In this document: positions 1 to 43,819 of the stretch, piece after piece
Layout of the letters: the number at the start of each line of letters is the position of its first letter
How positions within the stretch are numbered: the stretch's first letter is position 1
Virus record (IMG/VR): IMGVR_UViG_3300007643_000003
Location: 1 to 43,819 of that record
Direction: 5' to 3' (one strand)
DNA length: 43,819 nt
DNA from: a virus
Lineage: Duplodnaviria > Caudoviricetes
Notes under the pieces: model-generated
Told to the model about the DNA's origin: nothing
Seen by the model: only the letters and a program-made list of their open reading frames with translations
Database searches by the model: none
Made by a program: the position numbers and the translations under genes

Positions 1-17
1 GCCGTTCAGTAGTAAGG

Positions 18-93
18 GGGGCGTTAGCTCAGTTGGTAGAGCATCTGACTTTTAATCAGGTGGTCGCTGGTTCGAACCCAGCACGCCCCACCA
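18..93 (+). tRNA. tRNA-Lys (anticodon UUU), prophage integration target
   Basis: 76-nt cloverleaf GGGGCGT...ACGCCCC-A-CCA, D arm AGCTCAGTTGGTAGAGC, anticodon loop CTTTTAA, T loop GGTTCGAACCC. Confidence 0.98.
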
Positions 94-99
94 TTGAAA
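49..99 (+). repeat. attL core (3' part of tRNA-Lys from the anticodon loop)
   Basis: CTTTTAATCAGG...CACCATTGAAA is identical to 43721..43771. Confidence 0.97.
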
Positions 100-141
100 A
101 CAGTCACTTGCGACGATAGCCAGGTGCAACAACCTACCAAG

Positions 142-160
142 CTAGACAACGGCCTAGACA
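142..160 (+). promoter_or_regulatory. Putative integrase arm-type binding sites (left)
   Basis: CTAGACAACGGC followed by CTAGACA; the same motif recurs at 43617..43628 and 43670..43679 next to attR. Confidence 0.7.
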
Positions 161-264
161 TTGGATTCAATTTCAGCGCCCTCCAGCAATTTTATCCATG
201 CACAACTAATAAAGTCGCCTAAGATGTACACTAAGTCATAGGTGCAATAACAAGAACGTCGAAA

Positions 265-762
265 GTGACTAATTACAAGACAAAAGCAGCGACGAAGGAA
301 GACGTTTCTCAGATTCTCGAAGATTGGAAAGGTAAGCTCAAAAGTGATCAATATATGACGCTTGAGATGGAGCTTGCGTTGGAGCGACCACTTTTTATCT
401 GTAAGGACATCGGTTCTGAGCACGTGATGGCGGTGTTTGATATTTTGTCGACAGGTACCCATAATAAGAATATGAGGGTTTTCTTTAGTCCTGATTTTGC
501 AAGTCATGATGGCCTAACCTCAGTTGAAGTGGATACATTGACAGCGCTACTCATTTCGATGCTGTTGGATATGTTAGCAATGTCGGAACTTGACGACGTA
601 AGGTTGTTAAAAATCCACTCGTCGGACCGACTTTTGCTTTCAGCATTCCGAGGCTTCGCAACTTATCTTGCTGGAAATGGTCATTGCCGAGTGAAGAGTT
701 ATTCAAATTGGATCGAAATCGACGAATTGAATCTGTTTTGCGAATCTGTGATACCCGCTTAG
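265..762 (+). CDS. Hypothetical cargo (moron) protein
   Basis: 165-aa ORF between attL and the integrase, oriented opposite to the integrase. Confidence 0.75.
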   Translation: MTNYKTKAATKEDVSQILEDWKGKLKSDQYMTLEMELALERPLFICKDIGSEHVMAVFDILSTGTHNKNMRVFFSPDFASHDGLTSVEVDTLTALLISMLLDMLAMSELDDVRLLKIHSSDRLLLSAFRGFATYLAGNGHCRVKSYSNWIEIDELNLFCESVIPA

Positions 763-766
763 CCGT

Positions 767-979
767 ATGAGAGAAATGGAGAGAGATATGGACAAGAAGT
801 GTCAGGACCAACTCGACAGGATTGCTGTTGAAGCGTTTCCCGCTGTATCCGAGGCTATTGCAATGGCAGTGTTGGAGGAGGGGCTTATCATCACTGATAG
901 TGATTCTCTGAAGTACACAGCAGCGTATACAGGTGACTTCTGGACACAGGAACTGCAGGCTCAATCTAAAGCAGCTTAG
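767..979 (+). CDS. Small acidic hypothetical cargo protein
   Basis: 70-aa ORF 4 nt after the previous gene; the start may be a later ATG. Confidence 0.65.
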   Translation: MREMERDMDKKCQDQLDRIAVEAFPAVSEAIAMAVLEEGLIITDSDSLKYTAAYTGDFWTQELQAQSKAA

Positions 980-993
980 CAGAGCTTCTCTAG

Positions 994-2013
994 TCACTTG
1001 GTCGGCTTGGCTCTTAGCTTAGAAACATCGTAGGTACGACTCATACCTGGCGTGTTGCCAGTGGACACTGTGGCATCCTCATCACTGTCTGTAGCACCTT
1101 TGCGCTTTAGATCGTGCAGGGTAAATCGAGTGATAGCAGTCTCAGCAACACAGGCTCGCATCCGCCGCTGCCACATAGTATTGAACGATGACACTCTGAT
1201 CGGTTTTGCATTGTGGGTGACCAGGTACTTGCTGAATCGACTGGCCTCGTCCGGTGCACAGGCATCAATAGCCGCTCGCAACCTGTCAGACCATCCGGTA
1301 ATAGCATCACGGCTACCTTTGCGCCTGAGCGTGTCAAAGCCCTCTGGCAGCACTTGAGACTTGAGCGCTGTCAGTACCTCAACTTTACGCATACGACACA
1401 GGTACGCAATCTCAGAGACGATCCACAGGTAATCCGGCCCATGTTCCCGGCAGTAGGCAATCCAGGTGTCGTAATCTGCGTCATTTGCATAATGCTGTCG
1501 ACGTGTTTCAGATCGCTTCTCAACCAGGGGGCAGGGGTTTGGCGCGGTAGTCAGGTCGCGAGCTTGTGCCCACTTCCACGCTGAGCTGATCAGCGACAAT
1601 TCGCGGTTTGCAGATTTCGGTGCGCCGTCTTTTTCTCTCACATCCATGTACTTGGTCAGCACACCTGGTGTGATCGTCGACAGGCGAGCATCACCGAAAG
1701 TCTTCCCCGGACCACGCTCATACCCTGTGATGACACCGATCTGCCGGCGCTGTTCCTTCTGCGTTGTTTCAGCCTTGGTCTTGAATTTTGCACTTTCCTT
1801 GTAGGTATCGAGCAACCATTTCAGAGTGCCATTGATATCAGTGGACTGCAGTCGTTCGTACGCTCGCCACAGCGCTGACATGGTAGCTGTGAGCGGAGCA
1901 ATGGTGCGCGTAGGTCGGGCAACCCCCTTACCCAGGTAGGGCTTCCACACATACCCGTGAGCTGCTCGGTACACGTACGGTGGCAGCTTACTATCCTGTC
2001 TTTTTCTGGACAA
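994..2013 (-). CDS. int: Tyrosine recombinase (phage integrase)
   Basis: LPPYVY arm-binding N-terminus, R in LCRMRKVEV, K in RKGSR, HDLKRKG, terminal Y in RTYD; TTG start with GGAGGAG RBS (the ORF track starts at 2040). Confidence 0.93.
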   Translation of the reverse strand: MSRKRQDSKLPPYVYRAAHGYVWKPYLGKGVARPTRTIAPLTATMSALWRAYERLQSTDINGTLKWLLDTYKESAKFKTKAETTQKEQRRQIGVITGYERGPGKTFGDARLSTITPGVLTKYMDVREKDGAPKSANRELSLISSAWKWAQARDLTTAPNPCPLVEKRSETRRQHYANDADYDTWIAYCREHGPDYLWIVSEIAYLCRMRKVEVLTALKSQVLPEGFDTLRRKGSRDAITGWSDRLRAAIDACAPDEASRFSKYLVTHNAKPIRVSSFNTMWQRRMRACVAETAITRFTLHDLKRKGATDSDEDATVSTGNTPGMSRTYDVSKLRAKPTK

Positions 2014-2200
2014 AATCAAACTCCTCCCTGGCTGACTCACTGGTACACAGCACGTCGTTTATGGCCTCATCGGTGGTGGCGGGTCGCTTGTCGATCCCAA
2101 TGATGTAGGCGATCCCGTGCTTACGCAGTATTCGCTCAACATCCGCATCACGCGATGCGTTTAACCATGACTTTAGTTCATCGGCATTGCGCAGGCTCAT
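1991..2200 (-). CDS. DUF4224-like excisionase/recombination directionality factor
   Basis: 69-aa winged-helix-like ORF (DELKSW...ILRKHGIAY...RP) overlapping the integrase start. Confidence 0.7.
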   Translation of the reverse strand: MSLRNADELKSWLNASRDADVERILRKHGIAYIIGIDKRPATTDEAINDVLCTSESAREEFDFVQKKTG

Positions 2201-2487
2201 TGCTTCATTCCTGCCTGTGGGTACTCCAGTAGAGCCGGTACAACATCCTTTGGATCTATTTTCTGAGTGGCAGGATGCTCAGCAGTAAATTCCCACGGCA
2301 TATGTGGGCTGTAATCAGGACGGTCCAGCACAATGGCGACACAGAAAACAGAATCTTCGTGTCGGCAGTTAGCGTTGTATTCAAGCGTGAGCCTGTTCTG
2401 ATCATTTGCCATTGCCCAGGCATCAGATTCTGACATTGGGCCGTGAAGATCATCCATGTTGCTGATGTAGACGTATTTATCGCTCAT
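2197..2487 (-). CDS. Hypothetical early-left phage protein
   Basis: ATGA-coupled chain of ORFs. Confidence 0.7.
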   Translation of the reverse strand: MSDKYVYISNMDDLHGPMSESDAWAMANDQNRLTLEYNANCRHEDSVFCVAIVLDRPDYSPHMPWEFTAEHPATQKIDPKDVVPALLEYPQAGMKQ

Positions 2488-2732
2488 TGCCCTTGCTCCT
2501 GTAGCAGATCCAGCTGGTCGGCATTATCAAACAAGTGCCGTGGGTGCGCCCCTATAAGTGTTTGGGCTGCATCAAGGTACGACTCAAGCCACTGCAGAAA
2601 CGCATCCCGGGTAGCGGGCATAACGTTGCAATGGAACCCCCCATCCTGGTAGTACTCTGCGGCGTTGAGCTGCTCAGAGGCTGTAGCGACCCCGTCAATG
2701 CAGGCTTTTGCTTCATTGTCGAATAGCATCAT
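2484..2732 (-). CDS. Hypothetical early-left phage protein
   Basis: 4-nt overlaps with both neighbours. Confidence 0.7.
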   Translation of the reverse strand: MMLFDNEAKACIDGVATASEQLNAAEYYQDGGFHCNVMPATRDAFLQWLESYLDAAQTLIGAHPRHLFDNADQLDLLQEQGQ

Positions 2733-3055
2733 GTCACCTTCTCTGGGGTTGGGGGAGTCATCACAGGCACACCCTCACCCTTGTCGTGCAATTCTTCGAG
2801 CTTCCAGCGAGGCACCCAGGCAATGCAGCAGACCTGCTCGAGCAATGCTGAGCGCCCTGCCTCGTCAAAAGCGTTGGCTTTTTGGGCAGCCAGCTCGATA
2901 ACGCCGCCCTCAACGGGCTGAATCAGACAAATTGATTGAGGGACCATAAACGTTCGTGAGGTTTCGACTGAGCGGAATATCACCGCGCCATCGGTCCATC
3001 TATAGACATCGGCAAGCACAGGATCAAGTACCTTGCTGCGAGCACGGCTAGTCAT
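2729..3055 (-). CDS. Hypothetical early-left phage protein
   Basis: Overlapping-gene chain on the - strand. Confidence 0.7.
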   Translation of the reverse strand: MTSRARSKVLDPVLADVYRWTDGAVIFRSVETSRTFMVPQSICLIQPVEGGVIELAAQKANAFDEAGRSALLEQVCCIAWVPRWKLEELHDKGEGVPVMTPPTPEKVT

Positions 3056-3248
3056 GACAGGGGCCCGCTACCTGATCGAGCACACGTTGCGCTTTTGCTA
3101 TGAGCTCAGGCCCTGGGGATTCGATGATGTCACGAGCAAGGTCACGCAATTGCGCATCACGAAGCGCAAGTACGGCCTCTGTGAGTTTCAATTGATCATC
3201 GGCGCGTGTAAATCTATCGGCATGGATAGGTGTGACGGATGCACTCAT
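3048..3248 (-). CDS. Hypothetical early-left phage protein
   Basis: ATGA overlap with csrA. Confidence 0.7.
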
Positions 3249-3487
3249 GAGATCACCTGCGCTTTGCGATCATTCCAGGCAGCATCAATTTCCGATCTCT
3301 TTGGATCAGCCGGATTAGGCTCCTGACCTTCCTGAATACGCTGATACACCTCTTCACGATGTACTGAGACGTCGGAAGGCGCTTTGATACCAAGCTGCAC
3401 CTGCTTGCCTTTGATCCCGAGAACAGTGACTGTAACGTCGTCACCAATACGAATGGATTCATCAGCTCTGCGAGACAGTATGAGCAT
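3245..3487 (-). CDS. csrA: Phage-encoded carbon storage regulator CsrA/RsmA homolog
   Basis: [51 protein letters not shown]; TGATG coupling with the upstream gene. Confidence 0.95.
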
Positions 3488-3699
3488 CAGACCCACCCCG
3501 CCATGTCAGCTGTGGCATAGGCCAGCAGGGCGATACCAAAGGCATAGAGAGCCACCCCCAGCCAACGGCCTGAGTAAGGGTCAGTACCGTCCTCTATGTC
3601 GGCCAGGTACTCCTGATCGGTCTTGGGGAGGTACTTGCGGGCTTCATCTCGAAGGTGCTCAAGCCCTTGTACATCGGTATCTGGAATGTTTGGCTGCAT
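3487..3699 (-). CDS. Small membrane protein, first gene of the leftward operon
   Basis: GGAG RBS plus ATG (MQPNIPD), C-terminal hydrophobic helix. Confidence 0.7.
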
Positions 3700-3734
3700 T
3701 GTCTGCTCCGTGTTCGTGTTTGAACGGCAAACAA

Positions 3735-3796
3735 ACACTAAGCAAACTTAGCACCAATGTCAAGCATGCTTAGCAGATAATGCTAACTTAACTTAG
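3735..3796 (-). promoter_or_regulatory. PL-like promoter with three OL operators
   Basis: -35 TTGACA (3763..3758), 17 bp, -10 TAGTGT (3740..3735); near-palindromes CTAAGCAAACTTAG (3738), TCAAGCATGCTTAG (3760), CTAACTTAACTTAG (3783). Confidence 0.85.
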
Positions 3797-3908
3797 TACC
3801 TGTGTGGGGATGGACATGCCCAACCTAACGAGGTTTAATACTTATCCGGCACAGCCGCACTCAAACGGGGTTCTGCGCCCAGCCTCAACCAAACAAGGAG
3901 CTGCTCAA

Positions 3909-4496
3909 GTGAAATTATTCATCAAATTTATTCCACTTCTATTTGCATTGGTTGGGTGTACGACCGCTCAAATCGAAGCAATGGACAATGCAGCAGGCAT
4001 GGGCACACTCACAAGTGAGAGGGATGCATTCGATGGCGCGCAACGAATTCGGCTATCACCCGCGAACGTAGCCAAACCACCCGGAGGTAGCGGTTTAGCA
4101 TGGACTGCGGGATTTACTGTGGGTGCGCAGTGGCGCGAAAATGACCCTGAAGTGATTTCTCTAATCTTGCAAATTGAAGACGATATCGAAGGAATCAGAG
4201 GGGTTGGTGTCAATGTCCGCGGTGGAATTACCAATTACGAGACTATTGGACTTACAGACATAGATACCAATTCAGATAAAAAATGGGTTGGGCCTGTTAG
4301 CACTGCTTACGCGTCAATTCCTATTGATAAGTTCATACATATGATCAACTCAGAAAACGTGATGCTGCGCCTATATACCTTAAATGGCTACGTTGATGCA
4401 GAATTTAGCAAGCTTCAAGGAAGAGGTGGAGCACTGACAGCACGCCACTATCTACAGAACAGTTTTTTGCCGGAATTGATGAGTGCGGGAAAATGA
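3909..4496 (+). CDS. Lipoprotein in the immunity region (possible superinfection exclusion)
   Basis: AAGGAG RBS plus GTG, signal peptide with lipobox LVGC; convergent with cI. Confidence 0.8.
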   Translation: MKLFIKFIPLLFALVGCTTAQIEAMDNAAGMGTLTSERDAFDGAQRIRLSPANVAKPPGGSGLAWTAGFTVGAQWRENDPEVISLILQIEDDIEGIRGVGVNVRGGITNYETIGLTDIDTNSDKKWVGPVSTAYASIPIDKFIHMINSENVMLRLYTLNGYVDAEFSKLQGRGGALTARHYLQNSFLPELMSAGK

Positions 4497-4522
4497 TTTC
4501 AGACATATATTGCAGCATATTG

Positions 4523-5212
4523 CTATTTTACTGGCATGGTGATGCCGCCATAAATATATTCTCCGAGTATATCTAAGGAACTGATCTGGGGGCCTGCTAT
4601 AAGCTCTTCTGCGTGATTATAAGCAGGGTTTCTGCATGCCAGCTTCAAGTCTCCATTAGACTGAATTGAAAGCAGTCGAAGTGTGTAGGTGCCGCCAATT
4701 TTAACAGCATAAAGCGTATCGTTTTTCAATTGTTCGCCACGTCGACGCGCAATTACCCCGTAGTCGTATTGCAGTATACGAGGCCCTTGCGAGTCGTCAG
4801 GTATCTCAATTGATACCACATCGTCAGCGGACAGGCCGCGCTTGTTGAGTTCCTTTACAGGTATTGTCATGCCTCGCGCCTCAACGCTGACTTCACCCGA
4901 CCAGAGTTCGTAACTTTGAACATCGGTGTATCCCTTGTTGCGCTCGCCGACTTCGCCCGAGAAGGCGACTATATCACTGTGTGAATGATCAGTAGTGTTT
5001 GGCTTGTCCCTACCTTCAAGCCAATCAACGGACACTTTTAAACACTTAGCAAGATTCACAATGTTTTTGTGCTTCAGGTCCACCTTATCGCGCCCATTGT
5101 CGCTAAACCACTGCGCTACGGCTGCAGTCGACACACCCACTTCGCGCGCTACGTCGGCTTGTATCTTCCCAGATTGCTCCAGGGCTTTATATAAGCGGGC
5201 TTTAATAACCAT
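4523..5212 (-). CDS. cI: CI-like repressor (HTH + S24-like domain)
   Basis: QADVAREVGVSTAAVAQW helix-turn-helix, LKVSVDWL, C-terminal S24-like fold (DSQGP ... CRNPAY). Confidence 0.9.
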   Translation of the reverse strand: MVIKARLYKALEQSGKIQADVAREVGVSTAAVAQWFSDNGRDKVDLKHKNIVNLAKCLKVSVDWLEGRDKPNTTDHSHSDIVAFSGEVGERNKGYTDVQSYELWSGEVSVEARGMTIPVKELNKRGLSADDVVSIEIPDDSQGPRILQYDYGVIARRRGEQLKNDTLYAVKIGGTYTLRLLSIQSNGDLKLACRNPAYNHAEELIAGPQISSLDILGEYIYGGITMPVK

Positions 5213-5236
5213 GCGCTAATTGTCCTTGATATTTAA

Positions 5237-5275
5237 CTAAGCACACTTGACTGAAATGTTAAGTAGACTTAGTAT
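5237..5275 (+). promoter_or_regulatory. PR-like promoter with OR operators
   Basis: CTAAGCACACTTGA (5237) and TTAAGTAGACTTAG (5259), same consensus and 22-bp spacing as OL; -35 TTGACT (5247), 17 bp, -10 TAGTAT (5270). Confidence 0.85.
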
Positions 5276-5281
5276 TTAGGT

Positions 5282-5518
5282 ATGAGCGTGAAAAATCTGA
5301 TGATCAGAACCGAAACAGCGTTGGAATGTTTTGATGGTTCGGTAGCGAAGCTAGCGAAATACTTAGGAATACGCCCCGCTGCAATTTATCAATGGGGTGA
5401 TTGCGTTCCGACTGTGCGTGCTTACCAGTTACGCGAAGATTTCCCTCATTTGGCAGAACCTTACTCGACTGTGAAAACGATCCCTACAGCGGAGAACGGC
5501 GCTACCACTGAGATTTGA
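5282..5518 (+). CDS. cro: Cro-like repressor
   Basis: FDGSVAKLAKYLGIRPAAIYQWGDCVP..RAYQL, divergent from cI. Confidence 0.9.
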   Translation: MSVKNLMIRTETALECFDGSVAKLAKYLGIRPAAIYQWGDCVPTVRAYQLREDFPHLAEPYSTVKTIPTAENGATTEI

Positions 5519-5624
5519 ATACCAATTCTTTATAAGCAAGCCACTCCTAAGTGCAGTGGTTTCCATTTAACCCCAACCAACAGAAAAGCAGAGAGCAACA
5601 AAGGGAACTACAGGAGAAACATCG

Positions 5625-6068
5625 ATGAGTCGCGAGTTTTTAGAACATGGAACAACACAGTGGGTGCGCATGGATCAGGTCGAGCCTGAACTAGAGATGG
5701 CACCGCTTGAGCGTGTCGCGGAATTCGAAACGGAGCTGGACGCGATCAACTTCAGCGTTGATCAAGCAGTACGTACCCGTCGTGGGTGCACACACATGCA
5801 ACTGGCAGACGACATGAGGATTACACGGGCGGTGATGAGCAAAATGAGGCAAGGGCAGGTAGCGGTACCAGCGAGCAAGTTTCTGACGTTCATCCGCGTA
5901 ACGAGAAGCTATGCGTTGTTGCAGTTCTACGCGATGAATTTGGGGCTTGTCGTCAAGACGCGGCGGCAGGAGAACGCAGATGCTCGAAAGATCGCGCGCC
6001 TGGAGTCCCAGGTGGCTGAGCACGAAAGGATGTTGGGCCGTGTGCTGGGGCGTGACCGATCTGCATGA
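5625..6068 (+). CDS. CII-like HTH regulator
   Basis: HTH-like QLADDMRITRAVMSKM, C-terminal coiled coil, position after cro, AGGAG RBS. Confidence 0.65.
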   Translation: MSREFLEHGTTQWVRMDQVEPELEMAPLERVAEFETELDAINFSVDQAVRTRRGCTHMQLADDMRITRAVMSKMRQGQVAVPASKFLTFIRVTRSYALLQFYAMNLGLVVKTRRQENADARKIARLESQVAEHERMLGRVLGRDRSA

Positions 6069-6262
6069 GAGCCAAGACTCTGCGTTGTATTTCCACCAGG
6101 TGCCCCAGGCGTCAACACTGCGCAACGTATCGCAAGAGAGCCACACGCTGGTCTCGATCCATTGCCCTAGAGCCTGTGGGTGATGCCTGCAAGCAATTCG
6201 TGCAGATGGACAGCTACGCATCCCCGATATATCACCAACTCCGAGCAGGTAATCCCGTATGA
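6065..6262 (+). CDS. Small Cys-rich phage protein
   Basis: C-x4-C-x5-C...C pattern, ATGA-coupled on both sides. Confidence 0.6.
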   Translation: MRAKTLRCISTRCPRRQHCATYRKRATRWSRSIALEPVGDACKQFVQMDSYASPIYHQLRAGNPV

Positions 6263-6675
6263 CAGTTGAAGTAATCGAGCAGAAAACCACTTACAAGGTG
6301 GATCACTTGGAAGGATTCCAAACCACCGACAAGCAGCACGCTCAAGCGGTTGACATGGTTTACCACCCTAGTGTGGTTCAAGCGATGCGAGACCGACTTA
6401 AAGAGACGGGCCGCTATACCACTGACTCACGACTAGAGGGGTCATTGGCGCGTCAACAAGAGGATTCAGTGTGGTTACTAACAAAGCACTTCAAAGCGAC
6501 GCCGCTGGATCATTTTGGCATGGATAACCAGTTTAATGCCATGGCACCGTCAACAGGAGTGCAGGAGAGGCCACCCAGGGCACTGCCAGTTGTATCGGTA
6601 CCCACTCCATTGGACATTGATCAAAAGTTGCCTGAGAACGAACCTGAGACGGACACCGTGGGTGCAACCGCATAG
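6259..6675 (+). CDS. Hypothetical phage protein
   Basis: 138-aa coupled ORF. Confidence 0.7.
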   Translation: MTVEVIEQKTTYKVDHLEGFQTTDKQHAQAVDMVYHPSVVQAMRDRLKETGRYTTDSRLEGSLARQQEDSVWLLTKHFKATPLDHFGMDNQFNAMAPSTGVQERPPRALPVVSVPTPLDIDQKLPENEPETDTVGATA

Positions 6676-6682
6676 CAGACAC

Positions 6683-6768
6683 AAAAAAGGCCGATACGTG
6701 CGCAAACACGTCCGGCCTCACTTCAACCACCTTCAACGTGCAAGAGGAAAGTAGTCATGAATAACTGT
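6683..6768 (-). ncRNA. oop-like antisense small RNA
   Basis: Extended -10 TGG-TATAAT at 6783..6775 (- strand) and GC-rich hairpin 6688..6718 followed by a U tract on the - strand. Confidence 0.6.
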
Positions 6769-6797
6769 AGACGAATTATACCAACAATACTCAGCTG

Positions 6798-7658
6798 GTG
6801 GCCACTATCAAAAAGATCAAGGCGCAGGTTTCCGTGAGTGGCTGGCTCAAACTGCACAGGCAGCTGCAGGATAATCCGCTGTGGCTCTCAGAGCCGTTCT
6901 CGCGCGGCCAAGCATGGGTGGACCTCATGATGCTGGCTAACTACAGAGATGGCTATATACGCGTGCGCGGACGGCGGGTTGATGTACAGGCGGGTTGCGT
7001 TGCAAGGTCTCAAAACACGTTGGCAACGCGCTGGCAGTGGTCGCGAGGAAAAGTGATTCGATTCCTTAAAGAATTGGAATCTGACGGACAGATAACACAG
7101 GAAACGAGTCACGACTTTAACGTTATAACTATATGTAACTACAAAGAATATCAAGACGACAGTACACGAGACGAGTCACGAGACGGTACACGGAACAGGT
7201 CACGAGGCAGTACACGAGACGGACCAGTGACGGTACACGAGACGGTACACATAAAAGAACAACAACAAGGGAAAGAAGAACAAGAAGAAAAAGAAACACC
7301 CCCATCGGCTGAAGCCATGGGAGGGGAGCTGGTTGACGATGTGGTGATTAGTTTCCCAGCCAAAGGCGGTGGCACCTCCGACATCACGACGCAGCTGATG
7401 GAGCGCTATCGCGAGAACTACCCCAACCTGGACGTGATGGCGCAGCTGCGATCAATGCGTCAGCACTTGGAGGACAATCCGCACAAGCGTCAACCGGAAT
7501 GGGGCTACAAAACGTTCATCAGCAACTGGCTGAACAATCGAGTGGGTGATATGGGTAGGGCTTCCCAAGAGATCAACACTCATGGCAATTTCACCCCTGA
7601 GCGTTACGCGATCGACGACACGGCGAGAAAGTTCACCATCGCAGGCGGTGGCCTATGA
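6798..7658 (+). CDS. Phage replication initiation protein (O-like)
   Basis: GWLKLHRQL...AWVDLMMLAN...ITICNYKEYQ N-terminal domain, internal iterons, upstream of a DnaC-like gene. Confidence 0.88.
   Translation: MATIKKIKAQVSVSGWLKLHRQLQDNPLWLSEPFSRGQAWVDLMMLANYRDGYIRVRGRRVDVQAGCVARSQNTLATRWQWSRGKVIRFLKELESDGQITQETSHDFNVITICNYKEYQDDSTRDESRDGTRNRSRGSTRDGPVTVHETVHIKEQQQGKEEQEEKETPPSAEAMGGELVDDVVISFPAKGGGTSDITTQLMERYRENYPNLDVMAQLRSMRQHLEDNPHKRQPEWGYKTFISNWLNNRVGDMGRASQEINTHGNFTPERYAIDDTARKFTIAGGGL
7161..7250 (+). repeat. Replication origin iterons
   Basis: About 7 tandem ~12-bp units (GTACACGAGACG-like) followed by an A-rich tract. Confidence 0.85.
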
Positions 7659-8446
7659 ACGCAGATACGAACGTCACCGCACTGACATCGTCGACCAATG
7701 CGCGGTTTATTGAAAAGGAGGGGCATTGCGACATCCATGGCGGCTACACGGCCACTGTTTTGGTTGATGGGCCTGTGGAATGCGCGACCTGTATGGCGTT
7801 GAAGATTCGAGCAGAGCGTGAGGCTGAGTGCGAACGTATAGCCTACGAAGCCCAGGGCAAACAACGTCGTGCTCGAGTCGATCGAACCAACATACCCAAG
7901 CGCATGATGGACAAGCGCTGGGCAGACTACCAACCGGCAAATAACCGAGCGGCAGACTATCTGCAAATATGCCGGGACTACGCAACGAACTGGCAGCAAA
8001 CCAGTGCCCAGGGCGCAAACCTGATCATGACCGGTAGCACCGGTAACGGTAAAACACACCTGGCATCAGTGCTGTGCAAACAGATAGCCGCTGAGAACGC
8101 CGTCCAGCCGCTGTACACGACGGTAAGCGCCATGCTGCGATACATACGGGCTAGCTTCCGAAAGAGCTGTGAGTACGACGAGAGCGCCGCAATGCAGCGT
8201 TATTGCACTGCAGACTTGCTCGTGATCGACGAGGTTGGCGTGAAGTTGTCGAGCGAGTACGACAAATCAACCTTGTTCGAATTGATCGACATTAGATATC
8301 AGGAATCACTGCCCACGATAGTGATCAGTAATCTATCCATTGGTGAGATTGAGGAACACATCGATGCAAGGTTGGTTGATCGGTTGAGTGAAAACGGCAC
8401 GCTGATGGTCTTCGATTGGGAGTCGCATCGAGGTGCGAAAAAATGA
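7655..8446 (+). CDS. DnaC/IstB-like helicase loader ATPase
   Basis: CDIHG...CATC zinc site, Walker A GSTGNGKT, Walker B LLVIDEVG, PTIVISN, RLVDRL. Confidence 0.93.
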   Translation: MNADTNVTALTSSTNARFIEKEGHCDIHGGYTATVLVDGPVECATCMALKIRAEREAECERIAYEAQGKQRRARVDRTNIPKRMMDKRWADYQPANNRAADYLQICRDYATNWQQTSAQGANLIMTGSTGNGKTHLASVLCKQIAAENAVQPLYTTVSAMLRYIRASFRKSCEYDESAAMQRYCTADLLVIDEVGVKLSSEYDKSTLFELIDIRYQESLPTIVISNLSIGEIEEHIDARLVDRLSENGTLMVFDWESHRGAKK

Positions 8447-8952
8447 TCAGAACATCGCAGAAACCTCGATTGATGGTGATGGGGCATGGTGGCCATGGCA
8501 AGGACACGGTGTGTGAAATCCTGAGAGATGATTACGGATTTACATTCACAAGCTCATCCTGGGCCGCGTTGGATGTTGCTATCTGGCCAATCATGCAGAA
8601 CTACTACGCGGATAAGGATCTGTGTTTTGCCGATCGGCACCAATGGCGCACCTTGTGGTTTGAGCTGATTTCTAGATACAACCACGAGAGCCCAGCGCGC
8701 CTGGCTGAGTACATTTTCTGTCAATCGGATATCTATTGCGGTATTCGGTCCATCGTGGAATTTGAGGCTGCAGAGAAGGCTCAAATGTTTGACTACTCGG
8801 TGTGGGTAGATGCAGGAGAGCGATTGCCAAGTGAGGGCCAAAGCTCGATCCAGGTAGGGCCATCCATGGCTGATTTGATGATTGCCAACAATGGGACGCT
8901 TGAGCAGCTGAGGGAGGAAGTTGGCGCGGTGGCTGAGGGGTGGCTCGTATGA
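8443..8952 (+). CDS. Deoxynucleoside monophosphate kinase-like P-loop protein
   Basis: MVMGHGGHGKDTV P-loop, GIRS..E, IANNGTLEQL. Confidence 0.75.
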   Translation: MIRTSQKPRLMVMGHGGHGKDTVCEILRDDYGFTFTSSSWAALDVAIWPIMQNYYADKDLCFADRHQWRTLWFELISRYNHESPARLAEYIFCQSDIYCGIRSIVEFEAAEKAQMFDYSVWVDAGERLPSEGQSSIQVGPSMADLMIANNGTLEQLREEVGAVAEGWLV

Positions 8953-9104
8953 TCGATCGTATACCCGATTACCCGGTAGAGCGAAGTCGACCTGATGACT
9001 ATCGCAAGCAGGCGTCAGACGTTATTAGAATCACGCTGGTGTTGTTATTGGGCTTAGCGCTTATTGGAATAGTGGCAACCGTTGTGATCCTGGTGGTTTT
9101 ATGA
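8949..9104 (+). CDS. Small single-TM protein (not in the ORF track)
   Basis: 51 aa, MIDRIPDY...ITLVLLLGLALIGIVATVVILVVL, ATGA overlaps on both sides. Confidence 0.7.
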   Translation: MIDRIPDYPVERSRPDDYRKQASDVIRITLVLLLGLALIGIVATVVILVVL

Positions 9105-9355
9105 AAAGCGCCCACAAAAATATCAAAGAGCCCAACTGGCAATTGCTGGCATATATGGTGAGAAACCAATCAGAGCACACACAAAACGAATTGAGCAGCA
9201 CGCTTGGTGTGCCAAAACATATGATTTACAGACTCATGCGTGATGATAATTTCAGCTATCGACCAAAATGGAGTGATGGCGAGCGATTGAGACGCTACGC
9301 GCTTGAGGTACTTACAGCCGAGCAGCTAGAGCGTTGCGGGGTGCCTGTCGCATGA
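9101..9355 (+). CDS. Small HTH DNA-binding protein
   Basis: TQNELSSTLGVPKHMIYRL...PKWSDGERL. Confidence 0.7.
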   Translation: MKSAHKNIKEPNWQLLAYMVRNQSEHTQNELSSTLGVPKHMIYRLMRDDNFSYRPKWSDGERLRRYALEVLTAEQLERCGVPVA

Positions 9356-9654
9356 GAGAGCCGGATGAAACAACCTACGCACCCTCACCGATTCACAGCC
9401 CAAAACAGCGCCCCACAGGGTTACGGGTGCCCTTGTCGATGTATCGGCAAAGCAATGTCGAGATAGAGGTGCCAGAGCTCACACCACCCGGGTGTGAACC
9501 AACAACGATCAGTGCACCCACGATGTCCGATGCGTTGGCGCTAAAAGACAAAGCAATTGCACACGCTAAGCGGGCAGGCTCTCCGATTTACAGTGGTGAG
9601 AACGGCAAACAAGCTCGACGCAATTGGGCGTCCACTGGCATACCCAAGGCATGA
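9352..9654 (+). CDS. Hypothetical phage protein
   Basis: ATGA-coupled ORF. Confidence 0.65.
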   Translation: MREPDETTYAPSPIHSPKQRPTGLRVPLSMYRQSNVEIEVPELTPPGCEPTTISAPTMSDALALKDKAIAHAKRAGSPIYSGENGKQARRNWASTGIPKA

Positions 9655-10364
9655 AGCGATCCGCACTCAAACGATCTGACAAGCCTATGGCGCATGGTGG
9701 TTTGTCATCAGCCAACAACCGTGAAGTGGCGGTATGGGATGCGTTGCTCAGCATGGGATGCGCTGTCTGTCTTTTCCACTTGCGGATAGAAGACACGCCA
9801 GCGGAGATACATCACATCCTGGAAGGACAGAGGCGCATCAGCCATTCGCACGTGCTGCCCCTATGCTCGATACATCATCGTCAAGGCACTGCACAACACC
9901 CAAGCCGTCACAGCGTCAATGGATGCCACGGCGGGCTCGATATATTCGAGCGCACCTACGGCACAGAAATGGAACTGGTGCTGCGTTGTGAAGAGTGGAT
10001 CAATCAACCCTACGTGACAGGACTCCTAACCGATGAACAAGCCCCGCAAGGTGACAGTGATCATACCGATACCCCAGCCGACAGTGAACGAACTGGTGGA
10101 GTTGGCGAAGTCAGGTTGGTCGAAATATCGCCAATGGAAATGTTTAGCCGACAAGTTCGCATCCATGTCATGCACCACCGTTATCGACTCGCAGACTTTG
10201 ACAATCTCAACGCCAAAGGCGCAATTGATGGCCTCGTCCAGGCGGGCCTATTACAGAATGATTCGCCCAAATATGTTCAAGGCCCGATCCTCCACGACCA
10301 AGTCAAAGTCAAAAGCTATGACGACGAAAAAACGGTCGTCACGATTGAGGAGGTCATGAGCTGA
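9651..10364 (+). CDS. Ref-family HNH nuclease fused in frame to the catalytic C-terminal part of a RusA resolvase
   Basis: GCAVC...AEIHH...LPLCSIHHR...FERTYGTE (Ref) and ADFDNLNAKGAIDGLVQAGLLQNDS (RusA). Confidence 0.8.
   Translation: MKRSALKRSDKPMAHGGLSSANNREVAVWDALLSMGCAVCLFHLRIEDTPAEIHHILEGQRRISHSHVLPLCSIHHRQGTAQHPSRHSVNGCHGGLDIFERTYGTEMELVLRCEEWINQPYVTGLLTDEQAPQGDSDHTDTPADSERTGGVGEVRLVEISPMEMFSRQVRIHVMHHRYRLADFDNLNAKGAIDGLVQAGLLQNDSPKYVQGPILHDQVKVKSYDDEKTVVTIEEVMS
10033..10359 (+). CDS. Nested out-of-frame ORF resembling the RusA N-terminal part
   Basis: CAGGA RBS plus ATG; KVTVIIPIPQPTVNEL...WSKYRQWK matches the RusA beta1-PxxN-helix pattern. Confidence 0.55.
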   Translation: MNKPRKVTVIIPIPQPTVNELVELAKSGWSKYRQWKCLADKFASMSCTTVIDSQTLTISTPKAQLMASSRRAYYRMIRPNMFKARSSTTKSKSKAMTTKKRSSRLRRS

Positions 10365-10765
10365 TGGCAGATATTGGCCGTTCTACAGCAGCACACGCCG
10401 AAGGACAGGCCGATACTCACGCCATGGTGGCTCGGCTTGAGAATTGGGGTTCCTGGCAGAGATCTCTTCCAGCCGACGGTCCAGGACTCTTCCCCAGATC
10501 ACCGATGTTCAAAGATGTGGTTGATCGGTACCGCGAGACGTTCGCACCATCACCATACGATTGTGAGGATGGTGAGCAGATTGAGGCGCTAGTGGCACGT
10601 GTTCTGAGTATCCGTCAGATACTGTGTCTGCAGCTGCGCTTTATCATTCGGGTATCGTCGCGGCGAGCAGCTGGCATCATCAGTATTCAGGGCCACCCGT
10701 GCACCCACACGACGTACCGGGTATGGGTTGAGGATGCTATTTACAAATTATCGACGGAGGCTTGA
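10364..10765 (+). CDS. Q-like late antiterminator
   Basis: ARLENWGSW N-terminal motif, C-terminal HTH, directly upstream of a promoter-terminator pair and the lysis genes. Confidence 0.75.
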   Translation: MADIGRSTAAHAEGQADTHAMVARLENWGSWQRSLPADGPGLFPRSPMFKDVVDRYRETFAPSPYDCEDGEQIEALVARVLSIRQILCLQLRFIIRVSSRRAAGIISIQGHPCTHTTYRVWVEDAIYKLSTEA

Positions 10766-10796
10766 CAACCCTTACAACCTTACAGCACATTACAGC
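10762..10796 (+). promoter_or_regulatory. PR'-like late promoter with TTACA direct repeats (possible Q-binding element)
   Basis: TTGACA at 10762, then CTTACAAC/CTTACAGC/ATTACAGC; the -10 is weak. Confidence 0.5.
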
Positions 10797-10858
10797 AGTG
10801 ATTGTAGTTGCCACTGGCAATTATCAATTTGTTCCAACCTCCTCCAAGTGGTACTTCC

Positions 10859-10896
10859 AAAACCCTGACCAGAGATGGCCGGGGTTTTGGCGTTTT
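10859..10896 (+). terminator. tR'-like intrinsic terminator
   Basis: AAAACCCTGACCA-GAGA-TGGCCGGGGTTTT hairpin followed by a T-rich run. Confidence 0.75.
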
Positions 10897-11015
10897 GGGG
10901 TATGCAAACTTACTCGGATCAATACGGGCGCGTAGTGATCTCCATTCACCGCTGTATCGGGACTGATTCAGCCATAACACCGCAGGACCCATACACGAGA
11001 TGAGCAATAAAACAC

Positions 11016-11324
11016 TTGGAACAGCAGTTAGCTGATCATGATAAGCGGCTGGTTGCGCTCGAAAAGGGTCAGAACAAGCTTCTAAACGCCATGGAAATCG
11101 CAGAGGTAAGGCGTGATTACATGGAAAAAAGGTTCAACCAGGTAGACGATAAGATAAAAGCGGTATCAGGTGAGTTGTCGCAGAATATCAATCGTGTGAC
11201 CAGTGAAGTGAAAGGCATCAACGGTCACATCACAAAAATGGTCTGGCTTCTGATCACGGCAATATTTGGCGCTGCAGGCACGGCGATGGCTGTGGTGCTC
11301 ACTGGGGGCTTTTCAGGTGGTTAG
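11016..11324 (+). CDS. Coiled-coil + C-terminal TM protein (XhlA/holin-like)
   Basis: Heptad-rich N-terminus, MVWLLITAIFGAAG TM segment, first late gene. Confidence 0.7.
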   Translation: MEQQLADHDKRLVALEKGQNKLLNAMEIAEVRRDYMEKRFNQVDDKIKAVSGELSQNINRVTSEVKGINGHITKMVWLLITAIFGAAGTAMAVVLTGGFSGG

Positions 11325-11811
11325 ATTAGCCGCCAGACGCTTAGCAAGTACATCAATGGCGTATTGGGCGCTGATGGGTGTAGCCTTGTTCCCGCTGATG
11401 TCCATTGGGTATATGGGCATGCTGGCCTTTCAGCAGTCAAATGTGCCAATAGTGGATCGATTTGAGGTCGATACCGCAGTTTTTGACGAACAGGGTGATG
11501 TAACGATTTCTGGTTCGTTCTACAAGCTGTTTCCTGCCCGAGTGTGCGAATTTACCGATGCGCGCTTTTACATGCCAGATATCGCACCAGATGGATCCAG
11601 GGTTGAGCGCAGAATTGAAAGGGTGTTTGGCGACAAGCGCAAGACAGAGGCCGACAACAATCGACCCAAGGGTTACACCGAGTTTTTTGACTGGAAGCTG
11701 TTCACGTCTGAGTACCCGGAATTGGATGAATACTCGGGCTTCGCTACACATGACTGTTTGGGCTTCTTTCCGGCCCGAACTGATTTCCCAACCTACAGGC
11801 TGCTGGAATGA
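11317..11811 (+). CDS. Membrane-anchored periplasmic lysis-region protein
   Basis: N-terminal TM helix, soluble domain with two Cys; start uncertain. Confidence 0.65.
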   Translation: MVRLAARRLASTSMAYWALMGVALFPLMSIGYMGMLAFQQSNVPIVDRFEVDTAVFDEQGDVTISGSFYKLFPARVCEFTDARFYMPDIAPDGSRVERRIERVFGDKRKTEADNNRPKGYTEFFDWKLFTSEYPELDEYSGFATHDCLGFFPARTDFPTYRLLE

Positions 11812-12026
11812 TGGACGCTGGAGCTGCTTGGAACGCGCTGACAAACGGCGACAGGCTCGGTGTGCGCACAGGGAACCGTCAATGCTACTTCAGCACGGAT
11901 CGATTAGTTGAATGTTACACGGGTGATGATACGGACAACGCTGTTGTGTTCAATCACTCCGAGTTCCTGACCGAGTTTGCCACCTGTCGATTCCGGTATA
12001 TCGAAACTCAGGACATGGCAGGGTGA
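11808..12026 (+). CDS. Hypothetical protein
   Basis: Coupled by 4-nt overlaps. Confidence 0.6.
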   Translation: MMDAGAAWNALTNGDRLGVRTGNRQCYFSTDRLVECYTGDDTDNAVVFNHSEFLTEFATCRFRYIETQDMAG

Positions 12027-12274
12027 GCGGCAAAACGTTGATCCGGCTCATTGACTGGTTCAGTCACCTCTGGGTTGGGTGGCACGTCATTGCCTTAATG
12101 CTTTTAATGACTGGGTGTGCCTCCAAGGACCCATTTAAGGGCTCTTATTGGGCGGAGACTAACGAGGGTAAGCCTGCGCATTGCACAAAAAAGGGCGAAT
12201 GCTATTCGATGTCTGATGAGGACTGGGCCTATTTCCAGCAACAGGCACGCGAGACAGGGCAATCGGAGATCTAA
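12023..12274 (+). CDS. Small lipoprotein (possible o-spanin-like)
   Basis: Hydrophobic stretch plus lipobox MTGC, two further Cys. Confidence 0.6.
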   Translation: MSGKTLIRLIDWFSHLWVGWHVIALMLLMTGCASKDPFKGSYWAETNEGKPAHCTKKGECYSMSDEDWAYFQQQARETGQSEI

Positions 12275-12648
12275 CCAGGTACATCAGTCGTTACGAGGTT
12301 AGATGTCCTTGTGGGTGCGGTAGAGATTCGATTGACCATGAAACGCTCATCCATCTGGACTACGAACGACATCACTGGGGCTTACCGGCGATTATCACAT
12401 CTGGTTTTCGGTGTGAAGCACACAATCGCAAAGTGGGTGGATCAGATGAGAGTCAGCATATGTTCGCCAGGGCTATCGATTCGGTGATCCAGGGCATAAC
12501 GCTAAGACAGCGTTATGACTATTACCAGTCAAGATGGCCCAATCGTTACGGCATTGGCGTTTATCCATCGGACAACATGCTGCATTTTGATACGCGCACC
12601 GATGGCCCAGCCCGGTGGGTTAAAAAAGGGGATAAATTCGAGCTATGA
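12262..12648 (+). CDS. Endolysin, peptidase M15A family; non-ATG start
   Basis: Frame is open upstream of the tracked 12433 start: IGDLTRYISRYEVRCPCGCG...ITSGFRCEAHNRKVGGSDESQH...AID...GIGVY...LHFDTR. Confidence 0.88.
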   Translation: MGDLTRYISRYEVRCPCGCGRDSIDHETLIHLDYERHHWGLPAIITSGFRCEAHNRKVGGSDESQHMFARAIDSVIQGITLRQRYDYYQSRWPNRYGIGVYPSDNMLHFDTRTDGPARWVKKGDKFEL

Positions 12649-13172
12649 GCGTTGCTGCGTTGGTTGCATCGCCATTGCTCAAGACAGCGCTGGAATTAGT
12701 GCTGCCGGTTGTACACGATGTGCTCGGTGGTGGCAGGATGGCTGATAAGGCGCTTGCACAGATCCAGCTCAAATCGTTGGAGATCGACGGTAAGCGCATT
12801 GCAGCACAGCAGCAAGTGCTCAAGTCAGAGCTGGAAGGCAGCACGCTACAACGCAACTGGAGGCCAATAGCGATGATCGTTTTCCTGGTCATATTGGTAT
12901 TTCAGACGATTATTGTGCCGATAGTGGGTGTTTGGTTTCCGAATACTCTCAAGCAAGACGCTCAATTGATCTATGAGGTTATTCAGACGATCAAATGGGG
13001 CTTGGGTGGCTACATAGCGAGCCGGGGTGTTGAGAAAACCGTCAAGACATACGTCGATGGACAGACACGACAACGAACAGTGGTTGAGGAACCAGAGGAC
13101 GGTTTGAGACCGCCAAAGGTTCCCGACAGCGTCCAGATACATGAAGCGCCGTTTATGAAGCCAGATCGGTGA
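12645..13172 (+). CDS. 3TM holin (GTA holin-like)
   Basis: E...LQRNWRP followed by TM helices and LGGYIASRGVEK. Confidence 0.85.
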   Translation: MSVAALVASPLLKTALELVLPVVHDVLGGGRMADKALAQIQLKSLEIDGKRIAAQQQVLKSELEGSTLQRNWRPIAMIVFLVILVFQTIIVPIVGVWFPNTLKQDAQLIYEVIQTIKWGLGGYIASRGVEKTVKTYVDGQTRQRTVVEEPEDGLRPPKVPDSVQIHEAPFMKPDR

Positions 13173-13492
13173 ACAACGAGGATCTGGATATCGACAACTT
13201 CAACGTGCCGACATTGAGCACCGACGATCCGATTAAACGAATTCGGGATAACAGTAAAAACCTAACATCAGCAATTCAGGCAGCACAAACAACCGTTAGA
13301 ACAATGAGACATCGACACATGTCACACAACTACGACAAGGATCGAATAGAGCGCGAGATGAAGAGCATTCACCAGAGAGTGGTCGAGGCTTATCACCACT
13401 ATGTGGCACCTGAGATCAGGGTGAGGTTTTGGTTGGCGGTTGTATTTTGCGTTGTCGTGCTATTTGTGGGTGTCTCTGGAGTGGGTAGCTGA
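13169..13492 (+). CDS. Coiled-coil + C-terminal TM protein
   Basis: FWLAVVFCVVVLFVGV C-terminal anchor. Confidence 0.65.
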   Translation: MNNEDLDIDNFNVPTLSTDDPIKRIRDNSKNLTSAIQAAQTTVRTMRHRHMSHNYDKDRIEREMKSIHQRVVEAYHHYVAPEIRVRFWLAVVFCVVVLFVGVSGVGS

Positions 13493-13911
13493 TGCCAGCA
13501 AGAAGGCCGTCGACGATAGTCCATCGTGATTATCGTGGGTCAGTCGAGCAAACAAACGGGATGCCTCCGGCTGACGATCAAGAGATATCATCCGGAGAGT
13601 TCAACGATCACACCGATACGCTAACCGATCATGCCGAGAGGCTTGATGCCATGGGCGGGGGTGCACCCGGTGACGCTCTCGATTTGTCAGATTTGGTCAG
13701 AGCGTCCTTGCGATGGGAAGCAGGCTATAACAACACGCGCACCTGGGTGCTTGATGGAAACGGTGTGCCGACAAGTTTTCATGCAGCGACCGGATCAACA
13801 GCTGAGCAGCGAGGGGCGACTGTTCCAGGTAGCAACAGTTCGGTATGGGCGCAAACACCGATCAATAGCGAACATGATTTTCTCGCGGTCTATAACGCCG
13901 CTAAAACCTAG
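13492..13911 (+). CDS. Putative fibre adaptor protein
   Basis: C-terminal DFLAVYNAAK matches DFVATYTAAK of the next gene. Confidence 0.65.
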   Translation: MPARRPSTIVHRDYRGSVEQTNGMPPADDQEISSGEFNDHTDTLTDHAERLDAMGGGAPGDALDLSDLVRASLRWEAGYNNTRTWVLDGNGVPTSFHAATGSTAEQRGATVPGSNSSVWAQTPINSEHDFLAVYNAAKT

Positions 13912-13926
13912 TAGGAGCACTATTCA

Positions 13927-14367
13927 ATGTCACTAGAAACACGGGTTGATGCGTTAGCGACAGCTATCGCTACCGACGTCAAAACGCTGTTGGCTCAGGA
14001 CGGTGATCTCACAGCGCTGACGACAACGGCCAAGACCAGCTTAGTTGCAGCGATTAATGAGCTGGCTGGTATCGCTAATGCGGCCGCAGGTATCAATGAT
14101 GGTGCAACAGCGTCTGGCAGCACTTGGTCCTCGAGCAAGATCTCAACAGAGTTAGCCAATGCCAGCGCCGCGTTGGTAGATAGCTCACCCGATCTACTGA
14201 ACACGCTCAATGAACTGGCAGCTGCATTGGAAGATAACCCTGATGTGATTGCTTCTCTGCGCACGTTGATCACTAACAATGCCACTGCAATCAGCACATT
14301 AGCGACTAATGTGGGCGATACAGACAAAGATTTTGTGGCGACCTATACAGCCGCTAAAGCAGCGTAA
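13927..14367 (+). CDS. Trimeric coiled-coil fibre shaft protein
   Basis: LTTTAKTSLVAAINEL, TWSSSKI and LNTLNELAAAL phage-fibre motifs; AGGAG RBS. Confidence 0.8.
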   Translation: MSLETRVDALATAIATDVKTLLAQDGDLTALTTTAKTSLVAAINELAGIANAAAGINDGATASGSTWSSSKISTELANASAALVDSSPDLLNTLNELAAALEDNPDVIASLRTLITNNATAISTLATNVGDTDKDFVATYTAAKAA

Positions 14368-14373
14368 TCAGTC

Positions 14374-16170
14374 ATGACTCTTGAAGCTCGAGTTGATCTG
14401 CTGGCAGCGGCCATTGGTGCTGATCTCGGTGCGCTTGAAGCAAAGATCCATGTGCCGCTTGTACTGCCCAGCGATCCTCAATTTGGTGGTGTGGGCGATG
14501 CTGCCTATAACGACACGGGTGATAGAACAACGTCAAATTGGACGGGTACCGATGACACAGCCGCTGTAAACGCCGCTTACGCTTTTGCTGAAGCTAACGG
14601 CCTTTGCGTGTTCTTTGACAGGCTTTACAAGTGCGATGGTGTTATTAACATCAAATCGGGTGCTCAATTCTATGGTGCTGGTCCCAACACTGGCATAGCG
14701 ATGACTTGGGTTGATTACCTCTCGAGCACAGAGGTCGCCAAGAAGACGCTATTCGCGCCTGAAACTGTGGCGTATGTTGATGGTGTTCCCAATTTTCACA
14801 ATGCCAAGTTTGTGAATTTTGCCGTTTACGGGCCCTGGTATGAGAACTGGCACCCTTGGGGGAAAAATGCAGACAATACCGGGCGCAGTATCTCCTATGT
14901 ATTGCCACAGCGAAGCACGGGCATTCACGTCAAGGATATGCATTTTCAAGGGGTCGGTTGCGTCACAATCGGCGCTCACGTGGACAGCTGTTTCGAAAAT
15001 AACAGGATTAAACGAACAGGGCGTGATGGCATCACGGTTGGGTTTAGTTCGGTCGATCATGATCATAGTCGGCCTACTTACGTTTATATCCTGGGAAATG
15101 TTCTTGAAGAGACAGGTGATGACTCTATTTCTGTTCAGGGCCTTAACACTGCAATGCCCCCGTTCGTGGCGGCAACGACCACAGCAGGTTCACGAACAAT
15201 CACGTTGGCATCTGACCCCGGTGATATTGTAGGGCAGGGTGTATGTATCAAGGGTGCGGGACAAAACAGCACCAAACTAGGCGCAAAGGTTGTCAGTCAA
15301 ACCGGTGTGACGATTGAGATTGATAGGCCTGCACCGCTGACGGTGACTGATGATATGTCATACGACTGCTATGCCCATGGCAAGATCATGATCGCCGCGA
15401 ACAAGGTTAACAACAAAGGCGATGGCAGGGGCATTATGGTGCGTAATCTTGCCGATATGTCCGTACTCAGCAACACAGTTGACAACGCTGCTATTCACGA
15501 TATCTATGTGGGCTCTGATAGCTTTGGTAGCGTCTCATTCGATTCGGTGATCGATGATAATGATTGCAACTGGGCAGGCAGTCATTCTCTGAGCACGGTC
15601 ATTGCAGACGGTATCAATCTGAGCTTTGTCAGTGAGGTCAGAGTGACCAATAATCGCTGCCGAAATAATTCATATGCAGGAATTTACGCAACGCTAGCCA
15701 ACGCTTGCGTGATTAAAGGCAATGAGGCCAAGTACAACAATAAGAACGCCACATCTGCATCAGCGGCACAGATTGAGGTTAAATCATCGGGCGGTGTTCA
15801 AGTGCTATCCAATGACGCCATTGGCGGTTACAAGAACGGCGTGCTGATCAAGGATACAGAAGGCACTGTATTTATAGGCGGCAGGCTTGAGCGGCACGTC
15901 AATGGTGCTGTATACGGCGCATACATAGCGGGTAACACCGACCTGCGTATGGATGATTTAACGATCACAAAGAACTATCGATCAATGAATATTGCATCGG
16001 ACAACGTGAGTATCTCTCGTGGTACACGTGGTTCATCTTATGGCAATACAAACAATAACGCGCCATACATCAACCCGAGCTTAGCTGCGAACGTCATTAC
16101 AAATGAAAGTATGTACTTTGATCCAGAGGCGCGAGGCTTTGCCGCGCTGCAGTCAGTGGCCTTACCATGA
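14374..16170 (+). CDS. Pectate-lyase-like beta-helix depolymerase/spike
   Basis: FGGVGD...TDDTAAVNAA cap motif, TGDDSISV, many N-x-I/V beta-helix repeats. Confidence 0.85.
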   Translation: MTLEARVDLLAAAIGADLGALEAKIHVPLVLPSDPQFGGVGDAAYNDTGDRTTSNWTGTDDTAAVNAAYAFAEANGLCVFFDRLYKCDGVINIKSGAQFYGAGPNTGIAMTWVDYLSSTEVAKKTLFAPETVAYVDGVPNFHNAKFVNFAVYGPWYENWHPWGKNADNTGRSISYVLPQRSTGIHVKDMHFQGVGCVTIGAHVDSCFENNRIKRTGRDGITVGFSSVDHDHSRPTYVYILGNVLEETGDDSISVQGLNTAMPPFVAATTTAGSRTITLASDPGDIVGQGVCIKGAGQNSTKLGAKVVSQTGVTIEIDRPAPLTVTDDMSYDCYAHGKIMIAANKVNNKGDGRGIMVRNLADMSVLSNTVDNAAIHDIYVGSDSFGSVSFDSVIDDNDCNWAGSHSLSTVIADGINLSFVSEVRVTNNRCRNNSYAGIYATLANACVIKGNEAKYNNKNATSASAAQIEVKSSGGVQVLSNDAIGGYKNGVLIKDTEGTVFIGGRLERHVNGAVYGAYIAGNTDLRMDDLTITKNYRSMNIASDNVSISRGTRGSSYGNTNNNAPYINPSLAANVITNESMYFDPEARGFAALQSVALP

Positions 16171-16194
16171 TGACGACAGATATATTTCGTTATT

Positions 16195-16240
16195 GGGTCC
16201 TCCTGGACGGGTGCCCCTCTTGCGGGGATAAGCAGCGCCG
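16195..16240 (+). other. Predicted lambda-type cos site (cosQ + cosN)
   Basis: GGGTCCT-N18-TTGCG-GGGATAAGCAG-CGCCG mirrors lambda GGGTCCT-N18-TTACG-GGGCGGCGACCT-CGCGG, upstream of the terminase genes. Confidence 0.75.
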
Positions 16241-16326
16241 TTTTTTTATAGCTACCAGGCCTTATAGGCGTTCCTTCCTTGCCCTGGTGTGGTCGCTGGG
16301 CAGGCGATCTAGTTGGAGCCCATGCC

Positions 16327-16851
16327 CTGACTATCGTTAATAAAAAGGAGCTTGCAGAGCTTCTGGGCAAGTCAGAACGCACGCTGACTGATTGGCAAAA
16401 AAAAGATAATCCTTTGCCGATTTGGATTGATGGTGTTCGAGGATCCACCAACCAGTACGACACGGTTGAAGTGATCAATTGGTTGATTGCTCGTGACGTA
16501 TCGAAGGCGTTTGGAGATGGTCCGAATGTGGATGGGGAGTTTTTGGATTCTGATCAACAGCTCGCTAGATTGAGAAAGGCACAGGCGGACAAGGTCGAAA
16601 TCGAGGTGGCACTTCTTGAGGGGCGCGTTCTGGATGCCGAGGATGTACAGCTGGCATTCGGCAAGATCGACTCCGAGGTCAAGTCCGCGTTCTTGTCCAT
16701 GCCCTCACGCATGGCCCCGGTTCTGATCAAGATCCGCTCGGTCAAGGAGATGACCAGGGCGATCAAGGAGGACGTGCTGCAGACGTTGGGCAAGTTGTCC
16801 TCGGTCGACGATGGCGATATCGATCTCGGATCTCCTCCGGGAGAGACGTAA
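16327..16851 (+). CDS. Terminase small subunit (Nu1 family)
   Basis: IVNKKELAELLGKSERTLTDWQ...YDTVEVINWL...ARLRKAQAD; start probably CTG 16327 (the track uses TTG 16279). Confidence 0.9.
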   Translation: MTIVNKKELAELLGKSERTLTDWQKKDNPLPIWIDGVRGSTNQYDTVEVINWLIARDVSKAFGDGPNVDGEFLDSDQQLARLRKAQADKVEIEVALLEGRVLDAEDVQLAFGKIDSEVKSAFLSMPSRMAPVLIKIRSVKEMTRAIKEDVLQTLGKLSSVDDGDIDLGSPPGET

Positions 16852-18748
16852 CAACTACCGGCCACCGCCGGATCTGACAGTTGGCGAGTGGGCAGAGGCA
16901 GAACGGTACCTCTCGAGTGAAGCATCGGCGGAAGCCGGAAAGTGGCACAACGCACGCAACCCGATGTTGGTAGCGCCGATGGACGCGCTGTCGCCGCAGG
17001 ACCCTTGCGAGCGAGTGGTGTGCAAGTTCAGCTCACAGGTGGGCAAGACTGAAATCGGTTTGAACTTTGCCGGGTATCAGATCGATCAAGACCCCGGGCC
17101 GATGCTGATTGTGCAGCCGACCAAGATGCCCATGGGTGAGACGTTTGCAAAGGATCGCATCCAGCCAATGCTTCGAGATACCCCGTCACTGGCCAAAAGG
17201 TTTAGTGGTGTGAAGTCCAGGGACTCTGGCAACACGATCTATCACAAAGTCTACCCAGGTGGGCAGATGACAGTGGCAGGTGCTAACAGTCCGTCACAGC
17301 TGGCATCACGACCGATTCGGTACCTGTACTGTGATGAACTTGATCGTTGGGTAGTCACCAAGGAAGGTAACGCGCTACTCCAGGCGCGAGCGCGAATGAA
17401 GGCGTTTCACAACAGCAAGGAGCTGTTGACCAGCTCCCCATCGTTTCCGAACGCGGGTATCGACTTCGAGTACAACCAATGCTTGCAGCACGAATGGCAA
17501 TTGGTTTGTCAGCACTGTGGGCACAGTCAGTTTCCATACTTTCGTCATTTCATCTTTCATCGTGATGAGTTCGGTAATGCGATCGATGTGCAGTTCGCCT
17601 GCAAGGAGTGTGGCGGCACGCATGACGAAACTGAGGAGGGCTTTCTCAAGGCAACAGCCAGCTGGGTCGTGGTTAACGAGGCTGACCCAAAGTACAAAGG
17701 GTATTGGGCCAACCAGTTTGGATCTAGCTTTGTCGCATGGCGTGACACCGTTCAGGAGTTCCTCGATGCAAAGGATGACCCAGAGCGACTGCAGGTTGTC
17801 ACCAACACAGCGTTCGCTGAGTGCTGGAAAGGTGCAGGCGAACACCTGGATGCCGATCGTTTGAGGGAGCGTCGCGAGCTGTACCCGATGCTCGATGGTG
17901 AGTTGTTGGTGCCGAATGCAGTTCAGATGTTGTTCCTGACGGTTGACACGCAGGACACCTGGCTCGATTACGAAGTGTTTGGCGTTAATCAATCACTGCA
18001 ATCATGGGGCGTAGAACGCGGTCAGCTGTTTGGCAACACGGACGAGCAGGATGTGTGGGAACAGCTCGAAGACTTACTCGAGCGACAGTTCGCCACTGAG
18101 GATGGGCGCATGATGCCGATCTATGCATCGATGATCGATATCAAAGGCCATCGGCAAGACAAGGTAGTGAAGTTCGTACGCGATCACCGATTCATGCGAG
18201 TGCATGGGTACGCGGGGCAAGGCTCAGGCGCCAAGGATCAAATCAGCCGCACTGCCAAGAAGATGGAAGACGGCACGCGTAAAAAAATCAACGTGTTCAA
18301 TGTGCGCACCGATGATTTTAAACGTCGTGCGATGACCTACATGGCAAGGGATGCACACAAAAAAGGTGCTTGCCACTGGCCGATGGCGGCGGATGAGTCC
18401 GATATCGCGGGCTACGACCGAGAGCACTTTGAACAGCTCTGCGCGGAGACGATGGAAGTCTCATTCAGATCCGGCCAGCAGTTCACGAAGTTCAAGCAGA
18501 AGCGTCCTAGAAACGAGGCATTTGATTTGAGGCACATGTTGTACGCGTTGCTGCAAATCGCCAAACCATCGTGGAGCAAAGAGACACGCTCAGGCAGGAG
18601 TCGCCGCAAGCGCCCTAATCGAGTGATGCCAAAGACACAACCGGTTGCTGAGACGCAACCACTAACCGCCGAGGAACCTGCAAAGGACTGGGTGAAGAAA
18701 GCCAAACGCAGACAGCCTGCAGGAAACTGGATAAACAGACGACGATGA
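16811..18748 (+). CDS. Terminase large subunit (GpA family)
   Basis: VGEWAE, SSQVGKTE, YLYCDELD, CxxC pairs, TVDTQD, RNEAFD. Confidence 0.96.
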   Translation: MAISISDLLRERRNNYRPPPDLTVGEWAEAERYLSSEASAEAGKWHNARNPMLVAPMDALSPQDPCERVVCKFSSQVGKTEIGLNFAGYQIDQDPGPMLIVQPTKMPMGETFAKDRIQPMLRDTPSLAKRFSGVKSRDSGNTIYHKVYPGGQMTVAGANSPSQLASRPIRYLYCDELDRWVVTKEGNALLQARARMKAFHNSKELLTSSPSFPNAGIDFEYNQCLQHEWQLVCQHCGHSQFPYFRHFIFHRDEFGNAIDVQFACKECGGTHDETEEGFLKATASWVVVNEADPKYKGYWANQFGSSFVAWRDTVQEFLDAKDDPERLQVVTNTAFAECWKGAGEHLDADRLRERRELYPMLDGELLVPNAVQMLFLTVDTQDTWLDYEVFGVNQSLQSWGVERGQLFGNTDEQDVWEQLEDLLERQFATEDGRMMPIYASMIDIKGHRQDKVVKFVRDHRFMRVHGYAGQGSGAKDQISRTAKKMEDGTRKKINVFNVRTDDFKRRAMTYMARDAHKKGACHWPMAADESDIAGYDREHFEQLCAETMEVSFRSGQQFTKFKQKRPRNEAFDLRHMLYALLQIAKPSWSKETRSGRSRRKRPNRVMPKTQPVAETQPLTAEEPAKDWVKKAKRRQPAGNWINRRR

Positions 18749-19029
18749 GTAGCTACACGGTGGAGGAGTGCGAAGCGGCGATTGCTCGGCGCAAGCGCCT
18801 GCTTGAGGCTGAGAACACCAGCTATTCAATAAGCCCAGCCGATGGCGGTACCGGGCGTTCTGCGACACGAATTGATCGTGATCAACTGCAAAAGGAGCTT
18901 CGATACTTCGAACGGTTGTTGGCAAAGCTCAATGGCGTCTCTGCTAATCGAGGCAGGTTCCGTGTAAAGACGGCCTGCTTTAGTGGCGGGCGATCTAATG
19001 GACGTGGTGAGGGCTGGGAAACTTCGTGA
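18745..19029 (+). CDS. gpW-like head completion protein
   Basis: SYSI...RSATRID..L..E pattern between terL and portal. Confidence 0.75.
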   Translation: MSSYTVEECEAAIARRKRLLEAENTSYSISPADGGTGRSATRIDRDQLQKELRYFERLLAKLNGVSANRGRFRVKTACFSGGRSNGRGEGWETS

Positions 19030-20519
19030 AAGTGAATTGGCTGGACCGCGCGCTGCTCAGTGTTGCGCCAGAGAAGGCGTTGCGCCGCGCAAGAGCACGG
19101 CATATGGCCACAGCATTCTATGAGGCTGGCCAGCCTTCAAAGAACCACAAGAGTCGCAGGGGCAACGCCTCGCACGACACAAACGTTGCACGTGCCGCTG
19201 ACTATGTTCGCGAGCAGTCTCGGTATCTTGAGCAGAATTATGATGTTGCTGAGTCTGTGCTGCAGACCTTTGTCCGTTTCGTTGTTGGTCAGGAGGTGTT
19301 GTTCGAGCCTCAGGTGATGAGCGTGAGCGGAGGCTTGCACGAGGAGTTTAACCAGGAGCTGGTGCACTGGTTTAAGTTGTGGGCACGCTGCCCAGAGGTC
19401 ACTTGTGAATACACCTATCACGAGGGTGTGCGTCAGCACATCCGTTCAAAGCTTCGTGATGGTGAAATATTTCAACAGTACCTGGAGGGATTCATTCCAG
19501 GTTTGCAGCACGGCACTGCTCTACCGCTGTCACTTGAGCACATCGAGGCTGATTTCTTCCCGATGGGCTATTCAGATCCTGCCAAGGGCATAGTCCAATC
19601 GGTGGAGAAGAACGCCTGGGGCAGGCCACGGCGATATTGGGCTTACAAGCACCACCCCGGCGAATCTATAGCTGCACGCTTTCGCCCTAACGGTCAACCC
19701 GATAAGGCGATCGATGCTGCGAATATGGTGCACGACAAGGTCACAACGCACTTTAGGCAAACACGTGGCATGCCTATCTTTGCCAACGTACTGTCACGCT
19801 TCGATGACATCAAAGACATCGAAGAGTCTGAGCGTGTGGCGGCTCGATGCGCCGCAGCTATGGTGGGATTCCGAAAGCGAGGCACTCCTGATGATTGGGA
19901 TGAAGATGATGAAGACGAGAGCACCGAACTGTCGTTCGAGCCAGGCATGTTCCACGACCTGGAGCCGGGCGAGGATGTTGATATACATCAATCGAACCGA
20001 CCAAACAACGCTCTGATCCCATTTCTTGAACAACAGTTTAAGCGCATTGCGGGGGGTACGGGTGCAAGCTTTTCCAGTATTGCTCGCGAGTACAACGGGA
20101 CATTCTCATCACAACGTCAGGAGTTGGTTGAATCGTTTGTGGGGTATGGCGTTATGCACGCCGATCTCTCCAGCGCAAAGCTTGCCCCTGACTGGCGTCG
20201 ATTGGTGGCAACGCTGGTCAAGTATAAGTTGATTATTGTTCCGCCGGACGTAGATCCGCGAACGCTGTACGACGTGGATATCCCAAGGCCACCGATGCCA
20301 TGGATCGATCCACAGAAGGAGGCCAACGCATCCAAGATTCTTGTAGAGAACGATCTGGAAAGCCGCACACACGTGATGCGCAGCCGAGGACGTAACCCGA
20401 ACATTGTCATGGCTCAGATCCAGGGCGATCCATTCCGATCAGCGCAGCAAGCGACGCGGCCTGCTTTGGCAGACTCAACCGAGACAGTAGATCCCGAGGA
20501 AGATTATGATGAAACGTAG
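19026..20519 (+). CDS. Portal protein, lambda family
   Basis: RDGEIF, GRPRRYW, QTRGMP, FSSQRQ, WIDPQKE. Confidence 0.95.
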   Translation: MKVNWLDRALLSVAPEKALRRARARHMATAFYEAGQPSKNHKSRRGNASHDTNVARAADYVREQSRYLEQNYDVAESVLQTFVRFVVGQEVLFEPQVMSVSGGLHEEFNQELVHWFKLWARCPEVTCEYTYHEGVRQHIRSKLRDGEIFQQYLEGFIPGLQHGTALPLSLEHIEADFFPMGYSDPAKGIVQSVEKNAWGRPRRYWAYKHHPGESIAARFRPNGQPDKAIDAANMVHDKVTTHFRQTRGMPIFANVLSRFDDIKDIEESERVAARCAAAMVGFRKRGTPDDWDEDDEDESTELSFEPGMFHDLEPGEDVDIHQSNRPNNALIPFLEQQFKRIAGGTGASFSSIAREYNGTFSSQRQELVESFVGYGVMHADLSSAKLAPDWRRLVATLVKYKLIIVPPDVDPRTLYDVDIPRPPMPWIDPQKEANASKILVENDLESRTHVMRSRGRNPNIVMAQIQGDPFRSAQQATRPALADSTETVDPEEDYDET

Positions 20520-22668
20520 TTATCCGCCCATGAACAACGTAGCTGAGCAAATGCCACCACCTGGTGCAAACACTCAGTACAACATCACCGCGTTGGCTGG
20601 TGCTAATCGACGTGGATCATTGGCGATCGATGGCGAGATCGGGTACTGGGGAATCACTGCCAGGGAGGTTCGCGAGTCTGTCGAGTCTTTGGGCGATGTG
20701 GCTGATCTTGATGTGACGATCAACAGCCCTGGTGGAAACATCGGTGAGGGTATTGCCATATACAACCTGCTGAAAAAACACCCGGCCAACGTCCACATAT
20801 CCATTGAAGGCTATGCACTATCGATGGGTTCGGTTATAGCCATGGCAGGCGATACCGTCTCAATGGCAGACAACAGCCTGTTCATGATTCACAACACATT
20901 TGGCGGTGCTTTTGGTGATGCTGACACGCTTCGCAAAGAGGCTGAAGTGTTGGATCTGCACAAGGAGGCACTGATCAATACCTATTTGGCACGTCCGCAA
21001 GTAGCGCTTGATCGCGATGCGATCTGGCAGGCTATGCAAGATGAGACCTGGTATACCGCCGAGATGGCCCGTGATGCTGGTTTCGTTGACCAGGTTGTCG
21101 AAGTTGAGAGCGAACAGGTCAACAGCTACGCAGTCAATCTGCCGGTGGCCTCGTTACAGAACGCACCCGAATGGGTACACATGATCCGCAATGCTGCGGT
21201 TACACGCGCTAATGCGCAACCAACGCCGGCAGCCGCTGGCAACATTCCCGAGGAAGATATGAACGCACTTCAGACTACAACGGCTGCGCCAGATACAGCC
21301 ACTGCAAGAGAGGCCGCCGCCGCTGTGGTCACGGCGCAGGCCGACACCGAGGCACAAGCACTGGCGCGTGAGAACGCGGCGGTTGTTGCTGATCGACAGC
21401 GCGCCACTGACATCCGAGCTGAATTCGATAGCAGGCTTCAAGGGCACACCATGGGTGAGACCATCAATCACCACATCAACGCCGGCACCAGCATTGAGAC
21501 TGTACGAGATATCGTTAACGCCTTGGTTGCAGCGGGTGCGGGCGCATCTCCTGCAGGTGGTGATGCCATTGTTATTGAGGATCAGCGTGACAAAAATCGC
21601 GCTGGTATGGCTAACGCCATTCTGGTTCGCGCGGGCATGAGAGAGCAGGACGGCAACAACGAGTACTTAGGGATGACGCTCTATGAAATGGCCAATGCAT
21701 CGCTTCGTGGCTCTGGTGCGCAGCTCACCGGCTCACGCCATCAGCGTGTAGGTGCAGCTTTCACACACTCCACGAGCGATCTGCCTGCAACACTCTATGA
21801 CGTGGCGCATCAATCACTGGTCCTGGGTTACGAGGAAGACCAGGAGATGATGACCAACCATACCCGCATCAGTCGCAAGGGCAGCATGTCTGATTTCCGG
21901 CCACAATCTCGCCATGGTCGCGGTGGGTTTGAGAATCTGGATCACCGTCCAGAAGGCAGCGAGTACAAGCGCGGATCGCTTGAGTTCTACAAGGAGAGCA
22001 ATCAGCTGGCTACCTACGGCAAGATGTTCGGCATGACACGCGAGATGATCATCAATGATGACATCGGTGCGTTCACAGATATTCCAGCAGAACTGGGCCG
22101 CGCTGCCCGCCGAACGGTATCCAGTAAGTTCTGGGACGTGTTTGCAGCAAACCCAACCATGGCGGATGGCATTGCCTGGATCCACGCGAATCACAATAAC
22201 CTTAACGCTACAGCCACAGCATTGACCACGGATTCTGTCGCTGCCATTCGCACCGCGATGGCGCTCTCGAAAGGGCGTAACGCAGCTAATCCCGATATGC
22301 GTCCAATGGGTTTTCGACCCAACATCATGGTGGTTCCTGCAGCTCTGGAGCACCGTGCATTACTGGTTCGCAACAACGAGTACCAGGTGCACGCCAACTC
22401 CACCGACGACAATCGCAATGCGAACGTTGTGCGCAACCTGTTCGATGTGGTTGTTAACTCGCAGCTGGACGAAATCAGCACCGCTGACTGGTACATGGTG
22501 TATGGCGGCATGCCTCCGGTAGAGATGTCATACCTTGACGGAAACGAGACGCCATTCCTTGATCAAGTTCAAGGCTGGGAGATTGACGGTGTTGAATTCA
22601 AGGTGCGCATCGATGTGGGTGTATCTCCGATGGAATTCGCCTCTATCTACAAGCAGGCTGGCGTTTAG
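20506..22668 (+). CDS. ClpP-type prohead protease / scaffold / major capsid fusion
   Basis: INSPGG, ALSMGS, MIHN, ETWYTA..A...GFVD, followed by the HSTSD...TYGKMF.MTRE.IINDD capsid domain. Confidence 0.95.
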   Translation: MMKRSYPPMNNVAEQMPPPGANTQYNITALAGANRRGSLAIDGEIGYWGITAREVRESVESLGDVADLDVTINSPGGNIGEGIAIYNLLKKHPANVHISIEGYALSMGSVIAMAGDTVSMADNSLFMIHNTFGGAFGDADTLRKEAEVLDLHKEALINTYLARPQVALDRDAIWQAMQDETWYTAEMARDAGFVDQVVEVESEQVNSYAVNLPVASLQNAPEWVHMIRNAAVTRANAQPTPAAAGNIPEEDMNALQTTTAAPDTATAREAAAAVVTAQADTEAQALARENAAVVADRQRATDIRAEFDSRLQGHTMGETINHHINAGTSIETVRDIVNALVAAGAGASPAGGDAIVIEDQRDKNRAGMANAILVRAGMREQDGNNEYLGMTLYEMANASLRGSGAQLTGSRHQRVGAAFTHSTSDLPATLYDVAHQSLVLGYEEDQEMMTNHTRISRKGSMSDFRPQSRHGRGGFENLDHRPEGSEYKRGSLEFYKESNQLATYGKMFGMTREMIINDDIGAFTDIPAELGRAARRTVSSKFWDVFAANPTMADGIAWIHANHNNLNATATALTTDSVAAIRTAMALSKGRNAANPDMRPMGFRPNIMVVPAALEHRALLVRNNEYQVHANSTDDNRNANVVRNLFDVVVNSQLDEISTADWYMVYGGMPPVEMSYLDGNETPFLDQVQGWEIDGVEFKVRIDVGVSPMEFASIYKQAGV

Positions 22669-22690
22669 TTTAACTAACGCTCGACTGATC

Positions 22691-22714
22691 GAGCGGTCAA
22701 TCTGGCCGCTTTCA
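22691..22714 (+). terminator. Hairpin after the capsid gene (stabiliser or weak terminator)
   Basis: GAGCGGTCA-ATC-TGGCCGCTT. Confidence 0.45.
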
Positions 22715-22740
22715 CCTAATTCAACTGAGAGAACTAAACA

Positions 22741-23082
22741 ATGGCTACAAAATTCAGCCACGAAGGCAAAACCATCAATCACACCAACGCAACGGGTACC
22801 ACTATCAAAGGTGGCGATGTGTTTGCGATTGGATCTAGCGGCAAGCACGCCGTTGCAATTACCGATATCGAACCGAACAAAGTTGGTGCTGCGTATCGGT
22901 GTGGCGTCTGGAAATTCGCGGCAGGCGCGTTTGCCGGTGATGTTGGCGATGACTTCGCCCTCAACCTGACTACACAGGTGTTTGACGCAGGTGGTGCGGT
23001 TATCGGCGAAGTCGATGAGATCGTCGGCAGCACTGTCCACGTGTTGATCAACGGTCTGCCAGGCACTGCCAGCACACGATAA
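22741..23082 (+). CDS. DUF2190-like capsid cement/decoration protein
   Basis: MATKFSHEGKTI...IKGGDV...GVW...VHVLING directly after the capsid gene. Confidence 0.8.
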   Translation: MATKFSHEGKTINHTNATGTTIKGGDVFAIGSSGKHAVAITDIEPNKVGAAYRCGVWKFAAGAFAGDVGDDFALNLTTQVFDAGGAVIGEVDEIVGSTVHVLINGLPGTASTR

Positions 23083-23088
23083 TCTATC

Positions 23089-23595
23089 GTGATCGAGACC
23101 GCCGCCGATAGGCTTGCTCTTCTAGGGGATTCACCGGATCTTGCGCTGTTCGCTCAAGTACCGGACGCCCTCGATGAGCAAGGCCAGGCGGCGGTTATTG
23201 TTCAGCGCAATGTTGCGGGCCTGTTTGATCGAGCTTACAGGCTCATTGGCGAGCACGAAGGTTACCACCCGGTTTTTCTGTGCGTTGATGAGGATGTGCA
23301 ATATCTGAAGCAGCACCACCGGATTATGGTCAAAGGTCAGGTGTGGCGGATCGATGGCCGAATGCCAGATGGCACCGGCTTCACTCAGCTGGTGCTAAAG
23401 CTACTCGGGCCCTACCGACTCGACAACAGCAGCTCTGCAGTGCAAGCGGGTTTTCCGTATGTGCTGCCGATGGTGTTTGGAGGTTCATCAAACAATGACA
23501 GCACCACCAACATCGACCCCAACAACCCGAGGCTTCGCTACCCGTACACGATCGGCACGTACCTCGACTACTCACCTGATACCGCCTTACTCTAA
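23089..23595 (+). CDS. Head-tail joining protein (gpFII-like) with C-terminal extension
   Basis: GLFD...P...WRIDGRMPDGTGFTQLVL core plus ~60 extra residues. Confidence 0.8.
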   Translation: MIETAADRLALLGDSPDLALFAQVPDALDEQGQAAVIVQRNVAGLFDRAYRLIGEHEGYHPVFLCVDEDVQYLKQHHRIMVKGQVWRIDGRMPDGTGFTQLVLKLLGPYRLDNSSSAVQAGFPYVLPMVFGGSSNNDSTTNIDPNNPRLRYPYTIGTYLDYSPDTALL

Positions 23596-23607
23596 CGGAC
23601 CCCAACC

Positions 23608-24006
23608 ATGTCAAAAGTCATCACTATTCACCAAGCTATCGCCATGGCAGTGGCATCAGAGAAGCCATTAGTTTTCACCAACAGTGACACCCAGCAGGTT
23701 TATCGATCTCGGCGGGATCCAAGCTGCATGCTGTTCGATATGCCAGGCAGCCCAATAGCGCTGTCGCAGGGTCAATTCCTGACGGCCAATCGATACTCAG
23801 CTATGACACAATCGGGTGAGTTTGTGGAAGAGAAGGATGTGAGCGACTATCCGGATCTTGAAGACGCTATCGAGTGGGCGAACGATGAGGCCACCACGGA
23901 CGATGAGTTGCAGGCCTATGTCGTTGCTGTGATCGGCGAGGATAATCGCAAGCGCAACCGCGAGACCAACGTCGCCAAGATCGTCGAATACGTAGAAGCA
24001 CAGTAG
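23608..24006 (+). CDS. Hypothetical neck-region protein
   Basis: 132-aa ORF within the structural operon. Confidence 0.7.
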   Translation: MSKVITIHQAIAMAVASEKPLVFTNSDTQQVYRSRRDPSCMLFDMPGSPIALSQGQFLTANRYSAMTQSGEFVEEKDVSDYPDLEDAIEWANDEATTDDELQAYVVAVIGEDNRKRNRETNVAKIVEYVEAQ

Positions 24007-24012
24007 TCAGCC

Positions 24013-24603
24013 ATGTTATCTGTTGGTGTTACTGGCAGCGCGCGCAAGATCATGTATGACGTGCGCGTCAGGGTGCCTCGGATACAAGCTCGCGTCTCAG
24101 TCAGCGCCGCGAACAAAGCGACACGTAAGGTCTACACGCAGACTATCAGAGACATATCAGGCGAGACTGGCGTTCAGCAACAAATACTGCGAGGCTCGGC
24201 AAAGAAGGGATTGAAGGCCAGGGTGCGGCACAATAAGGCAACACGACGCAATAATGGCGCTCGGGTTTGGGTAGGTCTGCAGAAGATTCCGCTATCAAAG
24301 GTAAAAAAAGCCACAGAAGGAAAAGCGCCGAACCAGCGGGTATTTGGGCAAAGCCAAACGCAGTACCTTGCAGGCTCAATGCACGGGCGTAGTGCTGCGG
24401 ATGTGTTTGTTGCAAAGATGCGATCGGGCCATGTTGGATACTTTGTTCGACGAGGTGTTCGGCGTAAGCCGATCCAGGAAGTAGCGTTCGACATATCGCA
24501 GCTGGGTGCCAGGACTGTGAAGCTAAACGGCAGAAGGATTGGCGGCCGTGAATTTGAAAAAGAATTCAGACGGCTATCAAAAATAGCGTTAAAACGCCGA
24601 TGA
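24013..24603 (+). CDS. Minor tail protein Z-like (tail completion)
   Basis: Very basic; AANKAT, FVAKMRSGHVGYFVR..R.PI. Confidence 0.85.
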   Translation: MLSVGVTGSARKIMYDVRVRVPRIQARVSVSAANKATRKVYTQTIRDISGETGVQQQILRGSAKKGLKARVRHNKATRRNNGARVWVGLQKIPLSKVKKATEGKAPNQRVFGQSQTQYLAGSMHGRSAADVFVAKMRSGHVGYFVRRGVRRKPIQEVAFDISQLGARTVKLNGRRIGGREFEKEFRRLSKIALKRR

Positions 24604-25067
24604 CTACCCATGCACGGCAACAGGTACTTGATTACTTTGCAGCTCTTTTGACTGATGAGCTCGGTATACGTTGCGACATCCAACGAGTATCGCCGATACC
24701 TCCGGAGACAAAAGAATCGTTAAACCTCATCATCGATGATGAGTCCGTTAATGGTGATGACGACAATGATGAATATGAAGACACGCTGGGAGTGGTCGCC
24801 CGTATCGCGCCGATGGTTGTTGAGATCAGTGTGCTGTCGGCTGTGTCGCAGCGTAGAGTTAACGAGCTGTGCGCGGACGTAGAGACTGTGCTTTCAGCCG
24901 CTGACGGCTGTGGTGATCACGTCATACGTGGAGCGCACGTTAGTTGTCAGTACGCAGGTATGACCAACGAGCCCGACGGAGAGGGCCAGCAAGACCAGTT
25001 CAAAACCTCCTTGATATTCCAAACCAGTTACCGAACAGAAGCCGGCAAGCCGCTGGCACTTGTATAA
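24600..25067 (+). CDS. Tail terminator (gpU-like)
   Basis: MTTHARQQV...acidic...CADVETVL...YRT. Confidence 0.75.
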   Translation: MTTHARQQVLDYFAALLTDELGIRCDIQRVSPIPPETKESLNLIIDDESVNGDDDNDEYEDTLGVVARIAPMVVEISVLSAVSQRRVNELCADVETVLSAADGCGDHVIRGAHVSCQYAGMTNEPDGEGQQDQFKTSLIFQTSYRTEAGKPLALV

Positions 25068-25087
25068 CCTATAAAGAGGCTCCGACC

Positions 25088-25294
25088 ATGAACATAGATG
25101 CTGTCCTGAAAATGGACGCAGGCTCAGTGGTGTGTGTTGAAAACAAAGCAACGATCACGATCAGCGGTAAGGGTGATGAACGCACATTCACACCATCCTT
25201 TCCGAGCAACACACCCCCGCTTTCTCTGGATACGTTCTCGGAGATGTACAAGCACAAGCACTTTACGCCCACCACTGCCACCAAAGGTAAGTAA
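25088..25294 (+). CDS. Small hypothetical tail-region protein
   Basis: GAGG RBS plus ATG (MNIDAV). Confidence 0.6.
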   Translation: MNIDAVLKMDAGSVVCVENKATITISGKGDERTFTPSFPSNTPPLSLDTFSEMYKHKHFTPTTATKGK

Positions 25295-25297
25295 GCC

Positions 25298-25714
25298 ATG
25301 CCACTGTCTACGAAAAAAAGCCGATTGACCATCGACGGTGAACGCTGCGGCGACATCATCGATTGGACACCGATAAATCATCCATCGCCAGAAGAGACCG
25401 ATACCAGCGTGATAGATCGCGCTGAGGACGCCTACGCACCCCGAATAGAGATTGAGGATGTCAATCCGCCTGAGATCACGATCAATCTGTATGACGATCC
25501 GACGAACCTGGGGCAGCAGAAGCTTGTTTTCGGCGCAACCGGGCTCGATTTTGTGGGTTACCCCACAGGGCCAGAGGTCGGCAAGCAGATGTGGACGTAT
25601 TCCAACTGCACAGTAACCGGTGATGATCCTGGAACCATTGCCTACAAGGGATTCTTCAAGCGCACGATCAAGATCAAGGCGATTGGTGGGTTGGCTAAAA
25701 CGGTTGTTGCCTGA
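25298..25714 (+). CDS. Major tail tube protein (short type)
   Basis: Beta-rich, DTS...LYDDPT..GQ..L...YPTG, directly before the chaperone and tape measure genes. Confidence 0.75.
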   Translation: MPLSTKKSRLTIDGERCGDIIDWTPINHPSPEETDTSVIDRAEDAYAPRIEIEDVNPPEITINLYDDPTNLGQQKLVFGATGLDFVGYPTGPEVGKQMWTYSNCTVTGDDPGTIAYKGFFKRTIKIKAIGGLAKTVVA

Positions 25715-26466
25715 TGTTTGATCTATCGCGTGCGCAGGATCGCATTGCGCAGCTGGGTCAGCTACTGGGGCCCATCTACGTTGACGATTGTGGGCATGAG
25801 ACGGGTGAGGCCGGTGAAATATACTTTACCGGCCTGACCAACGGGGAGTATCAAAAGCTTCGAGCGTTGCAGAGAAAGCATCAGGACACCTACTACTACC
25901 GGCAGCTACTTCTCAGGGCCAAGGATAAGGACGGTGATCGGATCTGGGAGGATGATGAGCTCGATGACGTACTCGGAGGTGGCATTGACCCATCGGATGC
26001 GGCCTACATCACTAGTTGTATGTACTTAACAGATCTGAAGCATGAGCCTGATAGAAATTCCAGTGCGTTTTCGAAGGTAGCAGCACGCGCAAAGTTCGAC
26101 AGCTACAACACGTTGCTTGGGCCTGTGTCGATCCCCAAAATTGATCGCGGCGAAGATCTGGACATCTATTATCGAAACGTAGATGGATACGCTGATTGCG
26201 CGATCAACGCGATCAGGGCGAAGAATGAGAACGATTATGACTTGCGCGAGCTGGTTGAGCGTGCGCTGGATAAGTCTGGCAAGAAGATGTTCTCGAACGA
26301 TTCGGCATCCATTGCAAAACTAGCTGCAGCCATTACCCAAAAGGATCTAAATGACGTCATCCTGGCAATGGTGCATCCGCGATTTATGTCAGAGGAGGAT
26401 CGCATCCGTATGTCTGTTCAGATCGAGACGGATCCCGATCTGGATATGGATGACTTAAAAAACTGA
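25714..26466 (+). CDS. Tail assembly chaperone G (internally duplicated)
   Basis: Two RAxDKxGxxxF/W motifs; ends in LKN at a slippery site. Confidence 0.85.
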   Translation: MFDLSRAQDRIAQLGQLLGPIYVDDCGHETGEAGEIYFTGLTNGEYQKLRALQRKHQDTYYYRQLLLRAKDKDGDRIWEDDELDDVLGGGIDPSDAAYITSCMYLTDLKHEPDRNSSAFSKVAARAKFDSYNTLLGPVSIPKIDRGEDLDIYYRNVDGYADCAINAIRAKNENDYDLRELVERALDKSGKKMFSNDSASIAKLAAAITQKDLNDVILAMVHPRFMSEEDRIRMSVQIETDPDLDMDDLKN

Positions 26467-26612
26467 TCATGGCAGATGTCGAGATTGATGTGCTGCTCGA
26501 AAGCGAGCAGCCGCTGACATCTGCCAGTAACCAGTTTGATACGCCGCGATTGGAGCTCATGTTGCGCACGGCAAAAAAAAGCGTTGATAATGAACGGCGA
26601 GAGAACCGCTAA
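26457..26612 (+). CDS. Tail chaperone T segment reached by -1 frameshift (G-T fusion)
   Basis: A AAA AAC heptamer at 26457..26463; the -1 frame is open (LIMADVEID...RENR*) to a TAATG overlap with the tape measure start. Confidence 0.85.
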   Translation, partial: KKLIMADVEIDVLLESEQPLTSASNQFDTPRLELMLRTAKKSVDNERRENR

Positions 26613-28597
26613 TGGCCGCTAGAGCATCGGCCACGTATGACATGGTCCTCAAGGACAAGTCATCGGCCGGTAGACGTGGATTTCTCAACTCACTGGATGT
26701 TATTGATGGCAAAGTCGCCGCCCTTGCTGTGGGTGGATTTGCCGCTCTTGCTGCAGGTGGTGCAGCTGCGTTCACATCTTTGTACAACGCGCAAGCTCCA
26801 CTGATTGACCAGTTGGGCAAGATGGCTGAAAAGCTGGAGATCAGTGCAACCTCGCTACAGGCCATGATTGATGCGGGCGAGCGCGCAGATGTGCCCATCG
26901 CCACGCTTGAAAAGTCGCTGCAAAAGATGGCGACAAACGCATCGGATGCTGCGAAGGGCTCGGGCGAGGCACTCAAGGCGTTTGATGAGCTTGGTTTGAG
27001 CGCAAAGGAGCTCAACGATCTGTCGGTCGATGAGCAGTTCAAGCGCATTAGTGATGCACTTGCTGGCGTATCGAATCAAAATGACAAGCTCAGATTGGCA
27101 GAAGATGTTTTCGGTGCTCGTGGCACTGCCCTGATTCGCTTGACCAGCGAGGCCATCAACCAGGCCGAAACAGAAATGCGCGAGCTCGATATCGCGCTAA
27201 CCGATATCAATGTCGACAACGTTGAAGAGTTGAACGATGCACTGCAGAAAGTGGGCCGGTTATCCACAGGAGCTAAACAGGTATTTATCGCAGAGCTAGC
27301 ACCGGCACTTCGGGCGGTTCTTGAAGAGACTTTGCTGGCTGGGGCTGGTTTTAGTAGCGTCCGTGATATTGGTATCGCAGCGGGTGAGGGCATTGTATTT
27401 GCTTTCGGTGTTGTTGGTGATCGTATACAGAACGTGAAGTTGATCCTGTCGGGTATCAACTCATTACTGGCAACGATAAATTTCAAAGGCGAAAAGTTCA
27501 AGGACGACTTTCTTGGTGGTGCCGATCCAGAATTGTTGAGGGAATACAGGCGAGAGTATTTAAGCGCGACTAACGAGTTTAAGCTTGCAAGGATAGAGCA
27601 GCCATTCTCTGAGCGACTCGATGAGAGATTCGCGGCGATCAAGGCGGGTATGGAGGCGGCGCGTGAAGAGCAGGAGCGGTTGCGCACTGAGATAGAGAAA
27701 CCGATCGGCGGCAACGGTGCCATTACTGAATTACCCAGCGCTGTCACACCGGCTGCCAATGATGAGAATGTCGATCCGGATGCAGAGGTTAGGGCCTCTC
27801 TGGCTCGCGAAGCTGAAAAAGCAAGAATCAAGGAAGAGTCCGCGATTGCTCAGCAGGAAAGAGATATCGATCGGCTTCGAGAGTTCGGGCTCAGGGAAGA
27901 CCAACTCCTAATTGAAAGGCAGCAGCGCACGGAGGAGTTTCTTGATTCTGTCGTTGCCAAGGACATCAGTCGCACTGATGAGATCAACGCAATCAAGCAG
28001 GCCGCTAATCAGCAGTATCACGATCAGTATTTGGCGATAGCACAGCGCGCCAGTGCCGAACGGCTACGCCTTGAAGCAGCCCAGGAGCAGGCTAGTCGTT
28101 CGTACCTGGAGCGCGGCATTGCGTTCTTCGCCCAAAAAAGCGAAGCCGCTGATGTTCTGCACAAGGCCCTGGTTGCTCGGCGTATGTTTCGCGAAGGGCG
28201 TGAGGCTGTCATAGGTGCCTACAAATGGGGCAACAGTATTGGCGGCCCTTTTCTTGGCGGCGTGTTTGCAGGCATAGCAGGCGCGTACACAGCGGCCTTA
28301 ATTGCTGAGACCGTGGGAGGTAGTAGCAGCGCACCTGCAGCGCCAGCGGTGGGTGCCATTGATAGTGACCCTACAACCTACGGCACCGTAACCAGTGGCA
28401 CACAATCACAGGCCGCCGTACAGCAGCCACAGACGGTTGTCTATAACGCCTACTTCCCGATAGGTGTTGCCGCAGGTGATCGTGAATCGGTTGCACGCCA
28501 GCAGTTTGATGAGGACGTGAAGGCCAAGCGCATAGTTATTGGCGATGATGTCGAGGTGCAAGTCAACACCTTTGATTATGAGGAGTTCGGCACGTGA
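26612..28597 (+). CDS. Tail tape measure protein
   Basis: 661 aa, Ala-rich helical; IDQLGKMAEKL, AFDELGLS, VFGARG. Confidence 0.93.
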   Translation: MAARASATYDMVLKDKSSAGRRGFLNSLDVIDGKVAALAVGGFAALAAGGAAAFTSLYNAQAPLIDQLGKMAEKLEISATSLQAMIDAGERADVPIATLEKSLQKMATNASDAAKGSGEALKAFDELGLSAKELNDLSVDEQFKRISDALAGVSNQNDKLRLAEDVFGARGTALIRLTSEAINQAETEMRELDIALTDINVDNVEELNDALQKVGRLSTGAKQVFIAELAPALRAVLEETLLAGAGFSSVRDIGIAAGEGIVFAFGVVGDRIQNVKLILSGINSLLATINFKGEKFKDDFLGGADPELLREYRREYLSATNEFKLARIEQPFSERLDERFAAIKAGMEAAREEQERLRTEIEKPIGGNGAITELPSAVTPAANDENVDPDAEVRASLAREAEKARIKEESAIAQQERDIDRLREFGLREDQLLIERQQRTEEFLDSVVAKDISRTDEINAIKQAANQQYHDQYLAIAQRASAERLRLEAAQEQASRSYLERGIAFFAQKSEAADVLHKALVARRMFREGREAVIGAYKWGNSIGGPFLGGVFAGIAGAYTAALIAETVGGSSSAPAAPAVGAIDSDPTTYGTVTSGTQSQAAVQQPQTVVYNAYFPIGVAAGDRESVARQQFDEDVKAKRIVIGDDVEVQVNTFDYEEFGT

Positions 28598-29031
28598 GCA
28601 CGTTCTCTATCGACTACCTGGTCACCAAGTCACCGATCGGTCCAGAGCGTGTAGGCAGTCGAGCATTGCTGATCTGCGAAGCGCGCACGATGAATCCGCC
28701 GACTGATAAGCACACGCGATCAGACACAGAGTACACGGGCGATTTCGAGTCAACATTGCTCAAGCAATGGGAAGAGATCAGCATTACCGTTATCAACATC
28801 CTGCACGGCTCACGTGATGAGCTGATCACAACCAGCCTGTCACAGCACCTGGATTTCAAGCAGTTCTTTCAATCCTCGGCCAACGGCCAGCGCATGACGC
28901 TCGATGGCACTGATATCGGCGGTATTGATCAGCTGCACCAGGTAAAGCTTATCGGCGGATCAAACGAGCTCATCAGAAAAGGCCAACGGCAGAAGTTCTC
29001 CACCACGTTCAAGTTAAGGGTCGTTGTCTGA
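28594..29031 (+). CDS. Putative distal tail protein
   Basis: 145-aa beta-rich ORF directly after the tape measure gene. Confidence 0.6.
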   Translation: MSTFSIDYLVTKSPIGPERVGSRALLICEARTMNPPTDKHTRSDTEYTGDFESTLLKQWEEISITVINILHGSRDELITTSLSQHLDFKQFFQSSANGQRMTLDGTDIGGIDQLHQVKLIGGSNELIRKGQRQKFSTTFKLRVVV

Positions 29032-30632
29032 TGGCTGTATGGGATGGCATTGCAGAAGGTAGTGCCGGCATTGCCGCCACGCACTTCGAAGATGTATTCG
29101 AACAAACAGGCGTGCAGATTTACAACAGCATTGGCACTGATAGCGCTATGTCAGCCAATGATGGCACCTGGGGCTCTGGTCTGTATTCTGATGCGATCAA
29201 TCGCACGTTCATGGATTACGGCTACAAGTCGGTTATCAATTTCGAGCAACAGATGTACCACAGTTCATATTGGGCGCACCCCAGCGGCTGGAGCCCCTAT
29301 TCACTGGTAGGCGATGCCATTCGCATCTCATCATCACCGATCGATCAGAACAATGCTGCAGAAAAAGCGTGGGCTGTGCGAAAGGCCTATCACCTACGCG
29401 CCGATGGCGGTCTGTCCACCTGGAATGATTTCGGCGGTACACCACCTGCCCAGTGGTCTGCTCGAGCGAAGGGCCCGGGCGAGACCAATGACAGCCCGGT
29501 TCTGTTCGATGATTACCCGATGCTCTACAAGTCGGGCATGTTGTTTGGCCGTAATGCTTATGGCTTTGGTGAGTATTCCTTCACCGCAAAACTGCCCTAC
29601 GGTGCAAACGGTGCCAGCGCCGATGTCAATCTACGCCGAGCAACGTTTCCAGCTCTGTGGCTACTGCAGATGATCATATTGGGGCGTGGCGTTAACGGCG
29701 AGCCGTCCAATGACACGGCCACCCCTTTTACCAACACCGGCAAATTGCGCGAGCCTGATGTTGCTGAGATGTTTGGCGAATCAGCACGGCGCATACATCA
29801 CACCGCGCACTACAGAGCTGCCACAGGTGATCCTGACTACCCCTTTGGCAATGCTGATCTGCAGCTCAAGCCGGGTACCCAGCCGCTACTGCCCAATGAT
29901 GCTGATTCTGTATTCCATAACTATCGGTTTCAGCTAACTCCTGGCAAACTGATCTTTCTGATCGATGGTGCCGTGTCGTTCGTTGTTGATACGCCGGCTG
30001 ACTACTATGAGCCTCTGCGCATCTACGAGACAGTGCCTGGTCAGCCCTACAACGTAGTTAGAGATGGACAGGGGCGTGGCAAGTGGACAGGTGAGTATCA
30101 GAGAAACCCTGACGGCTCGCTAAAGTATCCACGCTATCGCATGCTTATGAATTTAGCGGAAGGCGGTAAATACCCTCGTGATCTTGCCAGGCAACTATTC
30201 GATGCTGGCACACCCATGCCTGTGCACAACGAATCCAACACCATGGACATCAGCCACGTATCGTATCGAAAGCTGATCACCGATAACCCCGACACCTATG
30301 ACGTGGGCGATAGCAATACTGGCGGCGGAACAGACCCGGTCGTAGTGCCCCCTGCCGTGACGTTCGAGGATTCATTCAGATTCCGCGTTCATAAAACCAA
30401 ACAGCAGTACGTCAATGCGCCTACCAATGTACGGGCTGAGGTGACCGCCAATCCTCTTGGGTTTCCCTACAAGTTCAGCATTACAGTGGATCAAAGCAAG
30501 GTACCTGCAGGTGCGACGGTTACTATTGAAGGTGGTGCAGATGATCAGGCGTCGATTTACTCAGACGTAGCCCTGGACGTTGACGGACTGATAGTCATCA
30601 CGGCAGAGCAAGACGGCGAACCGCCCAGCTAG
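29031..30632 (+). CDS. GH16-like glycoside hydrolase in the tail module
   Basis: YKSG, AKLP, FPALWLL, EPDVAE (ExDxxE), FHNY...LIFLIDG, LMNLA.GG. Confidence 0.8.
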   Translation: MAVWDGIAEGSAGIAATHFEDVFEQTGVQIYNSIGTDSAMSANDGTWGSGLYSDAINRTFMDYGYKSVINFEQQMYHSSYWAHPSGWSPYSLVGDAIRISSSPIDQNNAAEKAWAVRKAYHLRADGGLSTWNDFGGTPPAQWSARAKGPGETNDSPVLFDDYPMLYKSGMLFGRNAYGFGEYSFTAKLPYGANGASADVNLRRATFPALWLLQMIILGRGVNGEPSNDTATPFTNTGKLREPDVAEMFGESARRIHHTAHYRAATGDPDYPFGNADLQLKPGTQPLLPNDADSVFHNYRFQLTPGKLIFLIDGAVSFVVDTPADYYEPLRIYETVPGQPYNVVRDGQGRGKWTGEYQRNPDGSLKYPRYRMLMNLAEGGKYPRDLARQLFDAGTPMPVHNESNTMDISHVSYRKLITDNPDTYDVGDSNTGGGTDPVVVPPAVTFEDSFRFRVHKTKQQYVNAPTNVRAEVTANPLGFPYKFSITVDQSKVPAGATVTIEGGADDQASIYSDVALDVDGLIVITAEQDGEPPS

Positions 30633-33600
30633 ATGCCGATCAATCAAACGCGCAGGCTTGTTGTATGCGATTACGACACAGCGCCCGAGCCTGAATTTAC
30701 GGCTGAGAATGCCCACATCCTGCGTTACACCTTTGGTGAAAATCAGCAAATTTACATCCCAAGCCAATCGGGCTTAAATCTGCCTGTTGGGGCTGTTGAA
30801 TCCGACGCGCGTATTGCCACCAACGGCATTGCGGCGATCATGGAGGATGCGGGCGTGCAAACGAACATTGCACGCATTGGTGGAACCACTATCACGTTAG
30901 CCGATGTAGGGTATGACCTTGCGCTGCGATTTGCAAACAAGGTGGCCAACGGTATTGGCACTCGACATAAAACGGTCGAGATATTCGCGCAGCATCCGGA
31001 TGCTGACTGGAGCGAAGACAATCTGATCTACACCTTCATACAGGAGAATTACGCCAACAGTAAAGATGGCAAGCGCAAGGTACTGACTCTCAAGGACGTC
31101 TCGAGAGAGACCACGCGCACAATATTCGAGCGTAAAGAATGGACGTTGGTGCAATCCGTCACTGAAAATTCAACCGTTATTCATGTATCTGCCGGTGATG
31201 ATGATGATTTTCGATTCCAACGTGGCCCAGATGACAACTTCTATCCTGGTGAGAACATCGGCTACATGTCTTTCGGTAGTGGTAGCAATCGGGAAATCTG
31301 GTCCTACAGCTCGCGCGTCAAAATGGGTGAGAACTGGTATCGCTATGTGGTAAAGCAGCGTGGGTGCTTCAATAGTCCTCGTCAGGCGTTCACTGTTAAC
31401 CCCAACGATCCGATAGAGAATAACGAGACCGTCTCTGAGTTTGTCTACTACCGAGAAGATGTTCGCGATGCCATGCTCATGGCAACCGTTGGCAGGACAT
31501 TCGATGGTCGCATCCCACCTGATCACTGGACACCCAAAGCCCCAGAGGCGTTGATCGAGACGTGTTCGGTAGGTTCATCACGATTTGATCATTTTGTAGA
31601 GATAGAAGAGCCACCCGAGCAGGAAGCCAAGGCATTCTACGAACAATATCTGTTATCAACGATGAGTGATTCGGTGATGCGGATCAATCGCAAGGGCCAG
31701 TTGCAACTACAGCCAATTGACCCAGCACCGCCAACGGCATCGCCTGCTGTTGTGTTTGATGAATCCAATATTGACATCGGTTCGCTGTCGCCGCTGAAGA
31801 TCAAGGAGGACGGCCTTGCCAATCCGATCATAGCGTTGTGGGACTACAACCCGCTATCTGAAGACTTCCAGCACCGCAATATCGAGCGTGATCTGATTGC
31901 TGAAGGCATTCACGGCCTATCCGAATCAAAAACTATCGAGTTGCCAGCCTTTCATTCAGGCGCGCACAGTGGCTCACAGGTACGGCAGAAGATATTATCG
32001 GCCTCTGAGCGCTACAGCTACCCCACGGCCACGATATCGTTTGATGCGGTCACTAGTATGCGGTGGGTTAACGTGGGCACGCTGGCGCGCCTTACGTGTC
32101 CACCGGGTGTTGTTATTGATGATTCGACTGGCGAGGCTGTTGATCTTGATCGTGCGTTCCTGGTTATAGGACGCCGATACAACCCCAGTACCAGAAAGAT
32201 TCGTTACTTTCTGTGGGGTACATCGGGCAAAGCGATTGAGTTCGCCAATAGCCAGCTGACATCCCACGTACCCGATAGTGAGTTCAAGCGCGGGGCCATC
32301 GATCTATCAACGGTTCTGACGATCAACAACGGTGTGCTCTCTGGCATTCATTCGTTGGCACCGGGCAAGTATTATTACGAAGGCGATCTCAGGCTGGCAC
32401 CGGATTTCTATTGCACCTTTACCCGGCGAGGAACGAAGTTTCAATTGTGTGTATTGGGCGCGTTGACCATTCAATCACCAAACCCCTTTGTGGCCAAGGG
32501 TATGGGTATACATCGTGGTGGTAGCGGTGCCCTGTACGGCCAGCGCAAGGCACAGACAGGCGCGGCTGGTTACTTTGGCCGATCCGTGGGTGGCGGTGGC
32601 TTTGATCTGACTGTGCAGCACACGCGCGGTCCTATGGTGCAGGAGGACATCCCGATATATACCTTTGCCGGATACAAGGTCACGCCAACGCAGGGTGTAA
32701 CCAATTCGCCGCCGCAAACTGAAAGCGTGCCGATGTTTGATCTGGCAATGAATGATGGTCAGTTCACCGGCATACCGGCAGACTTATCTGGCAGTGGTGG
32801 AGCAGGTGGCGGCCCTATCTGGGAGTACGACTCAGGCCGTACAGGCAAAGCAGCCGAGCCAAACAACGAGCAATTGGGTGCGGCTAACAACCCTCCAGTG
32901 CCGTCCGATGAGCACAAGCTAAAGGGTCGTAGTGGGGCCTACGGTGGTATGGGCATTGAGTTCTGGTCGCGTGGCGGTGGCTGGGATGGTGCAGGAGGTA
33001 TTAATACCTCGGGTGAGGATGCCCAGGCCGGGTTAGGCACCAGTTATGTAGGATTAGCCGCTGCACCTCCAGGGCGCTCGTTTCCAGGTGTGTTTGTTTG
33101 GATACAGGATGATCCACGCGAGCCGTTACCCGATATGAGCTCCGCGCGCGTGAGTGCTTTTACGGGCCACGTTCAAGAGGAGGGCGCACGTTCTGGACTA
33201 GAACCTTTCTTGCGCCCATCAGGCGTGACAACACCACTGCTGCATGGTTATCACGCACCGCCGCCTCGTCAGAATTTGGCATCCACGGCAGCGCGAGCGA
33301 TGTACTCGCCGAAACCTGCAAAGCTTGTACGACGCCAGAACACATTTTTTGGATCGCTGGCAATATCTCGGCAGAAAGATGGCCAGATTGAGCTGCAAAT
33401 AACCAGCAACCCGATCACCAGTAATCCTTCAACGTGGCCATCGGATGGCAACCCGGGGGATATGGGTATCTGGGAGGCTGACAGAGCAGGCACGAGCTTA
33501 CAGCCGCCCGCGTGGGTGATGAATGATTCCTATGAGTGGGTGCAGATCGACTGGTCAACAGCTGCCAGTGATTACCTCACACTGCTGCTGGTTAATCGTT

Positions 33601-34508
33601 TGGGTGGCGGCACGATATCCATATTGTCCGATACGCGCCCGGTGGGTTATCCAGCTGGTACGCACTGGCTCAATAGTAGCGATGGCACTGAATGGATCCT
33701 GGGTGCCACTGCAGCGCAAGATAAACCCTTCCGAGACCAGGGCGTACCGGTGGGTGATGAGCTTATTGCCAACGGGAACTTTGCAGAAGGCTCGAAGAAC
33801 TGGATATTTACCCGCAACAGCTCGCTGGCTCCGATCAATGTTTTATCGGTCTTGGCTAATGAGATAGCACAAGCATTCATCACACAAGGGTTGCTGGAGG
33901 GTGAGTTTGGCGACCCTGAAAGCGTTGTAATTACTAATCAAAATGTACTACCAGTGGTATCGATGTCAGCCGCATCGACAAGCCCGACCGAGATCACCGT
34001 TAACTGGACACAGCAATCCGATACAACCGGTATTGCAGGCGTTGAGGTGCATCTGGATGGTGTTGCCCAAAGTGGCGTATCTGGCAGCTCTCATGTGATC
34101 ACAGGCCTCTCACCTGTCACCACCTACCAGGTTACGGTCTACAACCGCGGTACCAACGGCAACCTGTCTGGCCCGCAGAGCAAGAACGTCACGACATCTT
34201 CTGAAGGATCAACGGGCCAGCTGGGCATTGTCTTCACCAACACCGGCTCACCTCTTACAACACCAGGTAGGCGTGTTGCAGGTTCGGCCTATCAAAATGA
34301 TTCATCGATCGTTATCGAAGTGGGTCGAACGATCACCTTGACGCTATTCGATGGATCGACCTACACAAGCACGGTCCAAGCTGATGGGGCCTTCGAATTC
34401 AACGTGCCCACCACGGCGGATGCGAACCTGAATAAAACCGCTGCTGTGTACACGAACAACGGCAACGACTCCTCCAGGGCGCAAGCCGAGTTTATATACG
34501 AGACATGA
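30633..34508 (+). CDS. Central tail tip/hub protein with Gly-rich, FN3 and Ig-like domains
   Basis: 1291 aa; hub-like N-terminus, GGxGGxGG tracts, ITVNW...ITGLSPVTTYQVTV (FN3). Confidence 0.8.
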   Translation: MPINQTRRLVVCDYDTAPEPEFTAENAHILRYTFGENQQIYIPSQSGLNLPVGAVESDARIATNGIAAIMEDAGVQTNIARIGGTTITLADVGYDLALRFANKVANGIGTRHKTVEIFAQHPDADWSEDNLIYTFIQENYANSKDGKRKVLTLKDVSRETTRTIFERKEWTLVQSVTENSTVIHVSAGDDDDFRFQRGPDDNFYPGENIGYMSFGSGSNREIWSYSSRVKMGENWYRYVVKQRGCFNSPRQAFTVNPNDPIENNETVSEFVYYREDVRDAMLMATVGRTFDGRIPPDHWTPKAPEALIETCSVGSSRFDHFVEIEEPPEQEAKAFYEQYLLSTMSDSVMRINRKGQLQLQPIDPAPPTASPAVVFDESNIDIGSLSPLKIKEDGLANPIIALWDYNPLSEDFQHRNIERDLIAEGIHGLSESKTIELPAFHSGAHSGSQVRQKILSASERYSYPTATISFDAVTSMRWVNVGTLARLTCPPGVVIDDSTGEAVDLDRAFLVIGRRYNPSTRKIRYFLWGTSGKAIEFANSQLTSHVPDSEFKRGAIDLSTVLTINNGVLSGIHSLAPGKYYYEGDLRLAPDFYCTFTRRGTKFQLCVLGALTIQSPNPFVAKGMGIHRGGSGALYGQRKAQTGAAGYFGRSVGGGGFDLTVQHTRGPMVQEDIPIYTFAGYKVTPTQGVTNSPPQTESVPMFDLAMNDGQFTGIPADLSGSGGAGGGPIWEYDSGRTGKAAEPNNEQLGAANNPPVPSDEHKLKGRSGAYGGMGIEFWSRGGGWDGAGGINTSGEDAQAGLGTSYVGLAAAPPGRSFPGVFVWIQDDPREPLPDMSSARVSAFTGHVQEEGARSGLEPFLRPSGVTTPLLHGYHAPPPRQNLASTAARAMYSPKPAKLVRRQNTFFGSLAISRQKDGQIELQITSNPITSNPSTWPSDGNPGDMGIWEADRAGTSLQPPAWVMNDSYEWVQIDWSTAASDYLTLLLVNRLGGGTISILSDTRPVGYPAGTHWLNSSDGTEWILGATAAQDKPFRDQGVPVGDELIANGNFAEGSKNWIFTRNSSLAPINVLSVLANEIAQAFITQGLLEGEFGDPESVVITNQNVLPVVSMSAASTSPTEITVNWTQQSDTTGIAGVEVHLDGVAQSGVSGSSHVITGLSPVTTYQVTVYNRGTNGNLSGPQSKNVTTSSEGSTGQLGIVFTNTGSPLTTPGRRVAGSAYQNDSSIVIEVGRTITLTLFDGSTYTSTVQADGAFEFNVPTTADANLNKTAAVYTNNGNDSSRAQAEFIYET

Positions 34509-35506
34509 CTCAATTTCGCCTGCCAGATCAAGTTCCTGCCTCGTGGGGTAGAGTTGATCAGAGCGGTGAGGGTGGTACTAAGGCTGCGCGCATCGATGGC
34601 TCTGGACTGGATGTCAGAAACTACATGATGCACCGGTTGCTGCTGCCAGCGCCTGCGGATGTGTCCTTGCAGACGCGGATATCAGCAAAGCTCATCGGTA
34701 TGACTGTTGGCAATCCTGCCTTTGAGGGTGCGGCAGTTCTGCATCGTGGTTTCAGGATGCAGGGCACAGAGCCAAACCTTGAGCTGGATGAACAGGTGTG
34801 GTCATCAAACCCAGCAGCCGGTGGGCGTAAGAGTTGGATATCCGGTGATCACTCAGACTTTAGAACGTACAACTTTGTCGAGCCTTTGCCCAAGATCCAG
34901 GGTATGGATTATGTCACCTGGGAGCTCGTGGTTAGATCACCGGGGCAGATCATTGTTGATGATGTTCAGTGCCGGCACTACTACGGTAAAGCCTATAACG
35001 AATACATAGAGGGCACGCAGCGTTGGAATACCCCTGTGTTTCAGATCCATGTGTTCGACGCCAATTTCAATGGTAAAAACGTGCGCCGGTGGATCAAATC
35101 ACTGCGCACGCAGGCCATTGAGTGTCGCAAGGGTCAGAACCTGATATTTATGACCGAGGTAGCGGCTTTGGATGGTATCGGCACCCAGTTCACACCGGCA
35201 GCTCCAGCAAACCAGCCGTGTTCAGCGACACGTGGTTTTTTGGCAAAGCTGCGGCGATCAGATGACCCTGGTGTCTATGACTACTTTGACCTGTTAACAG
35301 ATTATACCGGGGAGCAGTACAACCCAGTAAAAGCCGCCGAAACACGATCATTCGTTGCAAGACATAGTTACGATCAATGGGAGCTGTACGGCTTTATAGA
35401 TCCAAAGCCAGACAATGACGCGAGTAATGTTGGTGTGTTATTCATTGAGCACAAGGACGTCAATGCTGATCTAGTGGTGGCAGACTTTGTAGCGCCCAGC
35501 CAATGA
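34505..35506 (+). CDS. Tail-associated protein with a CBM4/9-like jelly-roll
   Basis: GTKAARI...ISAK...FRTYNF...GQIIVDDVQ. Confidence 0.6.
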   Translation: MTQFRLPDQVPASWGRVDQSGEGGTKAARIDGSGLDVRNYMMHRLLLPAPADVSLQTRISAKLIGMTVGNPAFEGAAVLHRGFRMQGTEPNLELDEQVWSSNPAAGGRKSWISGDHSDFRTYNFVEPLPKIQGMDYVTWELVVRSPGQIIVDDVQCRHYYGKAYNEYIEGTQRWNTPVFQIHVFDANFNGKNVRRWIKSLRTQAIECRKGQNLIFMTEVAALDGIGTQFTPAAPANQPCSATRGFLAKLRRSDDPGVYDYFDLLTDYTGEQYNPVKAAETRSFVARHSYDQWELYGFIDPKPDNDASNVGVLFIEHKDVNADLVVADFVAPSQ

Positions 35507-36003
35507 GCAATTACTGGCTGTTGGTGCAGGATGACCCACGTGTGGTTCTGGGCAGTGGCTTTGGTTCTGTCTCTCCGGGTGCCGGGGAATATGTCCTGCT
35601 GTTCGATACCCGTGAATTGCTCGAGGCGCACGAGGTCACTATCAGACCAAAGGCCTACGAACAGGCACTGGTAGAACTGGTACAGACCGAAAAAAAGAAG
35701 TCCGATCAGGCCTACGTTTACAAAACACAATGCGCCGAGCTCTTTTTGACCAATGAGGCCGCCAATGAAGGCGTTGTATCGCCAACAGATCCTGCTGTTA
35801 TCGACCCACTGCTCTACGAGTGTTTATACGACGAGTATTGGAACACCTACGATTTGATGAGCGATACGCCCTGGGATCTCGCCCGGTCAATTGTAGCGAA
35901 CTCGAATCGATCAATGGATGAGGCTAATAGGCGGCGCGACAAGTTGCTGCAGCTGGCTGTGATCGAGGCTGATGATCCGGTGATCCCCGATGAGCCGACA
36001 TAA
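35503..36003 (+). CDS. Acidic hypothetical tail-region protein (possible fibre chaperone)
   Basis: ATGA-coupled 166-aa ORF. Confidence 0.65.
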   Translation: MSNYWLLVQDDPRVVLGSGFGSVSPGAGEYVLLFDTRELLEAHEVTIRPKAYEQALVELVQTEKKKSDQAYVYKTQCAELFLTNEAANEGVVSPTDPAVIDPLLYECLYDEYWNTYDLMSDTPWDLARSIVANSNRSMDEANRRRDKLLQLAVIEADDPVIPDEPT

Positions 36004-36036
36004 GCCTCGACCCATTCAACCAGAGGTATAACTCCC

Positions 36037-36243
36037 ATGAATGATGTTAATCGGGCCGCGACATTATCGTGGCTCATGAGTGTGGCCGCCTACGGAAAAC
36101 TACCTGAAGGGCTGCCAGAGGAGGCGCGGTACTTTGCCGAGACGTTTCTGAGCACGGCCATCAGCCTCATCCCTCAAGAGCCTGACCCCGAAAAGCTTGC
36201 TGTGATCACTCAAGGCAAGCTGGAGGGTGAATTCGGTGACTAG
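36037..36243 (+). CDS. Small hypothetical protein
   Basis: GAGG RBS plus ATG. Confidence 0.6.
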   Translation: MNDVNRAATLSWLMSVAAYGKLPEGLPEEARYFAETFLSTAISLIPQEPDPEKLAVITQGKLEGEFGD

Positions 36244-36919
36244 AACTACAGGCGTATTCGTTGAAACCAATTCGATCACTGAAATCCCCGATGGCGGCAG
36301 CGTCAGAATGGAGGTGTTTGGCGAGAATGATGATCACGTGACTGACACGCCGCTTGCAAGCTGGCCGCTGAGTATCCAAGGCGGGCAGTTTGTGATCGAT
36401 ATCCCCCAAAGCGTCAGTGCAGGCTATCCAGACACATCCAAGTTCAGCCTTGTTGCCACGATGCCAGCTGGACAGATCGTCAGAAAGCTCATTCAGGCGC
36501 CGTTGGGAAGCACCCTATTGAAGCGCAAGAGCGCCATTGTTGATCCAAGCGGTACCACGATAAACATCGGTGGTGATTGGGAGGCGGGCGATGCCCCCGT
36601 GGCCGCCAACCGATTCGTCAACCCCGCCCAGGGGGATGTTGTAACCAATCGAACGGTTGATTGGGTGTTTGAGACATTGCCCGGCTATTGGATACATGTG
36701 CACATATCCAGCACGCCTCAGGAGCCAAACTTAACACGTAAGGACATCGCCGACTTTGATGATTTGGGGTTGGATAAGCGCACTTTGACACACACAGACA
36801 CCGGACCACCAGGTCCGCGTTACGGGCGCATGTATTTCTGGAATTACGCGGAGTCGCAACTCACGGTAGATGCGCTGACCAATGGCAACTACGTCGAGTT
36901 TGAGTATTCGGTCACTTAG
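36227..36919 (+). CDS. Ig-like structural protein
   Basis: GGAGG RBS plus GTG; C-terminal domain resembles the N-terminal domain of 36932..40516. Confidence 0.7.
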   Translation: MNSVTRTTGVFVETNSITEIPDGGSVRMEVFGENDDHVTDTPLASWPLSIQGGQFVIDIPQSVSAGYPDTSKFSLVATMPAGQIVRKLIQAPLGSTLLKRKSAIVDPSGTTINIGGDWEAGDAPVAANRFVNPAQGDVVTNRTVDWVFETLPGYWIHVHISSTPQEPNLTRKDIADFDDLGLDKRTLTHTDTGPPGPRYGRMYFWNYAESQLTVDALTNGNYVEFEYSVT

Positions 36920-36931
36920 AGGGCGCACACC

Positions 36932-39900
36932 ATGACATTAGGCGTATCAGGCACACGCGGTGATGCCACAACGATTGATGTGGCAGGCGCTGTATCCAGG
37001 GCAATCAGCGGCCAAAGCTACAGCGAACTTTACTCAGGCACAGAAGAGGAGGGCATTGCAAACGGCGCTCTAGTGGCTGTGGGTGCACTAAGTGTGAATG
37101 TCTACCGTAAGGCATCGATATCGACCCAGCCCTCACTGATATCGCCTCTGTCTGGCTCTCAGCTCACAGGATCAAGCGTCACGCTCATCTGGAGCCATGG
37201 TGCGAATGACAACGCCCGACAGTACGACGTTCATCTGAGCACTCAGCCCCAGCCATCCGATGACTCGAGCCTAGGCAATGACGTGGCGGATTCTGAGGGC
37301 ATTGGCAACACGGATCGCGTCACGTTCAACTTCATCGGAACCCAGGGCAGATTGCTCTACGGGCGTATTCGCTATAGCGATGATGGCTGGGTCAACCAGG
37401 GCACGACCACGGTTGCCGATGGCGAGTACGTCGATTTCATCTTGATAGAGGCGGACATTGCGCAGACGGGCAACATCCACGAGCTAGTCGGCTACGACAT
37501 TGTTGCAAAGTACCTCTCCTATTCACCACCTGTGATCAATCACACGCCGGATGAGACGTTTACCAGCATCTCTGCGTTAAAGGCGAAGCTTGATAGCAAG
37601 GTCAATCATTCAGTAGGTGGCAGGTCGGCTGTGTATTGGCTTGCCGCTGGTTCTTCACACACGATCAGCAGTCAGATCGAGCCTCGTGTTACCAACTGCA
37701 TTATCTCAACCGACCCCAATAACCCAGCAACAATCAACGGTGGCGGGAGCAGGACGGGTACAACAGGTTCTAACTTTGGTTTCCTACTCGACAATTGTAC
37801 TAACACAGAAGTCAGCAATTTCAACATCACGGGCATGCGTTACCACGGCGTGGCGGTGGGGCGTGAGGACAATGAGCCTGGTGGGTTAAACAACCGGGTT
37901 CTCAATTGCGTGATCACGAACTGCGGCACCTCCGGTGTTGCGGTGCGCAATCAAGCAAACGATACGCTGCTCGAAGGGCTCCGCATCAGCGCCATTGGAT
38001 CTGGTGACACGCTTGGTGAGGGCATCTATCTCGGTTTTGGTAATGATAAAAACAATGGAAATCTATCCAACCACGTATTTAATACGACGATTCGCGGTTG
38101 CGAGATATTCGATACCAATGCCGAAGCGATTGATATAAAGCGGCACAGTCGCAGCGTGCTGATCGAGTTCTGCCATCTGCATGATATCAGCGTGAAATCT
38201 CAAGGGGCGATCACCGTGTTGCTCTCGATGGGTAACGGGTACACCACAAACTACGATGCGAACGTGCGAATCCGCTCATGTTTCATTGATGGTGTCACCA
38301 CACGAGAGTTTAATGGCGATGGCATTGTGGCAGCCCTGGGCAGCACAATCATCGAAGACTGCATCATCAACAATGTGGCAGGCAATGGCATCTCGTTTTA
38401 CTCGGATTTTGATGGTCCTAACAAGGATGGCATTGCACGCAATAACATCATTTGGGATTTCGGTGGTGTGGCGATAGAGGAGAACCAAACCAATGGTAAT
38501 GGTTCCAGCACAGCAAACGGCACCATCACACGTTCAAAAAACTACGTTGAATCAGGCTCGGTAGCCAGTGAGACGACAACACCGCAGTTCTTAGGGCCTT
38601 TCCCGGCCGCCAGCGTCAACGCCTTCAGTCCGAGCGGTGACGGCGTTGTCGTGGAGCCTGGCACTGGTGATACATTGACTGCGACACTGGGTAGTCAGGA
38701 TCTCACGGAGACGACGGCCAAAATTCGCTGGACACCCTCTGTGCCAGCCACAGGGCAGATATTCTTTGGCACCTCTGCTGATAACTTGAATCGGTCCTCA
38801 GTGCTGGAGTCCTCCTACCTGAGTGCTCACTCGCAAACGATCCCTAACAACCCGCCGACGCCGCTTCTGGATGCTGCCACCACGTACTTTTTCGAGGTGC
38901 GTGGGCAAGATGCCAATGGAGAAACCTACACGCAGCCAGGAACGTTCACCACGCCAGGCTCGGCAACTGATGCTATAGCGGTTAACAGTAATCGCGGTAC
39001 AACTGGATCCACATCCCTTTCACATAACCTTTCAGATAACGACACACCGTCCGCCACAGGGGTGACAACGTACGTCCTGGAGGGTACTGCTACCAATGTG
39101 GTTGTGGACTCGCTGAACGCCACCACGGGCGCCTACACGGGCACGGTGCAGGCTGATGGCAGTTGGTCATTCAGATACAACATGCTGCTCGACGGGGTCA
39201 TTGTCAGCACGGCATTCGAATCGGGTGTTTATAGCTCCACGCCTATAGTAGCGCTCTATGTGGATGAAAATACCGGCAGCGACTCGAATTCAGGCACCCA
39301 ATCAAACCCTTACCGGACCATCAGCAAGGGGATTGCCGAGGCCACAACGGGTGATACTGTCTATGTCCGCGCCGGCAATTATGGTGATCAACCGTTCAAT
39401 CTGAACAAGAACATCATCATCGAGGGCTGGAAAGACAGCCCAGGTGATCGGCCAACTTTGGCCTTATTCAATGATGCAGATTTCACCATTGACTCAGCCC
39501 TAATACCAGTCATCGACAAGGGTTTCCGGAACAACAACAACACAGGTATCACCGTATCCGCACCAGGTGCAACCGTGATCTCATTTGCTGTGCGCCAGTA
39601 CAAAGAATGTTTTTACATGACGGGTGACAACACGCATGCAAAGAACATCTATGCCGCTGATTCTAGTCGATTGGATACCGGAGACTATTCGGGCAAGGGT
39701 ATCCACACCAGGCCAGGGGCAGATGGTTGCACACTGGACAATGTGCGTGCCAGGAACGTCTCTGCTGAGTCCCTGGGCGTGTACGGGTCCAATGGTACTT
39801 GGAGCAACTTCTCGGCCTATTGCAACACACAGGCCAATGGCATACGTGATGTGACCCAGTATTACCTAATTGTTGTGGGCAATAACAACAACATGAGCAA

Positions 39901-40516
39901 TTTGGTGCTCAGGCGTGAGTATGGCATCACGCGGCATGGCGGTCACCTGGCGTTCAAGTCCGACCCGCAGGGCAACACACTCGATGGCTTTCACAACATC
40001 AACATCGACAACGCTGTGCAGCTGCGTCATCAGGAAGCGCGATTCAATACGATTCGCAACGGGGTGATTGACGGCGGTTTAGGTATCTGCTGCCGCGATG
40101 GCGGTCGAGACAACAACATCGAGGATATTGTATTCAACAATGTTCGATACCCGATCTGGTTCCATGATGGTACAGAGGATGAGCCAAACAATACGGGGTT
40201 TAGTGGAGCTAACAACACATTCCGACGCCTTGTGATCAACAACGCATCGAACGCTGTGATTCTGACCAATGGGCTTGCTGCTGGAGTGCGGGACATCAGC
40301 GGCAATACCTTTGACGATATCACTGTCAACGGTGCAGCTGCGTTTGTTGAAATCGACGGCGGCGATCTGTTACCCAACAACATCTTCACCAATGTCACGC
40401 TGAACAACGTGTCAACCAAAATCTCCAGCGGCTCATCTCGTCCTGGTGGCTATCAGCTGGACAGTGGCTCCACAGCGGGCATCACGGTCAATCCGTCGAA
40501 CTTCTCGCTGCCCTAG
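36932..40516 (+). CDS. Large tailspike/adhesin with two beta-helix domains and FN3-like domains
   Basis: GEGIYLG...EAIDIK beta-helix, TTAKIRW...TTYFFEV (FN3), YVDENTGSDSNSGT..NPYRTI...GDTVYVRAGNY (DUF1565-type cap) plus a second beta-helix. Confidence 0.85.
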   Translation: MTLGVSGTRGDATTIDVAGAVSRAISGQSYSELYSGTEEEGIANGALVAVGALSVNVYRKASISTQPSLISPLSGSQLTGSSVTLIWSHGANDNARQYDVHLSTQPQPSDDSSLGNDVADSEGIGNTDRVTFNFIGTQGRLLYGRIRYSDDGWVNQGTTTVADGEYVDFILIEADIAQTGNIHELVGYDIVAKYLSYSPPVINHTPDETFTSISALKAKLDSKVNHSVGGRSAVYWLAAGSSHTISSQIEPRVTNCIISTDPNNPATINGGGSRTGTTGSNFGFLLDNCTNTEVSNFNITGMRYHGVAVGREDNEPGGLNNRVLNCVITNCGTSGVAVRNQANDTLLEGLRISAIGSGDTLGEGIYLGFGNDKNNGNLSNHVFNTTIRGCEIFDTNAEAIDIKRHSRSVLIEFCHLHDISVKSQGAITVLLSMGNGYTTNYDANVRIRSCFIDGVTTREFNGDGIVAALGSTIIEDCIINNVAGNGISFYSDFDGPNKDGIARNNIIWDFGGVAIEENQTNGNGSSTANGTITRSKNYVESGSVASETTTPQFLGPFPAASVNAFSPSGDGVVVEPGTGDTLTATLGSQDLTETTAKIRWTPSVPATGQIFFGTSADNLNRSSVLESSYLSAHSQTIPNNPPTPLLDAATTYFFEVRGQDANGETYTQPGTFTTPGSATDAIAVNSNRGTTGSTSLSHNLSDNDTPSATGVTTYVLEGTATNVVVDSLNATTGAYTGTVQADGSWSFRYNMLLDGVIVSTAFESGVYSSTPIVALYVDENTGSDSNSGTQSNPYRTISKGIAEATTGDTVYVRAGNYGDQPFNLNKNIIIEGWKDSPGDRPTLALFNDADFTIDSALIPVIDKGFRNNNNTGITVSAPGATVISFAVRQYKECFYMTGDNTHAKNIYAADSSRLDTGDYSGKGIHTRPGADGCTLDNVRARNVSAESLGVYGSNGTWSNFSAYCNTQANGIRDVTQYYLIVVGNNNNMSNLVLRREYGITRHGGHLAFKSDPQGNTLDGFHNINIDNAVQLRHQEARFNTIRNGVIDGGLGICCRDGGRDNNIEDIVFNNVRYPIWFHDGTEDEPNNTGFSGANNTFRRLVINNASNAVILTNGLAAGVRDISGNTFDDITVNGAAAFVEIDGGDLLPNNIFTNVTLNNVSTKISSGSSRPGGYQLDSGSTAGITVNPSNFSLP

Positions 40517-40527
40517 CGCCGCATGAC

Positions 40528-40551
40528 TGGGGTATGTGTTCAGTTCAAAAT
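40528..40551 (-). repeat. 24-bp direct repeat, copy 1
   Basis: TGGGGTATGTGTTCAGTTCAAAAT, 22/24 identical to 40833..40856. Confidence 0.85.
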
Positions 40552-40552
40552 A

Positions 40553-40816
40553 TTGTCTTTAAAAAGGGCACTAGTTCAACCTAGTCGTCCTGTCCATAGG
40601 CGTGTACCGACGCCTCGTTTTAACCTTCTGCCTAATCTATGGGGCGCTATTCCATCTACCGTATCCCTCGTATCAAGGGGTAACACCTTCTCAGGCCATG
40701 CAAACACGGGAAGCGCTCTCGCTATCTCGTTAGGCTATATCGTTACGCAGTCTCACCGAACGAAGTCTGGACAGGCTGATTACCACTCGCGTAGTGTCGG
40801 CCCTTGTTAAAAACAA
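40553..40816 (-). ncRNA. Putative structured RNA domain C (~264 nt)
   Basis: 17-bp terminal stem (40553..40569/40800..40816), inner stems CCTGTCCA/TGGACAGG, GCCTAA/TTAGGC, AGGCGT/ACGCCT; GCGA tetraloop on the - strand. Confidence 0.7.
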
Positions 40817-40832
40817 CATCTATTCTCCTGTG

Positions 40833-40856
40833 TGGGGTCTGTGTTCAATTCAAAAT
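40833..40856 (-). repeat. 24-bp direct repeat, copy 2
   Basis: TGGGGTCTGTGTTCAATTCAAAAT. Confidence 0.85.
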
Positions 40857-40859
40857 TAG

Positions 40860-41020
40860 TGGCCTACTGATTAACGGCTGGCCTGCCGCCCGGCTTTCTC
40901 ATTTGTACTCACGCGGATAACGAATCAGCTTCGTTGCTGGGTCGGTTCCCAGCCTTGGTATCAGTGCTGTCTCTCCAGCTGTCACGTCCGCGAATACTGG
41001 CAGTCACACTTGCACCACCG
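40860..41020 (-). ncRNA. Putative structured RNA domain B
   Basis: CTGCC/GGCAG and GTACTC-CGCGGA/TCCGCGAATAC stems closing a junction of three hairpins (40919..40935, 40936..40953, 40966..40979). Confidence 0.7.
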
Positions 41021-41046
41021 TATCGCTGTCATAAGTATAAGCATCC

Positions 41047-41161
41047 GACGTTCTAACTCTAGGCCCGCTTCGACTCGGGGCAATTGCATAGCGGCCTTCT
41101 GCAATCACGCGCACGTTTTATTTGAGGGCCATAAGTTGGCCAGCTACCGCGTCCGAACATC
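41047..41161 (-). ncRNA. Putative structured RNA domain A
   Basis: GAUGUUC/GAACGUC closing stem (U-G pair on the - strand) with hairpins at 41127..41141, 41083..41105 and 41064..41079. Confidence 0.6.
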
Positions 41162-41164
41162 TAC

Positions 41165-41193
41165 AAATTACCACGGCTTTATCCTAGAGTCAA
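41165..41193 (-). promoter_or_regulatory. Sigma70-type promoter driving the ncRNA region
   Basis: TTGACT (41193..41188), 17 bp, TGG-TAATTT (41170..41165). Confidence 0.7.
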
Positions 41194-41252
41194 TGTAAAC
41201 CTGCAATTCTTCAATGTGGTATGCTTCATCACATGACTACGACTAGCCGCAT

Positions 41253-41870
41253 ATGACGAAGAAAACGACCACAGAAGACGATTTCACGCTTGTTGGGTAT
41301 GCAAGGGTCTCCACTGTCGATCAGTCCGTGCAGATGCAGATAGACGCGCTACTGAAGTACGGTGTTGAAGAACACAACATCTACAGTGAGAGCATGTCCG
41401 GCGTGAAAAAGAATCGGCCCAAGTTGGAAGCTGCAATGCGCCAGCTACGTGAGGGCGACACGCTGGTTGTGTGGAAGCTGGATCGTGTTGCACGTTCGAT
41501 CAATAACTTGCTTGAAATAATGAAAGACCTGGAGGATCGCGGTATCAAGTTTCGCTCTATCACTGAAGGCGTAGAGACAGAGACACCGACCGGCAAAATG
41601 ATACTTGTGGTAATGGGTGCGCTTGCTCAATTTGAGCGTGATCTGATTGTTGAGCGCACACGCGCAGGTGTAAAGGCAGCGCAGGAGAGAGGTGTTCAGT
41701 TCGGTGCAAAGCACAAGCTGATGCCCTCGGAAATGCCGAAAGTATGGAAGGCAGTAAACGAACAGGGTAAGACGATGAAGAGCCAAGCCGAGAAGTACGG
41801 TGTGGTCCCTGCAACAATCAAACGGCGACTTGATGAATATGAGAAGTCGCTGATAGCCAACAAGAAATAA
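41253..41870 (+). CDS. Small serine recombinase (resolvase/invertase family)
   Basis: GYARVSTVDQ, RPKL, GDTLVVWKLDRVARS, AQFERDLIVERTRAG, C-terminal HTH. Confidence 0.95.
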   Translation: MTKKTTTEDDFTLVGYARVSTVDQSVQMQIDALLKYGVEEHNIYSESMSGVKKNRPKLEAAMRQLREGDTLVVWKLDRVARSINNLLEIMKDLEDRGIKFRSITEGVETETPTGKMILVVMGALAQFERDLIVERTRAGVKAAQERGVQFGAKHKLMPSEMPKVWKAVNEQGKTMKSQAEKYGVVPATIKRRLDEYEKSLIANKK

Positions 41871-41885
41871 AGGAGCATTAAAAAA

Positions 41886-42347
41886 ATGAGTCGATACGCT
41901 CAAAACACAGATGTTCCAAGTGATAGAAGTCGCGCAGAAATCGAGAAAACGCTGTCACGCTATGGCGCGTCCAGCTTTATGTATGGCTGGCAGTCTGGCG
42001 CGGCATTGGTTGCGTTTGAGATGTCTGGCAGGCGCATCAAGTTTCATCTGCCGTTGCCGGACAAAGATCAATTTGGTAAAACAGATACAGGTCGTGAACG
42101 CGCATCGAATCAGATTGAAAAAGCGTATGAGCAGGCAGTTAAGCAGCGATGGCGTGCATTGGCACTAGTGATCAAGGCCAAGCTCGAAGCTGTTGAAACA
42201 GGTATCACTCAGTTTGAAGAGGAGTTCATGGCGCATATTGTTTTGCCCAACGGCTCAACTGTCGGTGAATTTATGGTTCCGCAAATTGCCAGTGCATACG
42301 AATCGGGCAGAATGCCGCCGATGCTGCCTGCACCAACTGAACATTGA
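41886..42347 (+). CDS. Phage hypothetical protein
   Basis: AAGGAG RBS; YAQNTDV..DRSRAEIE..L.RYGA...WRAL.L.IKAKLEAV..GI..FEEEF. Confidence 0.85.
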   Translation: MSRYAQNTDVPSDRSRAEIEKTLSRYGASSFMYGWQSGAALVAFEMSGRRIKFHLPLPDKDQFGKTDTGRERASNQIEKAYEQAVKQRWRALALVIKAKLEAVETGITQFEEEFMAHIVLPNGSTVGEFMVPQIASAYESGRMPPMLPAPTEH

Positions 42348-42356
42348 GGAGAATTC

Positions 42357-42563
42357 ATGAGTCACTGTCATGGATGCGCGCATTCTGCACCTGAAATGCG
42401 ACTATGCCCCGAAGGGATTCATTATTGTGATCGTTGCGGTGAAGTTTATTGTGACGATTGCTTGCCTGAAGCAGTCGTTTCACTTCCGGGCGATGTGAAT
42501 ACATGTAGCGCGTGCTATGAAGATGATCACAAGCACACCGTAAAGGAGAATATAGAGCAATGA
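42357..42563 (+). CDS. Small multi-CxxC zinc-finger protein
   Basis: GAGGAG RBS; CHGC, CDRC, CDDC, CSAC. Confidence 0.7.
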   Translation: MSHCHGCAHSAPEMRLCPEGIHYCDRCGEVYCDDCLPEAVVSLPGDVNTCSACYEDDHKHTVKENIEQ

Positions 42564-42865
42564 ATATCGCGGGAAAAACGCTGGAAGAATGGACAGAGCT
42601 TGCACGTCGTGATGACTGCTTCGATAAAATGGTACCCAGTGATTTAAGGGTGATATTGGGCAGAATATCAGACCTAGAGTCTGCCTTGAAGGACTCGCAT
42701 TTTGGCGACCGTTTCAATAGCAACTGTGTAGGCGCGCTTATGGAAAGCTGTAGCTACCAAGAATTCAGTCTGCGTAGAGATCAGGCGTCTAGGCAAACGA
42801 TTGAGCCACACCCATTACTCGCAAAGGAGAAGTCACAGTATGACTCTTCTGCACCTAGCTACTAA
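42560..42865 (+). CDS. Hypothetical phage protein
   Basis: AAGGAG RBS, ATGA overlap. Confidence 0.7.
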   Translation: MNIAGKTLEEWTELARRDDCFDKMVPSDLRVILGRISDLESALKDSHFGDRFNSNCVGALMESCSYQEFSLRRDQASRQTIEPHPLLAKEKSQYDSSAPSY

Positions 42866-43091
42866 AGCCGTTGCACTTGCCACGCAGCACCCTTGCCTGA
42901 CTCATGGGCACATATGGGAGTTCGAGGGCGGCAGGCAGTGTCCAGTCTGCGGTGACACTCCAGAGTGCTCACAGTCAGTATTCAAGTGCAGGCGTTGTGG
43001 CCAGTATGACTACGGAGAGAAAGGCGGTCCTGGCTACGCTGAGACCTTAGAGACACACAACATTGAGGAGAAAATTACGTCGTGCAGTTGA
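42840..43091 (+). CDS. Small zinc-ribbon protein
   Basis: AAGGAG RBS plus ATG; GHIW...CPVC...C...CRRCGQYDYG. Confidence 0.7.
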   Translation: MTLLHLATKAVALATQHPCLTHGHIWEFEGGRQCPVCGDTPECSQSVFKCRRCGQYDYGEKGGPGYAETLETHNIEEKITSCS

Positions 43092-43291
43092 TCGTTCTAC
43101 AGTACAGCGATTGGTGTATGGGCAAGCCATTGTTCAACAGTATATGCACTGCAAGCAACTCGCAGCCTCTCCAGCGATAAGTCAAGAAGCTAAAGTAAGA
43201 AAAGCTTTTGCGCTGAGTCAAGCGTACGAATCCGCACCATTGCGAGCGGCATTGTTGACTGACAAATATTTACTGACAATGGAGCAATAGC

Positions 43292-43450
43292 ATGTCACAA
43301 CCACACGGCGACAATGCCCTGAAAGAAACAGCGGCCATGACAGACATTGTTTCTGCATTACAAGGTCTCGACCCTGAAAGTGTTCGGCGTGTACTCGCAT
43401 GGGCAGTTGATGTGTTTGTCTCACAGCCAGATACAAAGGAGGATTCTTGA
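43292..43450 (+). CDS. Small hypothetical protein (not in the ORF track)
   Basis: GGAG RBS; 52 aa MSQPHG...ALQGLDPESVRRVLAWA. Confidence 0.65.
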   Translation: MSQPHGDNALKETAAMTDIVSALQGLDPESVRRVLAWAVDVFVSQPDTKEDS

Positions 43451-43590
43451 TTGGTGAGCACCGTTACGGATTCAGCCTAGCGAACTGGAACGGGAGGTAG
43501 CGCAAACCTCTGATCCGTTAAATGACCGCGAAATTCCTCGTTATCGGCCAGCCAAACGGTGCGGAAACGGTAACGGTGCTCACTAATCAA
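43447..43590 (+). ncRNA. Putative structured RNA closed by a 21-bp stem
   Basis: TTGATTGGTGAGCACCGTTAC / GTAACGGTGCTCACTAATCAA (one G-U pair on the + strand) with internal hairpins. Confidence 0.65.
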
Positions 43591-43616
43591 ATATCTAAAA
43601 AGGAGAGCTAAAACCA

Positions 43617-43679
43617 CTAGACAACGGCAGGCCCGAACCGCAGCACAACACCATCGAACACGGCGAATCCTAGACAACG
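43617..43679 (+). promoter_or_regulatory. Putative integrase arm-type binding sites (right)
   Basis: CTAGACAACGGC (43617) and CTAGACAACG (43670) match the motif at 142. Confidence 0.7.
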
Positions 43680-43720
43680 AAACCATCGGAAACGTTGATC
43701 TGCCGCCATTGTCAACCAGT

Positions 43721-43771
43721 CTTTTAATCAGGTGGTCGCTGGTTCGAACCCAGCACGCCCCACCATTGAAA
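43721..43771 (+). repeat. attR core (duplicated tRNA-Lys 3' part)
   Basis: 51-bp identity with 49..99. Confidence 0.97.
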
Positions 43772-43791
43772 TTCTCCCGTTATCCAGACTT

Positions 43792-43810
43792 GCCTGCTGG
43801 CAGGCTCTTT
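43792..43810 (+). terminator. Probable original host tRNA terminator
   Basis: GCCTG-CTGG-CAGGC followed by TCTTT just outside attR. Confidence 0.45.
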
Positions 43811-43819
43811 GCTGACCAC

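Follow-up and report, generated by a model that had tools for sequence, protein, structure and literature searches.

Two overlapping reading frames of a lambda-like prophage as likely halves of a RusA-type Holliday-junction nuclease, one of them fused to a Ref-like domain

Closest described systems and layout of the locus

E. coli RusA (PDB 1Q8R, 2H8C, and 2H8E; PF05866; phrog_34 and phrog_1682) is a Holliday-junction nuclease that consists of one 120-aa chain, and its gene occupies a lambdoid position between the replication and lysis genes. According to the structural account in PMC1636454, the RusA monomer has four strands and two helices, and its catalytic residues are D70, D72, K76, and D90/D91. 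The locus described here occupies the same position, and its C-terminal half shares with RusA the catalytic residues and, by Foldseek, the fold. However, instead of one chain there are two open reading frames (ORFs), which use different frames of the same bases, and there are additions to both parts: an extra helix and a basic tail on the N-terminal part, and a Ref-like nuclease domain on the C-terminal part.

Rz/Rz1 spanin genes are known in embedded, overlapped, and separated layouts, and one separated pair is described with a homing endonuclease gene between its members (PMC6139136). In lambda, Rz and Rz1 are two subunits of one complex encoded in overlapping frames, and this is the layout nearest to that of our locus, while the separated pair with the intervening endonuclease gene resembles two relatives of the locus, L022 and L058 (PMC6139136). 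As for Rz/Rz1, both frames are under selection here and separated versions occur in relatives. In contrast, spanin subunits are distinct membrane proteins (PMC6139136), whereas the products considered here would be parts of one small enzyme domain that has a one-chain homologue. The fragmented nrdA of a phage ribonucleotide reductase is a further comparison, an enzyme built, as here, from separately encoded fragments of a once-single gene (PMC3045599).

P1 Ref is a RecA-dependent HNH nuclease with a 76-aa basic N-terminal region that is needed for DNA binding (PMC4330346). The PF16786 domain with its Cys and His motifs is common to P1 Ref and our locus; however, where P1 Ref has the 76-aa basic region (PMC4330346), our protein has about 25 aa before the domain, and it has a RusA half at its C-terminus. 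An engineered inactive RusA-FokI joins a catalytically dead RusA to a nuclease (PMC12120656), as one relative of the locus, L190, appears to do naturally; the engineered protein differs in being artificial, in using a one-chain RusA, and in carrying another nuclease (PMC12120656). Our search of a mostly open-access literature listed no description of a split or overlapping RusA.

The stretch of DNA analysed, 43,819 nucleotides in length and called the window below, is a complete lambda-like prophage with integrase, repressor, replication, lysis, head, and tail genes. Its attachment sites are two identical 51-bp repeats in direct orientation (49-99 and 43721-43771), which have the sequence of the 3' part of a tRNA-Lys gene (18-93). 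The locus lies on the + strand, as do all of its features given below, between the replication genes and a possible antiterminator gene. The latter (10364..10765) begins in a TGATG overlap with the stop codon of the locus, and its antiterminator-Q-like assignment is a lead only, taken from a DUF6362 cluster and from a cluster with PF06530 on 27% of its members.

The longer ORF (9651..10364, 237 aa), whose start overlaps the stop of an upstream ORF at 9334-9654, is a fusion of a Ref-like domain (9651..10031), an acidic linker (10032..10133), and the catalytic half of RusA, or C half (10134..10364), for which three strands and one helix are predicted. The linker, weakly conserved and with 9 acidic and 2 basic residues in 34 aa, is written on bases 10032..10133 that double in the +1 frame as head codons of a second ORF (10033..10359, 108 aa), the N chain. 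The N-chain head (10033..10173) comprises a first strand, a P-T-x-N motif, and a long helix, and is the probable counterpart of strand 1 and helix 1 of RusA. Its tail carries a Y..MIRP motif on a predicted helix (10249..10269), which overprints the GLLxxDS codons of the C half, and ends in a basic, probably disordered stretch (10270..10356) with 11 Lys or Arg and no acidic residue in 29 aa and with low pLDDT. The Y..MIRP motif has no counterpart in one-frame RusA and is retained in de-overlapped N genes. A Shine-Dalgarno-like AGGA site at 10019..10022, within the last Ref codons, stands 10 nt 5' of ATG 10033; the site and its spacing are identical in two related contigs, L189 and L190. An ATG at 10134..10136 is a possible internal start for a free C chain.

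The ORF map bore out the first-pass annotation, made from the sequence alone, in that both frames are open across 10033..10359; the third frame has many stops across the locus. The same annotation had placed a helix of one frame and a strand of the other on shared bases, and this is also the case, since residues 36-45 of the N frame correspond to 10138-10167 and the C-frame strand corresponds to 10143-10169. When the C-frame codons of the window were reshuffled synonymously, the +1 frame stayed open in 2-7% of the reshuffles (range by codon table), which places the open +1 frame beyond chance.

We consider it likely, from sequence and predicted structure, that the two ORFs yield separate chains that assemble into a RusA-type Holliday-junction nuclease. 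Both frames would be translated from their own starts, at 9651 and 10033, and the strand and helix of the N chain would dock on the three-stranded C half. Dimerisation as in RusA would then give an assembly of two N and two C chains, which would cleave Holliday junctions in phage replication or recombination. More speculatively, through the fusion the junction-binding dimer may carry a Ref nuclease that depends on RecA, and the N chain's basic tail, perhaps together with the RusA fold, might replace the long basic N-terminal DNA anchor of P1 Ref, which is absent here. If the two-chain reading is true, the locus is a natural case in which a single DNA segment, read in two frames, supplies one enzyme domain. 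With one-frame, overlapped, separated, and fused states available, the origin of overlapping genes and of split enzymes becomes testable, by a simple assay, on a locus of 330 bases.

The RusA half and its missing N-terminal part

The C half was assigned from profile matches and from a structural model. The 237-aa ORF matched RusA-like phrog_34 at aa 169-235 (E 4.3e-7), and PHROG RusA-like matches were found at E 3e-8. A profile of 69 C halves aligned to residues 56-95 of E. coli RusA (E 0.02), and this alignment placed the equivalents of D70, D72, N73, K76, D80, and D91 at residues 182, 184, 185, 189, 193, and 204 of the window's protein, that is, at codons beginning at 10194, 10200, 10203, 10215, 10227, and 10260. 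The position of D90 is occupied by Asn in the window. RusA has an Arg-rich DNA-binding segment before D70; here too Arg residues precede the first catalytic Asp, and R16 is nearly invariant in the 69 C-half rows. Thus the phrog_34 match and the catalytic residue equivalents uphold the earlier reading that the Ref frame encodes the catalytic part of RusA. PF05866 gave no match above its cut-off for the window, and L189 reached only 14.7 of the 22.8 bits needed. Rows with PPR repeats among the search results were set aside as sums of weak repeats.

The AlphaFold model of the C half (pLDDT 91) has three strands and one helix. When this model was used as a Foldseek query, the best seven rows were all E. 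coli RusA (best E 0.011, probability 1.00), although the Foldseek and PDB sequence matches of the C half to RusA all lie above E 0.001. Compared with the four strands and two helices of RusA, the model indicates that one strand and one helix are absent from the C chain; the remainder of the domain, which in RusA belongs to the same chain, probably sits in the other frame here. Resemblance to the C half extends to at least 402 protein clusters. Nothing was found when viral contigs were scanned with the C half or the fusion protein P0038 as a single-protein query or with a second DNA pattern; one viral-contig scan gave ten Ref-only loci (L001-L010), and one further scan gave three one-frame RusAs and one false match.

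The first-pass annotation had also read a RusA-like N-terminus from ATG 10033, and this gained moderate support from family profiles and none from library searches. ORF 10033 had no match in Pfam, PHROG, PDB sequences, the word-index search, or phage records, no Atlas match at 0.9 or above, and none among viral folds, and thus the library profiles show no RusA similarity, an outcome that the first-pass annotation had named as one that would refute its reading. In contrast, a profile of 68 relatives, built with the window left out, found ORF 10033 over its full length at E 1.2e-17, a value partly owed to the overlap region. The head was hence tested alone, and it was the best among 1287 six-frame segments at E 0.009, the head of the window being divergent. 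The head of the N family aligned with the N-terminus of one-frame RusAs with an hhalign probability of 65% (E 6e-5), which is moderate support. N19 is invariant among relatives, and in the model of the N chain (pLDDT 69) an extended N-terminus leads into helices at 18-47, with one more helix at 63-83. None of the best 150 C-half representatives carried an N head in the same chain, a count of low power because the N-head profile scores one-frame RusAs at 5.3 bits or less.

Relatives, selection on both frames, and alternative readings

The junction was crossed without a gap by contigs from two studies. Contig X1 (713 nt) has 7 differences from the window, X4 spans the junction with 9314 nt, and X3 has 64 differences over 9678-10900 with one gap far downstream of the junction. 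Alleles differ among the contigs, which means that more than one genome is represented, and one run may be the source sample. Close relatives come from macroalgae and oyster metagenomes of two studies, and no RNA dataset is among those listed as containing the stretch. Loose contig ends that could be read as a lost first strand instead fit a short N-terminal insertion like that of L189.

The first distant match was an archaeal virus record, BK063671.1 (L011; host given as Methanomicrobiales), which has the same overlap at 48% identity and lacks Ref. Gene callers miss one half of such loci: the annotation of BK063671.1 holds the +1 ORF only, as hypothetical, and the window's entry in the protein collection is the fusion only. 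From 173 viral-contig loci (L016-L188) and the window, we obtained 92 distinct loci, which comprised 66 two-frame loci (window included), 3 separated, and 23 one-frame. The register between the two frames is nearly fixed, at -83 nt in most loci, -89 in a few, and -92 in the window, and relatives at 31-51% identity share it. In all 66 two-frame loci (one cut by a contig end), the +1 frame continues without a stop for at least 178 nt past the point where the C half begins. Of the loci fetched, 48 came from an N-chain query; the +1 frame is likewise open in each of the 26 distinct loci that only C-frame patterns had turned up. Dual-frame openness and overlap, whose conservation the first-pass annotation had proposed as a check, are thus conserved in 65 further distinct loci, with selection on each frame.

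For the selection test, C-frame residues were held and synonymous codons were reshuffled; 56 of the 66 two-frame loci were scored, and 10 missed the anchor pattern. The +1 frame was open in all 56 (5.3 expected) and kept Tyr in 56 (15.9), Ile in 55 (34.4), Arg in 45 (8.8), and Pro in 47 (10.5), counts that come from loci of shared ancestry and are not independent trials. One-frame controls were at expectation, with 22 of 23 scored (open in 3 compared to 2.1 expected, and Tyr in 3 compared to 4.5). The tail of the N chain is therefore itself under selection, a point missing from the first-pass annotation. On the other side of the overlap, 59 of 66 loci have an open C frame over the N head compared to 29.3 expected, and the third frame is open there in 7 compared to 10.7. 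A frameshift would not need an open C frame there, so this count favors two chains.

Close variants, taken from 40 of the 169 matches listed, divided along the same lines. Between 10062 and 10128, 6 of 9 variants of contig X2 and 6 of 6 of contig X5 (depth 4.5; two changes inside a compensated gap pair omitted) were silent in the N frame, and all of them changed the linker in the C frame. Between 10183 and 10273, 5 of 7 variants were silent in the C frame, and all 7 changed the N frame, none of them at Y73 or M76-P79. Likewise, over 28 positions of the head region, L189 and the window share 12 residues when the N frame is read and 6 when the C frame is read. Contig X5 has at 10107-10113 a 1-base insertion compensated by a deletion six bases apart, which shifts two codons in both frames.

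Three relatives carry the halves as separate genes. In L022 and L058, about 0.5 and 1 kb separate the N gene from the C gene, an HNH gene lies in that interval, and the C gene has an ATG of its own; L058 has a second ORF besides the HNH gene between the halves. In L158 the two genes are in tandem, and the C gene retains a relic of the +1 tail. The fragments of phage nrdA, which reportedly follow one another without overlap on either side of a mobile endonuclease gene, resemble only these three loci. In the N genes of all three, the linker is shortened and the Tyr..I-R-P motif and basic tail are kept, which indicates that the tail belongs to the protein and is not a mere shadow of the other frame. 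A tree built from 102 C-half rows over 76 columns, with 55 of its 99 inner branches open, places the separated and fused forms among the overlapped ones and fixes no order of events. With both frames selected and the separated genes in hand, a split enzyme assembled from two overprinted polypeptides is the option that we favor among those offered by the first-pass annotation.

The data could be read in other ways. A programmed -1 frameshift that joins the N head to the C half as one shortened RusA chain accords with the frame relation, which is exactly -1, and with the X-XXY-YYZ heptamers found within the interval in 9 of 66 two-frame loci. However, these heptamers stand at five different offsets and are not conserved, no slippery heptamer is present in the window or in 56 other loci, where the interval DNA is variable, and pseudoknot-free folding of the RNA at 10100-10220 gave structure no stronger than that of shuffles (z 0.05). 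The first-pass annotation had noted that such a shift would delete an element, and the spacing agrees: the conserved Asn precedes the IDG aspartate by 64 residues in one-frame RusAs (median, 22 of 26 scored) compared to 47 codons in the window and, for the 63 of 66 two-frame loci scored, a median of 44, so that the product would be short by about 17-20 residues of helix and linker. A frameshift also leaves the selected +1 tail, the open upstream C frame, and the separated genes unexplained, and a single one could not bridge the HNH gene that parts the halves of L022 and L058. We regard it as very unlikely. A recoding event that re-reads the shared bases, by a backward jump or transcript realignment, would give one full-length chain with the usual 64-residue spacing; this is more improbable still, since the halves occur as separate genes in three relatives, the overlap site lacks any repeat of 18 nt or more, and no conserved signal was found. 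To our knowledge, no mechanism re-reads bases as such recoding would need. The reading that a recent deletion, ongoing decay, or misassembly produced the layout was rejected and retains hardly any probability: the window is a prophage, where decay is common, and L190 has lost three catalytic residues, but independent contigs of two studies agree, the register is kept across the divergent loci, and both frames are selected.

It is also unlikely that the +1 protein is a regulator or partner (an inhibitor, a chaperone, or a DNA anchor) and not half of the fold, with the C half acting alone or with another protein. The confident model of the C half by itself, the lack of a library match for the N chain, and a tail that has no equivalent in RusA are all in keeping with such a role. 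Against it, the N head aligns with exactly the part that is missing from the C half, and wherever a C half of the 92 distinct loci lacked an N part of its own, an N gene was present in it or nearby. A last alternative concerns the Ref domain only and is compatible with two chains. The fusion may be incidental, with the working C chain starting at ATG 10134 and the in-frame Ref resulting from a lost stop; we hold this to be possible, although doubtful. Met, Val, or Leu occupies the position of ATG 10134 in all but one of 7 fusion proteins, the codon there is GTG in L189, the ATG is unchanged in the close variants listed, and crude anti-Shine-Dalgarno pairing there is -5.0 kcal/mol. The C chains of L029 and L080 begin at this position, and in L175 an unfused Ref lies just upstream of the C half. 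On the other hand, the frame from Ref to the C half is open in 7 of 7 aligned fusion proteins, which share 44-97% identity and have linkers of differing length. The linker of L190 has no ATG, GTG, or TTG, the NTG codon at 10134 may be forced by Trp or Cys of the +1 frame, and a predicted local hairpin covers the site, although shuffled sequences fold as strongly (z 0.05). Alongside the fusion, initiation at ATG 10134 may yield some free C chain, and such a start could make the fusion dispensable.

The Ref domain, its fusion, and other features of the prophage

The Ref-like domain matched PF16786 at aa 27-116 (E 1.2e-14; 54.7 bits compared to a cut-off of 26.9) and has CxxC, HH, and CxxHH motifs as its Cys/His metal-binding motifs. 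Only about 25 aa precede the domain, and a long basic N-terminal DNA-binding region was not found in them. PF16786 is joined to a C half also in P0002, P0038, P0027, and P0147, and in partial form in P0057 and P0105; identities of the fusions to the window are 44-59%, and 97% for P0002. The contigs L189 and L190, deposited as Robiginitomaculum sp. MAG (a putative host), have the fusion and an intact +1 ORF at the DNA level. Judged from these sequences, the Ref fusion is a lineage trait. Most two-frame relatives are without it, and the split enzyme therefore does not need it. Because the C frame usually runs open as far as the preceding gene, the loss of one stop would suffice to make such a fusion. 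As an unfused neighbor, YbcO exceeded its cut-off in 7 of the 63 segments scanned upstream. At their N-terminus, C halves are also joined to YbcO (P0019), to DUF968 (P0029), to a Cys/His domain that had no Pfam match (P0111), and to another domain (P0032).

In the fusion of L190 (L190:1223-2451), to which P0147 is almost identical, the equivalents of D70, K76, and D91 and the invariant Asn of the N chain are changed; the C half otherwise retains its near-invariant positions, and both frames remain open. The L190 fusion is followed, with an overlapping start, by a VRR-NUC-like gene (E 5.7e-5, just under the cut-off). We read this pattern as a probable loss of catalysis with the fold kept, although the changes may be decay in progress. 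It hints that the RusA fold may serve as a DNA-binding module for Ref, and the Ref fusion and the degenerate branch together suggest a natural junction-guided nuclease. A broader scenario, which we offer tentatively and do not hold as probable, is that an enzyme domain was split, that its halves collapsed onto the same DNA, and that a new essential helix arose by overprinting. The Ref fusion would then give a machine of two chains and two nucleases, its RusA fold guiding a nuclease that depends on RecA to branched DNA, and the L190 branch would be a pure targeting module, with the neighboring VRR-NUC nuclease resolving the junction.

Several other features of the prophage were recorded. Three imperfect 29-nt repeats at 7170-7257, inside a replication gene, are possibly origin iterons. 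At 12311-12648, an endolysin-like match to phrog_894 covers a 71-aa ORF only, with the C-terminal part of the profile, and a short ORF lies upstream in another frame (12311-12487); the gene may be broken or frameshifted. Tail-fibre-like and beta-helix-like genes (the latter by eye) stand at 13492-16170 between the lysis and terminase genes, which is unusual for a lambdoid genome. A DNA invertase gene follows the large tail-region genes at 41253-41870, and a 35-nt inverted repeat is present near the right end at 43442-43595.

Follow-up and report, generated by a model that had tools for sequence, protein, structure and literature searches.

A widely spread, naturally permuted family of phage RNAs and its possible role as a decoy for tRNA-cutting nucleases

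Described RNAs and the flagged locus

Phage tRNA clusters have contained stable RNAs without an assigned function since T4 and T5 were annotated, and the GenBank annotation lists RNA C and RNA D for T4 and RNA1, RNA2 (tRNA-like), RNA I, III, IV, 2H and X for T5. The family described here, one member of which we call C, resembles them in being phage-encoded among tRNA genes, and T5 RNA1 and RNA2 keep tRNA arms round an enlarged middle; unlike the T4 and T5 RNAs, however, the family is permutable and has hosts of several phyla. By eye, none of the T4 and T5 RNAs carries the family core or the UAAUCAG motif, and the model R1 matches nothing in either locus, nor in the STnc100 loci, the rRNA operon or the A+B unit next to C.

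Several other RNAs share single properties with the family. STnc100 (RF02076)/PasD is prophage-encoded, an STnc100-like match has a frame like that of the CUS-3-type members, and PMC13192938 treats STnc100/PasD as a base-pairing sRNA of Escherichia and Shigella; it gives no model match to the family, its copies lack the core, and the closing structure of C is different. Y RNA/YrlA, as presented in PMC4201824, joins a tRNA-like module to a second conserved module and occurs in phages, as does the family. Ro60 (TROVE, PF05731) was found in none of five records (the window and four others), and the YrlA model RF02553 has no match on C, its one weak match overlapping real tRNAs in locus L306. Theta ribozymes are likewise small structured RNAs, and they start at a phage tRNA 3' end, but according to PMC10879173 they are HDV-like double pseudoknots, whereas the family core is a nested multi-way junction that also lies inside tRNA frames. 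The HDV-type Rfam models do not match the core, and a theta-like 5' end near a tRNA 3' end is not seen for C, while the permuted relatives mostly follow abnormal tRNA bodies. tmRNA has tRNA-like ends and, where a tRNA has its anticodon arm, a long domain, as have the family members that are framed by tRNA arms, and natural permuted tmRNA genes exist; unlike tmRNA, the framed members keep the D-stem and have no conserved reading frame, and neither ARAGORN nor Rfam calls tmRNA on the element. As a separate observation, a weak permuted-tmRNA match (34.7 bits, below the cut-off) lies upstream of the member in phage Jgk1 (L006:1478-1651). Finally, the phage tRNA variants that defeat PARIS are tRNA-cluster RNAs directed against a tRNA nuclease, which is what we propose for the family of C; according to PMC12409363 those are working tRNAs with a mutated cut site, whereas this RNA lacks an anticodon arm and keeps the site sequence.

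The window, the 43,819-nt stretch of viral DNA analysed here, is a near-complete temperate phage (95% complete) in which integrase, repressor, terminase, portal, head and tape-measure genes were recognised and whose 51-bp att repeat, at 49-99 and 43721-43771, lies within a tRNA-Lys gene. The flagged stretch (40528-41193) is situated between the last late gene, which ends at 40516 and encodes beta-helix domains, and a divergent serine resolvase/invertase gene (41253-41870, plus strand), whose link to the system is not established. The earlier note, made from the letters alone, had read this stretch as three RNA domains, A, B and C, transcribed from a minus-strand promoter and possibly serving the adjacent recombinase. 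A three-RNA, recombinase-linked system as such is not supported; the note was right to see here a minus-strand cassette for non-coding phage RNA with a plausible promoter ahead of it. The statement that the stretch holds no convincing protein gene was borne out: its ORFs are short (95 and 62 aa on the plus strand; 29, 33 and 35 aa on the minus strand), and the four that were scanned (95, 62, 29 and 35 aa) matched no PHROG family. About one third of the non-coding stretch encodes C.

RNA C and its relatives

RNA C (40564-40805, minus strand) is closed by a terminal helix formed by 40805-40800 with 40569-40564. Within this helix the RNA begins with CGA, a 4-bp hairpin with an ACGCG loop and then GUAAUCAG (40776-40799), a segment common to the permuted form, and continues with the 5' strand of helix P2 (40768-40775), whose pairing with 40596-40589 is indicated by strand-swap energies and covariation. 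A subtype-specific multi-helix domain follows (40630-40764), which is missing from the minimal permuted form and whose inner helices covary, and leads into the conserved family core (40597-40622), made up of a UAAAACG linker, hairpin P4 and one A. The 3' strand of P2, ACGA and a degenerate T-arm-like hairpin follow (40570-40596). C has both sets of family features, the UAARACG linker with P4 and P2, and the ACGCG hairpin with GUAAUCAG together with ACGA after P2, and we regard it as almost certainly a real member of the phage RNA family. That it is made here as a discrete RNA is a prediction we consider probable.

As the earlier note had said, no known RNA family could be assigned: Rfam, applied to the window at gathering thresholds and at E≤10, returned only the attL tRNA and one chance match, and none for C, and ARAGORN made no call at C, the tRNA-like end of which is degenerate. 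The claim that folding favours the minus strand did not hold, since the two strands fold about equally well and the folding z-score of C is -2.4 or -0.9 according to the ends chosen; we assign C to the minus strand because of the family evidence rather than single-sequence folding.

The family occurs in a second arrangement. In L003 and L009 the 5' hairpin of C and GUAAUCAG are located 3' of the core, and a scan with the hairpin pattern alone found 33 loci, among which the core lies upstream in all 20 with a fully paired stem (one of them being the L009 contig itself) and in none of the other 13. These permuted RNAs are ~105 nt long, and the minimal permuted form has folding z-scores of -2.8 to -4.4. 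When aligned, 19 of their 27 pairs covary, including one P4 pair in two sequences, and 96.5% of cells are paired, values reached by none of 500 shuffles; slid controls gave 30-51% across the permuted and C subtype sets. The P4 loop is free in the permuted set and is 6-9 nt long. Model R1, trained on the 20 permuted sequences with the window left out, nevertheless matches C in two halves (E 1e-4 and 1e-6), model positions 73-99 at 40802-40776 and the core at ~40654-40594, in reversed order. Because R1 finds both halves swapped, C can be described as the same parts opened at another point, with an extra domain, and its architecture links the forms of the family. One jumbo-phage tRNA array was seen to hold two permuted copies (L281:1426-1550 and 2017-2141).

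The C subtype was analysed in an alignment of C with 10 hand-picked members that have the same middle domain, on a structure adapted from the RNAalifold consensus. Both partners vary in 24 of the 43 pairs here, and pairing holds in 93.8% of cells; neither value is reached in 500 shuffles, and slid controls gave 32-44%. P4 is invariant in this set because it served as the search pattern, and in the first inner hairpin the outer stem is unsupported in the register used (66% paired). Exchanging helix strands between members points the same way: P2 has an energy of -8.9 kcal/mol with its own partner vs -2.9 with swapped ones (n=18), and the own partner is best in 12/18 cases for P2, 8/8 for P3 and 6/9 for P5, counts that, like those for covariation, overstate the number of independent events, since some members are close kin.

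An exact copy of the core is present in 74 IMG/VR loci; when two positions were left free, 17 GTDB loci from several phyla matched as well, and their titles include Microbacterium, Arthrobacter, Enterococcus, Lachnospiraceae, Ca. Solibacter, Ktedonobacterales, Thermotogae and Dyadobacter. Of the 13 GenBank phage records that BLAST returned, 12 align over a single stretch of 23-36 nt at ~40596-40630. Near-copies are frequent, 96 core matches reducing to 35 contexts and 41 matches being of the CUS-3 type, and the number of distinct core contexts is 51, window included. Cultured phages with a member are CUS-3, IME10, the Pseudomonas phages D6 and Psa21 and Arthrobacter phage Kumotta. The element is present in 119 of 5426 E. 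coli genomes and in 1 of 301 genomes of one host family, and its occurrence across host phyla is sporadic. None of the 15 entries listed annotates it. Our literature search, whose coverage stopped short of supplements and subscription journals, found no description of the family, and its motif strings occurred in 0 papers in full text; large catalogues of predicted phage RNAs could list the family in their supplements. We conclude that C belongs to a real RNA family that is uncatalogued, widely spread and naturally permuted.

The 51 contexts comprise 21 with the UAAUCAG motif before P2 (C included; L043 is doubtful), 19 permuted ones and 11 without the motif. The insert is enclosed, in many of the 21, by the acceptor, D and T arms of a tRNA or by kissing-loop counterparts of these arms. 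Among the permuted members a T-loop lies 49-54 nt ahead of the core in 16 of 20 by pattern, the other four being alike by eye, and the tRNA-like bodies upstream often have abnormal anticodon arms. Several of the motif-less actinobacterial copies come after a true tRNA. Overall, 48 of 116 core loci have tRNAs nearby, and all 174 of those tRNAs are on the strand of the core. Some members have features of their own. In the CUS-3-type frames (L002:1845-1880 and 2040-2060; L020-L022) the D-like and T-like loops are mutually complementary and make a kissing loop; the D-like loop has a second complement in the UAAUCAG motif. The smallest framed member (~170 nt; L083:1392-1570) directly follows tuf in a Bacilli MAG of small genome size; no phage gene was recognised in its surroundings, and it is alone among 301 related genomes. 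In L277, L279, L283 and L295 the tRNA-like bodies upstream of the core have a common conserved enlarged middle arm, possibly a second uncatalogued module.

Beyond closely related records, no neighbour protein is shared among 161 ORFs from 40 representative loci. A Pfam scan of 104 of the 142 ORFs of at least 80 aa (redundant copies and most annotated genes being omitted) found one resolvase, six HNH proteins, one RtcB and no Ro60. The RtcB RNA ligase gene (L090:1-1062) adjoins a tRNA array that contains a family member.

The A+B unit, the promoter and the direct repeats

The remainder of the stretch behaves differently from C. Unit A+B (40833-41159, minus strand, 327 nt) is a conserved block with sharp ends that begins at the predicted transcription start and terminates in one copy of a 24-nt repeat. 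In run X1 it recurs with 6 differences between unrelated flanks and without the resolvase, and in run X2 with 18 differences and the same resolvase adjoining. The folding z-scores are -0.91 for the whole region, -0.19 for A+B, -0.1 for A and -1.5 for B. At predicted-paired positions, 12 substitutions in X2 keep the pair in 5 cases, break it in 7 and are compensatory in 0; the input to this pair test was 17 of the 18 X2 differences and 4 of the 6 X1 differences, with none of those of X8 as a separate set. The three self-contained domains of the earlier note were not confirmed: only C covaries, and A and B as separate domains are unsupported, A+B moving as a single unit with a putative fold. A+B folds no better than shuffled sequences.

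A+B may be a leader or a rarer RNA. Viral pattern scans for its homologs gave 8 and 2 chance matches, one scan being blank; BLAST against phages and plasmids gave short matches only; and nhmmer over 308 loci had a best E of 1.6, with 0.76 for the reversed control. Searches anchored on the resolvase found nothing, or relatives of ~40-52% identity without A+B or C nearby, and 159 loci of more distant resolvases contained no homolog of A+B or C. The resolvase itself is a member of a tight subfamily of ~40 proteins (57-90% identity), nearly all metagenomic. At the 3' end of B, a small hairpin followed by UAAUCAG (40867-40889, minus strand) resembles the accessory motif of the family; it has no match to R1 and a folding z-score of -0.16, and its likeness to the motif is not significant.

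The predicted minus-strand promoter consists of a -35 hexamer at 41188-41193 and a -10 hexamer at 41165-41170 preceded by TG-n, with a 17-nt spacer and a +1 near 41160, and is one of only 4 comparable sites in the window. Three contigs from other runs depart from the window exactly at 41159; the two for which upstream letters are shown are otherwise unrelated there, and both have a TAnnnT hexamer 5-6 nt ahead of 41159, as noticed by eye and post hoc. The hexamers and spacer named in the note were confirmed, but a stricter consensus scan found 0 sites, the 41193-41165 hexamers failing it. Among the public runs no RNA run carrying the stretch was listed, a result with no bearing on expression. 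The longest word common to the stretch and the cI-cro region, a weak test for a CI operator, is 9 nt.

The 24-nt direct repeat that had been reported after B and C was confirmed in two copies, one beside A+B at its conserved 3' edge (40833-40856) and one beside the last late gene (40528-40551), which are identical at 22 of 24 positions. No third copy was found at ≤5 mismatches in the window and a set of collected loci, and the repeat has 0 matches in IMG/VR. In run X2 a Shine-Dalgarno sequence and an ATG follow the A+B block at the place of C, and on a separate X2 contig the late gene ends with diverged repeat-like letters at the spot of the second copy. We infer, from two X2 contigs that are not joined, that the repeats flank an exchangeable cargo slot downstream of a conserved leader, and the slot is likely to hold a protein gene in this relative. 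In the window, a 29-codon ORF with a good Shine-Dalgarno sequence (40730-40819, minus strand) overlaps the 5' end of C and is possibly a relic of protein cargo.

Possible functions of the family

Unpaired junction bases are fixed while the helices vary freely, no partner gene is evident and many phyla are represented, and for these reasons we favour a folded surface that acts on a widely conserved target, or on itself. The absence of a partner protein and the occurrence in 1 of 301 genomes fit a self-contained accessory RNA with a target in many phyla, and the exchangeability of the tRNA body makes this body more likely a scaffold for processing or stability than the active part.

Our tentative proposal is that C is a stable decoy that binds host tRNA-cutting defence nucleases, a role already among those suggested in the earlier note and still a live option. 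Transcription from the minus-strand promoter would cover A+B and the inter-repeat slot and would probably take place in the lysogen as well. C would be cut out and shielded by its closing helix, as tRNA-shaped frames or neighbouring tRNAs would do in other members, and the core junction and the UAAUCA segment would fold to one surface bound by a tRNA-handling protein. The best named target would be an AriB-like Toprim nuclease, because the near-invariant UAAUCA is identical to the site at which AriB cuts tRNA-Lys and tRNA-Thr, U36AAUC|A41 (PMC12409363), a match of 6 nt noticed post hoc. The same paper implicates the D-arm/D-loop in AriB binding and reports that the cut-site sequence alone is insufficient for cleavage (PMC12409363). 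In the framed members UAAUCA adjoins the D-arm, directly after it, and is not at tRNA positions 36-41. The segment is invariant in the 20 permuted sequences, by selection, is present in most framed ones, and also matches the anticodon arm of the window's own tRNA-Lys, the att core. The UC of the segment has a possible pairing partner on the opposite strand in the permuted form, and in two contexts C replaces the first A. Since UAAUCA is missing from 11 of the 51 core contexts, every one of them found by scans in which the motif was not required, the UAAAACG-P4 junction is the more universal part, and the AriB match leaves this junction unexplained.

Were the RNA to act on itself, the core would be a new small ribozyme whose self-cleavage or ligation processes either the RNA itself or the transcripts of phage tRNA arrays. 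Circular permutation and invariant unpaired junctions are typical of small ribozymes, and the family combines natural circular permutation with many invariant unpaired junction bases, a minimal form of ~105 nt that folds well, and no need for a partner gene. This minimal form appears to begin a few bases from a tRNA-like 3' end, the place of the theta ribozymes (PMC10879173). Nevertheless, scans of 20, 16 and 14 loci found neither an Rfam ribozyme match nor a described ribozyme in the vicinity. Next to permuted members there are mostly tRNA-like bodies whose anticodon arms are abnormal, and in framed members the core is enclosed by the tRNA body, so that cutting there would yield no mature tRNA. 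We think a ribozyme unlikely.

Allowing for either a tRNA-nuclease decoy or a ribozyme, it is quite conceivable, if short of probable, that these RNAs form a new class of permutable phage RNA machines, whose ~70-nt core sits in a tRNA body, a kissing-loop frame or a plain hairpin, in phages of many bacterial phyla, one of them being carried here as swappable cargo between repeats behind a lysogen-active promoter. Should the family block tRNA nucleases, it would amount to an anti-defence device made of RNA alone; should it self-cleave, to a new ribozyme class. As a test object the family is compact: covariation supports a minimal form of 105 nt, the core is marked out by the natural permutations, and cultured phages carry members.

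The retention of acceptor, D and T arms in framed members, with a long domain replacing the anticodon arm, could instead suggest an RNA that, shaped like a tRNA and with the topology of tmRNA but no tag frame, binds the ribosome or a translation factor and thereby tunes translation or protects it. Such a target would have to be conserved across phyla, and one copy comes after the tuf gene. However, the tRNA body is degenerate in C and absent from the 11 motif-less contexts, a P4 loop of 6-9 nt means that no reading frame is kept, and similarity to E. coli rRNA is not above chance; the tuf-linked copy, found in only 1 of 301 related genomes, also does not behave as a housekeeping RNA. We consider this reading unlikely, too. 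Mimicry of rRNA, an idea prompted by a resemblance to 23S domain IV, was rejected, with no profile match and longest common words of 9-11 nt, the range of shuffled sequences; a 9-nt identity between the CUS-3 D-loop and 23S 2452-2460 was taken as chance. A group I intron was likewise rejected on sequence inspection, as removal of the insert would leave no anticodon stem.

Invariant unpaired bases at a multi-way junction among freely varying helices, with no conserved gene downstream, would also suit an aptamer sequestering a small molecule such as a nucleotide signal of immunity, but no Rfam riboswitch matches and we hold this improbable. It is comparably improbable that the RNA is a base-pairing sRNA of the Hfq type, as with STnc100/PasD, or that it uses its AUCA bases to trap the anticodon of tRNA-Ile(GAU). 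The frame of the CUS-3 member is like that of an STnc100-like match, and AUCAG is complementary to the ileV anticodon loop. Against this, RF02076, which scored 161 bits in UTI89 as a positive control, matches none of five records at E≤10 (the window, CUS-3 and three more), and its five matches in UTI89 lack the core and the motif. The analogy to a T-box specifier was rejected for its strand geometry: here AUC comes after GUA on the same strand, whereas the tyrS T-box specifier lies on the strand opposite AGUA (PMC2879506), and RF00230 matched none of five records.

Sponges of the CsrB/RsmZ type carry many GGA motifs in the loops of hairpins. The earlier note raised ligands of CsrA and partners of the neighbouring recombinase. 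A role as CsrA sponge, or as an RNA that partners or guides this serine recombinase, is very improbable: the phage encodes a CsrA-like protein, and A+B adjoins the same resolvase in X2 at an exchangeable slot flanked by direct repeats, but the GGA count is near background (10 GGA and 3 ANGGA in 609 nt vs 6.7 GGA expected, with no Rfam match), the GGA positions common to the C subtype lie in stems, the C family has no resolvase link (one resolvase in 104 proteins, no neighbour protein shared beyond close relatives in 40 loci), A+B occurs without the resolvase in X1, the 159 distant-resolvase loci hold no A+B or C homolog, and the 24-nt repeat is not palindromic, as invertase and resolvase sites are. 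The CsrA-like regulator is encoded in the early-left operon (window 3245-3496, minus strand). Elsewhere in the window, a 35-nt inverted repeat, 83% complementary, lies directly before attR (43442-43595), and three large beta-helix/glycosyl-hydrolase-16-like proteins are encoded at 14374-16170, 29031-30632 and 36932-40516, one of them preceding the terminase genes; these are likely virion proteins that bind or degrade polysaccharide.
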